Shown one piece after another: positions 1 through 64,000 of a DNA stretch of 64,000 nt; position 1 is the first letter of the stretch; the number at the start of each line of letters is the position of its first letter. Source of the DNA: Longimicrobiales bacterium (GTDB taxonomy: Bacteria > Gemmatimonadota > Gemmatimonadetes > Longimicrobiales > Gaopeijiaceae); NCBI GenBank assembly GCA_965198065.1, contig CBDAON010000004.1, positions 768,001 through 832,000 of the forward strand, in the 5' to 3' direction. The position numbers and the translations under genes are program-made. The notes under the pieces are model-generated. The model did no database searches. It was not told the DNA's origin and saw only the letters and a list, made by a program, of their open reading frames with translations.

Positions 1-90
1 CGGCGGTAGGCCGGTGGGGCGGTACGGCGTGACGGAACCAGCGCTCACGGCAGGTCGCTCACCTTGGGTCCTTCGCGATGGATCACTCAA
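1..90 (-). CDS. N-terminal fragment of a gene running off the window, probably bifunctional riboflavin kinase/FAD synthetase (start at TTG 90 or GTG 48)
   Basis: Open minus-strand frame (MSDPSRRTQGERPAVSAGSVTPYRPTGLPP...) overlapping the truB stop. ribF commonly follows truB. No catalytic motif lies inside the window. Confidence 0.35.
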   Translation of the reverse strand, partial: MSDPSRRTQGERPAVSAGSVTPYRPTGLPP

Positions 91-991
91 GGGGGAAGAC
101 CTTCCGCGGGCGGATACGGTCGCCGTCCCGGACCGCGATGGCCACGAGTCGGTCTCCGACCGCGACGGCCACCTCCCCCTCGCCCCCCTCTTCCGGGGCG
201 CCGAGCTCACTCGGCGGGAGGGGCTGACCGGAGCGAAACCGGTGGAGCGCCTCGTCGGGCGGGTCCTGGATAATCGGAAGGTGCCGGACGGCCCCAAGCG
301 GCGGGATCCACGCGGAGCGAACGGCCGCGGGGTCTCCCAGCGCCTCGGGTGAAACCGCGCCCTGGACAGAGAACGGCCCGATCGAGACCCTGCGGAGCTC
401 GGTCAGATGGGCGCCCACGCCCAGCCACTCCCCCAGGTCACGCGCAATGGCCCGCACGTAGGTCCCCGCCGAGCACCGGAGGCGGAAGTCGATGAAGGGA
501 AGCGCGACGGTCTCGAGCGCGACCTCGTGGACCTGAACGGGAACGGGCTCGAGGGAGACGCTCTCGCCACGCCGCGCTCGCCGGTACGCCCGCTCTCCGT
601 CCACCTTCTTGGCCGAGAAGGTCGGGGGCACCTGGTCCGATTCGCCCAGGAACGACTCGAGCGTTGACTCGATCTCGTCCCGACCGAGAGTCCTCCAACC
701 GTCCGACGTGGCGAGCGCGTCCCCGTCGGGGTCCCCCGACGAGGTCCGAACGCCGAGCCGGGCCCGGGCGCGGTACTCCTTCGGTAGCTCGGACAAGTAC
801 TCGGCCAGCCGCGTGGACGGCCCCAGGCAAAGGAGGAGAAGACCGGAGGCGAACGGATCTAGCGTCCCCGTGTGGCCGACCTTTCGAAGCCTCAGTTCCC
901 TTCGGGCCCACGCCACCATGTCGTGGGACGTCGGGCCCGCGGACTTGTCCAGCCGGAGGAGCCCGTCGGAGGGAGCGGTGCCCCGGATCAT
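83..991 (-). CDS. truB: tRNA pseudouridine(55) synthase
   Basis: Motifs LDK..GPTSHD, KVGHTGTLDPFASG, PPTFSAKKVDGERAY, CSAGTYVR. Follows rbfA. Confidence 0.97.
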   Translation of the reverse strand: MIRGTAPSDGLLRLDKSAGPTSHDMVAWARRELRLRKVGHTGTLDPFASGLLLLCLGPSTRLAEYLSELPKEYRARARLGVRTSSGDPDGDALATSDGWRTLGRDEIESTLESFLGESDQVPPTFSAKKVDGERAYRRARRGESVSLEPVPVQVHEVALETVALPFIDFRLRCSAGTYVRAIARDLGEWLGVGAHLTELRRVSIGPFSVQGAVSPEALGDPAAVRSAWIPPLGAVRHLPIIQDPPDEALHRFRSGQPLPPSELGAPEEGGEGEVAVAVGDRLVAIAVRDGDRIRPRKVFPLE

Positions 992-1428
992 TCGGCGGGA
1001 TCCTCCTCACCACCGCGCCCCTTACCTTCGCCCCGGGGTGGGCCCCCATGGCGACCCGGCGCGGCGGCTCCCGAAGGGTCGTCCGCCCGCACGCCACGCA
1101 GGATCTCCTCGATCCGCCGGGCCTGGTCCAGCGTCCGATCCTCCTTGAACCGGAGCTCGGGCACCCGCCGAACCTTGAGTGTCCGTCCCAGCTCACGACG
1201 GATGAATGGGGCCGCCATGGCCAGCCCGTCCAGAAACGCCCGCTCTGCATCGTCGCCGAGCGTGGGGTCGGGGCGCACGTACACGCTCGCAACATCGAGG
1301 TCGGGAGTGACAGCCACGCCCGTCACGGTCGGCATCCCCACGCGGGGGTCCTGGACCTCCCGGTGGAGGATCCCCGAGATCTCCCGTTTCATCTGTTCGT
1401 TCAGGCGGGCGATTCGGCGGCTCGGCAT
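988..1428 (-). CDS. rbfA: 30S ribosome-binding factor A
   Basis: RIARLNEQMKREIS, DPRVG..TVTGV.VTPDL, RRVPELRF..D. Lies between infB and truB. Confidence 0.96.
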   Translation of the reverse strand: MPSRRIARLNEQMKREISGILHREVQDPRVGMPTVTGVAVTPDLDVASVYVRPDPTLGDDAERAFLDGLAMAAPFIRRELGRTLKVRRVPELRFKEDRTLDQARRIEEILRGVRADDPSGAAAPGRHGGPPRGEGKGRGGEEDPAE

Positions 1429-1452
1429 GGGCGACTCCGCATGGGCGGCACG

Positions 1453-1737
1453 TCAGATCCGATCTCGACGGGACTCCGTGACGAGCGCGCGACCGCTCTC
1501 GGTCACGAACCGATCGATCCTGTCCGCGAGCGACTCGGCCGTTTTACCGTCCGACGCGACGAGCGCCACGGTCAGCTGGGCCCGATCGTGGACGTCCTGG
1601 AACCCGGTCTCTGCAACGGACACGTGGAAGCCATGGCGAAGCCGGTCCCGGAGGGAGCGCACGGCCATCCGCTTCTCCTTCAGGGAACGGCTTCCGGGGA
1701 TCCTGAGCTGCCAAGTGAGGACCACGACCTTTGACAT
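1453..1737 (-). CDS. DUF503 (YlxP-like) family protein
   Basis: MSKVVVLTWQLRIPGSRSLKEKR...FHVSVAETGFQD; typical position between infB and rbfA. Start trimmed to ATG 1737. Confidence 0.88.
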   Translation of the reverse strand: MSKVVVLTWQLRIPGSRSLKEKRMAVRSLRDRLRHGFHVSVAETGFQDVHDRAQLTVALVASDGKTAESLADRIDRFVTESGRALVTESRRDRI

Positions 1738-1826
1738 GGCCGCCGGGGATCCGCCGCCGACTCCACGCGGGCGGGAGCGGCAGGCTGGGGACGGTGGTTG
1801 CGATCGGGCGTTCGAGCCGCTCGCTC

Positions 1827-4499
1827 TCAAGCCTTCGCGGCGGACGACCCGGCGAGAGTCCGAGCGATCTCTTCCACGACGTAACACTCGATGAGGTCCC
1901 CGACCTTCACGTCGTTGAAGTTCGCGATCGCGATGCCACACTCGAAGCCCTCACGCACCTCGCGCACGTCGTCCTTGAACCGCTTGAGCGAAGCGATGTC
2001 ACCGGTGTAGGCGACGCTCCCGTCCCGGATCAGGCGGACCTTGCCCTTCCGGTCGATCACGCCTTCCGAAACGTAGCAGCCCGCGATCGTGCCGAGCTTG
2101 GAGATCTTGAAGGTCTCGCGGACCTCCGCGGCGCCTAGGATCTTATCCCTGGCCTCCGGGGAGAGCATCCCTTCCATCGCCTTCGTGACGTCGTCCACCG
2201 CCTCGTAGATCACGTCGTAGAGGTGGATGTCGACGTCATCCTTCTCGGCGAGCAGCCGGGCGTTCGTGTCGGGGCGGACGCCGAAGCCGACGACGACCGC
2301 GCCCGCGGTCTCCGCGAGCAGGACGTCGGACTCGTTCACGGCCCCCACACCGCGATGGACGATCTCGACCTGCACTTCAGGCGTCGAGAGCTGCTCGAGC
2401 GAGTCCGCGAGGGCCTGGACGGAGCCGTCCACGTCTGCCTTCACCACGATCGAGAGAACGACCTCCTTGCTCTCCTTCATGTAATGGGCGAGGTCGCCCA
2501 GACGTACGCCCTTCTCCTTGATCCTGAGCTGCTTCTCCCGCTCGAGCCGCTGCCGGGTCTGCGCGATCTCCGCGGCCCGGTCCGAGTCCAAGACGTGGAG
2601 GGTGTCGCCGGCCTGGGGGACCCCCGCGGACCCGACGAGCTGCGCCGGAAGGCCGGGCGTAACCTCGGCGAGAGGCCTCCCGCGCTCGTCCAGGAGCGCC
2701 CGGATGCGGCCGTCGAACTTGCCGCACACGAATGGATCGCCGACCCGGAGGGTGCCTGCGAGGGCCAGGACGGTAACGACCGGGCCCTTCCCGACGTCGA
2801 GCCTGGCCTCGATCACGGTAGCCTTGGGGTCCGCTCCTGGGTTCGCGGTGACCTCGAGCACTTCGGCCTGGAGGAGAATCTTCTCCAGGAGGTCGTCGAT
2901 TCCCTTCCCCGTCTTCGCCGACACCTCGGCCACGAGCACGTCCCCGCCGAAGTCTTCCGCGGTCACGCCGTGCTGGAGGAGCGCCTGCTTCACGCGGCCC
3001 GGATTGGCTGTGGGCAGGTCGACCTTGTTCACGGCAACCACGAGAGGAACGCCGGCGTTCCTCGCGTGAGAGATGGCCTCGACCGTCTGCGGCATGACGG
3101 AGTCGTCGGCAGCCACGACGAGGACCACGATGTCTGTGACGTCGGCGCCGCGCGCGCGCATCGCGGTGAAGGCTGCGTGCCCCGGGGTGTCCAGGAACGA
3201 GATCCTGCGCCCATCCTCCAGCTCCAGGTGGTAGGCACCGATGTGCTGCGTGATCCCACCCGACTCACCCGCGACCACGTTGGTCTTCCGGATCGAGTCG
3301 AGGAGGAGCGTCTTCCCGTGGTCCACGTGCCCCATCACGGTCACCACCGGAGGCCTGGGGACAAGCTTGGACGGATCCTCCGCCCCCTCTTCCTCTTCGA
3401 TCTCCGCCGTGCCCGCGTAATCCTCCTCCCGTGCGGCCTTGAAGTTGAACTCGTCGAGTAAGAGCTCGAGCTGATCGAAGTCGAGCCGCTGGTTGATGGT
3501 CACCATGAGGCCCAGGTTCTTGAAAGCGGCCCCGACGAGCTCCGTGGAAGGGACCTGGATCAACTCGGACAGCTCGGCCACCGTCAGGAACTCGTTGACC
3601 CGGACGGTCTTCGACTCTTCTTCCCGGAGCTGTCGCTCTTCTTCCTCCTGGGCCTCCAGCTCCTCTCGAGTCGGCCCGGCGGCTCCCCTCTTCCTCTTCT
3701 TCTTCCCCCCTCCCTTCAGCTCAGCCATCACCCGACTGATGTTGTCCTGCACGGCGCCCTGGTCCACCCGCTGCCGCTTCTTCCCCTTCTTCTTGGACTT
3801 CTTACGCCCATCCGGGGTGAAGCCGTCCGCCTGGATGCGGACCTGACCCCCCGGGCCGGCGCTGGCTGCAGGAGTGAGCAGCGACGGAGACACGCCGAGC
3901 TCCGCGGGGTCGATCCGGAGCTGCCCGGGAGCGGGGAGGTTGGGTGGAGCGGCGGCGGCGGGGGCCGGCGGGCCCATGTCCGGCATCCGGAGCCGGCGCT
4001 TGGGCTTGGCATCGGAGCCCTCTCCCTCCGCCTCGATCGGGGGCTCGGCCTCCAGGGGGGCCTCGGCCGGCTCGCTCCCCCGGGCCTCGAGAGGCTCCAC
4101 CTTCTTCTGGCCTCTCGACTCTGCTTTCGGTCCCTCATCCTCCGCCTCCGCCTCGACCGCCGGGGCTTCCTCCGACCAGATCGTGGGTGTGGCGGATGGC
4201 TCCGGAACGGGCAGCAGCTCGGCCGCGACCAGGGGCTCCTCGGGAGGGATGTCCTCGGCCTTCCGGCGACGCGGCCGTCTCGTGGGAGCGTTCGACTCCT
4301 CGATGGCGGCCTGAAGCGCCTCGGAGGCGTCTTTCTTCCCGGACCTCCGCTCCCGCTCTACGCGGGCGAGCACGCGTGCAACGTCGGCCCCGCTCACCGG
4401 GGCTTTCCCGTCGGGCACGGGGATACCCATCGCCCGGAGGAGCGACAGCAGGTCCTCCGTCGAAACCTTCAGGTCTTCCGCAAGCTCAACGACCAGCAT
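1827..4499 (-). CDS. infB: Translation initiation factor IF-2
   Basis: GTPase motifs [28 protein letters not shown]-terminal [17 protein letters not shown]. Confidence 0.99.
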
Positions 4500-4884
4500 T
4501 GCCCTTCAGTTCCTCCCGCTCCTCGCCGGGGCCCGCCTCCCCACCTTCCCACGGAGGAGGCTCCGCGGGAAGACCCCGGAGGAGCTGCTCTGCAAACGCT
4601 CCTGCCATGACCCCTACTACGGAAAGCGGCCCGGCTCCGACCGCCCTCCCCATCGATGTCCTGTCGGAGACCCACCGCACGGGGATTCCCCCGCCGAGCG
4701 CGAGCCCCCGGACCTTGTCCAGTTGCTTTTGTGACGCGTCGGCAGCCAGGAGGACAAGCCGGACCCGACCGGAGCCCAGGGAACGTCTCGTTCCCTCGAC
4801 CCCGAGGGCGAGCGCTCCTGCCCGACGGGCGAGCCCGAGGAGACCGAGAAGCTCAGGTCCCCGCGGGCTCTTCTCCCTCTCCAC
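4486..4884 (-). CDS. L7Ae/YlxQ family RNA-binding protein (start uncertain)
   Basis: LLGLARRAGALALG...LVLLAADAS...MGRAVG; lies between nusA and infB. Confidence 0.88.
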   Translation of the reverse strand: MEREKSPRGPELLGLLGLARRAGALALGVEGTRRSLGSGRVRLVLLAADASQKQLDKVRGLALGGGIPVRWVSDRTSMGRAVGAGPLSVVGVMAGAFAEQLLRGLPAEPPPWEGGEAGPGEEREELKGNAGR

Positions 4885-6343
4885 CAGCCTCTCCCTTCCC
4901 TGCCACCTCGACGCTCCCGGAGGCTTCTCGGGCCTGCGCCTCCTCGGTCCCGGAGCCCGGTGCGTCCGGCTCGATCCCGGCGGGAAGCTCGACGCCTTCC
5001 GCCTCCGGCTGGATCCCGGCGGGAAGCTCCACGCCTTCCGCCTCCGGCTCGTCCAAGACCGTGAGCTCGTCGATGATCCCCACCAGCTGGGCCACCCCCG
5101 CCTCGGGCAACCCCTCGATCCTGCGGAAGTCGTCTTCGCCGAGGTCGATGATCTCCAGAAATGTACTATATCCGGACCCTTCCAGGGCCGCCAGAGCGCC
5201 TTCCGTGAGCTCGAGTTCGGAGAGCGGGAAGTCTGCAGTCTCTAGGGTCTCCTCCTCCTCGCGACCACCGAACAGGGCCGCGTGGGCCCCTCGCTCCAGC
5301 CATTCCCGCGACCCGTAGAGGTCGATCTGCCACCCGATCAGCTGGGACGCGAGCCGCACGTTCTGTCCGTTCCGGCCGATCGCGAGCGAGAGCTGATCCT
5401 CGTCCACGATGGCCGTGATCACCTGCCTCTCGGAGTCCGAGATCACCTTCGACACCCGCGCGGGCGCGAGCGCCCGTCGGGCGAAGACCTCGGGATCGGG
5501 ATGCCAGGGCACGATGTCGATCCGCTCCCCGCCCAGCTCCGACACGACGGCCTGGACCCTGGACCCCTTGAGCCCCACGCAGGCGCCGACTGGATCGATC
5601 GACTCGTCCCGGGACCAGACCGCGATCTTCGTGCGACCCCCGACCTCCCGGGCGCGCGCTCGGATCTCCACAATCCCCTGGAAGATCTCCGGGACCTCGA
5701 GACGGAACAGCGCCTCGACAAAGAGGGGATCACCCCTGGAGAGGATCAGTCGCGGGCCCTTGGGAGTCTCCTCCACCTTCTTCAGGACGGCCCGGATGGG
5801 ATCTCCCTGACGGAAGCGCTCCCTGGGGTTCTGATCCTTCCACGGGATGATCGCCTCGGCGTCTCTCGCGAGGTTGATCATCACGACGATCTTTCCACGC
5901 TCGACCTGCTGGACCTCGCCCGAGAGCAGCTCCCCAACGCGGTGCGCGAACTCCTCCCGAATCCGGTCTCGCTCGCCCTCGCGCACCCGCTGGACGATCC
6001 GCTGCTTGGTCGCCATGACCGCGTTCCGTCCGAACTCGGAGAAGTTCACGGGAATCTCCATGACGTCTCCGATCTCGAAGCCGGGATCGTCCCAGCGGGC
6101 CTTCTCGAGCGAGATCTCGGCCGACAGGTCCTCCACGGTCTCCACCACTCGCTTCAGCACGATGATGTCGATCTCTCCCGTGTCTTCCTCGATCGTGATC
6201 TCCGCACGCACGTTCGTCCCGAAGATCCGGGCGAGACCCGCGAGGATCCCGTCCTTGATCAGATCGTTCATCTCCTGGGCGGAGAGGCTCTTCGTGGCCG
6301 CCATGTCCCGGATGGCGGCAACTATCTGTCCAGCGTTCGCCAT
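4853..6343 (-). CDS. nusA: Transcription termination/antitermination factor NusA
   Basis: FGRNAVMATKQ, S1 domain, RTKIAV, DPVGACVGLKGSRV, LSLAIGRNGQNVRLAS, acidic tail. Confidence 0.98.
   Translation of the reverse strand: MANAGQIVAAIRDMAATKSLSAQEMNDLIKDGILAGLARIFGTNVRAEITIEEDTGEIDIIVLKRVVETVEDLSAEISLEKARWDDPGFEIGDVMEIPVNFSEFGRNAVMATKQRIVQRVREGERDRIREEFAHRVGELLSGEVQQVERGKIVVMINLARDAEAIIPWKDQNPRERFRQGDPIRAVLKKVEETPKGPRLILSRGDPLFVEALFRLEVPEIFQGIVEIRARAREVGGRTKIAVWSRDESIDPVGACVGLKGSRVQAVVSELGGERIDIVPWHPDPEVFARRALAPARVSKVISDSERQVITAIVDEDQLSLAIGRNGQNVRLASQLIGWQIDLYGSREWLERGAHAALFGGREEEETLETADFPLSELELTEGALAALEGSGYSTFLEIIDLGEDDFRRIEGLPEAGVAQLVGIIDELTVLDEPEAEGVELPAGIQPEAEGVELPAGIEPDAPGSGTEEAQAREASGSVEVAGKGEAGGEGEEPAGT
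4965..5051. repeat. In-frame 39-bp tandem duplication (2 copies plus a partial) in the nusA tail
   Basis: Units 4965-5003 and 5004-5042 differ at 2 of 39 nt and encode (E/Q)PEAEGVELPAGI twice. Confidence 0.9.
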
Positions 6344-6395
6344 GGCTCTCCCCTGAACCGACTCCTCCCGAATCCCTCGTCTGCCCTCGCCCGTC

Positions 6396-6899
6396 TCAGT
6401 GCTCCTCGTCCCAGCGGAAGACCAGGTTGGCCCCGACGATCTCCTCCCGGCACACCCGGACCTCCGAGCCGTCCGGGAGATCCACTACGACCCCGTACCC
6501 GTGGTCGTCCCCGTCCACCCGCGACAGGATCCCGGTAAACGTGCTCGTGCCGCGCCCCCCGGTACCGCCAGTCCTCCTGATGCGCACCTCCCGCCCCACG
6601 AACCGCTCGTAATCGCGCCGGCGCTTGAGGGGCCGCTCGACGCCCGGAGACGACACCTCCAGCACGTAGCGCTCCGGGACGGCCGGGTGCTGGTCCAGCC
6701 ATCGCTCGAGCTCACGGCTCACCCGCGCGCAGTCGCCTACCGTTATTCCCGCGCCGGGCTTCGAGTCCGTCCAGTCGACTCGAAGCCGCATGATCGGTCG
6801 GGCACCGCTCCCGGCCCACTCGAGGTTCACCAGCTCCAGGCCCAGCGCCTCCACCCTCGACTCGAGGTCCCCTTCGATCTCCCTGATCGGCGCTACCAC
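6396..6899 (-). CDS. rimP: Ribosome maturation factor RimP
   Basis: GITVGDCARVSRELE, YVLEVSSPGVERPL, YERFVG. Start set at GTG 6899 with GGAG upstream. Confidence 0.95.
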   Translation of the reverse strand: MVAPIREIEGDLESRVEALGLELVNLEWAGSGARPIMRLRVDWTDSKPGAGITVGDCARVSRELERWLDQHPAVPERYVLEVSSPGVERPLKRRRDYERFVGREVRIRRTGGTGGRGTSTFTGILSRVDGDDHGYGVVVDLPDGSEVRVCREEIVGANLVFRWDEEH

Positions 6900-6958
6900 C
6901 CCTCTGCTCCTCTGTTCCTTCCCGCCCTCCCCCACGTCCCGCGCATCGGCGACGGAGC

Positions 6959-6991
6959 AAAAAAAAGCGGGGGCAACCCACTCCCCCACTC
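6959..6991 (-). terminator. rimP leader hairpin with U-tract (attenuator-like intrinsic terminator)
   Basis: Minus strand reads GAGTGGGGG-AGTGGGTTG-CCCCCGC-TTTTTTTT, between the predicted promoter and the rimP start. Confidence 0.7.
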
Positions 6992-7030
6992 GAACAAGAC
7001 TGCCGGAAAGGCAGACTTTACCTGACTTCT

Positions 7031-7059
7031 ATCATAGACAATTCGCCTCGCCGGCTCAA
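7031..7059 (-). promoter_or_regulatory. Sigma70-type promoter for the rimP-nusA-infB operon
   Basis: TTGAGC (7059-7054), 17-nt spacer, TATGAT (7036-7031), in an AT-richer patch. Confidence 0.6.
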
Positions 7060-8342
7060 GCCCCGTCCACGCGTTGGATCTCCGCACCAACGCCCCGCAG
7101 GCGGTCGTCGATGCGCTCGTACCCACGCTCGATCTGCCCGATGTTGTGGATCGTGCTGGTCCCCCGCGCAGCGAGAGCGGCAAGGAGGAGCGCCATCCCC
7201 GCTCGGATGTCCGGGCTCTCGACGGCGCCCCCGCGAAGGCGGGCCGGCCCTACGACGACGGCCCGGTGCGGATCGCAAAGGATGATCTGGGCGCCCATGC
7301 CGACGAGCTTGTCCGTGAAGTACATTCGCGACTCAAACATCTTCTCGTGGATGAGGATCGTTCCGCGGCACTGCGTCGCCGTGACCAGCGCGATCGGCGT
7401 CAGGTCAGCGGGAAACGCGGGCCACGGCCCGTCGTCCATCTTCGGAATGTGGCCGAAGTGGTCCGCCCGGATCTCGCGGTCCCGGTCGCCGAGGACCACC
7501 AGGTCCGTCCCTTCGACTTCGCAGGTCACGCCCAGCTTCTCGAAGGCGAGGAGCGTCGAGTCGAGATGCTGGAGGGGCGCCCCCTCCACCCGAATGACGC
7601 TCCCGGTAGCGGCGGCGAGCCCGATGAACGACCCCACTTCGATGTGATCCGGCTGGATCGGGAAGGTCGCACCGGCCAGGCTCTTCACCCCTTCGATCTC
7701 GAGCACGTGCATCCCAACCCCGGAGATGCGCGCACCCATTCGCTGAAGGAGCCCGCAGAGGTCCTGCACGTGCGGCTCGGCGGCCGCGTTCCGGATCAGC
7801 GTGCTTCCCCGGGCCAGCACGGCCGCCATGACGGCGTTCTCCGTGGCCGTGACCGATGGCTCATCCAAGAAGATGTCACCGCCCCGGAGCTCCGGGGCAT
7901 GCACCTCGAAGCCCTCCTTTTCGAACGACGTCTCAGCCCCCAGCTTTTGAAACGCCAGGAAGTGGGTATCAAGACGCCGCCGCCCGATCACGTCCCCGCC
8001 GGGAGGGGGAAGGCTCACGCGTCCCACCCGCGCGAGGAGCGGACCGGCCAGGAGGATCGAGGCCCGGATCCTCCGGGCGAGCTCTGGATGGAGGCCCGCG
8101 GTCGGTACGTCGCGCGCCTGGATGCGTACGGTTCCGGGCGCCGGCCAGTCCACGGCGGCGCCGAGGGATCCGATGATCTCGAGGAGCGTTTCCACGTCCC
8201 GGATTCGGGGAACGTTCTCCAAGACGACCGGCTCGGCCGTGAGGAGGGCCGCCGCCATGCAGGGGAGGGCCGCGTTCTTGTTTCCGGAGGGCCGTAGCGC
8301 GCCCGACAGGGGGCGCCCCCCCTCCACGACAAAGGAAGACAT
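7056..8342 (-). CDS. murA: UDP-N-acetylglucosamine 1-carboxyvinyltransferase (Asp-type active site)
   Basis: SGNKNAALP, RASILLAGPLL, PGGDVIGRRRLDTH (Asp where E. coli has Cys115), PSVTATEN, DIRAG, IERGYE. Confidence 0.97.
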   Translation of the reverse strand: MSSFVVEGGRPLSGALRPSGNKNAALPCMAAALLTAEPVVLENVPRIRDVETLLEIIGSLGAAVDWPAPGTVRIQARDVPTAGLHPELARRIRASILLAGPLLARVGRVSLPPPGGDVIGRRRLDTHFLAFQKLGAETSFEKEGFEVHAPELRGGDIFLDEPSVTATENAVMAAVLARGSTLIRNAAAEPHVQDLCGLLQRMGARISGVGMHVLEIEGVKSLAGATFPIQPDHIEVGSFIGLAAATGSVIRVEGAPLQHLDSTLLAFEKLGVTCEVEGTDLVVLGDRDREIRADHFGHIPKMDDGPWPAFPADLTPIALVTATQCRGTILIHEKMFESRMYFTDKLVGMGAQIILCDPHRAVVVGPARLRGGAVESPDIRAGMALLLAALAARGTSTIHNIGQIERGYERIDDRLRGVGAEIQRVDGA

Positions 8343-8435
8343 GGGGCGCAGAACTTACCTCAGGGGTTCGGTCACTACAACGGGGAGCGGCCGCCCCAGT
8401 GGATCGACGCGGCGTCCGCCGGTTATTGTCCTTGT

Positions 8436-9089
8436 ATGACGCTCGGTACGACGCTCGCACCCATGCAGGGACTGGCCCCGGCCGATACAGTGGCCACGGT
8501 GGCGGCACGAGACACGATCGACTGGATCGTAGCCGCGGCCGCGGGCTCCGTGGTCCTCCTGACGCTGCTCCTCCTCGTCACGGTCGTCTTCGTGTTCGTC
8601 CAGGCCCGACAGGCGCGACGCGGGCTCGCCGAGGTGAGCCGGAAGCTGTCCGGGGATCCGGCCATGGAGAGCCTGCGCCGCGCAGCCGAGAACGTGGCCC
8701 GGGTCTCCGATGCCGTGCGGGACGAGGTCGAGCGATTCTCCGGCTCCGTCGCTCGGCTCTCCGATCAGCTCGAGCGGGCGTCGGCTAGGATCGAGGAGCG
8801 GATCGACGAGTTCAACGCCCTTCTCAAGGTCGTTCAGCGGGAGGCCGAGCAGGCCTTCGTGGAGGGGGCGTCCAAGGCGCGTGGCGTGCAGGCGGGGCTC
8901 GGCGCCCTGAGGAGCGACCCCGCCGACCGCGGTTCAGGAGCCCGGCAGACAGACGGCTCCAGCGACGGGGGGCGAGCCCCCCTCGGCCGGGAGGGGGAAC
9001 GCCCGCACGACGCCCATCCGGACGATTCCCAGATCGGAGACCCCGGCGGCGAGGCGCGAGAGGAAGCTCGCTCGGAGGAGGACGTGTGA
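8436..9089 (+). CDS. Single-TM membrane protein with a coiled coil (DUF948-like)
   Basis: One hydrophobic helix followed by a heptad-rich helical region; start at 8436 or 8463. Confidence 0.6.
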   Translation: MTLGTTLAPMQGLAPADTVATVAARDTIDWIVAAAAGSVVLLTLLLLVTVVFVFVQARQARRGLAEVSRKLSGDPAMESLRRAAENVARVSDAVRDEVERFSGSVARLSDQLERASARIEERIDEFNALLKVVQREAEQAFVEGASKARGVQAGLGALRSDPADRGSGARQTDGSSDGGRAPLGREGERPHDAHPDDSQIGDPGGEAREEARSEEDV

Positions 9090-9093
9090 CCGC

Positions 9094-10104
9094 GTGGGGG
9101 GGGCCCTGAGGGCGGTCGGGCGGCGTCCCGGGGAGGCGCTCGCGCGTTCCCTCCTACTCTCTCTGGCCACGGCGATCGTCTGGCTCCTGATCGCTCCGTC
9201 GGAATTGCTCGCGTGGGGGCCGGCCACACACGTCGCGATCGGCGAGGCGGTTCTCGCGTCGCTCCATCTCCTTTCCCCCGCCGTCCGCGTCCTTCTCGAC
9301 CGACACCGGCTCGCCTTCCTCTACGGGTCGGTGGCAGCGGACATCTCGTTCGCGAAGAAGTACGCCGCGGTGGGGCGCCACTCCCATCACTGGCACATCG
9401 GACATGAGATCCTGGAGAGCGCCGACTCGGAGTTCCTGCGCGCGGTAGCTCTCGGCTACCTGTCCCATCTCGCCGCCGACACGATCGCCCACAACTTCTT
9501 CGTTCCGAGGCGGCTCCTCCTCACCAGCACGTCCCACACGGTCGGGCACACGTACTGGGAGCACCGGATGGACGTCCATCTCGGGAAGCGCTTCGGGGGA
9601 AAGGCTCGCAAGATCGTCCTCTTCAACGACCACTCCAAGGCGGACGAGCTCTTCGACCGCGTGCTCTCGCGGACGCTCTTCTCGTTCCGGACAAACCGCC
9701 GGATCTTCCGCGGCATGATCGCCTTCCAGGACGACGAGCGCTGGCAGCAGATCTTCGAAGAGATCCTCCGTCGCTCGCGATTCGACCTGCCGAGAGAGTA
9801 CAGGGATCGCTACATCCGGCTGTCGTACGATTTCGTGATGGAGTTTCTCGCCGACGGAGCGAGGGCCCGCGCCATGTCGCTGGACCCCATCGGGACGGAG
9901 CACCTGAGGCTCGCGAAGGTTATCCGGAGGGAGGTCCGGTTCGCCCCCGGAGGCCTGGATCCGGTGGCGATCGAGGCGCTCGCCGAGCGACACTTCGCCC
10001 TCCCCCCCGAGCCCCTGATCTACGTTCCTCGCGCGCCCAATGGAATCGCGGTGCCCGGGCTGCGCCGCGGGGAGGCGGCGGTTTCGGACGGGCGCGCCGG
10101 CTGA
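9094..10104 (+). CDS. Zinc-dependent phospholipase C / P1-nuclease fold protein, probably exported
   Basis: Hydrophobic leader ending ELLA|WGPATH (mature N-terminal Trp plus His), GSVAAD, GYLSHLAADTIAHN, HTYWE. Confidence 0.8.
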   Translation: MGGALRAVGRRPGEALARSLLLSLATAIVWLLIAPSELLAWGPATHVAIGEAVLASLHLLSPAVRVLLDRHRLAFLYGSVAADISFAKKYAAVGRHSHHWHIGHEILESADSEFLRAVALGYLSHLAADTIAHNFFVPRRLLLTSTSHTVGHTYWEHRMDVHLGKRFGGKARKIVLFNDHSKADELFDRVLSRTLFSFRTNRRIFRGMIAFQDDERWQQIFEEILRRSRFDLPREYRDRYIRLSYDFVMEFLADGARARAMSLDPIGTEHLRLAKVIRREVRFAPGGLDPVAIEALAERHFALPPEPLIYVPRAPNGIAVPGLRRGEAAVSDGRAG

Positions 10105-10125
10105 ACCTTCGGGCGCCGCCGCCTC

Positions 10126-11628
10126 TCAGCTCCCGAGCTTCGCCCCCAGGAGGCGCGCCACCTCGCCGGGATCCGCCTTTCCGCGGGACGCCTTCATCAC
10201 CTGTCCCATGAAGTAGCCCTGGAGCTTCTTCTCTCCGGCCCGGAAGCGAGCCACCTCGTCGGTGTGGGCGCCGAGCACCTCGTCCACCCACCCTTCGAGT
10301 TGGCCGCGATCCCTCACCAGGGCCAGCCCCTCGGTCTCCACGATCTCGCCCGGTGCACACCCGGTCTCGATCACCCGCCTCAGAACGTCCTTTCCCACCG
10401 ACTGGCTGATCTTCCCACCCTCGACGAGCTGGATCACCCGCAAGAGGGTGTCGGGCGCGACGGGGTACTCCTCCGGCGCCCAATCCCTCTCCTTGAGGGT
10501 CGCGAGGACCGGCCCCATGACCCAGTTGGACGCTTGCTTCGGATCAGCTCCGCCTGCCACCTGCTCGAAGTAGTCCCCGAGCGCGCGGGTGGCCGTGAGG
10601 ACCTCAGCGTCGTACGCGGGAAGTCCATATGCATCCCGGAAGCGAGCGCGCCGGGCGCCCGGAAGCTCGGGGAGCGTGTCACGGATCCGCTCGACGTCGG
10701 ACGGCACCACTACGAGCGGAGGAAGGTCGGGGTCGGGAAAGTAGCGGTAATCGTGGCTCTCCTCCTTCGTTCGCATGGGACGCACCTCCCCCCGCACCTC
10801 GTCCCAGAGCAAGGTGACGTGCTCAACACTCTCCTCGCGGGCGAGGAGCCCTTCCTGGCGAGCCAGCTCGATGCGGATCGCCTTCTCCACGCCCGAGAAG
10901 GAGTTCATGTTCTTGATCTCGGTCTTAACGCCGAGCGCCTCCGCTCCCCGCAGCCGGACGGACACGTTCGCGTCCACCCGGAGTGACCCTTCCTCCATGT
11001 TGCAATCCGAGACGTCCAGGTATTCGAGCACCTGCTTCACCTGCTGGAGGTAGGCGCGCGTCTCCGCCGGCGAGCGGAGGTCCGGCTCGGAGACGAGCTC
11101 GATCAGGGGCGTCCCGGTGCGGTTCAGGTCCACGGCTGTGGCCCCGGGGAAGCGATCGTGGATCGACTTTCCCGCGTCCTCCTCCAGGTGGATCCGCCGG
11201 ATCCGGACCTCGCGCTCCCCGCCTCCCTCGCCCACGACGAACCGGCCGCCGGTCGCCAGCGGCCGCTCGAACTGGGAGATCTGGTAGCCCTTGGGAAGGT
11301 CTGGATAGAAGTAGTTCTTCCGCGCGAAAATGCTCGTCTCGTGGACTGTGCAGCCGAACGCGAGCGCCGCGCGGACCGCGAGCTCGACCGCCTCCCGGTT
11401 CACCACCGGGAGCGCGCCAGGAAGACCCAGGCACACGGGACAGACGTTCGAGTTCGGGGCGTCGCCGAAGCGAGTGGAATCGGCGCAGAAGAGCTTCCAG
11501 TCCGTGCGGAGCTGAACGTGAATCTCGAGACCGATCACGGCCTCCCACTCCCCTTCGGCCCGGGCCCGCGCGCGCCCGGTCACCGGGCCGCTCCCGTGCG
11601 CGTCGCGGTGGGAGACGGCTGGGGCCAC
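10126..11628 (-). CDS. gatB: Asp-tRNA(Asn)/Glu-tRNA(Gln) amidotransferase subunit B
   Basis: IGLEIHVQL, RKNYFYPDLPKGYQISQ, HLEEDAGK, EIKNMNS, DYRYFPDPDL. The start may be GTG 11583. Confidence 0.98.
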   Translation of the reverse strand: MAPAVSHRDAHGSGPVTGRARARAEGEWEAVIGLEIHVQLRTDWKLFCADSTRFGDAPNSNVCPVCLGLPGALPVVNREAVELAVRAALAFGCTVHETSIFARKNYFYPDLPKGYQISQFERPLATGGRFVVGEGGGEREVRIRRIHLEEDAGKSIHDRFPGATAVDLNRTGTPLIELVSEPDLRSPAETRAYLQQVKQVLEYLDVSDCNMEEGSLRVDANVSVRLRGAEALGVKTEIKNMNSFSGVEKAIRIELARQEGLLAREESVEHVTLLWDEVRGEVRPMRTKEESHDYRYFPDPDLPPLVVVPSDVERIRDTLPELPGARRARFRDAYGLPAYDAEVLTATRALGDYFEQVAGGADPKQASNWVMGPVLATLKERDWAPEEYPVAPDTLLRVIQLVEGGKISQSVGKDVLRRVIETGCAPGEIVETEGLALVRDRGQLEGWVDEVLGAHTDEVARFRAGEKKLQGYFMGQVMKASRGKADPGEVARLLGAKLGS

Positions 11629-11647
11629 TGAGCGACGCTCATCGGGC

Positions 11648-13123
11648 TCACGCGTAGGCTCCTGAGACGCTCGCCTCGAGAGCCCGAGCCGCTCGGATCA
11701 TCGTGCCCTCCTGCCACATAGGAGCGAGGATCTGCCCCCCCACCGGGAGCCCGTTCACGGCTCCGATGGGAAGCGAGATCCCGGGGATCCCGGCCAGGTT
11801 CGCGGTCACGGTGAAGATATCCGAGAGGTACATCGCGACCGGGTCCTCTGTCCGCTCGCCGAGCGGAAACGCGGGGCTGGGCGTGACCGGTGTGAAGAGG
11901 AGGTCTACCCCAGCCTCCCACACGCGCTGGAAATCCCGGGCGATGAGGGTCCTGACCTTCTGAGCGCGTCCGTAGTAGGCGTCGTGGTAGCCGGCCGAAA
12001 GGGCGAAGGTCCCGAGCATGATCCGGCGGACGACCTCCCTCCCGAACCCGCGGGTCCGCGACTCCTCGTAGACCGCCCGCACGGAGTCGGCCCCGGGCGC
12101 ACGGAACCCGTATCGGACGCCGTCGTAGCGGGCCAGGTTCGAGGACGCTTCGGCCGGCGCCAGGACATAGTACGTAGGGACGGCCCACGGGGTGTGCGGC
12201 AGGGACACGTCCTCGATCTCGGCCCCCGCCTCCCTCAGCCGGTCCACTGCTTCCCGGCAGATCAAGGCCACCTCGGAATCGAGCTCGTCGGTGAAGTACT
12301 CGCGCGGGACCCCGATCCGAAGCCCCTTGATGCCCGGCTCCTTGTTCCGAATCCAGTCCGGAACGTCGAGGGGCGCCGAGGTCGCGTCCCGGGAGTCGTG
12401 CCCCGCGACGGCGTGGAGGAGGAGCGCCGCGTCCTCCACGGTCGCGCCGAGCGTCCCAACCTGATCGAGGGACGAAGCGAACGCGACGAGGCCGTATCGG
12501 CTCACCCGCCCGTAGGTGGGCTTGATCCCGACGACACCGCAGAACGCCGCGGGCTGTCGGACCGAGCCCCCCGTGTCGGATCCGAGGGCGCAGGGCACGA
12601 CCCCTGCCGCCACCGCAGCCGCAGATCCCCCAGAGCTCCCCCCAGGGACCCGGGACCGATCGCGTGGATTTCGCGTGGGGCCGAAGCCGGAGTTCTCCGT
12701 CGAGGAGCCCATCGCGAACTCGTCCATGTTCGTCTTTCCGAGAACGATCGCGCCCGCGCCGCGAAGACGCCGGACAACGGTAGCCTCGAACGGCGAGACG
12801 TATCCCTCCAGAATCCGGGAGCCACACGTGGTAGGCAGCTCCATGGTGCAGAGGTTGTCCTTCACGGCCACGGGCACGCCGGCGAGGGGACCCGCGCGCG
12901 GGCCCTGGCCGGGGTCGCCGCCGGCACCCGGGCCGCCGGAGCCGACCTCGCCCGGCGGCGGCGGACGGCTCTCGGGACCCAGGGCGAGGAACGCATGCAC
13001 GGGATCGGCTCCGGCCTCGACCTCTCGGGCCCGAGCGAGTGCCTCCCCGACGTAATGATCGGGGGGGACCCGCCCGGCCCGAACCGCCTCGGCCATCTGC
13101 CGGGCATTCGGAGTCGCGCTCAC
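11648..13123 (-). CDS. gatA: Asp-tRNA(Asn)/Glu-tRNA(Gln) amidotransferase subunit A
   Basis: Amidase signature [41 protein letters not shown]. Confidence 0.98.
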
Positions 13124-13211
13124 CGGGGCACCTCGCTCCGTCGCAGTCCCGTCCGTCGCTGCGGGTCACACCTAATGCCGCGCCCGCCCCCCCGTTGCCG
13201 TGAGTCTCGCC

Positions 13212-13544
13212 TCACGCCGCGCCGCCCTCCCTTTCCGAGGCCTCGCCCTCGTCGAGGGCCGGAAGACGGGGCACGATGAAGAAGCCATCCGCACACTCGG
13301 GGGCCCGGTCGCCCGGCGCCCCGGAGGCGAGCTCGTCCCGACCGAGGCGCGGGTCCCTGAACGCAACGACCTCGGAAACGGTCCATCCGCCTTCGGCCAC
13401 TTGCGACACGTCCACCTCCTCCAGCGCGCGAACGTGGCCCAGGATCCCGTTCAGCTCACCGGTGAGGCGATCGACCGCAGCCTTGTCGGGCCGGAGCCGC
13501 GCGAGCCCGGCAATCTTTCGGACCTCCTCTCCTGAAACCTCCAC
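13212..13544 (-). CDS. gatC: Asp-tRNA(Asn)/Glu-tRNA(Gln) amidotransferase subunit C
   Basis: EEVRKIAGLARL, ILGHVRALEEVD, AP...DGFFIVPR. Directly upstream of gatA; start GTG 13544. Confidence 0.92.
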   Translation of the reverse strand: MEVSGEEVRKIAGLARLRPDKAAVDRLTGELNGILGHVRALEEVDVSQVAEGGWTVSEVVAFRDPRLGRDELASGAPGDRAPECADGFFIVPRLPALDEGEASEREGGAA

Positions 13545-13573
13545 GCCCCCTCCCAGTCTAGACCCCACCCCGC

Positions 13574-15910
13574 TCAGAACTCCTTCTCGAGCCCCGCGTA
13601 GCGGACCACGAGCTTCTTCCTCCCCACCGAGTGAAAGTCCACCGTGACCTTCACGTCTCTCCCGAATCCGGTGACCTCGACGACCCTGCCCGCCCCGAAC
13701 GTCGGGTGGCTCACGCGCTCGCCCTTCCGGAGGTCGGGAAGATCCTGGTTCATTTCCGCTTCGAGGGCCAGGTCGTCCCCGTCGGCCGCCGCGCTCCTGG
13801 ACGCGCCGACGCCCTGGGCCCGGCCTCGCGAGGGGCGCCGTGGCCCCTCCCAGCTTCCCGTAGACGCGAACGCCTCCTCGCTCCGGGGGAGCCCCGGGCC
13901 GCCCCAGTCCCGAGCCAGCCCTCGGGACCTCGTCTCCTTCACGAGGCCAGCGGGAATGTCCTCCACGAACGAAGAGAGCGTTCCCACCATCCAGTCCCCT
14001 CCGCGCCGGCGCTCCCGAGCCCAGCTGAGATAAAGCCGATCGCGGGCTCGGGTGATGCCCACGTAAAAGAGCCGGCGCTCCTCCTCGAGGAGGTGGGGCT
14101 CATCGTACGAGCGCATGAGCGGGAAGAGCCCCTCCTCGAGCCCCGAGATGAACACGACGGGGTACTCGAGCCCCTTCGCGTTGTGAAGGGTCATGAGCGT
14201 GATCGCGTCTGACTCGGGATCGTGGCGGTCTATGTCCGTGACAAGCGCCACCTGCTGGAGGAAGAGGTCCAGTTCGGTCACGTCGTCCGCGGTCGCTCCC
14301 TCCTCCTCTTCGACCTGGAGCTCGAGGTCGGTGGCTCCCGCGATCAGCTCCTCGACGTTCAGGACCCGTTCTTCCCCCTCGGGTCCCTCCGCCCGGAGCG
14401 ACTGGAGGAAGTCGATCCGCTCTACGAGCTCCTCGATCAGGGGGCCGACTGCGAGCGTTCGCGCGCTCGCCCTGAGATCCCGGATCAGCGCCGCGAATCG
14501 GCCTATCCCCCGGGCGGCACCCGCCGAGAGCCCAGAGACCTCTCCGGCCCGACCGGCGCCCTCCAGGAGGGACACGCCCGCCTCTCCGCACCACGACCTC
14601 AAGCGCTCGAGGCTGACCTTCCCCACACCCCTCCGGGGCAGATTTACCACCCGTTCGAACGCGGCCGTGTCGCGGGGGTTCGACACCAGGCGCAGATAGG
14701 CGAGCAAGTCCTGGATCTCGCGGCGCTCGTAAAAGCGAACCCCCCCGACGATCTGGTACGGGATCCCGCGCCGCCGGAACACGTCCTCCAGCGCCCGTGA
14801 CTGCGCGTTCGTTCGGTAGAGGACTGCCGTGTCTCGGTACCGGGCGAGGTCGCCCGACTGGAGCAGCGACTCGACCTCGCCGGCCAGGCTCGTGGCCTCG
14901 TCACGCTCGTCCTGGACCTCGAGCACCGTGATGTGCGCCCCCGCCTCGCGTGCCGTCCGGAGCGTCTTGGGTTTCCGGTTCAGGTTCCTGCGGATCACGG
15001 CGTTCGCAGCGCCGAGGATCGTCCCGGTAGAACGGTAGTTCTCCTCGAGCCGGACCACACGGGCGCCCCCGAACGTCTGCTCGAAGTCGAGGATGTTCCG
15101 GATGTCGGCTCCCCTCCAGCCGTAGATGGACTGATCGTCGTCCCCCACCACCACGAGGTTCCGGTGCACGCGCGCGAGCAACTCTACGAGCCGGAACTGG
15201 GCGTGGTTGGTGTCCTGGTACTCGTCCACGAGGATGAACTGGAACCGCTCCTGGTAGCGCGCCAGAAGCTGAGGATCCGCCTCGAACAGCTCGACGGGCT
15301 TCATCAGGAGATCGTCGAAGTCGAAGGCGTTCTGGCGGTGGAGGGATCGCTGGTACTCGGGGTAGACCTTGGCGGCCATCCGCCCCAGGAGCTGGACGCC
15401 CTCCTCGTTCTCGCGCGCGAAGCGTTCCGGACCGATCAGCTGGTTCTTCGCGTCGCCCAAGACGCTCTTCACCGCCTTCGGGCGCCAACGCTTCTGATCG
15501 ATGTCAAGCGCCTCCATGACGCGCCCCACCTCGCGGACGCTTTCGTCGGCGTCGAAGATCGTGAACCGGGCATCCCAGCCGAGCGCGCCCGCGTGACGCC
15601 GGAGAAAGCGGGCGCTGAGGGCGTGGAACGTTCCTATCCAGGCACCCGTGGGTTCTCGACCCAACAGAGCACGAATCCGACGCCTCATCTCCCCCGCAGC
15701 CTTGTTCGTGAACGTCACGGCAAGGATGCGGGCGGGTGGGACGCCGTGCTCCTGGATCAGCCGCGCGACCCGGACCGTGAGGACGCGCGTCTTTCCGGAC
15801 CCGGCACCAGCTAGGACGAGGAGCGGACCGTCCAGGTGCTCGACCGCGGCCCGTTGCTCGGGGTTCAGCTCCCTCGCAGCCTCGTCGAAAGGATGCTTCG
15901 TGGGAGTCAA
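13574..15910 (-). CDS. pcrA: ATP-dependent DNA helicase PcrA/UvrD
   Basis: LAGAGSGKT, TFTNKAA, DEYQDTN, GDDDQSIY, NYRS, TLHNAKGLE, EERRLFYVGITRA, C-terminal Tudor-like domain. Confidence 0.95.
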   Translation of the reverse strand: MTPTKHPFDEAARELNPEQRAAVEHLDGPLLVLAGAGSGKTRVLTVRVARLIQEHGVPPARILAVTFTNKAAGEMRRRIRALLGREPTGAWIGTFHALSARFLRRHAGALGWDARFTIFDADESVREVGRVMEALDIDQKRWRPKAVKSVLGDAKNQLIGPERFARENEEGVQLLGRMAAKVYPEYQRSLHRQNAFDFDDLLMKPVELFEADPQLLARYQERFQFILVDEYQDTNHAQFRLVELLARVHRNLVVVGDDDQSIYGWRGADIRNILDFEQTFGGARVVRLEENYRSTGTILGAANAVIRRNLNRKPKTLRTAREAGAHITVLEVQDERDEATSLAGEVESLLQSGDLARYRDTAVLYRTNAQSRALEDVFRRRGIPYQIVGGVRFYERREIQDLLAYLRLVSNPRDTAAFERVVNLPRRGVGKVSLERLRSWCGEAGVSLLEGAGRAGEVSGLSAGAARGIGRFAALIRDLRASARTLAVGPLIEELVERIDFLQSLRAEGPEGEERVLNVEELIAGATDLELQVEEEEGATADDVTELDLFLQQVALVTDIDRHDPESDAITLMTLHNAKGLEYPVVFISGLEEGLFPLMRSYDEPHLLEEERRLFYVGITRARDRLYLSWARERRRGGDWMVGTLSSFVEDIPAGLVKETRSRGLARDWGGPGLPRSEEAFASTGSWEGPRRPSRGRAQGVGASRSAAADGDDLALEAEMNQDLPDLRKGERVSHPTFGAGRVVEVTGFGRDVKVTVDFHSVGRKKLVVRYAGLEKEF

Positions 15911-17115
15911 AGCGACGCGGCGTCCGACGCTCGGGCTGGAGGGACGCGGGCAGGTAGCTTCACCCGGAACAGGGTCCCCTTCGGGCCCGTCTCAACCAGA
16001 TCGATCCGCCCTCCATGGATCTCCTCCACGATACGCCTGGCCAGCGTCAGGCCCACGCCCCAACCCCCGGACTTGGTGGTCGTTCCGGCCTGGAAGAGCT
16101 GGTCCAGGATCTCAGGATCGACGCCCGGGCCCGTGTCGCGAACCTCCAACGTGACCCAGCCAGGCTCGCCGGGGAAGGCCCAGATCGCGATCGTGCCGGC
16201 CCGTCCCGCGAGCGCGTCCAGCGCGTTCTTCACGATGTTCTCCAGAGCCCAGGTGAGGAGCACCTTATTCCCTAGGATGCTGGGAAGCCCCGGGTCCACG
16301 TCCACGTTCAGCCGGACCCCGGGTCCGAGCCTCGGCATGCGGACACCGATGTAGCGCTCAACCGCTAAGATCACGGTCTTCAGGTCGAGGGACTCGAGCA
16401 CGGTCCTCCGTCCGATCAGCTCGAAGCGCCGGCTGACGCGCTCGAGCCGGTCCACGTCGGCCCCGATCTCGGACGCGATCTCGGGATCCTCGATGTCGCT
16501 CGGGCGCTCGGCCGGCGGTAGGGAGAGAACCTCGAGCCAGCCCTTGAGCGAGGAAATCGGCGTGCCGAGTTGGTGCGCCAGCTCCCGCGCCGTGGACGTC
16601 CACGCCTGGTCCGCCTCCGCCTTCCGCTGCGATCGGATCACCGCCGAGCCGGTGAGGAAGATCAGGAGGAGGCCCCCGACCTGGAACCAGGGAACCCACC
16701 GAAGCCTCTGGAACTGGGGTGGGACGCCGAAGTGGATAACCTGCTCGAAGCTCGCCACCGGGGGATTCCGGAGATCGAGCTCACGCGAATACTCGAGCAC
16801 CCTGGCCTGGCCCTCCGGAGTGTCCAGGTCGACCTCGAACGGGAGGTTCTGGACCGACGCGACCGAGTCGCCGGAAACTGTGAGGACCATGGGGACCTCG
16901 AACTCCAGGATGATGTCCTGCAGCCGGACGAGCGATTGGTCTACGGCGAAGTCGGTCGGCGAGGTCAGCGCCCGATGCACCTCGGAGTACATCCGGCTCA
17001 TCGTCTCGGTCTCGGCACGGAGCGCCCGGACGACCTGCTCAGTGTAAACGAGGTACCAACCCAGGATGGCGAGGAAGAGCACCGCCAGGGCCGTGGACCA
17101 CCTTCCCTTGAGCAC
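15907..17115 (-). CDS. Membrane sensor histidine kinase
   Basis: Two TM helices, H-box ELAHQLGTP, N-box ENIVKNALDA, DTGPG, TTKSGGWGVGL. Start trimmed to GTG 17115. Confidence 0.92.
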   Translation of the reverse strand: MLKGRWSTALAVLFLAILGWYLVYTEQVVRALRAETETMSRMYSEVHRALTSPTDFAVDQSLVRLQDIILEFEVPMVLTVSGDSVASVQNLPFEVDLDTPEGQARVLEYSRELDLRNPPVASFEQVIHFGVPPQFQRLRWVPWFQVGGLLLIFLTGSAVIRSQRKAEADQAWTSTARELAHQLGTPISSLKGWLEVLSLPPAERPSDIEDPEIASEIGADVDRLERVSRRFELIGRRTVLESLDLKTVILAVERYIGVRMPRLGPGVRLNVDVDPGLPSILGNKVLLTWALENIVKNALDALAGRAGTIAIWAFPGEPGWVTLEVRDTGPGVDPEILDQLFQAGTTTKSGGWGVGLTLARRIVEEIHGGRIDLVETGPKGTLFRVKLPARVPPARASDAASL

Positions 17116-17140
17116 GCTCGCCCCTCCGGACTCCGTAAGG

Positions 17141-18421
17141 TCAGGGGACCGGGAGCTTCGAGACCCCCATTCGATCGTGGAGCGCCCGGGGGAGCGTGAC
17201 ACTCCCGTCTTCCTCCTGGTAGGTCTCGAGGAGTGCGACCATAAGCCTGGGCAGCGCGAGCGCCGAGCCATTCAGCGTGTGCACGAGCTCGGGCTTCTCT
17301 CCCGGCGCGGGACGGTACCTCAGGTTCGCTCTCCGCGCCTGATAGTCCGTGAAGGTGGAGCAACTCGATACCTCGAGCCACTGCTCCACACCTGGCGCCC
17401 ACACCTCCAGATCGTAGGTCATCGCAGACGAGAAGCCCAGATCGCCAGCCGCGAGGCGCACCACCCGATAGGCGAGGCCGAGGACCCGGAGAGTGGTCTC
17501 CGCCTGCGAGGTCAGCTCCTCTAGGGCGGCCCGGCTCTGCTCCGGCTTCTCGTAGCGGACCAGCTCCACCTTGTCGAACTGATGGATGCGGAGGAGGCCT
17601 CTAGTGTCCTTTCCGGCCGCCCCAGCCTCCCGACGAAAGCAGGGGGAATACGCGGTGTAGCGCAGGGGGAGCGCGTCCGCGTCGAGGATCTCGCCCCGAT
17701 GGAGGTTCGTGACCGGCACCTCGGCCGTTGGAATGAGCCAGAGGTCGTCCTGGGAGGTCACCCAGGACTCATCCGCCATCTTGGGGAGCTGCCCCGTGCC
17801 CGTGAGCGTCTCCTCCGTCACGAGATACGGGACCCGGAGCTCCTCGTAGCCGTGGTCGCGGGTATGGAGGTCGAGCATCGAGTCGATCAGGATCCGCTGG
17901 AGGCGCGCCCCGGCACCGACGAGCAGCGGGAACCCGGACCCGGAGATCTTGGCCCCGCGAGGGAGATCGAGGAGACCGAGAGACGCCCCCAGCTCCCAGT
18001 GGGGGCGTGCGGGAAAGGCGTGGGTCACCGGCTCCCCGTACGTTCGGACCACCTCGTTCCGCTCGGCGCCGCCTTCCGGCACCTCATCGAGGGGAAGGTT
18101 CGGGACGCGGAGGAGGATCTTCCGGATCCGTTCGTCGGTCTCTGAGGCGACCCGCTGGTGCTCCGCGATCTCGGCGCCGACCCGTTGCATCTCGGCGATG
18201 AGCGCGGATGGATCCTTCCCCTCCTGCCTCAGCGCGCCGACGGTCTTCGACGCCTCGTTCCGCCGGGCACGCAGCGCGTCCCCCCTGGTGATCGCCTCCC
18301 TCCGGCTCTGATCGAGGTCGAGGATCTCTGGGACGACCTCCGGACCTCCGCCGGCCCCGCGCCGCAGGAGTCCCGCTCGCACCGCGTCAGGGTCCTCCCG
18401 GATCGCTCTCAGATCGAGCAT
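17141..18421 (-). CDS. serS: Serine--tRNA ligase
   Basis: MLDLRAIR, PTAEVP, CFRREAGAAGKDTRGLLRIHQFDKVE, EVSSCS, HTLNGSALA. Confidence 0.98.
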   Translation of the reverse strand: MLDLRAIREDPDAVRAGLLRRGAGGGPEVVPEILDLDQSRREAITRGDALRARRNEASKTVGALRQEGKDPSALIAEMQRVGAEIAEHQRVASETDERIRKILLRVPNLPLDEVPEGGAERNEVVRTYGEPVTHAFPARPHWELGASLGLLDLPRGAKISGSGFPLLVGAGARLQRILIDSMLDLHTRDHGYEELRVPYLVTEETLTGTGQLPKMADESWVTSQDDLWLIPTAEVPVTNLHRGEILDADALPLRYTAYSPCFRREAGAAGKDTRGLLRIHQFDKVELVRYEKPEQSRAALEELTSQAETTLRVLGLAYRVVRLAAGDLGFSSAMTYDLEVWAPGVEQWLEVSSCSTFTDYQARRANLRYRPAPGEKPELVHTLNGSALALPRLMVALLETYQEEDGSVTLPRALHDRMGVSKLPVP

Positions 18422-18424
18422 CGG

Positions 18425-18979
18425 TTACTCGGGGGGAGGGACCAGGCTTCGGTTGTTGCAGTCCGGGCTCGTGTCGTGCAGGAAGCGCAGGACCCCGGCC
18501 TCCTCATTGACTTCTAGCGGCTCCATCTTGCCGTAATGCTGACACACAGAGCCGAACGAGCCTGACTGCTGGCGGGTGCGAACGACGTAGATCGTCCCGA
18601 GCCGGATCGAGAGGGGCTCCACGGTCGAGTAAAGCAGCGTATCCTCCGGTGCCTCCCGCACGTCCTCGAACTCGACCCCCTCGATGGGGGCGATCCCGGC
18701 CCCGGACGTGATCCCGAGCGTGCGCGGAAGCACGAGCACGAGCTCCCCGTCCACGCGGTCGAGCGCGAAATCCCACTGCCGGCTCGTGAGAGGGTTCTCG
18801 ACGACCACGGGCAGGCGACCCGACATGTCGAACGCCGACGGGCGATAGAGCTCGTCCCGGTCGAGCGAGTAGATCGTCGCCTCCTGCGGGTTCTCCTGCC
18901 AGAACACGAGGAACGGGTCTTCCCCGCAGGCTGCGGCCCCCGCGAGGGCCGTGACGGTCAGGACGAAGCGGAGGCTCAC
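18425..18979 (-). CDS. Hypothetical lipoprotein
   Basis: Signal peptide ending in lipobox-like AAAC; its stop is 3 nt before serS. Confidence 0.7.
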   Translation of the reverse strand: MSLRFVLTVTALAGAAACGEDPFLVFWQENPQEATIYSLDRDELYRPSAFDMSGRLPVVVENPLTSRQWDFALDRVDGELVLVLPRTLGITSGAGIAPIEGVEFEDVREAPEDTLLYSTVEPLSIRLGTIYVVRTRQQSGSFGSVCQHYGKMEPLEVNEEAGVLRFLHDTSPDCNNRSLVPPPE

Positions 18980-19043
18980 GGTCGGTTCCCCGTCTCCGGA
19001 GGGCGTTGGATTCGGAAGCGGACCCTCCCAGGAGAAGGCGTGA

Positions 19044-19073
19044 ACACTACCCGCCCCGGCGAGGTGGTGTCAA
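19044..19073 (-). promoter_or_regulatory. Sigma70-type promoter for the lipoprotein-serS operon
   Basis: TTGACA (19073-19068), 18-nt spacer, TAGTGT (19049-19044). Confidence 0.55.
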
Positions 19074-19094
19074 CCCCGGAAAGCCGCTCATTTC

Positions 19095-19123
19095 TTGACT
19101 TTACACCGCCCCGGGGGTAAGTT
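19095..19123 (+). promoter_or_regulatory. Sigma70-type promoter for the response regulator-manC operon
   Basis: TTGACT (19095-19100), 17-nt spacer, TAAGTT (19118-19123); back-to-back with the divergent promoter. Confidence 0.55.
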
Positions 19124-19203
19124 TCGCCGCGCGTCCGCGTGACTCCGGGGAGCTGTCGTCCGCGTCGGGTGAGCCGCCGCTCCCTCCCGTCCCAGGAAGC
19201 TCC

Positions 19204-19605
19204 ATGTCCGAAGCTCGTACTGGCCGTGCGGGCCCCCACCGCATTCTGCTGGCGGAAGACGAGCCTCACGTTCGCCGAATCCTCTCCACGCTGTTCGAGG
19301 GCCCAAACTTTGAGTTGGAGATCGTCCACGACGGGGCAGCCGCCATCCGGGCCCTCCGGAGCGAGAGCCCGTACCATCTGATCCTGCTCGACATCGTGAT
19401 GCCGGAGGCCTCTGGGCTGGACGTGCTCCGGGAGATCCGTACGTTGCCTCGCAGGGCCGGCACCCCGGTCATCGTCCTCACGGGCAAGGGGCAGGACACC
19501 GACCGGCAGGAAGCTTTCGCGCTTGGCGCCGACGAGTTCCTCACTAAGCCGTTCAGCCCCAAGAAGTTGCTGACTCTCGTGGATGAGCTCCTTGCTCGAC
19601 GTTGA
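19204..19605 (+). CDS. Single-domain response regulator (CheY-like receiver)
   Basis: ILLAEDE, LILLDIVMP, IVLTG, GADEFLTKPF; no output domain. Confidence 0.93.
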   Translation: MSEARTGRAGPHRILLAEDEPHVRRILSTLFEGPNFELEIVHDGAAAIRALRSESPYHLILLDIVMPEASGLDVLREIRTLPRRAGTPVIVLTGKGQDTDRQEAFALGADEFLTKPFSPKKLLTLVDELLARR

Positions 19606-20698
19606 GCGCCACGTACGCGTCGTGGTCATGGCCGGCGGGATCGGCTCCCGCTTCTGGCCTGCCAGCACTCCCTCCCGTCCGAAGCCGCTCCTCGCCCTCG
19701 GATCTTCCGACCGGCCCCTGATCGCGGAGACGGTCCGGCGCGGGCTCGCCCTCGTACCCGCCGAGCGGCTCCACGTTCTCGCCGGAGCGTCTCTGGTCGG
19801 CGCCTTCCGCGATGCGGTGCCCGACCTCGGGCCGGCCAGTTTCTGGATCGAGCCCCGCGCCCGAGGCACCGCACCGGTGCTGGCCTGGGCAGCCCACCGG
19901 ATCCACCAGCAGGACCCGGAAGCCGTCATGGTCTCCCTCCACTCAGATCACGTGGTCCGTCCGGAGACCGAGTTCGGCCGGCAGATCCCCGAAGCCGCCG
20001 CCCTCGCGAGCGAGCGGGATTGCCTGTTCACGGTGGCGGTGCCACCGACCCGACCCGAAACCGGCTTCGGGTACATCCGACCGGGCGCGCCAATCCCGGG
20101 ACGTGGTTCTCCCTCTACGGGCACGGGCCTGGAGGCGTTCGAGGTGTCCGCCTTCGTGGAGAAGCCCGACCAGGCAACGGTCGAGCGCTACCTCTCGGAG
20201 GGGTACCTCTGGAACTCCGGGATCTTCCTCTTTCCGGTCGCTCGGTTCCTCGAGGAAGTCCGGTCGCACGCACCGGAGATCGGACTGCACCTCCGACACC
20301 TGGACGATGGCGACGAGGCCGGCTTCTTCGAGTCGGTCCCCACGATTTCCGTGGACGAAGCCGTTCTGGAGCGGACCCCGCGGGTTGCGGCCGTGCGTGC
20401 CGCCTTCGAGTGGGACGATGTGGGGAGCTGGGAGGCGCTCGCGCGGACCCGGCCAGCGGACGAGGCCGATAATCACACGGCGGGCGACGTCGAGGCCGTG
20501 GACTCCGGAGGGTGCGTCGTGTGGGCCGAGGACGGGGCCGTCGTGCTCTTCGGCGTCGAGGACCTGGTCGTCGTGCGGTCGGGAGACGTGACGCTGGTGT
20601 CGGCCCGAGACCGGGCCCCGGATCTGAAGAGCCTCCTCTCGCGGCTCCCCGGACGGCTTCGCGGCGAACGCGCGACGAGGTCAGGGGGGGCGGAGTGA
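19583..20698 (+). CDS. manC: Mannose-1-phosphate guanylyltransferase
   Basis: MAGGIGSRFWP...PKPLL, EPRARGTA, SDH, PETGFGYI, FVEKP, WNSGIF, WDDVGSW. Confidence 0.9.
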   Translation: MSSLLDVERHVRVVVMAGGIGSRFWPASTPSRPKPLLALGSSDRPLIAETVRRGLALVPAERLHVLAGASLVGAFRDAVPDLGPASFWIEPRARGTAPVLAWAAHRIHQQDPEAVMVSLHSDHVVRPETEFGRQIPEAAALASERDCLFTVAVPPTRPETGFGYIRPGAPIPGRGSPSTGTGLEAFEVSAFVEKPDQATVERYLSEGYLWNSGIFLFPVARFLEEVRSHAPEIGLHLRHLDDGDEAGFFESVPTISVDEAVLERTPRVAAVRAAFEWDDVGSWEALARTRPADEADNHTAGDVEAVDSGGCVVWAEDGAVVLFGVEDLVVVRSGDVTLVSARDRAPDLKSLLSRLPGRLRGERATRSGGAE

Positions 20699-21972
20699 GG
20701 GGTGAGGGCGTGCAGCTGACCGTCCTCCTCTTCGACGATCCAGTCGCCCGCGGCTGGCACCCGTTCTCCCTCACGCGGCCCGCGGGAGAGCTCCTCTTCG
20801 GCGCCTCCCTGCTCCGGGAGAAGCTGGAGCGCGTGATCGGCGTTCAAATCTCGGCGTACGTCGCGGCTCCTGGACTCGACAGGTTCGAGGAGGAGGGAGC
20901 TCCGGCGGCCCTTCCCGAGGACCGGCTCCCCCCCTCGGCCGCGCGCCTCGTGCTCTCCACCCGTTACCTGGCGCCGGCCCGGGAGGGAAGCCCGCTCCGA
21001 GCCCTTCCCGCCAACCCGCCCCCGGGGGGGCTGCCGCTGGTCGTGGAGGGGGGAGGGGCCGTGGGATGGCTCCTCGGAGGCGCCGACCCCGTGCCAACGC
21101 CCGACCGACTGGCGAACAACGACGATCGCCCGGCCCTCTCCCTTCCGGGCCGGCTGATCGAAACCCCCTGGCAGCTCGTGTCGGAGAACGCCCGGCAGAT
21201 CGCCGACGAACTGGACGACACGCGGGCCTGGCGAGGCGACCCGGGACGCGAGGTGCTGAGGAAGGCCCAGGGCGTCCACCTCCTCGGAGACCGGCCCATC
21301 ACGGTCGAATCGGGAGTGCGGGTGGACCCGCTCGTCGTCCTAGACTCGAGGCCGGGACCGATCCACATCTCGCATGACGTCTGGGTCCAGTCTTTCACGC
21401 ACCTGACCGGTCCGGCGTTCATCGGCCCAGGGAGCGTCCTCATGGGAGGGGCCTTCGAGGCGGTCAGCTGCGGTCCCCACTGCAAGCTCCGCGGGGAGAT
21501 CCGGAACTCCGTCGTGCTGGGCTACTCGAATAAGGCCCACGACGGCTACCTCGGCCACTCCATGCTGGGACAGTGGGTGAACTTGGGGGCGCTTACCACG
21601 AACTCGGACCTCAAGAACAACTACGGCTCCGTCCGGGTGGGGCGCCAGGGGGGCACGACCGACACGGGGCTCGTGAAGCTCGGCGCCCTCCTGGGAGACC
21701 ACGTGAAGACCGGCATCGGAACGCTCCTCGGAGCCGGGACGGTGGTCGGCGCCGGCACCAACCTCTTTGGCGACGGGCTCTCCGCGAAATGGATCCCCCC
21801 CTTTTCGTGGGGGAGCGCGGCAGAGCACGAGCCGTACCGGCTCCGCCCGTTTCTGGAGACCGTCGAGCGAGTCATGGCTCGACGGCAGCTCTCGCTCACC
21901 CAGGGACAGCGCCGCTCTCTGGGGAGCGCGTGGCGCCGGGCCCACCCCGGCCTCTCGGAGAACGGAGGTTGA
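20695..21972 (+). CDS. GlmU-like putative sugar nucleotidyl/acyl transferase with a left-handed beta-helix
   Basis: PFSLTRP.GELLFG N-terminus, LDSRPGPI, NKAHDGYLGHS..GQWVNLGA.TTNSDLKNNY, GDHVKTGIGT. Start GTG overlaps the manC stop. Confidence 0.82.
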   Translation: MRGEGVQLTVLLFDDPVARGWHPFSLTRPAGELLFGASLLREKLERVIGVQISAYVAAPGLDRFEEEGAPAALPEDRLPPSAARLVLSTRYLAPAREGSPLRALPANPPPGGLPLVVEGGGAVGWLLGGADPVPTPDRLANNDDRPALSLPGRLIETPWQLVSENARQIADELDDTRAWRGDPGREVLRKAQGVHLLGDRPITVESGVRVDPLVVLDSRPGPIHISHDVWVQSFTHLTGPAFIGPGSVLMGGAFEAVSCGPHCKLRGEIRNSVVLGYSNKAHDGYLGHSMLGQWVNLGALTTNSDLKNNYGSVRVGRQGGTTDTGLVKLGALLGDHVKTGIGTLLGAGTVVGAGTNLFGDGLSAKWIPPFSWGSAAEHEPYRLRPFLETVERVMARRQLSLTQGQRRSLGSAWRRAHPGLSENGG

Positions 21973-22012
21973 CGAAGCGGGGCCGCGGCGTGTCGCGCGT
22001 GGAGGCGGGAGC

Positions 22013-22834
22013 GTGAAGATCGCGTCGCTCGGAAGCGGCAGCGGAGGAAACGCGTTCGTGATCGCGAGCCGGCGGACCACGCTCCTCGTTGACGGAGGCT
22101 TCAGCGCCCGACGGCTCGCCGACCGTCTGATCGGGGTCGGCATGGATCCCGGTGCCGTCCAGGCCATCGTGGTCACGCACGAGCACGCCGATCACACCCG
22201 GGGGATCGGCGTCTTCGCCCGCCGGTTCGGTACCCCCCTTCACATGACCGCCGGGACGCGCGATGCATGCGCCCGGCTCTTCCGGGGCGGCGAGGACGTG
22301 CGCCATTACGAGCCCGGACGGAGCTTCACGATCGGAGACCTCCGGGTCGAACCGTTCCTCACGGTCCACGACGCGCTGGACCCGGTGGCTCTGACCGTGA
22401 CCGGACTCGAGTGCGGCACACGCATCGGGATCGCTACGGATCTCGGGCGTCCGACCGCCGGCATCCGGCACTCTCTCGGCGGGTGCGACTTCCTCGTGCT
22501 CGAGGCCAACCACGACGAAGGGCTCCTCCGGAGCGGCAGGTACCCTCCCGGGGTCCAGGCGCGGATCGCGTCTTCGCATGGGCATCTCTCGAACCGGGCC
22601 GCGGCAGCTTTCGCGCGGGAGCTGCTGCACCCCGGGCTCGCGGGCATCCTGCTGGCTCACCTCTCGTCGGAGTGCAACCGGCCGGAGCTGGCGCGCGAGG
22701 TCGTGGGCGGCGCGCTCGAGCGGGCTGGCTGGCACGGGTTCCTCGGGGTCGCGGGGCAGGAAGAACCAACCCCGCTTGTGGACGTCATGGAGCTCCGCCT
22801 GGGTCGAGCCGGCGGGCAGCTCTCGCTACTCTAG
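22013..22834 (+). CDS. MBL-fold metallo-hydrolase (YycJ/WalJ-like)
   Basis: SLGSGSGGN, THEHADH, HDA.DP, TDLG, LEANHD, GHLSN, HLS.ECN. Start GTG 22013. Confidence 0.9.
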   Translation: MKIASLGSGSGGNAFVIASRRTTLLVDGGFSARRLADRLIGVGMDPGAVQAIVVTHEHADHTRGIGVFARRFGTPLHMTAGTRDACARLFRGGEDVRHYEPGRSFTIGDLRVEPFLTVHDALDPVALTVTGLECGTRIGIATDLGRPTAGIRHSLGGCDFLVLEANHDEGLLRSGRYPPGVQARIASSHGHLSNRAAAAFARELLHPGLAGILLAHLSSECNRPELAREVVGGALERAGWHGFLGVAGQEEPTPLVDVMELRLGRAGGQLSLL

Positions 22835-23039
22835 GCCATCGTGAGAAGGGGGCCTGCCTCGGCCCCGGCCACGAACTGACCGACAGAGCCGCGCAGGAGT
22901 GTCTCCGCCTCGGCACGCTCGCCCCTGTCCACTTCCGCCCCGTTCATTCGACGTAGAGGGTGAAGAGGCCACGCGAAGGGAGAACGTGCCCGGGAGGGCT
23001 ACCCCCGGCTGCCGCGACGTCGATTGCGACGTGAGACTG

Positions 23040-24509
23040 CTACCCGAACAACCGGTCGAACACCCGGAGCAGGTCGTTCCCCAGCGCGAGCGCCATGATC
23101 CCGATCAGCACGACGAACCCGACCTGACTCCACCGGAGGCGCTGCTCTACCGAGAGCGGCCGGCCCCGGAGGCCCTCCACTCCGAGGAAGAGGAGGTGGC
23201 CCCCGTCGAGGACCGGGATGGGGAGCAGGTTCAGAACGGCCAGGTTCACCGAGAAGAACGCCATGAAGCGGAGAAACACGGGCAGCCCCTGCGCGGCAGC
23301 CTGACCCGAGGCCTCGCCTATCGCAACGATGCTCCCCAGGCTCCGAGCGGAGACCTGTCCCGTGAAGAGGTCCCGGAGGAAGTCCAGGATCAGACCCGTC
23401 ATCCCGACCGTATCGGCCAGGCCGAGCTGCACGGCCTCAACGGGCGGAACCCGCGAATAGGTGATGCTCGGTAGGGTCGGAAAGACCCCGATCTGCCCGA
23501 TCGTCCGCGTCTCCCCCGTGACCGGGTCGGCCTGAGTCTCCCGAGCCGGCGTCACCCTCCGGATCACGTTTCCGCCGTCCCGGCTCAACGTGAGCTCTAT
23601 GGGAACCTCCGGATGGGCCTGCACGACCTCGACGAATTGCGGCCAGGTCCGGATCGGGACCCCGTCTACGGCCATGATGCGGTCCCCTCGCCTCAGGCCG
23701 GCCCGATCGGCAGGGGTGCCCGGGTTCACTCCGTCGATCACCGGCTCGGACCAGAAGTCCAGGGCCCGGTAGATCCGACTGCGCTCCTCGTCCCCCGAGG
23801 CCGTCACCGTCACCTCTCCCGACGGATCCAAATACGAGAACGTGAGCACTCCGTCGGGCGCCGTGAGGATGGCGTCGCGCACCTCCCCCCAGTGGGAAAC
23901 GAGCCGGTCCGCGACGCGCGTGAGGGTCGCGCCAGCGGGAAGGTCCCCCAGGCCCGAGGCTCCGGATGGGAGCGCTTCGACTCGAACGGCCCCGACGCGG
24001 GTCGTGTCCAGCTCCGGGTTCCCCCACCGAGCCGCAGTCAGCGTGTAGAGGAAGAAGGCGAAGAACATGTTCATGGCGACGCCGGCCGTGATCACCCACG
24101 CCCGTGCCCAGAGCGGCTTGGCGTCGAAATCTCCCTCGCGCCGAACCCTGCCGCCTCGCTCCCTGGTCACCGACTCGGCCGGGGGGGCGGCCGACAGATC
24201 CTCCGGAGCCTCCGCCGCTCTTCCGTCCTCCGACGACGCCGCGGGGACGGACTCCGCGGTCTCTGCCCTCCCGCCTTCCACGGCCTCCATGACCTCGTCG
24301 TCCATCCCTCCCATCTTCACGTACCCACCCAGCGGGATGGCGCTCACGACGTATTCCGTCTCGCCGCGCACAAACCCGAAGATCCGGGGCCCGAGCCCGA
24401 TGGAGAAGCGCTCGACGCGAACCCCGACGGCCCGGGCCGCGAGGAAATGCCCGAGCTCGTGGACGAAGATGAGCACGCCCAGGACGATGAGAAGGGACAG
24501 GATGGTCAT
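23040..24509 (-). CDS. rseP: RIP metalloprotease RseP
   Basis: HELGH, IPLGGYVKM, AG..MN, PDZ region, NLLPIPVLDGGH. Confidence 0.96.
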   Translation of the reverse strand: MTILSLLIVLGVLIFVHELGHFLAARAVGVRVERFSIGLGPRIFGFVRGETEYVVSAIPLGGYVKMGGMDDEVMEAVEGGRAETAESVPAASSEDGRAAEAPEDLSAAPPAESVTRERGGRVRREGDFDAKPLWARAWVITAGVAMNMFFAFFLYTLTAARWGNPELDTTRVGAVRVEALPSGASGLGDLPAGATLTRVADRLVSHWGEVRDAILTAPDGVLTFSYLDPSGEVTVTASGDEERSRIYRALDFWSEPVIDGVNPGTPADRAGLRRGDRIMAVDGVPIRTWPQFVEVVQAHPEVPIELTLSRDGGNVIRRVTPARETQADPVTGETRTIGQIGVFPTLPSITYSRVPPVEAVQLGLADTVGMTGLILDFLRDLFTGQVSARSLGSIVAIGEASGQAAAQGLPVFLRFMAFFSVNLAVLNLLPIPVLDGGHLLFLGVEGLRGRPLSVEQRLRWSQVGFVVLIGIMALALGNDLLRVFDRLFG

Positions 24510-25735
24510 CGGCCGGACCCTCCCCCGGCCACCTCACGGGCAGTTTCGCGCGCTCCCCGATCGGCCTCGAAGACCTCCGATAGGTCGCTCACGGGCCGGG
24601 CCGGAATCCGGTCGATCGTCTCCACAACCACGTCGATCATCCTCGGAAACGAGATCTGGCCCTCCAGGAAAGCCGAGACGGCCACCTCGTTCGCCGCGTT
24701 GAAGGTGATGGGTGCGGTCCCGCCCCCGCGCCCCGCCTCGTATCCCAGCCGGAGGAGGGGGAAGCGCTCGTGGTCGGGCACCTCGAACGTCAGCGGCGGG
24801 AAGCGCACCGGATCGAACGTCCTCAGCTCCGGGTCGTCCGCGCGTTCGGGATGCGTGAGCGCGTACAGGATCGGTAGTTCCATGTTTGGAAACCCCAGCT
24901 GGGCCACTACGGATCCATCCACGAACTCCACGAACGAGTGGACGATCGACTGAGGATGCACCACCACCTCGATCCGCTCGTACGGAATGTCGAAGAGAAA
25001 GTGGGCTTCCATGACCTCGAGCGCCTTGTTCGCCAGGGTGGCCGAGTCCACGCTCACCTTGGCGCCCATGTCCCAGGTCGGGTGCTTGAGTGCGTCCTCG
25101 GGACGCGCGAGCGCCAGGCGGTCGCCGTCCCATCCTCTGAATGGCCCTCCCGAGGCGGTGAGGACGACCTTCGCGATCGACGCGCCCGGACGCCCCTCGA
25201 CGCACTGAAGGATCGCGGAGTGCTCCGAGTCAATCGGGACCAGTCGCCCACCTCCTCGCTCCATGGCTCGCGAGACCAACTCCCCCCCCGCGACGAGGGA
25301 TTCCTTGTTCGCCAGCGCCAGTCGCTTCCCAGCCTCGAGGGCCGCGAGGGAGGGCTCGAGCCCGGCGAACCCCACGAGCCCGTTCACGACCACGTCCACG
25401 TCGGGACGGCGGACGGCGTCGATCAGGGCCTCTCGCCCCCCGACCCAATCCGTCCCGTTCTCGGCGCACGCGGAAAAGGCCCGTTCGTCCGTCACGACCA
25501 CGCAGGCGGCCGCGTGCTCTCTGGCCTCCCGGGTGAGTGCCTCGACGGAGCGGTTTGCCGTCAGCACGGTCACGCGGAAGCGATCCGGGTGGCGCCGGAT
25601 CACCTTGAGCGCGCTCATCCCGATCGACCCGGTGGCCCCGAGGACGGCCACGTGGATGGGCCGGCGCCCCCTGGACGCGCCCTCGAGCGCGGCTCCAGCA
25701 CCCGACCACCTCGTCGATCCGACCCCGGGAGTCAC
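24506..25735 (-). CDS. dxr: 1-deoxy-D-xylulose-5-phosphate reductoisomerase
   Basis: LGATGSIG, LANKESLV, PIDSEHSA, LTASGGPF, HPTWDMGAK, NAANE. Start at the GTG overlapping the cdsA stop. Confidence 0.97.
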   Translation of the reverse strand: MTPGVGSTRWSGAGAALEGASRGRRPIHVAVLGATGSIGMSALKVIRRHPDRFRVTVLTANRSVEALTREAREHAAACVVVTDERAFSACAENGTDWVGGREALIDAVRRPDVDVVVNGLVGFAGLEPSLAALEAGKRLALANKESLVAGGELVSRAMERGGGRLVPIDSEHSAILQCVEGRPGASIAKVVLTASGGPFRGWDGDRLALARPEDALKHPTWDMGAKVSVDSATLANKALEVMEAHFLFDIPYERIEVVVHPQSIVHSFVEFVDGSVVAQLGFPNMELPILYALTHPERADDPELRTFDPVRFPPLTFEVPDHERFPLLRLGYEAGRGGGTAPITFNAANEVAVSAFLEGQISFPRMIDVVVETIDRIPARPVSDLSEVFEADRGARETAREVAGGGSGR

Positions 25736-26598
25736 GGGAGGAACAGGGGAAGCAGGAGGTACGCGAGGGGGACCGTGAACAGCACCGCGTCGAAGCGGTC
25801 CAAGATGCCGCCGTGTCCGGGAATGAGCGTGCCCGAGTCCTTTACGCCGGCCTCTCGCTTGAGGACCGACTCGACCAGATCGCCCAGCTGGGCGACCCCA
25901 CCCAACAGAAGCCCCAACACGGCAGCGCCCAGGACAGGCAGGGGCGGTCCCTCCATGGGATCCGCGAGAACGAACGTGAACAGAGCTGCCGCAGCCGCGG
26001 CCCCGACGAGCCCGCCGATCGCCCCTTCCACGGTCTTCGACGGGCTCACCGACGGAAGGAGTTTTCGACGGCCCCACCGGCGACCCGCGAAGTAGGCTGC
26101 GGCATCGCCGCACCAGGTGCCTGTGAGTACGAATATGAGAAGGAACGCTCCACCCCACCCGGCCACGCCGTCGCTGACTTCCGGGAATGCCCTGAGGTGC
26201 ACGGCGAAGCTCAGGGTCGCTCCCACGTACACGACGCCCAGCACGGTGGCCGCGACCGCGGCGAGCGGCCCCCGCTCCGTTCCTCCCCGGAACACGGCGG
26301 CCACCAGGCAGGCGAGCGCGACCGCGAGGAGCGAGGCCCATCCCCAAGTGCTCCAGGCAGCCACGGACCCGGTCCAGGCCGCCGAGAGGACGAGGAAGGC
26401 CGATGCGAGGATCCCGACCCAGCGGAACGGTCGCGTCCCTCGGGCCTCGGCAAGCCGGTACACCTCGGCCGTCCCTAGCGCAGCGATGAGGGCCATGACC
26501 CCGGCGACCCACCAGTCTCCCAGATAGATCACGGCTATCCCCAACGGGATCCCGAGCGCCGCGACGGCCAGGCGACGACGAAGGTCGCGGGTGATCAC
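25732..26598 (-). CDS. cdsA: Phosphatidate cytidylyltransferase
   Basis: Multi-TM; D..AYFAG, SPSKTVEG, GDLVESVLKR..GVKDSG..IPGHGGILDRFD. Confidence 0.96.
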   Translation of the reverse strand: MITRDLRRRLAVAALGIPLGIAVIYLGDWWVAGVMALIAALGTAEVYRLAEARGTRPFRWVGILASAFLVLSAAWTGSVAAWSTWGWASLLAVALACLVAAVFRGGTERGPLAAVAATVLGVVYVGATLSFAVHLRAFPEVSDGVAGWGGAFLLIFVLTGTWCGDAAAYFAGRRWGRRKLLPSVSPSKTVEGAIGGLVGAAAAAALFTFVLADPMEGPPLPVLGAAVLGLLLGGVAQLGDLVESVLKREAGVKDSGTLIPGHGGILDRFDAVLFTVPLAYLLLPLFLP

Positions 26599-26667
26599 GG
26601 GGAAGAGCAGGGTCCGGGTCTCAAGGGAAGCAAGGGATCGCATGACCACGCTCGGCGAGTCGCCCGA

Positions 26668-27414
26668 TCAGGTCGACGAGACCCGCCCGAACCGCCGCTC
26701 GCGCCCCTGGTACTCGCCGACCGCACGGAAGAGGTCCTCTCGAGTGAAGTCGGGCCAGAGCACAGGGGTGATGTGGATCTCCGAGTACGCAAGCTCCCAC
26801 AGCATGAAGTTCGAGATGCGGAACTCCCCCGACGTGCGGATGAGGAGGTCCGGATCCGGGAGATCTCGCGTCGACAGCGCATTCGCAAACCTGGTCGAAT
26901 CGATATCCGCCAGATTCAGCTCGCCTCGTGCGACGCCCCGCGCAAGCGCTCGCGCGGCCTCGACGATGTCGGACCGTCCCGAGTACGAGATCATGAGGTT
27001 CATCCGAAGCCTGGATCCACCGGCCGTCCAGCTCCGAATCAGGTCCACCGACTCTCGCGTTCCCTCGTCGATCCTCGCCAGATCGCCAAGGACGTGGACC
27101 TCCACGCCCTTCTTGCGAAGCTCCTGTCGCTCCTTCTCCGCGTAAGCACGGAGGAGCGACATCAGCGCGTGTACCTCTTCCTCCGGCCTCGCCCAGTTCT
27201 CGGTCGAGAACGCGAAGAGGGTGAGGATCTCGAGTCCCGCCTCGATCGAACCTTCCACGACCTCCCGGACCGCTCTCATTCCTTCGCGGTGGCCGGCGTA
27301 GCGGGGCAGCGCTCGCTCAGCCGCCCACCGGCCGTTCCCGTCCATGATGATGGCAACGTGCCGGGGAACCGGGCCGTCCAGGGCTGGCCTGGAAGTAGAG
27401 TCCTCCCCCATCAC
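26668..27414 (-). CDS. uppS: Undecaprenyl diphosphate synthase
   Basis: HVAIIMDGNGRWA, FSTENW, LIRTSGEFRISNFMLW, RERRFG. Confidence 0.98.
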   Translation of the reverse strand: MMGEDSTSRPALDGPVPRHVAIIMDGNGRWAAERALPRYAGHREGMRAVREVVEGSIEAGLEILTLFAFSTENWARPEEEVHALMSLLRAYAEKERQELRKKGVEVHVLGDLARIDEGTRESVDLIRSWTAGGSRLRMNLMISYSGRSDIVEAARALARGVARGELNLADIDSTRFANALSTRDLPDPDLLIRTSGEFRISNFMLWELAYSEIHITPVLWPDFTREDLFRAVGEYQGRERRFGRVSST

Positions 27415-27962
27415 ACTTTCATGACCTCCTCCTCCTTCGAGGCCAGTATCTCGTCGATCTTCCCGACGTACTCATCCGTGAGCTTCTGGATCTCCTCCAT
27501 CCGTCGATGCCCCTCGTCGTCCGAGATCTCGTGGTCCTTCATGTTCTGCTTGACGGACTCATTCCCCTCCCGCCGGGCGTGCCGGATCGAGATCCGCCCC
27601 TCCTCCGCCATCTTGTGGAGCAGACGGACGTACTCCTTTCGGCGCTCTTCGTTCAAGGGCGGGATCGGCACACGGATTACCTTCCCGTCATTCGCCGGAT
27701 TCAGGTTCAGGTCCGCCTCCAAGATCCCGCGCTCGATTTGGGGCAGAATGCTGGGATCGAACGGCTGGATGACGATCAGGGACGGCTCGGGTGCCGAGAC
27801 TGTGGCCACCTGGTTCAACGGAAGCTTGCTTCCGTAGGCGTCCACCCGGACGGTGTCGAGAAGGCTGGGGCTCGCCTTCCCCGTTCGCACCGTCGCGAAC
27901 TCGCGGCGCACCGCGTCCAGGGCCGCGTCCATGTGCTGCTTGACCGCGTCGATCGTAGCCAT
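27411..27962 (-). CDS. frr: Ribosome recycling factor
   Basis: RTGKASP, PLNQVA, PPLNEERR, IQKLTD, KEEEVMKV. Confidence 0.98.
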   Translation of the reverse strand: MATIDAVKQHMDAALDAVRREFATVRTGKASPSLLDTVRVDAYGSKLPLNQVATVSAPEPSLIVIQPFDPSILPQIERGILEADLNLNPANDGKVIRVPIPPLNEERRKEYVRLLHKMAEEGRISIRHARREGNESVKQNMKDHEISDDEGHRRMEEIQKLTDEYVGKIDEILASKEEEVMKV

Positions 27963-28005
27963 CTGTCCTCCCCTCCCTCCGACGAGAGGGTCACTGGCGG
28001 AAACG

Positions 28006-28737
28006 TCAGGAGACCAGCGTACCCACAGCGTCCCCGCGGATCGCGGCCGCGATCGCCCCGTGCTCGGCCAGACTCAAGACGATGATCGGAAGGTCGTTCT
28101 CCCTGCAGAGCGAGACCGCCGGGGCGTCCATCACGGCCAGCTCTTGGGTCATCACCTCCTGGAAGGAAACCGTGGGGAGGAAGGTGGCCTCGGGGTGCTC
28201 GGCCGGATCGGCGGTGTACACCCCGGCGACCTTCGTGGCCTTGATGATGACATCCGACTCCATCTCGATCGCGCGAAGCACCGCAGCGGTGTCCGTGGAG
28301 AAGTAAGGGTTTCCGGTCCCCCCGGCAAAGAGCACGACCCTTCCCTTCTCAAGATGGCGGAGGGCTCGGCGGCGGATGTAGGGCTCGGCGAGCTCCTCCA
28401 TGCGAATCGCGCTCATGACTCGCGTCTCGACTCCCTTCCGCTCGAGCATGTCCTGCAGCGCCATGGCGTTGATCACCGTGGCCAGCATCCCCATGTAGTC
28501 GGCCGTGACCCGGTCCATCCCCCGCTGCGAGGCGATCGTGCCACGCACGATGTTGCCGCCACCGATCACGAGGCCCAGCGTGGCCCCCATGCGGTGGACC
28601 TGGATGACCTCGTCCGTGAGCCGGTCCACGACGGGTGGGTCGATTCCGAACCCCTTTTCCCCGGCGAGGGCTTCCCCCGAGAGCTTCACGAGCGCCCTCC
28701 GGTACTTCATGGGTCCCCCGTCGGCGGTCCTGGACAC
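28006..28737 (-). CDS. pyrH: UMP kinase
   Basis: KLSGEAL, GGGNI.RG, DYMGMLAT, GTGNPYFSTD. Start at 28737 or ATG 28710. Confidence 0.98.
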   Translation of the reverse strand: MSRTADGGPMKYRRALVKLSGEALAGEKGFGIDPPVVDRLTDEVIQVHRMGATLGLVIGGGNIVRGTIASQRGMDRVTADYMGMLATVINAMALQDMLERKGVETRVMSAIRMEELAEPYIRRRALRHLEKGRVVLFAGGTGNPYFSTDTAAVLRAIEMESDVIIKATKVAGVYTADPAEHPEATFLPTVSFQEVMTQELAVMDAPAVSLCRENDLPIIVLSLAEHGAIAAAIRGDAVGTLVS

Positions 28738-28739
28738 GG

Positions 28740-29339
28740 CTAACCCGACCGCCCCACCTCGAACCGCGCGATCCGGCTGACCTCGATCTTCTCACCCGTC
28801 CTCGCGGAGAGCTCCGTCACCAGCTCCCCGACCGTCCGGTTCGGATCCCGGACGAAAGGCTGCCGGAGTAAGATGGATTCCTTAAAAAACTTCCGGAGCT
28901 TCCCCTCGATGATCTTCTCTTGGATCTTCTCCGGCTTCCCTTCCGCCCGGACCTGCTCCAGGTAGATCTGCCGCTCCCGCTCGACCACCTCGGAGGGCAC
29001 GTTCTCCTCGCTCACCGCGATCGGGCTCGTGGCCGCGACGTGCATGGCGATCTCCCGGGCGAGCGTCCGGAACTCGTCGGTGTTCGCGACGAAATCCGTC
29101 TCGCAGTTGAGTTCCACGAGGACGCCGATCCGACCCCCATGATGCAGGTAGTGTCCGACGGTCCCCTGATCCGCAGACCGCTCGGCCCGCTTGGCCGCCT
29201 TCGCGGATCCCCGGGTCCGCAGGTAATCGATCGCCGCTTCCACGTCGCCCCCGGTCTCCTCCAGGGCCTTCTTGCACTCGAGCATACCGGCCCCGGTCCG
29301 ATCCCGAAGGACTTTCACTTCCTTCGCGCTGATGCTCAT
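28740..29339 (-). CDS. tsf: Translation elongation factor Ts (short, about 199-aa type)
   Basis: LRDRTGAGMLECKKAL, ELNCETDFVA, IAMHVAA. Confidence 0.97.
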   Translation of the reverse strand: MSISAKEVKVLRDRTGAGMLECKKALEETGGDVEAAIDYLRTRGSAKAAKRAERSADQGTVGHYLHHGGRIGVLVELNCETDFVANTDEFRTLAREIAMHVAATSPIAVSEENVPSEVVERERQIYLEQVRAEGKPEKIQEKIIEGKLRKFFKESILLRQPFVRDPNRTVGELVTELSARTGEKIEVSRIARFEVGRSG

Positions 29340-29432
29340 CTCACTCCCACCTCGTCCGCTCCCGAGCCGAGGAGGCCCGGCACGCGGACAGCCGCACGCG
29401 TGCCCGGCATCCCCGCGGGACTTCCGGTCATG

Positions 29433-29508
29433 AAAAGAGGCGGGAGCGACGAGGGCAGAGGCGTCCGGAATCCGTCCGAAGCGCTTTCTGCCATTCGGCT
29501 ACCGCCTC
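29433..29508 (-). terminator. Long hairpin with U-tract between rpsB and tsf (attenuator-like)
   Basis: Minus strand GAGGCGG...GGCAGA...TCTGCC...CCGCCTC followed by TTTT. Confidence 0.5.
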
Positions 29509-29530
29509 ACCAGCGTCGTCGATCGAACTG

Positions 29531-30463
29531 CTAGTTCCCTTCCTCTTCTTCGCCTCCCTCGGCTCCCTCTCCCGCGGGAGCGTCCTGCGCCTCGGACCGG
29601 TGTATCTGCGCGATCGCCTCCGGTCGCGGGCGCCGGCGCCGACGGACGCGGCGACGGTCCGCTTCGTCGCCGGCCGCCATCTTCTCGCCGGTCTCAGTCG
29701 AGTAGGTGATGGCCTCCACTTCCTCCGCCCGTCTGCGGTCCTCCTCCGGCACCTCGTGCCGGGTAGCCTCGACGACGTCCGCGATCGCCCTCGTGATGAG
29801 GCCCACGGAGCGGATCGCGTCGTCGTTTCCAGGGATCGGGTAGTCGATCAGGTCCGGGTCCGCGTTCGTGTCCGTGATCGCGACCACCGGAATCCCCAGC
29901 CGATTCGCCTCCCGGACCGCGATGATCTCCCGCTTCGCGTCCACGACGAACATGGCCCCGGGGAGCCGCCCCATGTCCTTCACGCCAGAGAAGTACTTAT
30001 CGAGCTTGAGGCGCTCGCGGTCGAGTAGCAGCTGCTCCTTCTTCGTGTAGAACTCGAACGCGTTCTCCTCCTGCCCGCGCTCGAGCTCCTTCAAGCGACG
30101 GATCTGCTGCCGGATCGTCTGGAAGTTCGTGAGCATCCCTCCCAGCCAGCGCTCGGTCACGAAGAACGCGCCCGATCGCGTCGCTTCCTTCTCGATCACG
30201 TCCCTGAGCTGAGGCTTCGTGCAGACGAAGAGGAGCCGATCTCCCGCCATTACGACGCTCCGGCTGATCTCCTCGGCGGCCCGCAGCCGGTCGAGCGTCT
30301 TTCTCAGATCGATGATGTGGATCCCGTTCCGCTCAGTGAAGATGAACGGCCGCATCTTCGGGTTCCAGCGGCGGGTCTGATGACCGAAGTGGACCCCGGC
30401 TGCTAGGAGGTCGTTCAATCCGACCTGCTCCGACTCCTGCGTGATCGTGTCGACCAAGGTCAT
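29531..30463 (-). CDS. rpsB: 30S ribosomal protein S2
   Basis: AGVHFGH...[30 protein letters not shown]. Confidence 0.99.
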
Positions 30464-30864
30464 CTCTTACTGAACTGGAACCGCTTGCGGGCCTTCGGTC
30501 GTCCCGGCTTCTTTCGCTCGACCTTGCGAGCGTCGCGGGTGAGGAGGCCATGCTTTCGCAGGAGCGCCCGGGTCTCCTGGTCCCCCTGGAGGACGGCGCG
30601 GGCGACCGCCAGTCGGATCGCGTCGGCCTGCCCGGAGATCCCTCCGCCACGGACCCGCACCTCCACGTCGAACTGACCGTCGGTCGACGTGACCTTCAGC
30701 GCCTCCTCGGCACGCTTGCGATGAAGGATGCGGGGGAAATAGGTCTGAAGGTCACGCCCGTTCACGGACCAGCGCCCGCTGCCGGGCATGAGCACGACCT
30801 GCGCCCTGCTCGTCTTGCGCCGTCCAACCGCACGGAACCCCCCGCTCGACTCCTTCGGCATCAC
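30460..30864 (-). CDS. rpsI: 30S ribosomal protein S9
   Basis: [33 protein letters not shown]. Confidence 0.99.
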
Positions 30865-31289
30865 AGCTCCAGGGGCTGTGGGTCCTGACCCCGGTGCGGA
30901 TGCTCCGCGCCCGGATACACCTTGAGCTTCGCTCGCATACGCCGGCCGAGCGCGTTCTTGGGGAGCATCCCCTTCACGGCGAGCTCGATGACGCGCTCCG
31001 GGCGGGAGCGAATCATCCTGCTGAAGGGAATGAACTTCTCCCCGCCGATGTATCCGGAATGCCGGAAGTACATCTTCTTCTCGGCCTTGTTACCCGTGAG
31101 CCTCACGCGGGAAGCGTTCAGAACGACCACGTAGTCCCCGGTGTCCAGGTGCGGCGTGTAGATCGGCTTGTGCTTTCCGCGAAGGACGCGGGCGACCTCG
31201 GTGGCCAGTCTTCCCAGAGGTCTATCGGCGGCGTCCACCGACCACCACCGACGCTCGATCTCGTGTGCCTTGGGCGTATGCGTCTTCAT
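30861..31289 (-). CDS. rplM: 50S ribosomal protein L13
   Basis: [31 protein letters not shown]. Start ATG 31289 (MKTH). Confidence 0.99.
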
Positions 31290-31344
31290 GGGACGGATCG
31301 GTGAACGGATGTCCTGCTGAAACCACCTGGACACAGAGCATCGA

Positions 31345-31373
31345 ATGATATTCGCGGGCCGGAGGGGTGTCAA
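31345..31373 (-). promoter_or_regulatory. Near-consensus sigma70 promoter of the rplM superoperon
   Basis: TTGACA (31373-31368), 17-nt spacer, TATCAT (31350-31345). Confidence 0.8.
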
Positions 31374-31426
31374 CGTGGGGGCGGGCGGCGGAAGTGGGGC
31401 CAGAAGTCGCCGTTCCGTCTGGGATT

Positions 31427-32287
31427 CTAGCGGGTGAAGGTCTCCAGAAAACGGGAGCGGGAGGCGTGCCTGAGGCGAGCCAGGGCCTTCTCCTTGATCT
31501 GCCGGACCCGCTCCCTGGTGATCCCGAGGAGTGATCCGATCTCCTCCAGCGTCATCGGCTCCTGATCGTCCAGCCCGAAGTAGAGGCGGAGCACCTTGGC
31601 CTCGCGCTCCTTCAGCGTCGCGAGCGCATGGTCCACCGTATCGCGGAGGGCGTGCTCGTACGCCTCGTTCTCCGGGTCCGGCGAAAACTGGTCGGGGAGA
31701 TAGTCGAGGAGACGATTGTCTTCGCCGGGCGTGAGCGGCGCGTCAATCGAAAGGTGAGACTGCGAGATGGCGAGCGTGGAGGCGACCTCCTCCTGGGAGA
31801 GCTCCAGATCCTGCGCGATCTCGTCCACGGTGGGCTCGCGGCCGAGCTCCTGCAGGAGCGTGGACGACCTCCGGCCGATCCGGTGAAGCGCTCCCGCTCG
31901 GTTCAGGGGGACCCGCACGATCCGACTCTGCTCCGCCAGGGCCTGAAGGATGGCCTGCCGGATCCACCATACCGCGTACGAGATGAACTTGATGCCCCTC
32001 GTCTCGTCGAATTTGTGCGCCGCCAGGATCAGGCCGACGTTGCCTTCGTTGATGAGATCGGGAAGGAGCACGCCCTGGTTCTGATACTTCTTCGCCACGG
32101 AGACCACGAACCGAAGGTTCGAGCGAACCAGTTTGTCGAGCGACTCCGCGTCCCCAGCCCGGATCCCCTGCGCAAGCCGAGCCTCCTCGTCCCGATCGAT
32201 CAGCGGGTACTGGCTGATTTCCTTGAGGTACTGATCGAGGGACCCGTCCTTCACAACCCTTCGACGGGACGAAGAGCTCATGGGCAT
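31427..32287 (-). CDS. RNA polymerase sigma factor, RpoD/SigA family, short form lacking region 1.1
   Basis: [49 protein letters not shown]...TRERVRQI. Confidence 0.93.
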
Positions 32288-32426
32288 CCACGCGCTCAGG
32301 AACGAATCACCGGCGAGGGAGCTTCCCCCCCCGGACGTCATGATCGGGGACCCGGAGGCGTTCCGCAACACCCCGCCGGCTCGGGTGCCGCACCCGCCGA
32401 ACGCTACTCGGCGAGCTTCGCGAGCG

Positions 32427-33224
32427 TCAGCGTACTACGCCGCCGATCCGATCCCAGCGCACGTTCCGCAGCCACGAAAAGGAACCCGCTGGGCGCGGCT
32501 CGGAGGAGAAGTAGACCACCCACGGCCGCCCGCGGACGCTCGCCTGTTCCACGAAACCCCAGTACCTGGAGTCCTCCGAGTTGTCGCGATTGTCTCCCAA
32601 CACGAACAAGCGATCGGGCGGAACGAGTAGGGGCCCCCAGTTATCCCTGGAGGGCCGGTAATCGGTGATGGACGCGGAGGACAGGAGGAAGTCCTTCTGC
32701 CACGTCATGCCCGGATGGTAAGCGTCTCCGTATACGTCCAGGTAGCGAGCGTACGGCTCGTCCACCCTGACATTGTTCACGAATAGACGCTTCTCGCGCA
32801 TCTCCAGGATGTCGCCCCCCAAACCGAGAAGCCGCTTGACGTAGTACCTGTCCGGTTCGTGCGGAGGGTTGAAGACGATGACCTCGCCGCGGTGAGGGGG
32901 AGCGAGTGCGGGGAGGGAGAGGGGCGTCCCGGGAACGGTCGCCCCGTATACCGCCTTGTTCACGAGGAGGAAGTCGCCGGCCAAGAGCGTGCCCTCCATC
33001 GACGAGGTCGGGATCTTGAACGCGTCGACGAGGAAGGATCGAACGAGAAAGAAGACGACGAGAACGAGCGCGGCCGAACGGAGAAAGTCGAACGCGGCAC
33101 GCAGCCAGACGCCCGCACCGCCACGGCTCGGCGAGCCCGAGGTCACGCTCGGCTCCGTCCAGACCACCGGCTCGCCGGCCTCCGGTTCCCTCCCGACACC
33201 TTTCTGGGCGTGGAAGTCGTCCAT
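32427..33224 (-). CDS. lepB: Signal peptidase I
   Basis: IPTSSMEGTL..GDFLLVNK, YVKRL, LGDNRDNSEDSRYWG. Confidence 0.95.
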   Translation of the reverse strand: MDDFHAQKGVGREPEAGEPVVWTEPSVTSGSPSRGGAGVWLRAAFDFLRSAALVLVVFFLVRSFLVDAFKIPTSSMEGTLLAGDFLLVNKAVYGATVPGTPLSLPALAPPHRGEVIVFNPPHEPDRYYVKRLLGLGGDILEMREKRLFVNNVRVDEPYARYLDVYGDAYHPGMTWQKDFLLSSASITDYRPSRDNWGPLLVPPDRLFVLGDNRDNSEDSRYWGFVEQASVRGRPWVVYFSSEPRPAGSFSWLRNVRWDRIGGVVR

Positions 33225-33317
33225 GCTCAGCTCCCTGATTCGGCGGGCACGTGAAGGCCCGATTCCAGCTACCCGTCTCGTGAGGGGGTCGTTCCCCTGG
33301 ACGGGGGCCCGACGCCC

Positions 33318-34678
33318 CTACCCTTCCCGCTTCAGCGAAAACTTCTCGATCTTCTTATAAAGGTTCGAGCGCGGCATGTCGAGTGCCCTCGCGGTCTCCG
33401 AAACGTTCCAATCGAATTCGCGGAGCTTCCGGAGGAGGAACAGCCTCTCCGACCGGTCCTTGAAGTCCTGGAATCTGCCGGAGCGCATGAGCTCCGATCC
33501 GAGGCCGGCGTCCTCGTTCCCTCCCGCCACCAGGGCGTCCACGTCGGACGAGGTGATCCGATCGGACGGCGAGAGGATGAGGAGGCGCTCGACCGTGTTC
33601 CGAAGCTCCCTGGCATTTCCCGGCCACTCGAGGTCCTGGAGGCGAGACACGGCCTCGCGGGTCAGCTCTCGGGCCGGGAGCCCGTCGCGCTCCGTCATCA
33701 TGGCGACGAAGTGAGATACCAGGACGGGAATGTCCTCGCGGCGGTCGCGAAGGGGGGGGATGTGGGTCGGGACCACGTTCAGTCGATAGAAGAGGTCCTC
33801 GCGAAAGCGGCCCTCCTCGATCTCCGTGGCTGGGTCCTTGTTCGTGGCCGAGACCACGCGAACGTCCACGTCGCGAGCCCTCTGCCCGCCGACGCGAGTG
33901 ACCTGCCCCTCCTCAAGCGCGCGGAGAACCTTGGCCTGTGCCGCCAGCGACATGTCGCCGACCTCATCGAGGAAGAGCGTGCCCTCGTGTCCCTGCTCGA
34001 ACTTCCCCGCACGATCCTGGACCGCCCCGTGAACGACCCCTTCATGTGCCCGAAGAGCTCGGACTCGATCAGCTCCGATGGGATCGCCGCGCAGTTCACC
34101 TCCACGAACGGTCGAGAAGCCCGGCGCGACAGTCGGTGGATGGCCCTCGCCACGAGCTCCTTCCCGGTCCCGTTCTCCCCCGTGATCAGCACACGGGCGT
34201 CCGTGGGGGCCACCTTTTCGATGCGGTCCAGAACCCGCCGGATCGCTGCAGACTCACCCACGATCCGATGGCGAAGCTCCACCTCCGACTGGAGCTCGGC
34301 GACCGATTCGGTGAGACCGCGCACCTTCAGCGCGTTTCTGAGCGTGACGATCAGACGGTCGGTGTCGAGGGGCTTCTCGAGGAAGTCGTACGCCCCCCGT
34401 CGGGTCGCCTCGAGCGCCGTGTCGATCGTCCCGTGACCCGAGATCATGACGACCTGCGCCCGGGGTGCCAGCTCGCGCAGGCGGCCCAGAGCCTCGACCC
34501 CGTCCATCTCGGACATCTTGACGTCCAGGAACACTACATCGGGCGCTTCCGCGCGGACCGCCTCCAGTCCCTCGGCTCCGGATGCCGCGGTCACGACCTC
34601 GTGCCCCTCGTACTCGAAGAGCTGTCTCAGGACGTCGCGAATCGATTCCTCGTCGTCGACGATGAGGAGGCGAGCCAT
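33318..34678 (-). CDS. Sigma54-dependent response regulator (NtrC/NtrX family) with one frameshift near 34025-34028, probably a sequence error
   Basis: Receiver domain, [22 protein letters not shown]. Adding one G restores [21 protein letters not shown], then [17 protein letters not shown] and a Fis-type HTH. Confidence 0.9.
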
Positions 34679-34679
34679 C

Positions 34680-35257
34680 CTACCGCCGTTTGGAAGGGCT
34701 CTTCAGCGGGCTCTGGCGCAGCGCGCTGTACCTCGGGCCCTGCCGCGAGAGCTGACTACGCATCAGGTCCACCGTCTTCGTGACCACCCTTCCGCTAAAG
34801 GTTCGCGTCGCGCAGAGGTCGTCCAGCCCGCGGAACGCCCCGGCTCCCTCGTCCTCGTCGGCGCGAGCCAGCGTGACATGGGGGTGAAACGCTCGGGTCC
34901 CCCGCTCGAACCCGTGACCGGCGAGCCCCCCACTCGAGATCCTGCTTCAGGCAACGAAGCGCCGGCGAGGGCCTCAACGCCGACCCAGATCACCCGCGGA
35001 CGTCGGATGGTCGGAAACGCGCCGAACCCGGAGATCACAAGCGGGAACTCGCGTGTCTCCTTCGCCACACGATCGATCACTCTCTCGGCGACCGGTACGA
35101 GCTCGGTGCGCACCTCCCCCAGGAACTTGAGCGTGAGGTGATAGCGGTCGTACTCCAACCATCGCACGGGGAAGCCCGCATCCCGAAGGTGCTTTGAGGC
35201 GTTGTAGATCCTCTTCTTCTCCTTCCTCGGCAGGTTCAGGGCGATGAAGAGGCGCAT
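34680..35257 (-). CDS. thpR: RNA 2',3'-cyclic phosphodiesterase with two apparent +1 frameshifts (about 34972 and 34926-34931)
   Basis: MRLFIAL, first HxT motif [16 protein letters not shown]. Removing two Gs restores FHPHVTLAR and a TAG at 34682-34680, next to the following ATG. Confidence 0.88.
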
Positions 35258-35364
35258 CGGGTGTGGCGGAGGGGGCGCGTTTTCCAGTCGACTACCGAGC
35301 TCGGTCAGCGTGGGCTGCCCGATTCTATCCGTTCGGTGAAGGGGCGACAACCGGACGAGCCGGC

Positions 35365-35394
35365 TTGACGCCCGAGGACCCGATTTCCTACCTT
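35365..35394 (+). promoter_or_regulatory. Candidate sigma70 promoter upstream of the cobalamin riboswitch
   Basis: TTGACG (35365-35370), 18-nt spacer, TACCTT (35389-35394), about 20 nt before riboswitch P1. Confidence 0.5.
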
Positions 35395-35414
35395 GGACCG
35401 CGAAGGAAAAGACG

Positions 35415-35616
35415 CGAACGGGGCATGGTGCGCGCGGCCGGCGATAATCGGTCGAGCGCAGCCAGGAAGCCGGCGTAATTCCGGCGCGGCCCCGCCACTG
35501 TGAGAGGCCCGGCCCCATCTGTGGGGATCCGGAATGGGCCCGCTCGACGAACCACTGGGACCTCGGTCCCGGGAAGGTGAGCGGCGCCGCCTCGAGCCAG
35601 GAGACCGCCCCGTTCG
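35415..35616 (+). promoter_or_regulatory. Cobalamin (AdoCbl-class) riboswitch
   Basis: Perfect P1 CGAACGGGGC/GCCCCGTTCG; core AGGAAGCCGGCGTAATTCCGGCGCGGCCCCGCCACTGTGA; CCACTGGGA...CCGGGAAGG; B12 box GAGCCAGGAGACC. Sits upstream of a TonB receptor. Confidence 0.95.
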
Positions 35617-35848
35617 TGCCCGACAGCAGCCCTTCGAGGGAGGGCGCGCGGGCGTCCGGACCTCGGCGTCCCGGAGCGGCCCGTTCCCCGCAAGGGAGAC
35701 GGGCCGATTTGTTTCACGCACCTCTCTTGGCCGCATTTCAGGCTCCCCGCCGGGAGCGCCGGTTCGACCTCGGTGCTCTCCGTCCTCGGCGTGCGCTGTC
35801 CCCGGCAGTATCGACAGCCTACTACCCCCCAAACCGAGGCCTTGCCCC

Positions 35849-37907
35849 ATGAGTCAGACGATCCTGCCCGCGCGCCCCCCGCGAATCCCGCGGGCCCCTA
35901 GCGCCCCGATCCTTTCCGAGATCCTCGCCGGAGCCCTCCTCTCCCTTGCTGCTCTCGTCTCGAACCCGCCGGGACTCCGCGGACAGGAGCCCACGGGTGG
36001 GCCCGACGACCCGTTCCTCCTTCCACGCGTCGTCGTGAGCGCGACGCGGGTGCCGATCGAGTGGGACCGGCTCCCCACGCCGGTCTCGGTGTTGACCGGA
36101 GCCAGAATTCGCAGGCTCGGGATTCGGACTGTCGGCGATGCGCTCCGAAGCGTTCCAGGGCTCCACGTCTTCCGCTCCGCCTCCGCTGGATCCCAGACGT
36201 CGGTGTTCGTGCGCGGGGGCGAGAGCGACTACGTGAAGGTCCTCGTGGACGGCGTTCCGGTGAACGAAGCGGGAGGCGCGATCGACTTCGCCGACCTCTC
36301 GACGGACCAGGTCGAGCGCATCGAGGTAGTGCGGGGGCCGGCAAGCGTCCTCTACGGGTCCGATGCCGTGTCAGGCGTCATCCAGATCTTTACCCGAAGG
36401 GGCCGCGGCGAGCCTCGGCTCGAGGCCACCGTTTCCGGTGGAATCGGCGAGCGCCGGCTGGACGATGGAACTCACGCGGTGATGGAGGCCGAGGCTTCCC
36501 TGACGGGCTCGACAGACGCGCTCTCCTATTCGATCGGCGGAGGCCGCTCGTGGAGCGGTGGCACCTATCCACTAAACAACGAGAACGAGCTGAACACTGT
36601 GAGCGGCCGCCTCGGCTGGAGCGACGGGGGGACTGCCGCGGTCGCGCTCGCGACCCGGTTCGGGGACGGCGAGTTCCGGTTCCCGACCGATTTGGCGGGA
36701 AACCTCGCCGACGATAACCAGCGTGCCGATCGCCGGAGCTGGACGACGTCCCTTCTCGCCCGTCGCCGGCTGAGTCCTCGTGTCGAAGCCGAGCTCCAGC
36801 TGGGCTTGGCCGACCGCGAACAAATCTCCCGTGACGAACCGGACGGACCAGACGACACGAGGGGCTTTTTCGCCTCGGTCTATGATTCCGAGGTCCAACG
36901 GAGCTCGGCCGACCTGCGTGTGACGACCTTGCTCGACGGAGCCTCGGTCACGATCGGCGGAGCCTTCGAGCGGGCGACGGGTGACATCGCGTACAGCTCC
37001 GACAGCGAGTTTGGGGAGTCCGAAGCATCCGCGGACTTCGAGCGGTCGAACGCGGCCGGCTACCTCGAGGTGCTCGCCGCACCGCTCGCGGGCGTCCAGG
37101 CGACCCTGGGTGCTCGGATGGACGACAACGAGACGTTCGGGAGCTTCGACACGTACAGAGTCGGCGTGTCTTGGAGCGCCTCGCCGGGCATTCGCGTCCG
37201 GGGTGCCCTCGGGCGCGCGTTCCGTGAGCCCACGTTCGCAGAGAATTTCGGGAGCGGCTTCGCCGACAACGGGAACCCCGATCTGGTTCCCGAGCGGACG
37301 CGGAGCTGGGAGGTCGGGCTAGAGGGAGCCCTCGGTCCGGTCGTCCTCTCCGGCACGTGGTTCGATCAGCACTTCCGCGACCTCATCCAGTATACGTTCG
37401 TCACGAGCGACCCAGCCGACCCCAATTACATGAACGTGGGGCGCGCGAAGGCGTCCGGTCTCGAGGTCGCGGCCGAGGGTGGATGGGGCCCGATCGCGCT
37501 GAACGCATCCTATATGTATCTGGACACGGAGGTCGTGGATCCGGGGCTCGCGACCGACGCTACGTTCGTCCAGGGAGAGCCGCTCCTCAGGCGCCCCGCG
37601 AGTTCGGGCTCTTTGTCGCTCGGTCTGGGCCACGACCGGGGGAACGTCGGAGCGGTCGTGAGCCTGGTCGGAGGGCGCGAGGACGTAGATTTTGGCGCGG
37701 GCTTCCCCGCCCCTCGGGTTACGCTCGGGAGCTACGCTACTGTCGACGTCTCGGCGGACTACCGGCTCCCCGATCTCGGCCGCGCCGGCGCACGCTTCGT
37801 CCTCAAGCTCGAGAACCTCCTAGATGCCGACTACGAGGGGAATCGTGGGTTTTCCCGCGCCGGGGCGGGTCGTACGCCTCGGCCTGGCGGTTGAGATGGG
37901 AGGATGA
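35849..37907 (+). CDS. btuB: TonB-dependent vitamin B12 receptor (BtuB-like) with one apparent +1 frameshift at 37837-37840
   Basis: Signal peptide, VVVSATR, plug FVRGGESDYVKVLVDGVPVN, ERIEVVRGPASVLYGSDAVSGVIQI, GNPDL.PE, LLRRP. Removing one G gives ...GFPAPGRVVRLGLAVEMGG* with TGA overlapping the next ATG. Confidence 0.88.
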
Positions 37908-38461
37908 GGAGCCTCCTCGTGGTGACCGGAACGATCCCGGCCGTCGCGGCGACGCGTGTGCTCCCTCATCCCATGAACTTCACATCGGTGGGGGCGATGG
38001 CTCTGTTCGGGGGCGCGTGCGTCCGTCCGCGCGCACTCGGGTTCCTCGTGCCACTGGCCGCTATTATCGCGGGAGACGTCGCCATGGTTGGGCGTCGGGG
38101 GACTGGTCGCTGACCTTCCACCCGCTCGTTCCCGCGGTGTACGGGAGCTTTGCGCCCGTGACGTGGATCGGGACGGGCCTCGCGGATCGGCGGACGTTCG
38201 CCCCGATCGCCGTCGGGACGCTCGCGGGCTCCGCTCTCTACTTCGTCGTTGGCGACCTGGGCCCTTCTCACGACGTATGCGAAGACCTGGGAAGGGCTGG
38301 TAGCCTGTTACGCAGCCGGCCTTCCCTACTTGCTGAACACCGTCGCGGGCGACGCGCTTTACGCTGCGATCCTCTTCGGGTCGCTCTCGTGGCTCGAGGG
38401 ACGCTTCCCCTCGCTCCGCACGACGCTCGCGCCGGGGCGTCACAGACCGAGGACGTCGTGA
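37904..38461 (+). CDS. Small multi-TM putative transporter (DUF6580-like), broken into three frames (about 38086 and 38248)
   Basis: RVLPHPMNFTSVGAMALFGGA, hydrophobic middle (FHPLVPAVYGSF...GTLAGSALYFVV), then YAKTWEGLVACYAAGLPYLLNTVAGDALY. Family recognised from memory. Confidence 0.72.
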
Positions 38462-38504
38462 GCTTGAGCGCTCCCACGTACGGAACGCCGGGAACGGAGG
38501 GCGT

Positions 38505-39579
38505 GTGAGGATCGTGTCCCTGCTCCCAAGCGCTACTGAGATGATCTGCGGCGTGGGGCGGGGACAAGACCTCGTGGGGGTCACGCACGAGTGCGACTTC
38601 CCGCCCCGCGTGCGCGGGCTCCCCGCCGTAACGAACACGCTCATCCCTTCGGACACGTCGAGCCGCGAGATCGACACCCTCGTGCGAGAGCGCCTCACGA
38701 AGAGCCGCTTCTCTCTACACGCTGGACCTCCCCGTGCTCGAGGCGCTCCGGCCGAACCTGATCGTCACCCAAACGCTCTGCCAGGTCTGCGCGGTCGCGG
38801 AGGACGAGGTTCGGGCCGCCGCATGTGGGCTCCCTGGTAAGCCGGAGGTCCTGAACCTCGAGCCGGAAAGGCTCGAGGACGTGCTCAGGGCGATCCGCGA
38901 GGTGGGGTGGGCGACTGGCGCCACGCGGGTGGCCGACGCGTTCGTCGCGAGCCTCGAGGCTCGGGTGGAGCGCGTGGCCGAGGGCGGGGCACGGATCCGA
39001 GAGCGCCCGCGCGTTCTCCTCTTGGAATGGCTGGATCCTCCCTTCTCGTCCGGGCACTGGAACCCCCAGCTCGTCCGGGTCGCCGGGGGGATCGAAGTGC
39101 TCGGGCGCGAGGGCGAACGGTCGCGAACGGTCTCGTGGGAGGAGGTGATCGCCTCCGGCCCCGAGGCGGTGATCGTGTCATGCTGCGGGTACGATCTCGA
39201 GCGCACCGTCCGCGATCTTCCCATCCTCGAGTCCGTTCCCGGGTGGGCCCGGACGCCGGCGGCGAGATCGGGACGCGTCTACTTGGTGGACGGATCCCAG
39301 TACTTCAGCCGGCCCGGACCGCGGCTCGTGGACAGCCTGGAGATTTTCGCCCACGCCCTGCACCCGACGGTGCACCCGGCACCCACGGCCTGGTCCCGGG
39401 CGGTCAGACGGGAGCCTGCCGCCGCCGGGCTGTGCAGGTCGTGCCGCCACCGGCGAGACGTCTCGTCCAGGCGGGGGAGCCGCTTCGTCTTGTGTCTGCG
39501 CTCTCGCGACGATCCTGCCTTTCCGAAGTATCCCGAGCTCCCGGTCACGCGCTGTTCGGGATTCGAGCTCAGGGCCTGA
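38505..39579 (+). CDS. BtuF/TroA-like cobalamin-binding protein with no signal peptide and a C-terminal four-Cys domain; one frameshift near 38705-38712
   Basis: MRIVSLLPSATE, GVTHECDFP, LIVTQTLCQVCAV, EWLDPPF..GHW.P, CCGYD, FSRPGPRLVD, then GLCRSC...C...C. Confidence 0.82.
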
Positions 39580-39658
39580 GTGCGCCGGGACCACTCCTCT
39601 GCGGAACGGCTCTGGCAGATTCCCGCCGGTCAGGGCACGCGTGGGCCCAAAACGGCGC

Positions 39659-40528
39659 TCAGCGCATCATTGCGTAGATGAGGTAGTTCACGCCGAGCTG
39701 ATACGCGGCGTTCGTGGGATCGAGCCCGAAACGTCCTTCGGGAAACTCCCAGTACTCCGCCAGGTCGGAGTTGTGGTTAGCGAGGACCATCACCCTCTTC
39801 GTCGGATCGTTGTCCTCGTACATCGCCTGGTAGTTGGGAATCACTCGAACCAGCGGGTGCGGGACGTAGATGTCCTCAACCACCCAATACGACCGGAAGA
39901 TCGGGTGAGACGGGTCGAGCTCGAACCACACGTATTCGGGGACCGCCCTCCGCATTTGGGCGGCCATGTTGTCCCACTGCTGTAGCTCGAAGTCATCAAA
40001 GATCAGGAAGCCGCCCTTGAGCAGGAACTCGCGCAGGTTCAGAGCCCCCTCGTCCGACACGCTCCAGTATCCCGGCTCCGACATGTAGAGGATCGGATAC
40101 TGAAAGATCCTCGGATCCTCCAGGTCCAGGACGTTGGTCCCCTCGGTGTTCGTGCGAAGGTGCGTGAACTCGTCCACGATGAACTGGAGGTTCCGATCCG
40201 CATACGGGTAGTCGTGGTTCCACGCCGAGCTTCCCCCGAAGCCGCGGAACCCGCCGCCACCTCCATACCGGACGCGAGTAAAGGTGAAATACCCGTTGTA
40301 GGGAACCTGATAGAGAGACTGCGCCCCGGACTGGGCGTCGAGCGGGCTCGGGCCGAGCGGACCGTTCCTGAGCGGACCCGGGCTGCCCGGGACCTTGGAC
40401 TCTCGAGGTCCCGTGCCCAACGATCCCTCGGGCACCGGCGTGTCCGTCGGGCCGGCCGCGAGGGCCCAGGTGGCCGCGACGACGAGTCCCGGGACCATCA
40501 AGTGCGGAAGCCGCGGGCGGAACATCAT
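39659..40528 (-). CDS. DUF4159 domain-containing exported protein
   Basis: Signal peptide, FTFTRVRY, WNHDYPYADRN, YPILYMSEPG, GGFLIFDDF, SDLAEYWE, GVNYLIYA. Confidence 0.8.
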   Translation of the reverse strand: MMFRPRLPHLMVPGLVVAATWALAAGPTDTPVPEGSLGTGPRESKVPGSPGPLRNGPLGPSPLDAQSGAQSLYQVPYNGYFTFTRVRYGGGGGFRGFGGSSAWNHDYPYADRNLQFIVDEFTHLRTNTEGTNVLDLEDPRIFQYPILYMSEPGYWSVSDEGALNLREFLLKGGFLIFDDFELQQWDNMAAQMRRAVPEYVWFELDPSHPIFRSYWVVEDIYVPHPLVRVIPNYQAMYEDNDPTKRVMVLANHNSDLAEYWEFPEGRFGLDPTNAAYQLGVNYLIYAMMR

Positions 40529-40720
40529 GCTCTCACTCTACATCCCCGGCGGCCCGGGCGAAATCGCGGTCGGAGTCCAGCGAGTGACAGTGTCAGCCGT
40601 GACGTCGGACAGTAGCGAGCTCCGACTGATGCCCGGAGAGAGGCGCGACGACATAAAGCAGCGCCAGAAAGGGGGAAGACGTATGCCAGTGATGGAAGGG
40701 TAGCGGACACGGGTGAGCGC

Positions 40721-41401
40721 TCACTCCTCACCCATCGGCCCTTGAACGACGAGAGACCCGGCGACGAGATCGAACGCACGCTGCCTACGGCGCGTGAAGA
40801 GCGCGACCAGCGCGTCCAGCCAGAAGAACTCGAAGACGAAGGGAACCCTTCGGACGAGGACTCTCCCCAAGGAGAGCCGCGTGCCGTCCTGGGCCACTAC
40901 GTACAGGCCCATGAGGTGCTTTCCGACCGTCGTCTCCCAGCGTGCCTCTGCGATCGGAAAGTAGAGAAGGGATGACACTGCCGTCGAGACGGCCAACAAC
41001 GCGAGGGTGAACCCTATGGCGGTCAGAGGACTCACGACCAAGGCAGACCGGAAGGCTTCCAGCCACATGCCTCCAGGTGGGAAGCTCGGGACAAGGAAGC
41101 GGAGGACAGAGCCGAGAACGTAGACGAAGACAAAGACGAGAGGCAATCCTGCCACAATGTCTATGAGGAACGCGAATACGCGCCGACCGATCGGAGCTGG
41201 GCGAAGCGGTATTGCTCTCATCACCGCTGCCGCAAACTCGCGTGGCCTCCCCATGCCTCTCACCACGGCGTCTTCCACCTCCCCACTCTCGATCCGGTCC
41301 GCAAGATGCCTCCGCAGGTCGGCAAGCACTTCCTGCCGCGAACCGTGCCAGCGTGGCAGCCGGCGGTCTACAGCGGCGACAAAGTCATTGACTGTCCTCA
41401 C
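40721..41401 (-). CDS. RDD family membrane protein with an N-terminal helical (HAAS-like) domain
   Basis: EVLADLRRHLAD...AVVRGMGRPREFA, then RRVFAFLID, TVGK.LMGL.VV, RRQRAFDLVAGSLVV. GTG start overlaps the padR stop. Confidence 0.82.
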   Translation of the reverse strand: MRTVNDFVAAVDRRLPRWHGSRQEVLADLRRHLADRIESGEVEDAVVRGMGRPREFAAAVMRAIPLRPAPIGRRVFAFLIDIVAGLPLVFVFVYVLGSVLRFLVPSFPPGGMWLEAFRSALVVSPLTAIGFTLALLAVSTAVSSLLYFPIAEARWETTVGKHLMGLYVVAQDGTRLSLGRVLVRRVPFVFEFFWLDALVALFTRRRQRAFDLVAGSLVVQGPMGEE

Positions 41402-41730
41402 GTCACTCCTTCTGGCGCAAGTAGCGCCTCCATCACGGTTACGAAGCGCTCCCATTCGGCAGTCAGCCTGTCCAGCTCCTCCTCCCCGGCCGCAGTGATC
41501 CGATAGTACTTGCGTGGCACGCCCCTCTCCTGCGTGTGCCACCGAGGCTCGATCCGCCCGGCCTCCTCGAGTCGGTAAAGAACGGGGTAGAGACTGCCCT
41601 CCTTCATTTCGTAAGCGCCGTCGCTTCTCTCTGCGAGCTCAGACGTCATCTCGTATCCGTACCGCTCCTTCTCAACAAGAACCCTGAGGAGAACGAGTTC
41701 TAGCGTGCCCCTCTTCAGTTCGGGATTCAC
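41398..41730 (-). CDS. PadR family transcriptional regulator
   Basis: LKRGTLELVLL, YGYEM, EGSLYPVLYRLE..G, PRKYYRIT..G. Start GTG 41730 or TTG 41745. Confidence 0.93.
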   Translation of the reverse strand: MNPELKRGTLELVLLRVLVEKERYGYEMTSELAERSDGAYEMKEGSLYPVLYRLEEAGRIEPRWHTQERGVPRKYYRITAAGEEELDRLTAEWERFVTVMEALLAPEGVT

Positions 41731-41762
41731 CTGTGTCGTCCCCAATAGTATGTATCATAAAC

Positions 41763-41781
41763 TACCTTGTAACACAAGGTA
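41763..41781. promoter_or_regulatory. Perfect inverted repeat, candidate PadR operator
   Basis: TACCTTGT-AAC-ACAAGGTA, 3 nt from a minus-strand TATGAT (41759-41754), upstream of padR. Confidence 0.7.
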
Positions 41782-41837
41782 ATGGTGCAAGAAAGATAGG
41801 GCAAGTGGAGCGACACCTGAGCGGAACCCTCACCCTC

Positions 41838-43391
41838 TCACACCGCCCGGTACTGGATCGCCTCCGCGAGATGCTCTTCGCGGATGCCGGCCGCCCCGTC
41901 CAGGTCCGCGACCGTCCGCGCGACCTTGAGCACTCGGTGGATCCCTCTAGGCGACAGGCAGAGCCGATCGCACGCGTCCTCGAGCAACCGCCCGCCGGCC
42001 ACGTCCACCGCGCACCACTTCCTCAGCTGGCTGGGGGTGAGCGTCGCGTTACAGAGCCCCTTCCCGCCCGTGCCGACGTCTCGCGGCGTCCTACCTGCGG
42101 TCGCTCGCTGCCGATCCAGCTGGAGATCCCGCGCCGCACGCACGCGCTCGCGCACCGTTGTGGAGGACTCGCCGGCCGGAGCTCGGTGGAGCTCGGAAAA
42201 CGAGAGCGCTGGGACCTCGATCTGAATGTCGATCCGATCGCGAAGTGGGCCGGAGATCCGTGAGCGGGTAACGCGCGACCTGAGTGGGATCGCACGTGCA
42301 GCTCCGCCTAGCGTCCCCGAGATGGCCGCACTCGCACGGGTTCATCGCCGCGACGAGCATGAAACGAGAAGGGAAGCCCAGACGCTCCCTCGCACGCACG
42401 ACCGAGATCCATCCGTCCTCCATCGGCTGTCGGAGGGCCTCGAGGACACCCCTCGAGAACTCGGGCAGCTCGTCGAGAAGAGCACGCCGTGATGCGCGAG
42501 GCTCACCTCCCCGGGGCGAAGCGGAGACCCTCCCCCCGCAAGCCCCGCCCGCGAGACCGTGTGATGGGGGGCCCGAAATGGGCGGCAGCGGATCAGAGCC
42601 TCTCCCGGCGGGAGGAGCCCAGCAACCGAATGAATGGTCGTCACATCGAGGGACTCGTCCGGGGTGAGCGGGGGGAGGATCCCCCCGAGGCGACGGGCCA
42701 GCATCGTCTTCCCCGAGCCGGGCGGGCCGAGGAGGAGGACGTTGTGTCCCCCGGCGGCCGCCACCTCGAGCGCCCGCTTGACGCCGGCGTGCCCCCGGAC
42801 GTCGGTCAGATCCTGCCCATCCTCGGGTGACTCGGCCAGGAGATCCGCAATACGGACTGTGACGGCCGGCGCCCCCCGCTCCCCGACGAGCTCGGCCACG
42901 ACCTCCGCGAGCGAATGCGCTCCGATCACACGCACGGTCCCGGCCCCGGCCGCGGCTTCCCTGGCATTGGCCCGCGGCACGACGAGCGAGCGCACGCCCT
43001 CGGCGCGGCAGGCCGCCGCTACGGCCAGCGTGCCCCGCACGGGGCGAAGCTCGCCGTTCAGGCCGAGCTCCCCGATGAACGCGCGTCCGCGTACGGCATC
43101 GAGCGGGAGGTGTCCGGCGCCGGCCAAAAGCCCTAGGGCTAGCGGCAGGTCGAACCCGCTTCCCTCCTTCCGGAGGTCCGCTGGGGCCAGGTTGATCGTG
43201 ATTCGGCGCGGCGGTATCCGGTAACCCGCCGCCTGAAGGGCCGCCCGAACACGGTCACGCCCCTCCCGCACGGCCCCTTGCGGGAGGCCCACGATAGAGA
43301 TGGACGGGAGCCCGTCCGCCACGCTCACCTCGACGCGGACCAGCACGCACTCCACCCCGACGAGGACCCCGGAGAGGACCTCCGCGAGCAC
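41838..43391 (-). CDS. comM: YifB/ComM Mg-chelatase-like AAA+ ATPase with two frameshifts (about 42477 and 42266-42268)
   Basis: NLAPADLRKEG..FDLP, GELGLNG, GPPGSGKTMLA, PFRAPHH, PGEVSLAHHGVLF(LDE), AAMNPCECG, ISGPL.DRID, ARTVADL. Confidence 0.9.
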
Positions 43392-43521
43392 GTCTCCGCT
43401 CCCGTCGCCGCCGGGTCGCTCGGCTCCCGTCCCTCGGCCGGCGTCTGCGGGAGGCGGATGCCCTTACCTTTCCAGGTTCAGGCCGCGGGAGGGGCGCCGC
43501 GATGGCCGTCCGAGCCAGCGA

Positions 43522-44976
43522 TCACCGCCCCCCGCCGACGGAGAGGGCAGTCCACCTCCCGAGCAGCTCGAGCGTCCCCTCCAACGAGCGGTCGCCGGGC
43601 GAGCCGTCTCCCGGCTTCGCGGCCCCCGCTTGGACCTCGAAGCCGAGCGCATCATCCGGACGAAACGCCGCGCCGAGGAGCACTCCGGTACGGGTGCCGG
43701 GCCAGCGCTCGAGGAGGAGGTTCAGCTCCTCCCGACGCTCCCGGTAGATCTCCGCTTCGGCCGACCAGCGCCCTCCGTCGGACCAGGCCCTCCACCTGAG
43801 CGCGTGCCTCGTCCCGTATCCACCGAGCGTGGCGCCCATCGGGAGCCCGGCGGTCTCGTGCATCCCGAAGAGGTAGTGGTTGTACCACGTCCGTGTGCGT
43901 CCCTCCCCACACCAGAGGCAAAGGCTCGCGCCCGCGCCAACGGCCAGGTACTCGTACCGGAGGGCCCCGAGCCAGCCAGGGACCGAGAGCGGAACGAGAA
44001 CCGCCCGCGAGAAGCCCCGGGTCGTCCCGATAGGCGGCCTCCGAGTCGTTCACGGCCAGCGCGCCGTACACGACGAGCGGGAACCCGCCGAGACCGAGAC
44101 GGAGACGGGTAAAGAACTCCGCATACTGGTCCTCGAACTCGCCCTGGTTGGTCGAGTGCCTGCCTGCGATCATGCGAGCGACCCTTCCGGCGGTCACGGG
44201 GGGGACCCCCTCCCCGCCGAAGACGGCCGACCGGAGGACGCCGATCCGCCACGCGGGGATCGGATCCGTCGAGATCGCGAGGATCCCGTACCACGGATCC
44301 TCCACCGGGCCCACGCGGTCCATGGGGTGGACCGACGTCGCCACGCTGATCGCGCCGAGGAAGCCGAGAGGCCCGGGGAGTCGAAACGGGCTCACGCTCG
44401 AGAGGCCCACGCCGTCGAGGGGATGGGTTCCCGGCGCAAGCAGGTCGTCCCTTCCCGGGCCAAGCCGGGGGGTTGCCCGGCCGCCGGAGAGCTCGATCCC
44501 GGCGACGCGTACGGAGACCAGAAGCTCCCGAAGCCCCTGATAGGTTCCCCTTCCACCGGCCTCGATCTCCCCGAAGAACCGGAAGCGCCCGTGGGCTCGC
44601 GCCCTCACGCCAAGGCCAAGGAGAAGTCCCGTCCCAGGGTCGAGGAGCGCGTCCCCACCCCACCGCCCCCCTGAGCGGAGTTCCACGATGAGCGCGCCGG
44701 GCTCCCCGGCCCCTTCCGACCGCGGCAACGCGCCGGGAACACCCGGCCCCATGACCTCGAGCGGCGGCAGGGCCACCTCACCCCGGAGATGGAGGATCTC
44801 GAGAAGCTCCCGGAACTCCTCGTCCTCAAGCCCCCGCGCCACCGCTTCCTGCCCGGGGAGGGGCTCCTGCTGTAACCGGTCGGGCGCCGCCGCTCCGGAC
44901 GCCTTTCCCTGCGCCGGTGAAGCGAGGGCCACGCACGAAAACGCGAGGGCAGCGGTCGCGGCGCGCGACAGTCCAT
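43522..44976 (-). CDS. Outer-membrane beta-barrel protein, capsule assembly Wzi-like; frameshifted near 44005 and probably just after the start
   Basis: Signal-like GLSRAATAALAFSCVALASPAQG after GGGGAG-N6-ATG (needs one added G), amphipathic beta-strands, RSAVFGG, and a restored C-terminal WYNH...GLPMGATLGG.G. Confidence 0.6.
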
Positions 44977-45259
44977 GTGAAGCTCCCCGCCGCGGGTTCG
45001 GGCGCTTCGGGATTGGACGCGGGCTCGATCGGAGAGACAATCCGGCTCCCGGAAAGCGGGTACACACCCGGCCTCGGGCAACTGGGCCGCATACCACGAT
45101 GATCGGGGCCGCAGGGCTAGGCAACTCCTCGAATGGGGGCGCGGCGGCGGCTCACGAGCGCGGCCATTGCCCGAAGAACCACTCCCGCATACCGTTTGTC
45201 GGCTCGGGCGCGGCGTCCCGCCGCATCCCGGTGCTCATCTCGCCTCGGAAGCGCACGCG

Positions 45260-46426
45260 ATGGAGATCGCCGTCCTACGGGAACGACGCGCTCGGGAGCG
45301 GCGCGTAGCGCTCGCTCCGGATCACGTGCCCCAACTCGAGAAGCTGGGGCTTGGCGTGCGGGTGGAGGCCGGCGCGGGTGCCGCGGCCGGATGGAGCGAC
45401 GATGCGTACGAGGCCGCGGGAGCGCACGTCGAGTTGGATCGGAGGACCCTCCTCTCCGGGGCGGCCGGCGTGGTCAAGGTCCGGCCTCCCCTCTCTGGAG
45501 GCCCCGACGGCCACGCGTCCGGACAGCTCGCCGAGGACGAGGTCGCCATCCTGCCCGAGGGCGCGGTCATCGTCTCGTTCCTCTCGCCGGGAGCGTCGCC
45601 CGACCTGGTCGATCGCCTGGCGGCCAAGCGGATCTCCGCGATGGCCATGGAGCGGATCCCTCGCACGACGCGCGCCCAACGGATGGACGCTCTCTCGTCC
45701 CAGGCGACGGCAGCCGGATACCGGGCCGCGCTGCTCGCCGCGCTCCACCTCCCCCGCTTCTTCCCAATGCTCACCACCGCGGCCGGCACGATCCGCCCCG
45801 CGAAGGTCACCGTGCTCGGTGCCGGCGTGGCGGGGCTGCAGGCCATCTCGACCGCACGCCGGCTCGGCGCCGTCGTCCAGGGATACGACATCCGCGCGGC
45901 CGCCGCAGAGCAGGTGCGGAGCCTCGGCGCGACGTTCCTCTCGGAGGAGGAGGAGGAGGAGGAGGAGACCGGGCTCGAGGGTGCCGAGACGGCCGGAGGC
46001 TACGCCCGGGCGCTGGACCAGAGCGAGTCCGAGCGCCAGCTCGCGTTCCTCGGCCGACAACTGCCGAGCTCCGACGCGGTGATCACGACCGCGCAGATCC
46101 CTGGCCGCGCCGCCCCACAGCTCGTCACGCGGGAGGTCGTGGAAGCGATGCGGCCCGGATCCGTCGTCGTCGATGTGGCGGCTGAGACCGGCGGGAACTG
46201 CGAGCTGTCCGTGCCCGGCGAGACAACGGTACACGATGGAGTGACGATCCTCGCCCCCACTGACCTGCCCTCCGGCGTGGCGCAGCACGCGAGCCAGATG
46301 TACGGCACGAACATCGTCGCACTCCTGAAGCACGTGGCGAAGGACGGGGCACTTGTGCTCGACCCGAACGACGAGATCGTGGGTCCGGTCCTCGTGGCGC
46401 ACGACGGCCTGAAGCGGGATGTGTGA
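45260..46426 (+). CDS. pntA: NAD(P) transhydrogenase subunit alpha, part 1
   Basis: ERRVAL.P, AMERIPRTTRAQRMDALSSQA..AGY, TAAGT, GAGVAGL, GGYA, GGNCE. Start ATG 45260. Confidence 0.95.
   Translation: MEIAVLRERRARERRVALAPDHVPQLEKLGLGVRVEAGAGAAAGWSDDAYEAAGAHVELDRRTLLSGAAGVVKVRPPLSGGPDGHASGQLAEDEVAILPEGAVIVSFLSPGASPDLVDRLAAKRISAMAMERIPRTTRAQRMDALSSQATAAGYRAALLAALHLPRFFPMLTTAAGTIRPAKVTVLGAGVAGLQAISTARRLGAVVQGYDIRAAAAEQVRSLGATFLSEEEEEEEETGLEGAETAGGYARALDQSESERQLAFLGRQLPSSDAVITTAQIPGRAAPQLVTREVVEAMRPGSVVVDVAAETGGNCELSVPGETTVHDGVTILAPTDLPSGVAQHASQMYGTNIVALLKHVAKDGALVLDPNDEIVGPVLVAHDGLKRDV
45944..45967 (+). repeat. (GAG)8 microsatellite encoding eight glutamates in PntA part 1
   Basis: Eight consecutive in-frame GAG codons. 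Confidence 0.9.
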
Positions 46427-46482
46427 GCCGCGAAGACGTCGGCGGGAGGCCAGGAATAAACGACCGCCAAGCGAGGTGAACG

Positions 46483-46761
46483 ATGGGTGAGTGGCTGATC
46501 GGAGTCTATGTCTTCGTGCTGGCGAGCCTCGTCGGGTTCGAGCTGATCACCCGCGTGCCTCCGACGCTCCACACGCCGCTCATGTCCGGGGCGAACGCGG
46601 TCTCAGGAATCACGCTCATCGGTGCCCTCCTCGTGGCGGGAAGTGAGGGCGGCGCCCTCGCAACGACGCTTTCGGGGATTGCGGTCGCCCTCGCGACGAT
46701 CAACGTGGTGGGAGGCTTCCTCGTGACCGATCGGATGCTCCGCATGTTCAGGAAGGACTGA
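46483..46761 (+). CDS. NAD(P) transhydrogenase subunit alpha, part 2 (membrane)
   Basis: VPPTLHTPLMSGANAVSG, INVVGGFLVTDRMLRMF. Confidence 0.95.
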   Translation: MGEWLIGVYVFVLASLVGFELITRVPPTLHTPLMSGANAVSGITLIGALLVAGSEGGALATTLSGIAVALATINVVGGFLVTDRMLRMFRKD

Positions 46762-46768
46762 CAACGAG

Positions 46769-48151
46769 ATGCCCCCGGTAGCGATCGACCTCGTCTATCT
46801 AGCCTCGGCCGTTCTTTTCGTCTTCGGCCTGAAGAAGCTGGGCTCCCCGGCCACCGCCCGGCAGGGGAACATCCTGTCCTCGACAGCCATGTTGATTGCG
46901 GTGGTGGGCACGCTGCTCGACCGCTCGATCGTGACCTGGGGCGTGATCGCGGTCGGGCTCGTGATCGGGTCGCTGGTGGGGGCGGTCCTGGCCCGCACCG
47001 TGAAGATGACTGCGATGCCGGAGTTGGTCGGTGCCTTCAACGGCTCCGGTGGCGCTGCCTCCGGACTCGTGGCCGCGGGCGAGCTCTTCCGTCAAGGGGC
47101 GAACTTCGACCCGGAGCTCGGTCAGGGGATCTCCGCGGCGCTCGGGATCCTCATCGGAGCGGTCACGTTCTCGGGAAGCTTCATCGCGTTCGGGAAGCTC
47201 CGGGGGATGGTCCCGAGCCGGCCGATCACGTACCCGCTCCAGAGGACCGTGAACCTACTCCTGTTCGTCGGGCTCCTGGTCGTGAGCGGGAACATGGTCT
47301 TGAGCGGCCCCACGCTGGCGAACATCGGTATGCTGAGCGGCGCGGCGCTCGTTCTCGGCGTCCTCCTCGTGCTCCCGATCGGCGGGGCCGACATGCCGGT
47401 CGTGATCTCGCTCCTCAACTCCTACTCCGGCCTCGCGGCTTCGGCCGCGGGGTTCGTCCTCGGGAATCCGCTCCTCGTCCTCGCGGGCGCCCTGGTCGGC
47501 GCGGCGGGGCTGATCCTCACCCGGCTCATGTGTCGGGCGATGAACCGCTCGCTCGCGAACGTGGCCTTCGGCGCATTCGGTGGAGAGGTCGCGGCGCCGG
47601 CGGGGGGCGGTAACGGGGACCGCTCGGTGCGGAGGACGACTCCCGAGGAGGCGGCGATGCTGCTCGCATATGCCCCCTCGGTCGTGATCGTTCCGGGATA
47701 CGGCCTCGCGGTCGCACAGGCCCAGCACGAGGCGAAGAAGCTGACCGACCTCCTCAAGCAGCGGGGTGTCTCGGTCAAGTACGCGATCCATCCGGTGGCC
47801 GGTCGAATGCCGGGCCATATGAATGTTCTCCTCGCGGAGGCGGACGTGCCGTACGACCTCCTCGTCGACATGGACGACGTGAACCCCGAGCTCCCCCGCA
47901 CGGGGGTGGCCGTCGTCGTGGGAGCGAACGATGTTGTGAATCCGCTGGCGCGCGATCCATCGAGCGCGATCGCTGGCATGCCGATCCTGGACGTGGACCG
48001 CGCGCAGAACGTGATCATCATCAAGCGCAGCCTGAGCTCGGGCTTCGCCGGAATTGACAACCCGCTCTTTTATCTGGACAACTCGATGATGCTCTTCTCG
48101 GACGCACGCGAGGCGCTGGCGGAGATCTGTCGCGAGATGAAGGAGGTCTGA
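46769..48151 (+). CDS. pntB: NAD(P) transhydrogenase subunit beta
   Basis: MTAMPELV, IGGADMPVVISLLNSYSG, PGYGLAVAQAQ, HPVAGRMPGHMNVLLAEA, GANDVVNP. Confidence 0.97.
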   Translation: MPPVAIDLVYLASAVLFVFGLKKLGSPATARQGNILSSTAMLIAVVGTLLDRSIVTWGVIAVGLVIGSLVGAVLARTVKMTAMPELVGAFNGSGGAASGLVAAGELFRQGANFDPELGQGISAALGILIGAVTFSGSFIAFGKLRGMVPSRPITYPLQRTVNLLLFVGLLVVSGNMVLSGPTLANIGMLSGAALVLGVLLVLPIGGADMPVVISLLNSYSGLAASAAGFVLGNPLLVLAGALVGAAGLILTRLMCRAMNRSLANVAFGAFGGEVAAPAGGGNGDRSVRRTTPEEAAMLLAYAPSVVIVPGYGLAVAQAQHEAKKLTDLLKQRGVSVKYAIHPVAGRMPGHMNVLLAEADVPYDLLVDMDDVNPELPRTGVAVVVGANDVVNPLARDPSSAIAGMPILDVDRAQNVIIIKRSLSSGFAGIDNPLFYLDNSMMLFSDAREALAEICREMKEV

Positions 48152-48203
48152 CCGGTCGGGTTCGTGCGCCGGAGCGTGATCCTGGAGCTCCTGACCGCCA
48201 TCG

Positions 48204-49688
48204 TCACGCCCCGGAGCGCGATCCCGGAGCTCCGGCCGCTACCCTCGCCGCCGCCTCGGCCCTGAGCGCCCGCCACGTGCGCTCCAGGTGCTCCCTCCCG
48301 GTCCTCAGATTACCGATCGAGAGCCGGAGCGCGACGCGGCCCTGGAGGCGGGTGTGCGAGAGGAACGCCGTGCCCGAGGCGTTAACGCGCTCGAGCAGGT
48401 CGAGATTCATCGCGTCCCGCTCCTCGGCGCTCCCCCCCGCCGGAGCGAACCGAAACACGACAGTCGAGAACACCACCGGCGCGACCCGCTCCCATCCAGG
48501 CTCTTCGTCGATCCAGCCCGCCAGCGCTTGGGCGAGGGCAATGTGGTGGCGGATCCGTTCCCGGATTCCGTCGGCGCCGAAATACCGGAGAACGAACCAG
48601 AGCTTGAGCGCGCGGAAACGGCGTCCCAACGCCACCCCGTAGTCCATCAGGTTCGTGGCCACCCCCGTTTCCCGGGTCCGGAGGTATTCCGGCGTGAGCG
48701 CGAGGGATCCCGTCAGCTCGTCGGAGCGGCGCGTAAGGAGCACTGAGCAGTCCACGGGCGTGAAGAGCCACTTGTGCGGGTTGAAGACGATCGAGTCGGC
48801 CCGCTCCCATCCCCGGAAGACCTTCCCGAGCTCGGGGAGCATCGCGGACGCTCCCGCGTAGGCGGCGTCCACGTGCAGCCAGAGGCCCAGCTCCTCGGTC
48901 ACGCCCGCGATCTCCGCGACCGGATCGGGCGAGGCGGTAGAAGTCGTGCCGATCGTCGCGACGACGGCGGTGGGTCGGATCCCCGCCTCGCGATCGGAGA
49001 GGATCGCCTCACGTAGGCAATCGGGACGCATTCGAAACTCCGAGTCCACCGCGACCTTCCGGACGCCGTCCCGCCCAAACCCAAGGACGATGCTCGCCTT
49101 GTCGATGGACGAGTGGGTTTCCTCGGACGCGTAGATCCGTCCCCTGGGGAGCGAGAAGAGCCCGGCCTCCCGCGCTTCAGGGTAAGCACGGTGCCGGGCC
49201 GCGGCGAGGGCGACGAGGGAGCTGGTAGAAGCCGTGTCCTGGATCGCCCCGATGAACGCGGGGGGAAGTCCGAGGAGCTCGCGAACCCAGTCCAGGACGT
49301 GCGCCTCCAGCTCCGTGGCCGCGGGCGAGCTCCGCCAGACCATCGCGTTCACGTTCAGGGCGGCGGCGAGCATCTCCCCCAGGATCCCCGGACCGGATCC
49401 GGTCACGGCGAAGTAGCCGTGGAAAGAGGGGTGGTTCCAGTGCGTGACGGCGGGAAGGACGATCCGCTCGAAGTCCCGGAGTATCTCGGAGAAGTCCTCC
49501 CCGTCCTCGGGGGCCCTCGCGGGAAGCGCCGCCCGAAGCTCGCCCGGGGCCGTACGGGACATGACGGGGCGCTCCCCGACCTCCTCGAGGTAGCGCGCGA
49601 TCCACTCGACCGCCGCCGCCCCCCACCGCCGGAACTCGTCCTCGGGCATGTCCCCGAGGGCGGGCGCGGCTCCCCGGGCACTGTCCAT
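48204..49688 (-). CDS. PLP-dependent group II decarboxylase (aromatic-L-amino-acid decarboxylase-like)
   Basis: THWNHP.F.GYF, SPAATELE, HSSIDKA, LHVDAAYAG, NPHKW (PLP Lys), LGRRFRALKLWF. Confidence 0.92.
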   Translation of the reverse strand: MDSARGAAPALGDMPEDEFRRWGAAAVEWIARYLEEVGERPVMSRTAPGELRAALPARAPEDGEDFSEILRDFERIVLPAVTHWNHPSFHGYFAVTGSGPGILGEMLAAALNVNAMVWRSSPAATELEAHVLDWVRELLGLPPAFIGAIQDTASTSSLVALAAARHRAYPEAREAGLFSLPRGRIYASEETHSSIDKASIVLGFGRDGVRKVAVDSEFRMRPDCLREAILSDREAGIRPTAVVATIGTTSTASPDPVAEIAGVTEELGLWLHVDAAYAGASAMLPELGKVFRGWERADSIVFNPHKWLFTPVDCSVLLTRRSDELTGSLALTPEYLRTRETGVATNLMDYGVALGRRFRALKLWFVLRYFGADGIRERIRHHIALAQALAGWIDEEPGWERVAPVVFSTVVFRFAPAGGSAEERDAMNLDLLERVNASGTAFLSHTRLQGRVALRLSIGNLRTGREHLERTWRALRAEAAARVAAGAPGSRSGA

Positions 49689-49705
49689 GGTCTTCGGGCC
49701 GGTCG

Positions 49706-49739
49706 GATCCACTAGCTGGCCCGATCCACTAGTTGGCCC
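49706..49739. repeat. 17-bp tandem duplication spanning the upstream gene's stop codon
   Basis: GATCCACTAGCTGGCCC followed by GATCCACTAGTTGGCCC (1 mismatch). Confidence 0.8.
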
Positions 49740-50382
49740 GGTCGGCCCCTGCTTCGAGATCAAGCGCGGAGAGGCGCTCCAGGTCCTCCCAGAGACCGGC
49801 CACCTGTTCCTGGACTTCATCCAGGAGAGCGGGGGCCGGTCCGTCCGTCACGCCCGTGCCGTGGAAGTGCTGGAAGAACAGGGCGTCCGTGTGCCCGACG
49901 CTCGCGTACGTCACGCCGAGGTCGATCAGTCGGTTGAGGAGGAGGCCGTCCCTGAGCCCTAGCACGGCCGAGCCAGACGAGGGCGGATCGTCATAGAGGA
50001 AGCGCAGAACGACCTCTCTCAGCAACTGGAACTCCTCCACCGACTCCCCCGCCGCCTGCCCCCGGTGGGCGCCGAGACTCCCGAACAGCTCCGCCGCTTG
50101 CTGGACGAGGGCCTCCACCTGTGCCCGGAGCGCCCCCATCCCGGGAGCAAGAAACGCGACGAAGAGCTGCACAAACTCGTGAAGCAGAGCAAGCACCTCC
50201 TCGTCCACACCCTCGCCACGCGAGCGCAACTCGGCGATCCAGCGGTCGGCGATGGCGTCCCGATGCCGGTCGAGCCACTCGATCACCTCGTCCGGGGTGA
50301 GGAGCCGCCGATTGCGGTCGGAAGCGGTGGAGGGCTTCGCCGTCACCCCACCCTCGGCGAGAGGAGGGTCCAGTGGAATCAT
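49729..50382 (-). CDS. All-helical cytoplasmic protein resembling an RsbRD N-terminal-type domain
   Basis: RDAIADRWIAEL...AELFGSLGAHRGQAAGESVEEFQLLRE pattern. Start trimmed to ATG 50382. Confidence 0.6.
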   Translation of the reverse strand: MIPLDPPLAEGGVTAKPSTASDRNRRLLTPDEVIEWLDRHRDAIADRWIAELRSRGEGVDEEVLALLHEFVQLFVAFLAPGMGALRAQVEALVQQAAELFGSLGAHRGQAAGESVEEFQLLREVVLRFLYDDPPSSGSAVLGLRDGLLLNRLIDLGVTYASVGHTDALFFQHFHGTGVTDGPAPALLDEVQEQVAGLWEDLERLSALDLEAGADRAN

Positions 50383-50447
50383 GAATCCTGGGTGGGACCC
50401 GCGGGATCGAACTCCGAATCTGAAGTTACGAATCTGCCCGAGGCACG

Positions 50448-53400
50448 CTACCCCCGTCGGCCCCCACCCCGGAGTCGTTCGCGCGGGGTCCGACAGGGAG
50501 CCAGGTGCATCCAGATCACGGTCCCCCGCCCCGGTCGGCTCTCGGCCCGGACCGTCCCTCCCCACGACTCGACCAGCCGCCTCACGATCGCGAGCCCTAG
50601 CCCGGTCCCACCCGACCGAGTAGAGAAGTGCGGCTCGAAGACACGGGGAAGCAGGTCCGGCGTGATCCCGGTTCCTTCGTCCCTGACCTGGAGATCCACG
50701 CCCGTCTCCGACTCGAGGGCCTCCAGGCAAACGGTGCCGCCGGACGGAAGCGCGGTCCGCGCATTCTCGAGGAGGTTGACCAGCACCTCCTTCATCTCGC
50801 CGCTCCGCGCTCGGACCGGCGGAAGCCCCGATCCGCCCGAGTACTCGAACCGCACGGGCCCGTCTCCCGCCCTGTACAGATCGAGCACCTCGCCCACGAC
50901 CTCGTCCAGGTGCACGGGCTCGAGCGAGGTTCCTCCGTGAGGGGCTGGCGCGGCGAAGCGTGAAAAGGAGCTGGCCACGGACGCGAGCCGGTCGATCTCC
51001 TCCAGGATCGCCTCCACGTTCTTCTCCAGGATCTCGGCAAAGTCGGAGCGCCGATCCTCCCACGCCCGGCGGATGTGTTGCACCCCGAGCTTCATTGGCG
51101 TGAGAGGGTTTTTGACCTCGTGCGCCACCTGTTGAGCCATGTCTCCCCAGGCCAGGATCCGCTCCGTGCGGAGCTCGTCCGTCACGTCCTCAAGCGTCAG
51201 CACGACACCACCCGGCGGGCCCCGCCTGGAGATGCGGCGAGCGCGAACCCGGACGCGGCGTTCCCCGAAGGAGATTTCCTCGGAGGCCTCCGGGAGGCCG
51301 TCCGACAGGTACGCGCGCACCCATGCGGCGAGGGCCTCCCGCCCGTCTCCCGTCATCTCGCCCCCCGGCAGCGGGGCGCCCAGCTTGACGGCGGTGCCCA
51401 TCAGCCACTCCGCCCGCGGGTTCACGAGCCGCACGTCCCCCCGCACATCCAACGCGACGACCCCCGTCGCCACTTCCTCCACGATCGCGCGGGTCCGGCG
51501 GCTCGATCGAAGAAGGGCCCGTCTGGCCTTCGACAATCTGTCCACCATCCGGTTGAACGCGTCGAACACTGCCCCGAACTCGTCGCTCCGACCGTCCGGA
51601 AGCCGGACGGCCATGTTGCCCCCCCACCCGCTCCGACCCCACCCGGAGGGTCTGGATCGGCCGCGCCAGGGCGCGGCCGACAAGCAGGGCCAGAAGCGTC
51701 GAGAGGACCGCCCCCATCACCACTGAGAACCCCAGCAGGTCAGCGACGTCGCGCTGTCCGAGAGCCATGGGCCCCCGCCTGGAGGGGAGCGGGCGCCGCG
51801 AGCGTGCGCCCTCCCCCGATCCGGCGATACGCCACCACGTAGTCCCAGCCCCCGAGGCTCGCCGTGGCGGTGGTCATGAGGTCCTCGCCCGAGCGCACCC
51901 CGGCGTCTACCGCTGGCGGGAGCCACCCTTCGTAAAGCCCCAGCTCGAGCAGCTCGGGGTTCGAGCCGCCGACGAGGTCACCGTTCTCGTAGAGGAGGAG
52001 GTCCGAGCCCACGCGGCCCGCCAGCACGTCCATCGCCCCTTCCACCTCGGCGTACCACGAGGCAGCATCTTCGGCCGCACGGGTCGCGAGCGAGTCGGCC
52101 GTGCGGAGAGCCGCAGCCGACAGGGTTCGATAGGCCAGCGTCCCGAAGAGGATCGACGGAGTGAGGAAGAAGGCGAAGAGCGCCGCGGTCACCCTCCCCC
52201 GAAACGTCGTGAGCGTGGCGATCCACTGGACGGCTCTGGCCGGCCCTCCTTCCTGAAGCCATCGCCCCGCCGTCCAGAACAGCCCCAGGATTCCCACGTT
52301 CAGGAGGAGGAGCAGAGTTGCGCGCGCCAGTAGGAGGATCCACCCGGGAAGCTCGACCAGGTAGTGGGCGTGGTACCCGTCGTCCGGGTAGGCCACATAG
52401 GTTTCTCCCTGCCACCCCTGGTTCGTGCGCACCCACTCGATCCCCTCCGTCGTGCCGGGCACCTCACCGGGAAGGGCGGGGATCAGCACCAGCGGGTCGG
52501 GCGTGCCCCGCGCGGGGGAGAAGAGCGGGCCCAGGGGGGAGGCCCCGGTCAGCATCCTTCGCGGAGGAAGGATCGCGCTCACGAACGCCCCGCGCGTCAG
52601 AGGAGCCATACCCACGTAGTGGGTGTCCGCCAGGTCGAAGCGACGGACCACCGGCTCACCCGACGCCTCCGCCGCGGCGGTTACGTCTTCGCGGAGGGGC
52701 GGGCGGGTGCCCGACACTCCGATCTGGAGCTCGTCCCGCGGCGTGCCGTCCGCCGACCAGAACGTGATCCAGAGGGGAACGCCCTCCTGCGCGAGCCCGC
52801 TCTCCGTCCACGCGCCGTACAGCACCTCGACCGGCTCCCGTTCCTCGGCAGCGAGCTCGCGAACGCGCTCTCCCCATCGGAGGAGCAGGAACTCGAGGAA
52901 GGGATCGGGCCTCGTTCCGAGGCGTTCCACCCGCTCTTCGGCCACCTGAATGCGAGCCTGCACGCGCAGGTTCCACGCCCAGGGCAGGACCAGGGTCACG
53001 GAGAGCACGCTCAGGAAAACGTACCGGAGCAGGTGCCTGGACCAGGTCGGCCCAGCCGGAGCCCCGGCCAGCACGCCCCAGGCGGGGACGGTCCAGAGCA
53101 TCGCCAACCAGGCGGAGCGGCCCGCGGGGATCTGTCCCGCTAAGGCTGCCCACCCGAGGGAAAGCGCGAGTGCCCCGAGAACGGCCGCCCCGAGAACGAC
53201 AGGGCGACCCCGATCCTCCGTCCCGCTCCCCGGAGCGCCGAGAGACGCGACCATCCCCATAACGAGAAGACTGAGCCCCACCGCGGCGCCCTGGAACGCG
53301 ATCCAGCCGGCCTCGCCCTGCGCCAGAAAGTCGCGAGAGGCTCCCACCTCGCAGAGGAGGAGGGCCCCCGTGGCCAGCGCGGTCGCCGCAAGCGAGGCGC

Positions 53401-54489
53401 CGAGATACGCGAAACGCGTCCGGTTCGAAGCATCCCCAGGGCCAGCGCGCCCCCGAGGCCGAGGGCAAGGAGATCCTCGATCGTCAGAGGGAGGGGGCCC
53501 GCGAGCAGGAAGTCCGCCGGAGAGAAGGCGTCGGCCAGCCCCGTGAGCCGACCTACCGGAAGGGCAAGGACGAAGGTCACGAGGGATCCACCAGCAACCG
53601 CAGGCCCGAGCGGGTCCGCTTTCGCCGCGAGCAGGGACAGGAACCACCCCGCGAGAAGGAGGAGAGTGACCCCTCGCATCCAGAGCATCTCGTGGCGCGC
53701 CCTCTCCTCCCCCTCCGACGCCGGAAGGAGGGTGACGCTCAAGAGGACTCGATCCTCCCAACCGACGTCGAACACGCTCGCGCCGAGCGCGTGCTCGGCT
53801 CGGGAGACCTCGATCCGGGCGCCCGACGCGTCCTCGAACCTAGATCGGAAGTCGACCCCCGGCGGGACGAGCGGGGGGGGAAGCTCGGACCGGAGCAGGG
53901 ACGCAGCTACGGCCGTGCCTCCGCCCGCCACGGGTTCGGTCACGTACAGGTACCCAAAGAGCGCTCCCTCGCGGTACATGTATCGGGACGCGCCCCCGCG
54001 GACATCCGCCGGAATCGGCCCCTGGTGGCTCCCGTCCCAGGCGAGGAGCTCCCCCGAAGGGCCGAACAGTGCGAGCGCATCTACCCCTTCCGCCAGCAGC
54101 CCCGGGCGGAAGGCCGACATTCCGAGGGGTGTCTCGGAGGCGACTGCGGACAGGCGACTCGCGGCCCCCTCCCCGGCCGCGAGGAGGGTGTCGAACGCTC
54201 CGGCCAGGCGGGCCTGGGCCTCCACCTCCCTCGCCGCCGAGCGCTCCGGCCACTCCCTGGCAAACCGGTCCAGGCTCGCATGGGCGGCCAGGACTGCCGC
54301 TGTCCCAGCGAGAAGGAGCCCTCCGGCCCATGCCGTGCGTCGGTCCTTCCGATCGCCGAGGAGAAGGCCCGAAATGACCGCCGGGCCGGAAACGAGGGTC
54401 CAGAGGACCTCGCCCGAGCCCACCCAAAGGGCGAGGGCGGTCGCGCCCCCGTGAAAGCCCAGAAGTGACCACAGGGGCCCCCGGCTCAC
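50448..54489 (-). CDS. Very large multi-TM sensor histidine kinase (NtrY-like HAMP-PAS-HisKA-HATPase C-terminus) with three frameshifts (about 53420, 51770 and 51620)
   Basis: Four abutting ORF pieces: many TM helices, HAMP (RPIQTL...DEFGAVFDAFNRM), PAS (TGVVALD), AQQVAHEVKNPLTP, NLLENA, DEGTGI, FSTRSGGTGLGL. Confidence 0.85.
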
Positions 54490-54695
54490 CTGGGTTGCCC
54501 TCTCTCGTGAGGAAGCAGAGATTTCACCATGTTTCTGAGCCCCGGACCGGGTTCGCGGGCCTCGCCGTGAACCCGGGACGCCCGGCGATCCGTAGGTGCA
54601 AGATGGATCCGTGACCGGAGGCCGGACAGGGGAGCCCGGCCCCTACCCTCGAACGGCTCTGTGGCCGTTCTGGCACCCCCCTCTTTGGACCATCC

Positions 54696-55385
54696 ATGCG
54701 ATATCCTACCCTATTCTTGTCCTCCGCCGCATGGCTGTTCCTCTCGACCGGCCTGGAGGCCCAGGCCGTGACGCTAGACGAGGGGGTCTTTCGCATCTCC
54801 GTCGACGGGCGTGCCGTGGGGACCGAGGCGTTCTCGATCCACCGAACCGCGCCCGGCGGGGACGGGCAGGTACTCGCGTCGGCACAGCTGGACGTCGAGG
54901 AGGCTGGAGGCGCGCTCCACCTCCGGGTGGGCCTCGACGCGGCCCCCGAGGACCTCACGATCCGCCGCTACGAGGTGAAGGCGTCCGGGACCATCGAGGA
55001 AGAGAGCGTCTTGCTGCTCAGTGGTCAGCGGCTCGTGGCCACGACTCGCTCCACGCGCGGCGAGCGCGAGCGGGAGTTCCGGGCGACCGCCCGAACCGTC
55101 GTGCTCGACACGGGGCTGGCGCATCACTACTACTTCCTCGTCAGCCGGGCCCCGACCGGCGGGATCGTCCCCGTGGTCGCTCCGCGCGCCGGGCGACAGT
55201 ACGACGCCACGGTTGCGGAGGTCGGCAGTGAGACGCTGCTGATCGGGGGAACGCAGGTTCAGGCGCGACGACTCAGGGTCGAGGGCGGCGGAGAGAGCCG
55301 AGACGTCTGGGTGGACCGCGAGGGACGGGTCCTGAGGGTCCAGGATGCCTCGGGGTACGTGGCGGTCCGGGAGCAGGCGCCCTGA
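54696..55385 (+). CDS. Secreted beta-rich hypothetical protein
   Basis: Signal peptide ending LEAQA, alternating beta-strand pattern, C-terminal VWVDREGRVLRV. Confidence 0.7.
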   Translation: MRYPTLFLSSAAWLFLSTGLEAQAVTLDEGVFRISVDGRAVGTEAFSIHRTAPGGDGQVLASAQLDVEEAGGALHLRVGLDAAPEDLTIRRYEVKASGTIEEESVLLLSGQRLVATTRSTRGEREREFRATARTVVLDTGLAHHYYFLVSRAPTGGIVPVVAPRAGRQYDATVAEVGSETLLIGGTQVQARRLRVEGGGESRDVWVDREGRVLRVQDASGYVAVREQAP

Positions 55386-55427
55386 CGTGTGTCCCCGAGT
55401 CACTCGCTTAAAGAGGGGGTCCGAGAG

Positions 55428-56690
55428 GTGAGCCCAAGCCGAAAGATTCTCGTGGGGGTCCTCGTCCTCGTCGTGCTCGGCGGAGCGGCGGCCGCGCAGC
55501 TTCTCCGCGCCGACCGTGGAGTCGAGGTTCGCGTCGAAACGGTGGATGAGCGCGAGGTGATCTCGACGATCACCGCCATCGGACAGGTGCGCGCCCGGAA
55601 CCAGGTGAACATCTCGTCCGACGTCATGGGCCGTGTCGTGGAGCTGAACGTGGAGGAGGGGGACCAGGTGGAGGAGGGAGAGGTCCTGCTCACGATCGAT
55701 CCCCGGCAGGTGGAGGCCCAGGTCTCGAGCTCGGAGGCGAGCTTGAGCCAAGCGGAGGCCCAGGTCACCCAGCAGCGCGCGAACCTCGCTCAGTCCGAGC
55801 GCGAGTTGGCCCGTCTACGGGAGCTCCAGGCCGGTGGGATCGTGACCCTCCAGGAAGTGGAATCGGCCGAGACGCGCGTCGAGGTCCAACGAGCAAACCT
55901 CTCGGCATCCGAGCACGGGGTCGAGCAGGCCCAGGCGGCCCTCGACGAAGCGCGCGAGCTCCTTTCCCGCACGACGATTCGCGCGCCCATCTGGGGCCGG
56001 GTCATCCGCCTGAACATCAAGGCCGGAGAGACGGCCGTGATCGGCACGATGAACAATCCGGGGAGCCTTCTCCTCACGATCGGAGACCTGTCGGCAATCG
56101 AGGTCGTCATGGTCATGGACGAGACGGACATCCCGACGATTTCCGTCGGCGACTCGGCGGTCGTGGGGATCGACGCGTTCCCGGAGCGGACGTTTGCCGC
56201 GCGGGTCTCCTCGATCGGGAACTCCGCGATCCAGACCGGAAACACCTCGCCCACGAATCGAGGGAGCGTGAGCTTCGAGGTCATCCTGGCCCTCCTCGAT
56301 CCCCCGGCGGATCTCCGTCCCGACCTCTCCGCGACCGCCGACATCATCGTGGACTCCAGGCACCGGGCGGTCTCCGTTCCGATCATCTCCGTCACAGCTC
56401 AGGAGGACGAGGTGGCGGACACCGCGACCGGAAGCCCGGAGGGTCTGTCGTCCGGGGGGCCGCTCGCGGCCGCGGCCGCGCCGCCCGTCATCGAGGGCGT
56501 GTTCGTCGTGCGGGACCGCCGCGCCGTCTGGACGCCCGTCACCCTGGGGATCACCGGCCAGGAGCACTTCGAGATCCTCTCCGGGGTCTCCGTCGGGGAC
56601 ACCGTCGTGAGCGGTCCCTATCAGACGGTTCGGCAGCTCGAGGACGGCAACCGGATCCGGGTCGTGAGCGATCCGTCCCCGATGCCCTGA
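55428..56690 (+). CDS. Periplasmic adaptor (membrane fusion) protein, MacA-like
   Basis: N-terminal TM, lipoyl half-motif VEEGDQVEEG, coiled coil, TTIRAPI.G, GTMNNPG, DETDI. Start GTG 55428 or 55389. Confidence 0.92.
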   Translation: MSPSRKILVGVLVLVVLGGAAAAQLLRADRGVEVRVETVDEREVISTITAIGQVRARNQVNISSDVMGRVVELNVEEGDQVEEGEVLLTIDPRQVEAQVSSSEASLSQAEAQVTQQRANLAQSERELARLRELQAGGIVTLQEVESAETRVEVQRANLSASEHGVEQAQAALDEARELLSRTTIRAPIWGRVIRLNIKAGETAVIGTMNNPGSLLLTIGDLSAIEVVMVMDETDIPTISVGDSAVVGIDAFPERTFAARVSSIGNSAIQTGNTSPTNRGSVSFEVILALLDPPADLRPDLSATADIIVDSRHRAVSVPIISVTAQEDEVADTATGSPEGLSSGGPLAAAAAPPVIEGVFVVRDRRAVWTPVTLGITGQEHFEILSGVSVGDTVVSGPYQTVRQLEDGNRIRVVSDPSPMP

Positions 56691-56724
56691 TCCGGCCCGG
56701 CCGGGACCTACCCGCGACCCCCGT

Positions 56725-57966
56725 ATGCACTTTCGAGAAGGGATCGGCCTGGCCCTCCTCCAGATCCGCCAGGAGAAGCTGAAGAGCGCGTTCAGCCTCC
56801 TGGGGGTCATCATCGGCATCATGTTCCTCCTCGTCGTGGTGAGCGTCGTCGAGGGCGTGGATCGATACATCAGGGAGGACTTCTCCGACCAGTTGTTCGG
56901 GATCAACACGATCCTGGTCCGGCGCACGCCCGCCATTGTGATCGAGACGAGCCCGGCGCAGCGACGGGAATGGAGCCGCCGCCCCAGGCTCAACCTTGCC
57001 GATGCGGATGCGATCCGAGCCGCCCTGACGGTGCCCGCCCGGGTCGGCGTCGAGTCGGGAACGGGGGGGGAGGTCCGGACCTGGGACGGACGGGGCGTCG
57101 GGAGCACCCAGATCACGGCGATCTCGCCGGAGATCCTCGAGATCCGGACGCTCCTGGTGGAGTCGGGACGTCCCTTCTCCCCCCAGGAGGCGGAGCTCGG
57201 CCAGCCCGTGGCCATCCTCGGGAGCAGCCTGGCGGACGCCCTGTTTCCCGACTCCGATCCCGTGGGTGAGCGGATACGCGTTCGGGGCTTCCCCTTCCGG
57301 GTCGTGGGCGTCCTCGAGGCCCAGGGAGCGGTGTTCGGGATCAGCCTGGACAACCGCATCCTCGCTCCGGCCACGTCGCCGGCGCGCCGCTTCCTGGCGG
57401 ATCCTCGAACGGTCTCGACGGTCATCGTCCAGACGCTGGATCCCTTCGACATACCGACGGCGCTGGCCGACGTCGAGGCGGCGCTTCGCGTCGAGCGGCG
57501 CCTCCGGCCCGGCGAGCCCAGCAACTTCAGCGTCGAGACCGCGGAGAGCTCACTCGCGTTCTGGGATCGGATCTCCACCGTTCTGTTCCTCGCCCTGCCC
57601 GGGCTTGTCGGGATCTCGCTCGTCGTGGGCGGAATCGTGATCATGAACATCATGCTGGTCTCGGTCATGCAGCGGACCCGGGAGATCGGGGTCCGGATGG
57701 CCATTGGCGCGCGCCGTCGGGACATCGTCACGCAGTTCCTCGTCGAGGCCGCGACCCTGTCAGGCACCGGCGCCGTCATCGGGGTGTCGATCGGGCTCAT
57801 CCTGACCTGGATCGTCCGCTCCGCTACGTCGCTCCCCGCGGCCGTCGCGGCGCACTGGGTCGTCTTTGGCGTTCTCCTCGGGCTGGCCGTGGGAGTCGCG
57901 GCCGGGGTTTATCCGGCCGTGCGCGCGTCCCGCCTCGATCCTGTGGTTGCGCTCCGACATGAGTGA
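56725..57966 (+). CDS. ABC transporter permease, MacB/FtsX family
   Basis: SLLGVIIG, periplasmic domain, SLVVGGIVIMNIMLVSV.QRTREIGVR.AIGA, YPA.RASRLDPV.ALRHE. Confidence 0.94.
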   Translation: MHFREGIGLALLQIRQEKLKSAFSLLGVIIGIMFLLVVVSVVEGVDRYIREDFSDQLFGINTILVRRTPAIVIETSPAQRREWSRRPRLNLADADAIRAALTVPARVGVESGTGGEVRTWDGRGVGSTQITAISPEILEIRTLLVESGRPFSPQEAELGQPVAILGSSLADALFPDSDPVGERIRVRGFPFRVVGVLEAQGAVFGISLDNRILAPATSPARRFLADPRTVSTVIVQTLDPFDIPTALADVEAALRVERRLRPGEPSNFSVETAESSLAFWDRISTVLFLALPGLVGISLVVGGIVIMNIMLVSVMQRTREIGVRMAIGARRRDIVTQFLVEAATLSGTGAVIGVSIGLILTWIVRSATSLPAAVAAHWVVFGVLLGLAVGVAAGVYPAVRASRLDPVVALRHE

Positions 57967-59314
57967 CCGCGGTGTCCGGGGCCTGGACCCCGCGAAGGAC
58001 AAGCTGTCCGAGACGCTGCGACAGCTACGCCGATTGGGCGGCGGAGTCGGGGAAGGCGTCCGGATCGGGGTCGACTCGATTGCCGCGAACCGGTTTCGCT
58101 CGGGCCTCACGATCCTCGGGGTCGGAGTCGGCGTATCGGTTGTCGTCCTGATGGCGGCCCTCATCACCGGGGTCCGAACGTCCATCCAGGAGGGCATCGA
58201 GTCCGCCGGTCCCCGAAACCTGTTCGTGACGCGCTTCGATCCGTCCGAGGTGCAACTGACGCTGGGTCCCGGCAGACCCTCCTCTTTCTTCAATCGCCCC
58301 CGCATGACGGCCGAGGAGGCGCGCCGGGTCAAGGCGCTTCCGGCCGTCGCGAACGCGGTGCTGAGCGTGGGCCTCTCGGACCCCGGCTCGGGCGGGATGA
58401 CCCTAGAGTTCGAGGGAACCCGGGTGACGGGGGTGTCGGGCGCCGCGGAGTCGGCGGAGTCGGACGACTGGCCCGAGTATCGGGCGGCCACGTTCGTCCA
58501 GGGCCGCAACTTCGTCCCCTCGGAGGTCCGGAGCGCACGCTCCGTCCTGGTCCTCTCGGAGCAGCTCGCGCGGGACCTCTTCGGTACCCGGAACCCACTA
58601 GGACAGCGCGTGCGGGCCACCGGGGGCCCGCGAGGGGCGCTCCCCATGACCGTGATCGGCATCGTCCAGCCCCAGGAGAACCCCTTCGAGGACGGAGGAG
58701 CGTATCTCGCCGTCGTCCCCTATACGACCGCCGTCCGACGGATGGGGGCATCGGAGTCCTCCGGCCAGATGATCGTCGTCCCGCAGCCCGACGTCTCGAT
58801 CGACGAGACGGAGGACCAGATCATCGGGCTCATGAGAGGGCTGCGAGGTCTCGCGCCGGTCGAGGAGAACAACTTCTCGGTCGTGCGCTCGACTCAGATT
58901 CTGGCGCTCTTCGATCGTCTCACGGCCGTGTTCTTCATCGTCATGCTGGCCCTCTCCTCCGTGGCTCTCCTCGTCGGAGGCGTCGGCGTGATCGGCATCA
59001 TGATGATCTCCGTGACCGAGCGTACCCAGGAGATCGGGGTCCGAAAGGCGGTCGGCGCGACCGGGGCCGAGATCCTTTGGCAGTTCTTGGTGGAGGCAGG
59101 ATTCCTGACCCTGGTCGGCGGCGCCGCGGGCCTCATCTTTGGAGGAGGCGTCGCCTGGACGGTAGCCACCGCCACCCCCGTTCCGGCGAGCGTCCCGGCC
59201 TGGGCGGTGGGCGCGGCCCTCGCGATGGCCGCCGTGACTGGGATGCTGTTCGGGCTCCTCCCCGCTGCGAAAGCAGCCCGGATGGAGCCCGTGGCCGCGC
59301 TCCGTCACGAGTGA
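57959..59314 (+). CDS. Second ABC transporter permease, MacB/FtsX family
   Basis: RSGLTILGVGVGV, VGGVGVIGIMMISVTERTQEIGVRKAVGA, PA.KAARMEPV.ALRHE. ATG 57959 overlaps the previous gene. Confidence 0.93.
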   Translation: MSDRGVRGLDPAKDKLSETLRQLRRLGGGVGEGVRIGVDSIAANRFRSGLTILGVGVGVSVVVLMAALITGVRTSIQEGIESAGPRNLFVTRFDPSEVQLTLGPGRPSSFFNRPRMTAEEARRVKALPAVANAVLSVGLSDPGSGGMTLEFEGTRVTGVSGAAESAESDDWPEYRAATFVQGRNFVPSEVRSARSVLVLSEQLARDLFGTRNPLGQRVRATGGPRGALPMTVIGIVQPQENPFEDGGAYLAVVPYTTAVRRMGASESSGQMIVVPQPDVSIDETEDQIIGLMRGLRGLAPVEENNFSVVRSTQILALFDRLTAVFFIVMLALSSVALLVGGVGVIGIMMISVTERTQEIGVRKAVGATGAEILWQFLVEAGFLTLVGGAAGLIFGGGVAWTVATATPVPASVPAWAVGAALAMAAVTGMLFGLLPAAKAARMEPVAALRHE

Positions 59315-59339
59315 GCGAGACTACGCGAGGATCTCTCAC

Positions 59340-60080
59340 ATGACCGAGCCCGAAGCGAACGGTCCCCTGGACGTGGTCGCGGCCTTCGCCCATCCCGACG
59401 ACGCAGAGCTTCTGGCCGGAGGAAGCCTGGCCCGCGCCGTCGAGCGCGGGGCCCGCGTGGGCATTCTCGACCTCACGCGAGGGGAGAGGGGCACGTTCGG
59501 GACCCCCGAGATCCGAGCGCGGGAAGCGGAGGAGGCCGCGGGAGCCCTGGGCGTCGTGGGCCGGTGGAACGCGGGCTTCCCGGACGCGGCCGTGGACGTC
59601 AGGGAAGAGAGCAGGCTCCGGGTCGCGGGGATCATCCGGGAGCTTCGTCCGGCCGTCGTGGTGACCCACTGGCTGGAGGGTCGGCACCCGGACCACGTGG
59701 CCACGGCCCGACTCGTCGTCGAGGCCTCCTTCCTCGCGGGCCTCAAGAACCTGGACTGTCCTGGTGAGGCCTTCCGCCCTCGGAAGGTCGTCCACGCCAC
59801 GCTCTTTCACGAGGACGCGCCGCCTCCGTCGTTCGTGATCGACGTGACGGACCAGGTGGATCGGAAGCTCCGGGCGCTCGACTGCTACGCGTCCCAGCTC
59901 CGGGGGGCGAAGGGGCGGGGCGAGGTGTTCCCGGGCGGCGACCGCCCGATCGCGGAGCAGGTGCGGGCCCACATGGCGGTGTGGGGCTCCCGGATCCGCC
60001 GGGCTTACGGGGAGCCCTTCTGGACTCGGGAGTCGCTTCTCGTGGACTCTCTCGACGCGCTGGGCGTACCGACGTTCTGA
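59340..60080 (+). CDS. bshB1: Bacillithiol biosynthesis deacetylase (PIG-L family)
   Basis: AHPDDAE, DLTRGE.GT.GTPEIR..E, RHPDH, A.FLAGL, YASQ. Confidence 0.8.
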   Translation: MTEPEANGPLDVVAAFAHPDDAELLAGGSLARAVERGARVGILDLTRGERGTFGTPEIRAREAEEAAGALGVVGRWNAGFPDAAVDVREESRLRVAGIIRELRPAVVVTHWLEGRHPDHVATARLVVEASFLAGLKNLDCPGEAFRPRKVVHATLFHEDAPPPSFVIDVTDQVDRKLRALDCYASQLRGAKGRGEVFPGGDRPIAEQVRAHMAVWGSRIRRAYGEPFWTRESLLVDSLDALGVPTF

Positions 60081-60136
60081 CGGGCGCGGCCAACCGACCG
60101 GCTACGGGCCCGAAAGCCGTTACAGGTCGGGACCCT

Positions 60137-60475
60137 CTACGGACACGAGACTTCGAGGAGAAGGCGCCGCCAGCTCGGCGTCTCCCGACCGGAGACCCGG
60201 ATGGCGCGGGCGTTCGCGCGCCCGCCCTCGAGCAGCCACGGCGCGAGCCACTCCCCGATCTCGGGGGGGAGGTGTCCCACCGGCTCCCCAGACCGGAGGA
60301 GGACCCACACCTCCGGCTCTTCCTGCACGGGAGGGTCGGGCATGAGGGTAAGATCGTCTCCCTCCCGGATCCGCTCGAGCATGACCTCGCGCCCCCCGAA
60401 GACCGTGCCATGGACGGTGGCTCGAAAGCACCGGGGCTGGCCCAACGGAAAGGGTGGGAGCGCTTCGAGCGGCAT
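60137..60475 (-). CDS. Stand-alone HIRAN-like domain protein
   Basis: FRATVHGTVF..R, GDDLTL..DP, VWV, VGHLP..I...LAP.L, matching the HIRAN beta-barrel pattern. Confidence 0.65.
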   Translation of the reverse strand: MPLEALPPFPLGQPRCFRATVHGTVFGGREVMLERIREGDDLTLMPDPPVQEEPEVWVLLRSGEPVGHLPPEIGEWLAPWLLEGGRANARAIRVSGRETPSWRRLLLEVSCP

Positions 60476-60567
60476 GACGCTGAGGGAACGATCCGGTGCG
60501 CGGTTACGGGGCCAGGCGAAGTCTCGCTAACTTACTGTTACGCACCCTGGAGCGGAAACCCCCGCGT

Positions 60568-61824
60568 ATGCACGTGAACACCATCTATCTCGATCACGCG
60601 GCGACGACCCCCCTCCGGCCTGAGGTGGTGGAGGCGATGGCTCCGTTTGCCCGGGGTCTCGTCGGGAATCCGTCCGCCGTGCATCGCTGGGGCCGGGCGG
60701 CGCGGAGCGCCATCGAGAATGCGCGTGAGCGATCGGCCACGGCCCTCGGCGTGCGCCCCGACGAGGTCCGGTTCGTGCACGGCGGCACGGAGTCCGTGAA
60801 CCTGGCGGTTCAGGGGCGCTACGGATGGCTGAGGGAGCGAGGCGAGACGGGCACCGTCTTCCTCCGCTCCGCGCTCGAGCACTCCGCCGTGCGCGAGTCG
60901 ATGGACTCGCTCGAGGCGTGGGGAGCCAGGGTCGAGCATTTCTCAGTGGACGTCACGGGAAGGGCGGACCTTCCCTCCCGGCACGAGCTCACCCACCGGG
61001 AGGTCGCCCTCGTGTCCTGCCAGTGGGTGAACCCGGAAACCGGGATCGTCCTCCCCGTGCCGGAGCTCGCAGACGAGTGCGAGGCCGCGGGTGTGCCGCT
61101 CCACGTGGACGCTGTCCAGGCGGTGGGACGCCTCCCCCTCCAGCTCGAGGCCCTTCCGACTCCACTCCTGAGCCTTTCGGGCCACAAGCTTGGGGGGCCG
61201 AAGGGGACGGGCGTACTCGTCGTGCGCGGCGTCGAGCTTCGCCCGGTGCTCTTTGGGGGCGGCCAGGAGGGAGGGCTCCGACCGGGGACGGAGGACGTGG
61301 CCGGCGCCGTCGGGGTCGCGTGCGCGATCGAGCTCTCGGTGGAGCGCAGGCAGGAAGAGGCCCGGAGGGTCGCCGCCCTCCGCGATCGACTCGAGGCCGG
61401 GCTCCTCGCCTCCGTCCCCGGAGCTCGGGTGCACGGCGGTGCCGCCCCAAGGGCCCCCCACGTGCTCGGCCTGGGGATCCCGGGCCTCCCTCGCGACGTG
61501 CTCCCCGGCGCGCTCGACCTGGAGGGGATCGGGGCCTCCGCGGGCTCCGCCTGCGTGAGCGGGAGCACCGCGGTGAGCCCAACCCTCAGGGCGCTCTATG
61601 GCGACGACGCTGTGGGTTACGCGCCGCTCAGGCTCTCGCTCGGCTGGACGACGACGGAGGACGAGATCTTGGACGCGGTGCGGAGGATTCCGCCCGTCGT
61701 GGCGAGGATCCGGGACCACGGGGCTGGCTCGCCGTCCGCCGTTCACGAGGGTGTGAGCCGGGCCGCGGAGTCCGCGCCCCTCGGAGCGGGAGCGAGATCG
61801 TGGGCGCCCGGGAAGAGATGGTGA
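60568..61824 (+). CDS. Cysteine desulfurase (group I, IscS/NifS-like)
   Basis: YLDHAATTP, GNPS, GGTES.N, HVDAVQ, SGHKLGGPKG, GGGQE.G.RPGT, SAGSAC. Confidence 0.93.
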   Translation: MHVNTIYLDHAATTPLRPEVVEAMAPFARGLVGNPSAVHRWGRAARSAIENARERSATALGVRPDEVRFVHGGTESVNLAVQGRYGWLRERGETGTVFLRSALEHSAVRESMDSLEAWGARVEHFSVDVTGRADLPSRHELTHREVALVSCQWVNPETGIVLPVPELADECEAAGVPLHVDAVQAVGRLPLQLEALPTPLLSLSGHKLGGPKGTGVLVVRGVELRPVLFGGGQEGGLRPGTEDVAGAVGVACAIELSVERRQEEARRVAALRDRLEAGLLASVPGARVHGGAAPRAPHVLGLGIPGLPRDVLPGALDLEGIGASAGSACVSGSTAVSPTLRALYGDDAVGYAPLRLSLGWTTTEDEILDAVRRIPPVVARIRDHGAGSPSAVHEGVSRAAESAPLGAGARSWAPGKRW

Positions 61825-62999
61825 GCGTCCAGAAGAAGAGGGTCCTCGTCGCGATGTCCGGCGGCGTGGACTCGTCCGTGGCGGCCGCCCTCCTCGTCGA
61901 GGAGGGGCACGAGGTCGTGGGCGCCACCATGAAGACCTTTTGTTACAGGGAGCAGCCAGGCCCGTCCCGGGCGTGCTGCGGGCTCGACGGCATCCTGGAT
62001 GCTCGCCGTGTGGCCGACCAGCTCGGGATTCCGCACTACGTCTTCGATGTCGAGGAGGAGTTCACCCGGGACGTCGTGGACGATTTCGTCACTGAGTACG
62101 CCCGGGGAAGGACACCTAACCCGTGTGTGCGCTGCAACTCGCACACCAAGTTCCGGGACCTTCTTCGAAGAGGGGGGGCGCTCGGCTGCGCGGGAATCGC
62201 GACCGGGCACTACGTGCGGGTGCGGCCCGAGGACGGGGAGGCCAGGATCCTTCGCGGGCGAGACGCCGAGAAGGACCAGTCGTACTTCCTCTGGGGCCTC
62301 CCTCCCTCCCTCCTCCCCCATCTGCACTTCCCGGTGGGCGAGTTGACCAAGGGGGAGGTCCGGGCGCGAGCCCGGAGTCTGGGGCTCGCAACGGCCGACA
62401 AACCGGAGTCGCAGGAAATCTGCTTCGTGGCCGACGGGGACTACCGGAGCTTCCTCGAGCGACGTCTGCCCGAGCTCCACCCCTCCCTTCGCACAGGGAA
62501 CATCGTCCGCACGGACGGGAGCGTCGTCGGCGAGCACGCGGGGTACGCGGCTTTCACGGTCGGCCAGCGGAAGGGGCTCGGCGGTGGGTTCCGGCGGCCC
62601 CACTTCGTTCTCGAGATCCACCCCGAGACGCGCGAGGTCGTCGTGGGACCCAGGGAAGAGCTGGACCGGACGGAGATTTGGGTGGGCGACGTGAGCTGGC
62701 TCACCGGGGACCCGCCCCGAGAGGGGGACGAGATCGACGTCCAGGTTCGGCACCGGGCAAGGGGTGTCGCCGCTCGGGTCGCCGAGGTGGGTGAACACGT
62801 TCTTCTTCGGCTTCGGGAACCGCAGCGCGCGGTGACGCCCGGCCAGTCCGCAGCCATCTTCCGGGGCGAGCGACTGCTCGGAGGCGGCCGCATCGCGCGG
62901 GCCCCGGTCCCCGCTGGAGTCGCCGGCACCGACGGAGGGAGTCGAGCGGACGGGAGCATGGCCGTCGACTCGACCGGATCCCCCGCCCGACCTCAGTAA
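61818..62999 (+). CDS. mnmA: tRNA 2-thiouridine(34) synthase
   Basis: VAMSGGVDSS, GRTPNPCVRCN, ATGHY, KDQSYFL, KPESQEICF, TVGQRKGLG, AVTPGQ. Confidence 0.97.
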   Translation: MVSVQKKRVLVAMSGGVDSSVAAALLVEEGHEVVGATMKTFCYREQPGPSRACCGLDGILDARRVADQLGIPHYVFDVEEEFTRDVVDDFVTEYARGRTPNPCVRCNSHTKFRDLLRRGGALGCAGIATGHYVRVRPEDGEARILRGRDAEKDQSYFLWGLPPSLLPHLHFPVGELTKGEVRARARSLGLATADKPESQEICFVADGDYRSFLERRLPELHPSLRTGNIVRTDGSVVGEHAGYAAFTVGQRKGLGGGFRRPHFVLEIHPETREVVVGPREELDRTEIWVGDVSWLTGDPPREGDEIDVQVRHRARGVAARVAEVGEHVLLRLREPQRAVTPGQSAAIFRGERLLGGGRIARAPVPAGVAGTDGGSRADGSMAVDSTGSPARPQ

Positions 63000-64000
63000 C
63001 GAAGGCCGGCCAGGTCCGCGAACTCCCGGACCCGCTCCTTCACCCCCTCCGGGATCGACTCGGGAGTCTCGACCTTCACTTCCACGAACTGGTCTCCTCG
63101 GCGCCCCTTCGACTCGACCCCCTGCCCGCGGATCCGAAACCGTGTGCCACTCTGCGTGCCTGGCGGGATCCTGAGCACGACGCGGAGGCCGTCCACAGTG
63201 CGCACCCTGACCTTCGATCCCAGGATCGCCTGCGCCACGTTGATGGGAACGGTTACGTGGATGTCGGCTCCCTCGCGCCGGAAGAAGCGGTGAGGGCTCA
63301 CCTGGAAGGTGAGGATCAGGTCCCCCGGCGGGCCCCCGGCCACTCCCCGCTCCCCCTGCCCGGAGAGACGGAGCTTGGACCCGGTCTCGACCCCGCCTGG
63401 GACCGCCACCTGGACCTTCCGTGACTGACGCACGGATCCGGAGCCCCCGCAGGAGGGGCACGGCGACTCGGGGATCTTTCCGCGCCCCAGGCAGGCCGGG
63501 CACGGGCGGTTGACGGCGAATCCACCCTGCCCGAAAGAGACCGTGCCGGTCCCCCTGCACTCCGAGCATGCCTCGACCTTCATCCCAGGACGTGCCCCGG
63601 ATCCCGAGCACGTGGAGCACTCCTCTGTGACGGGCACGTTGATCGATATCTTTCCACCGTTCACGGCCGTCTCGAAGGAGAGCTCGACCGCGTACTCGAC
63701 GTCCGTGCCCCGCCTCGGCCCCTGCGGGCGGTCGCTCGCGAAACCCCGTCGCCCTCGGTCGAAGATGGAGCTGAAGATATCTCCCAGGCCGCCCAGGTTG
63801 TCAAACGAAAAGCTCGCGTTCCCGTCTCCGAAGCCGAACTCGTCGCGGCCGCCCTGCCCTCCGGCGCCCGCCCCGGGAGCCCGAAAACCGAACGCTCCCA
63901 GCTTCCTCATCTGGTCGTACCGCTTCTTCTTCTCCTCGTCCGAGAGCACCGCGTACGCTTCCCCGATCTCATTGAATCGCTCAGCGGCCCGAGGGTCCCC
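62993..64000 (-). CDS. dnaJ: Molecular chaperone DnaJ (N-terminus beyond the window)
   Basis: End of J domain (ERFNEIGEAYAVLSDEEK), G/F region with DIF, four CxxCxGxG repeats, C-terminal GDL and PPGTQSG. Confidence 0.93.
   Translation of the reverse strand, partial: GDPRAAERFNEIGEAYAVLSDEEKKKRYDQMRKLGAFGFRAPGAGAGGQGGRDEFGFGDGNASFSFDNLGGLGDIFSSIFDRGRRGFASDRPQGPRRGTDVEYAVELSFETAVNGGKISINVPVTEECSTCSGSGARPGMKVEACSECRGTGTVSFGQGGFAVNRPCPACLGRGKIPESPCPSCGGSGSVRQSRKVQVAVPGGVETGSKLRLSGQGERGVAGGPPGDLILTFQVSPHRFFRREGADIHVTVPINVAQAILGSKVRVRTVDGLRVVLRIPPGTQSGTRFRIRGQGVESKGRRGDQFVEVKVETPESIPEGVKERVREFADLAGLRY

Follow-up and report, generated by a model that had tools for sequence, protein, structure and literature searches.

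How can a bacterium take up cobalamin through an operon that combines a B12 riboswitch, an outer-membrane receptor and a cytoplasmic binding protein and contains no ABC transporter? Classical B12 uptake runs via BtuB-BtuF-BtuCD. For the DNA studied here (the window, 64,000 nucleotides from a Longimicrobiales bacterium), an earlier note had proposed that a membrane protein of roughly 185 residues acts as the inner-membrane carrier and passes cobalamin to a cytoplasmic protein. We find instead that the DUF6580 gene of this riboswitch operon is broken and consider it quite probable that the organism imports B12 classically, by the receptor encoded here and BtuFCD encoded elsewhere in its genome (G000, 87.6% complete). 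The features concerned are:

35465..35605, + strand, cobalamin riboswitch aptamer RF00174 (model positions 47-167) in the btuB leader
35849..37907, + strand, BtuB-like TonB-dependent receptor (PF07715 and PF00593, by profile matches), frame corrected
37904..38461, + strand, DUF6580 (PF20221) pseudogene in three frame pieces
38505..39579, + strand, intact gene for a signal-less BtuF-fold protein (PF01497) of ~357 aa with a His and four Cys (HECD, CxxC, CG), here called the four-Cys protein
39409..39576, + strand, C-terminal Cys-rich domain (CxxCxH ... C ... YP.LPV..C) fused within the four-Cys gene
39659..40528, - strand, convergent DUF4159 gene, which closes the operon and lies outside the system
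G000:C4:1675225-1677964, outside the window, btuF-btuC-btuD operon with open frames and a lipobox in BtuF

The riboswitch matches RF00174 with 62.4 bits (E 4.7e-13), above the Rfam gathering cut-off of 31.5, and is the sole copy found in a genome-wide search. In agreement with the earlier note, it heads three genes on the same strand, for a TonB-dependent receptor, a PF20221/DUF6580 protein and a PF01497 protein, and the operon ends at a convergent gene without any gene for a permease or ATPase inside. The absence of BtuCD thus holds within the operon, but not genome-wide, where an intact btuF-btuC-btuD operon is present. The receptor is of the type with a plug and a 22-strand barrel and is placed under a B12 riboswitch, which groups it with BtuB. 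Its best NCBIfam model is TIGR01779 (272 bits, below the cut-off of 599.7), followed by NF007926 (190 bits, below the equivalog cut-off of 836), and it is 40-44% identical to the riboswitch-led receptors of five relatives. Contigs X1, X2 and X4 lack a surplus base at 37841, which is an assembly error. Without it, the stop of btuB (37905-37907) and the next ATG (37904) overlap, as the earlier note had seen.

In the four-Cys gene, a surplus base at 38709/38710 is absent from the same three contigs (X1, X2, X4) and is likewise an assembly error; the gene is therefore intact. The first strand begins one residue after its start, which is preceded by a ribosome-binding site; there is no signal peptide or lipobox, and a leader of more than 17 residues occurs in 0/127 family members. 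H30, C32, C94, C97 and C230 are each kept in 116-126 of the 127. A model of a relative's protein shows the class III binding-protein fold, the best PDB profile match of the family is Vibrio BtuF, and HECD and CxxC align beside the BtuF cavity residues Y50 and W85. NF002894 reaches 21.5 bits on an intact relative's protein, below its cut-off of 234, and does not match the piece in the window. As in the BtuB-BtuF-BtuCD systems of E. coli and Vibrio, we thus see a riboswitch-led BtuB-like receptor, a BtuF-C-D orthologue, here at a second locus, and a BtuF fold in the product of the third gene. Unlike classical BtuF, however, the latter has no signal peptide, four conserved Cys, an insertion of ~25 residues and no cognate permease. 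There is about an even chance that it serves as a cytoplasmic corrinoid-binding or processing protein.

The strongest competing view, to which we give a distinctly smaller though still appreciable chance, is that the four-Cys protein is not B12-specific and binds a metal, Fe-S cluster, heme or other ligand in the cytoplasm, being sometimes recruited to B12 operons. By fold, heme-binding proteins (Z 25.2 and 23.9 against the relative's model) tie with BtuF (Z 23.5 and 22.9). RF00174 is found within 4 kb at 6/80 GTDB four-Cys loci (one divergent), while the other 74 are without it and have mixed neighbours, and four genomes of genus g86 carry two copies, one of them in an unrelated context. Small Cys-rich domains, fused or adjoining, point the same way. 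The tail in the window belongs to a family of 64-69 aa that is elsewhere a separate gene, has no Pfam match and resembles clusters of hypothetical proteins (score 0.96); the domain is also fused in sister L139 and encoded just downstream of the four-Cys gene in L110, L116 and L143. Against this view, the family (1,238 clusters at 50% identity, E up to 1e-30) recurs in B12 operons, even though most members sit elsewhere, and its gene accompanies btuB under a riboswitch, btuFCD (L070) and DUF71. B12-type contexts, defined by a riboswitch or by DUF6580 or DUF71 adjacency, recur on a quick tree, from which hits of <190 profile columns, duplicate loci and the broken copies of G186 and G004 had been removed: for its 29 rows, 11 changes are required, of which six or more are forced by strong branches.

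MMACHC/CblC chaperones handle B12 via a Co-S bond in the cytoplasm and are a possible functional analogue of the four-Cys protein; this is an analogy only, and homology is not claimed. B12 processing chaperones of this type are the subject of PMC12501144, as far as its accessible part goes. In the literature searched, some of it accessible in part, no paper was found that deals with a BtuF family of this kind, with four Cys and no signal peptide. For the DUF71-B12 subgroup of PF01902, whose genes cluster with those for B12 transport, a role as a B12-salvage enzyme is predicted; neither DUF6580 nor a signal-less BtuF is described in the accessible part of the paper concerned (de Crecy-Lagard et al. 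2012, PMC3541065). This subgroup flanks the DUF6580 and four-Cys families in G018, L066, L068, L071, L075, L116 and L130; DUF71 was not found in genome G000.

What DUF6580 does is best judged from intact copies. The fold was predicted for the protein of relative G006 (pLDDT 89), not for the window copy itself. The model has an S-component fold with BtuM as its nearest structure (Z 14.3, TM 0.61/0.69; 162-164 residues superposed at rmsd 3.5-3.8, with 15-16% of the structurally aligned residues identical), and the next S-component follows at Z 12.1, all Z values stemming from re-alignment of Foldseek's top 1000. The ECF S-components FolT, ThiT, BioY, RibU and PanT share this fold at Z 8.7-12.1; CbrT, a further ECF S-component, is outside the structures listed. 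Like BtuM of Thiobacillus denitrificans (PDB 8OVV, 8C7P; accessible part of Rempel et al. 2018, PMC6072759), DUF6580 combines a six-helix S-component fold with an adjoining btuB, no ECF module and one conserved Cys. It differs from BtuM in having no detectable sequence similarity, in often travelling with a cytoplasmic BtuF-fold protein and DUF71, in being broken in the window, and in its sole conserved Cys (104/105), which is situated in a short helix ahead of the final membrane-spanning one, while that of BtuM is in loop L3; no conserved Cys occurs in the DUF6580 loop equivalent to the Cys80 loop of BtuM. Neither a single sequence nor a narrow profile matched the PDB. A second small membrane family (L075, L081, L111, L118) did not match DUF6580 in a profile comparison, a weak test with four sequences.

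The distribution of DUF6580 supports the suggested link to B12 riboswitches: RF00174 is found upstream of the gene in 10/17 positive relatives and is absent upstream in 7/17. In family f1 (37 genomes), a btuC orthologue is missing in 9/11 DUF6580-positive versus 0/26 DUF6580-negative genomes, and all nine btuC-less genomes have an intact DUF6580. These nine encode two to three B12-binding proteins each, six are single contigs, and neither EcfT nor CbiC was found in them; note that they are kin (seven in one genus) and represent perhaps two or three independent events. The planctomycetes show the same either/or trend as family f1: in the phylum of G300, with the seed left out, FecCD is missing in 3/4 DUF6580 carriers versus 10/96 others (Fisher p 0.0065). 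Both systems occur together in seven relatives (G019, G018, G248 and four of genus g86). EcfT (PF02361) was not found in G000 or in 16/16 same-class DUF6580 carriers, and an ECF partner for DUF6580 was rejected; among planctomycete carriers EcfT is present in 2/5. Import of cobalt for ring synthesis was also rejected, because it would be pointless in carriers without CbiC.

Taken with the model, these data make DUF6580 a likely stand-in B12 importer in relatives that lost btuFCD. The idea of a solitary carrier therefore survives at the level of the family, on a BtuM-like fold, riboswitches, complementarity with btuC and the 16/16 carriers without EcfT, but not for the organism studied here. 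An unlikely alternative is that intact DUF6580, under B12 control, carries or modifies not complete cobalamin but, for example, cobinamide, a lower ligand or cobalt, and that the btuC-less relatives use an unrecognised B12 route. The fold indeed leaves the substrate unset, with folate, biotin and thiamine S-components at Z 11-12, and the lack of both a BtuM sequence match and a Cys in the BtuM Cys80 loop fits as well; yet the carriers lack CbiC, the match to btuC loss in family f1 is exact, and in several phyla the gene follows immediately after btuB. Outside the subscription literature, no paper was found that mentions DUF6580 by name, nor is it named in the accessible text or three supplements of PMC11109136. 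The family may carry an older name, for example among the predicted transporters btuT, U, V, X, Y and N of PMC3766115.

In the window, DUF6580 is a pseudogene. Its pieces match PF20221 at HMM positions 6-65, 65-110 and 108-161, and two of the three pass the cut-off (56.7 and 54.4 bits). One base is lost near 38085 and eight bases near 38248-38251. The reading frame meets a premature stop at 38111-38113, after 69 codons, the second loss deletes a family-invariant Asn (N136, 105/105 in the alignment), and Ser replaces an invariant Pro (P46, 105/105). Sister lineages of ~95% identity have 1 and 8 extra bases at the two breaks, from which it follows that the window copy has decayed. Comparison contigs from four studies show no indel relative to the window, neither near 38085 (X2, X7) nor near 38250 (X1, X2, X4, X7). 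Since they reproduce both breaks, assembly error was rejected, and both frameshifts are genuine. Repair of the frames, as envisaged earlier, thus succeeded for btuB and the BtuF-like gene and failed for DUF6580. A copy broken in this way would fail a carrier test; the informative intact ones are those of G006, G135, G186 and G196.

The second locus unites a binding lipoprotein, a FecCD permease and an ATPase in one intact operon. Its best NCBIfam models are those for BtuC (NF007081, NF003001) and, after a generic model, NF002894, all with scores below the equivalog cut-offs. The three proteins are 45/58/58% identical to those of a riboswitch-led operon in relative G051. In G000 and its nearest genera no riboswitch was found before btuFCD; as the scores are also below cut-off, B12 is assigned as substrate by orthology. 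It is improbable that this operon carries heme or an iron chelate, in which case the organism would have lost its sole B12 carrier of the inner membrane or would rely on an unseen one. Besides the missing riboswitch and the low scores, the top model of the ATPase, heme ATPase NF010068, would fit such a role. However, 221/251 genomes of the phylum have the orthologue, mostly in single copy, it has RF00174 on the same strand at most ~1.2 kb upstream in 16/30 relatives that possess it, and G000 keeps a MetH-sized B12 enzyme. The genome encodes two PF02310 proteins and a PduO, and a profile search of its 87.6% complete sequence found no MetE, and also no CbiC or EcfT, which points to a need for B12 uptake.

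The earlier note had itself named btuCD elsewhere in the genome as the finding that would explain uptake without its carrier, and the intact btuFCD is just that. Together with the decay of the carrier gene this leaves its model unsupported for this organism, and a broken DUF6580 in a B12 operon makes the classical route likely. That a full-length DUF6580, made through recoding or encoded by an intact copy in the unassembled part of the genome, imports B12, hands it to the cytoplasmic protein and makes BtuCD unneeded is very improbable: gene order with the btuB overlap fits, the losses of 1 and 8 sum to 9 bases and so leave the first and last pieces in one frame, and the genome is incomplete, but the breaks enclose two stops, recoding would have to occur at two separate places, the invariant Asn is gone, only one DUF6580 copy was found, and btuFCD is intact.

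How the classical route came to prevail here can be pictured as follows. DUF6580 and the four-Cys gene may have been inserted behind btuB as a module through gene transfer. Intact DUF6580 would be a solitary S-component-fold carrier doing the inner-membrane job of BtuCD-F, and the two would therefore be redundant. Lineages would then have shed one system, with genera g6 and g59 as well as G186 giving up btuFCD and the organism studied here DUF6580. The four-Cys protein would act after import by either route and before PduO-type adenosylation, its cleft thiols or a cleft metal site taking up the ligand of the cobalt or stripping it off. In G186 and G196, both btuC-less, the four-Cys gene exists only as a deleted copy or is absent; hand-off from DUF6580 to this protein is therefore not obligatory. 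Carried to its full extent, the proposal is that a mobile module for B12 import and processing, working without ATP, takes the place of BtuFCD, with the four-Cys protein as a cytoplasmic thiol-based corrinoid chaperone or decyanase like CblC, and with the window as the reverse outcome, pump and processing protein kept and carrier decayed. In this complete form we regard it as tentative and rather doubtful.

Many B12 auxotrophs have BtuB and no known inner-membrane importer (PMC6072759, accessible part). The either/or pattern of DUF6580 and btuC, which includes closed genomes that need B12, are without CbiC, a marker of ring synthesis, and show neither BtuC nor EcfT, marks DUF6580 as a candidate second solitary B12 carrier. 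Some sources tag the four-Cys family "cobalamin-binding protein", as though it belonged in the periplasm; if the protein does act in the cytoplasm, this label would need correcting, and the family could supply a missing step from import to adenosylation. In the window, the gene for this protein is intact while that of the carrier in front of it is broken.

The gene layout proposed in the earlier note was borne out:

35465-35605, RF00174 cobalamin riboswitch (62.4 bits against a cut-off of 31.5)
from 35849, behind the riboswitch, btuB-like TonB-dependent receptor; its best models are B12 receptors, matched below their cut-offs
after the receptor, PF20221 (DUF6580) membrane protein, in three frame pieces
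third gene, PF01497 protein (four-Cys gene), starting one residue ahead of the first strand with a ribosome-binding site 5'
convergent, DUF4159 gene, ending the operon string

The riboswitch was the sole Rfam family matched in the window, and no second cobalamin riboswitch was found in the source genome (3.05 Mb, 87.6% complete). The claim that BtuCD is absent fails genome-wide. A FecCD search of the genome yielded a btuFCD-type operon with all frames open outside the window (C4:1675225-1677964), encoding a lipobox-bearing binding protein, a permease with BtuC as its top two models and an ATPase. These are 45, 58 and 58% identical, respectively, to the products of an operon in the genome G051 that sits behind a cobalamin riboswitch. 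The btuC orthologue is present in 30 of 39 chosen relatives, 16 of which have RF00174 just upstream on the same strand. Across the phylum sample, 221 of 251 genomes carry it, a tally that counts G210 (marked unpublished) as one row (family-level counts exclude it). The source genome encodes two B12-binding proteins and PduO, and MetE, CbiC, EcfT and DUF71 were not found in the 87.6% complete assembly. The organism depends on external B12.

To judge the frameshifts, contigs from four studies were aligned to the region. X1, X2 and X4 are each one base shorter at 37841 and at 38709/38710, and the shifts at these positions are therefore assembly errors. After correction, btuB runs to 37907 and so overlaps the next start codon (ATG, 37904); the third gene is then intact (~357 aa). 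Frame repair, as suggested in the earlier note, thus succeeded for btuB and the third gene but not for DUF6580: none of the contigs from the four studies has an indel within the gene, one X2 contig covers it entirely and has 11 gap letters, every one of them outside it, and one X7 contig crosses both breaks with zero differences. X2 and X4 are other strains because they differ from the window at ~17 to 22 positions; the source sample may be X1 or X7. In a sister lineage (~95% identity, two seawater runs), one extra base at 38085 and eight at 38248-38251 keep the frame, and hence the window's lineage has lost 1 + 8 bases in DUF6580. Translation of the window's copy terminates after 69 codons; among 105 aligned members, mostly from one close clade, an asparagine and a proline are kept in all 105, and here the former is deleted and the latter replaced by serine. 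The window's DUF6580 is a pseudogene. The sister contigs X12 and X14 align only from 38058 on, though both extend further, so that at window 37904-38057 the sister DUF6580 5' end and upstream DNA are >20% divergent. A recombination junction may lie inside DUF6580 here. Two-frame genes also occur at 33318-34678 and 42091-43391, consistent with scattered assembly indels; their products are probably a response regulator carrying a sigma-54-type ATPase, and a ComM-like ATPase.

Given the need for external B12 and the dead DUF6580, the source organism likely imports B12 through the ABC operon, and the carrier role proposed for DUF6580 does not hold there. The organism would possess a classical B12 route plus a decaying accessory module. 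G001, of the same genus (1.6 Mb, 92% complete), retains the btuC orthologue (81% identity); riboswitch, DUF6580 and four-Cys gene were not found in its genome. The module has also decayed in G004, from the same family as the window's genome: at L047:4600-4960 DUF6580 is absent, and the four-Cys gene, directly behind riboswitch and btuB, has lost its interior so that just its two ends are left.

At the family level the carrier proposal is supported by a distribution complementary to btuC and a fold nearest to BtuM. DUF6580 scored above cut-off in 16 of the 251 genomes. Nine of the 37 genomes of the window's family lack a btuC orthologue and all nine have full-length DUF6580, btuC is kept in 26 of 26 genomes without DUF6580 and two have both; since the btuC-less nine are kin (seven of one genus, plus G214 and G186), p-values overstate. 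G186 is the only btuC-less genome among 18 of its genus. All nine, six of them single contigs, have B12-binding proteins, EcfT and CbiC were found in none of them, and distant FecCD paralogues (30-34% identity) occur in G177 and G250. At class level, btuC is absent in 9/15 DUF6580 carriers versus 5/218 others. In the planctomycetes, FecCD is missing in four of five carriers versus 10 of 96 others, and in three of four carriers (p 0.0065) when the seed, G300, is excluded. Proximity to a B12 riboswitch holds for part of the family: of the 17 carriers belonging to the window's phylum, 10 have one upstream of DUF6580 and seven have none nearby.

The model of the intact G006 DUF6580 (pLDDT 89) is closest to BtuM (Z 14.3, rmsd 3.5-3.8, 162-164 residues), followed by ECF S-components (Z 12.1 and below); Foldseek gave TM 0.61/0.69 against BtuM with a non-significant E-value. 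According to parts of PMC6072759, BtuM alone sustains B12 uptake and ligates cobalt through Cys80 in loop L3. The conserved cysteine of DUF6580, in contrast, precedes the last helix, so the family was not classed as BtuM itself and its mode is BtuM-like at most. The comparison makes a good, though indirect, case for intact DUF6580 as a solitary carrier of B12 that can stand in for BtuCD-F and would be a BtuM-type variant. No paper naming 'DUF6580' was found in the open literature, where an older name is possible.

The four-Cys family is large, with 1,238 clusters reached at E-values of up to 1e-30. None of 127 aligned members has a leader >17 residues, the printed leaders are not hydrophobic, and H30, C32, C94, C97 and C230 are conserved in 116-126. 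The model (pLDDT 96.6) has a class III binding-protein fold, with heme-binding proteins and BtuF tied as fold matches and Vibrio BtuF first in the profile ranking. With an inferred numbering offset, HECD aligns beside Y50 and CxxC near W85 of E. coli BtuF, cavity residues according to part of PMC5269720; the cysteines would line the cleft. The odds are about even that the protein is a cytoplasmic factor that handles corrinoids once they have been imported. It is no replacement for the pump, since FecCD is present in 19 of 24 planctomycete genomes with the family. An intact four-Cys gene follows DUF6580 in 15 of 17 carriers, with DUF71 intervening in G018. The gene has an internal deletion in G186 and was not found in G196, and as both lack btuC, the carrier seems not to depend on the four-Cys protein. 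Among the best 80 of at least 590 GTDB matches, a query-biased set, six have RF00174 within 4 kb, six have DUF6580 directly upstream, six have DUF71 nearby, and neighbours are unrelated at most loci. A role of DUF71 in B12 salvage was predicted in 2012 (part of PMC3541065). On a quick tree, B12-type contexts require 11 changes, at least six of them forced. The window's protein is closest to those of L129/L130, loci that run btuB, DUF6580, DUF71, four-Cys gene.

An unnamed Cys-rich family of 64-69 aa is fused to the four-Cys gene at window 39409-39576 and lies just 3' of it in L110, L116 and L143; together with a DUF5522 fusion in P0382 and a Cys_rich_CWC gene upstream in L063, this suggests recurring small metal-binding partners. 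btuB is split by a ~1.4 kb insertion in L037 (G248) and missing between riboswitch and DUF6580 in L035 (G194). In genus g86 (L031, L032, L033), the DUF6580 and four-Cys pair stands behind a tRNA gene, the riboswitch is absent, and the divergent genes, judging by their starts, presumably encode an ArsR-methyltransferase and SAH hydrolase; the pair looks like an integrated mobile cassette. A second membrane family (~190 aa, Pfam-less, with a conserved cysteine in C..PFVA) occupies the slot ahead of the four-Cys gene:

L075:2430-3020, second membrane family
L081:3397-3978, second membrane family
L111:3462-3986, second membrane family
L118:859-1383, second membrane family

In two Verrucomicrobiota this family stands behind riboswitch and btuB, and it may be a further solitary carrier.
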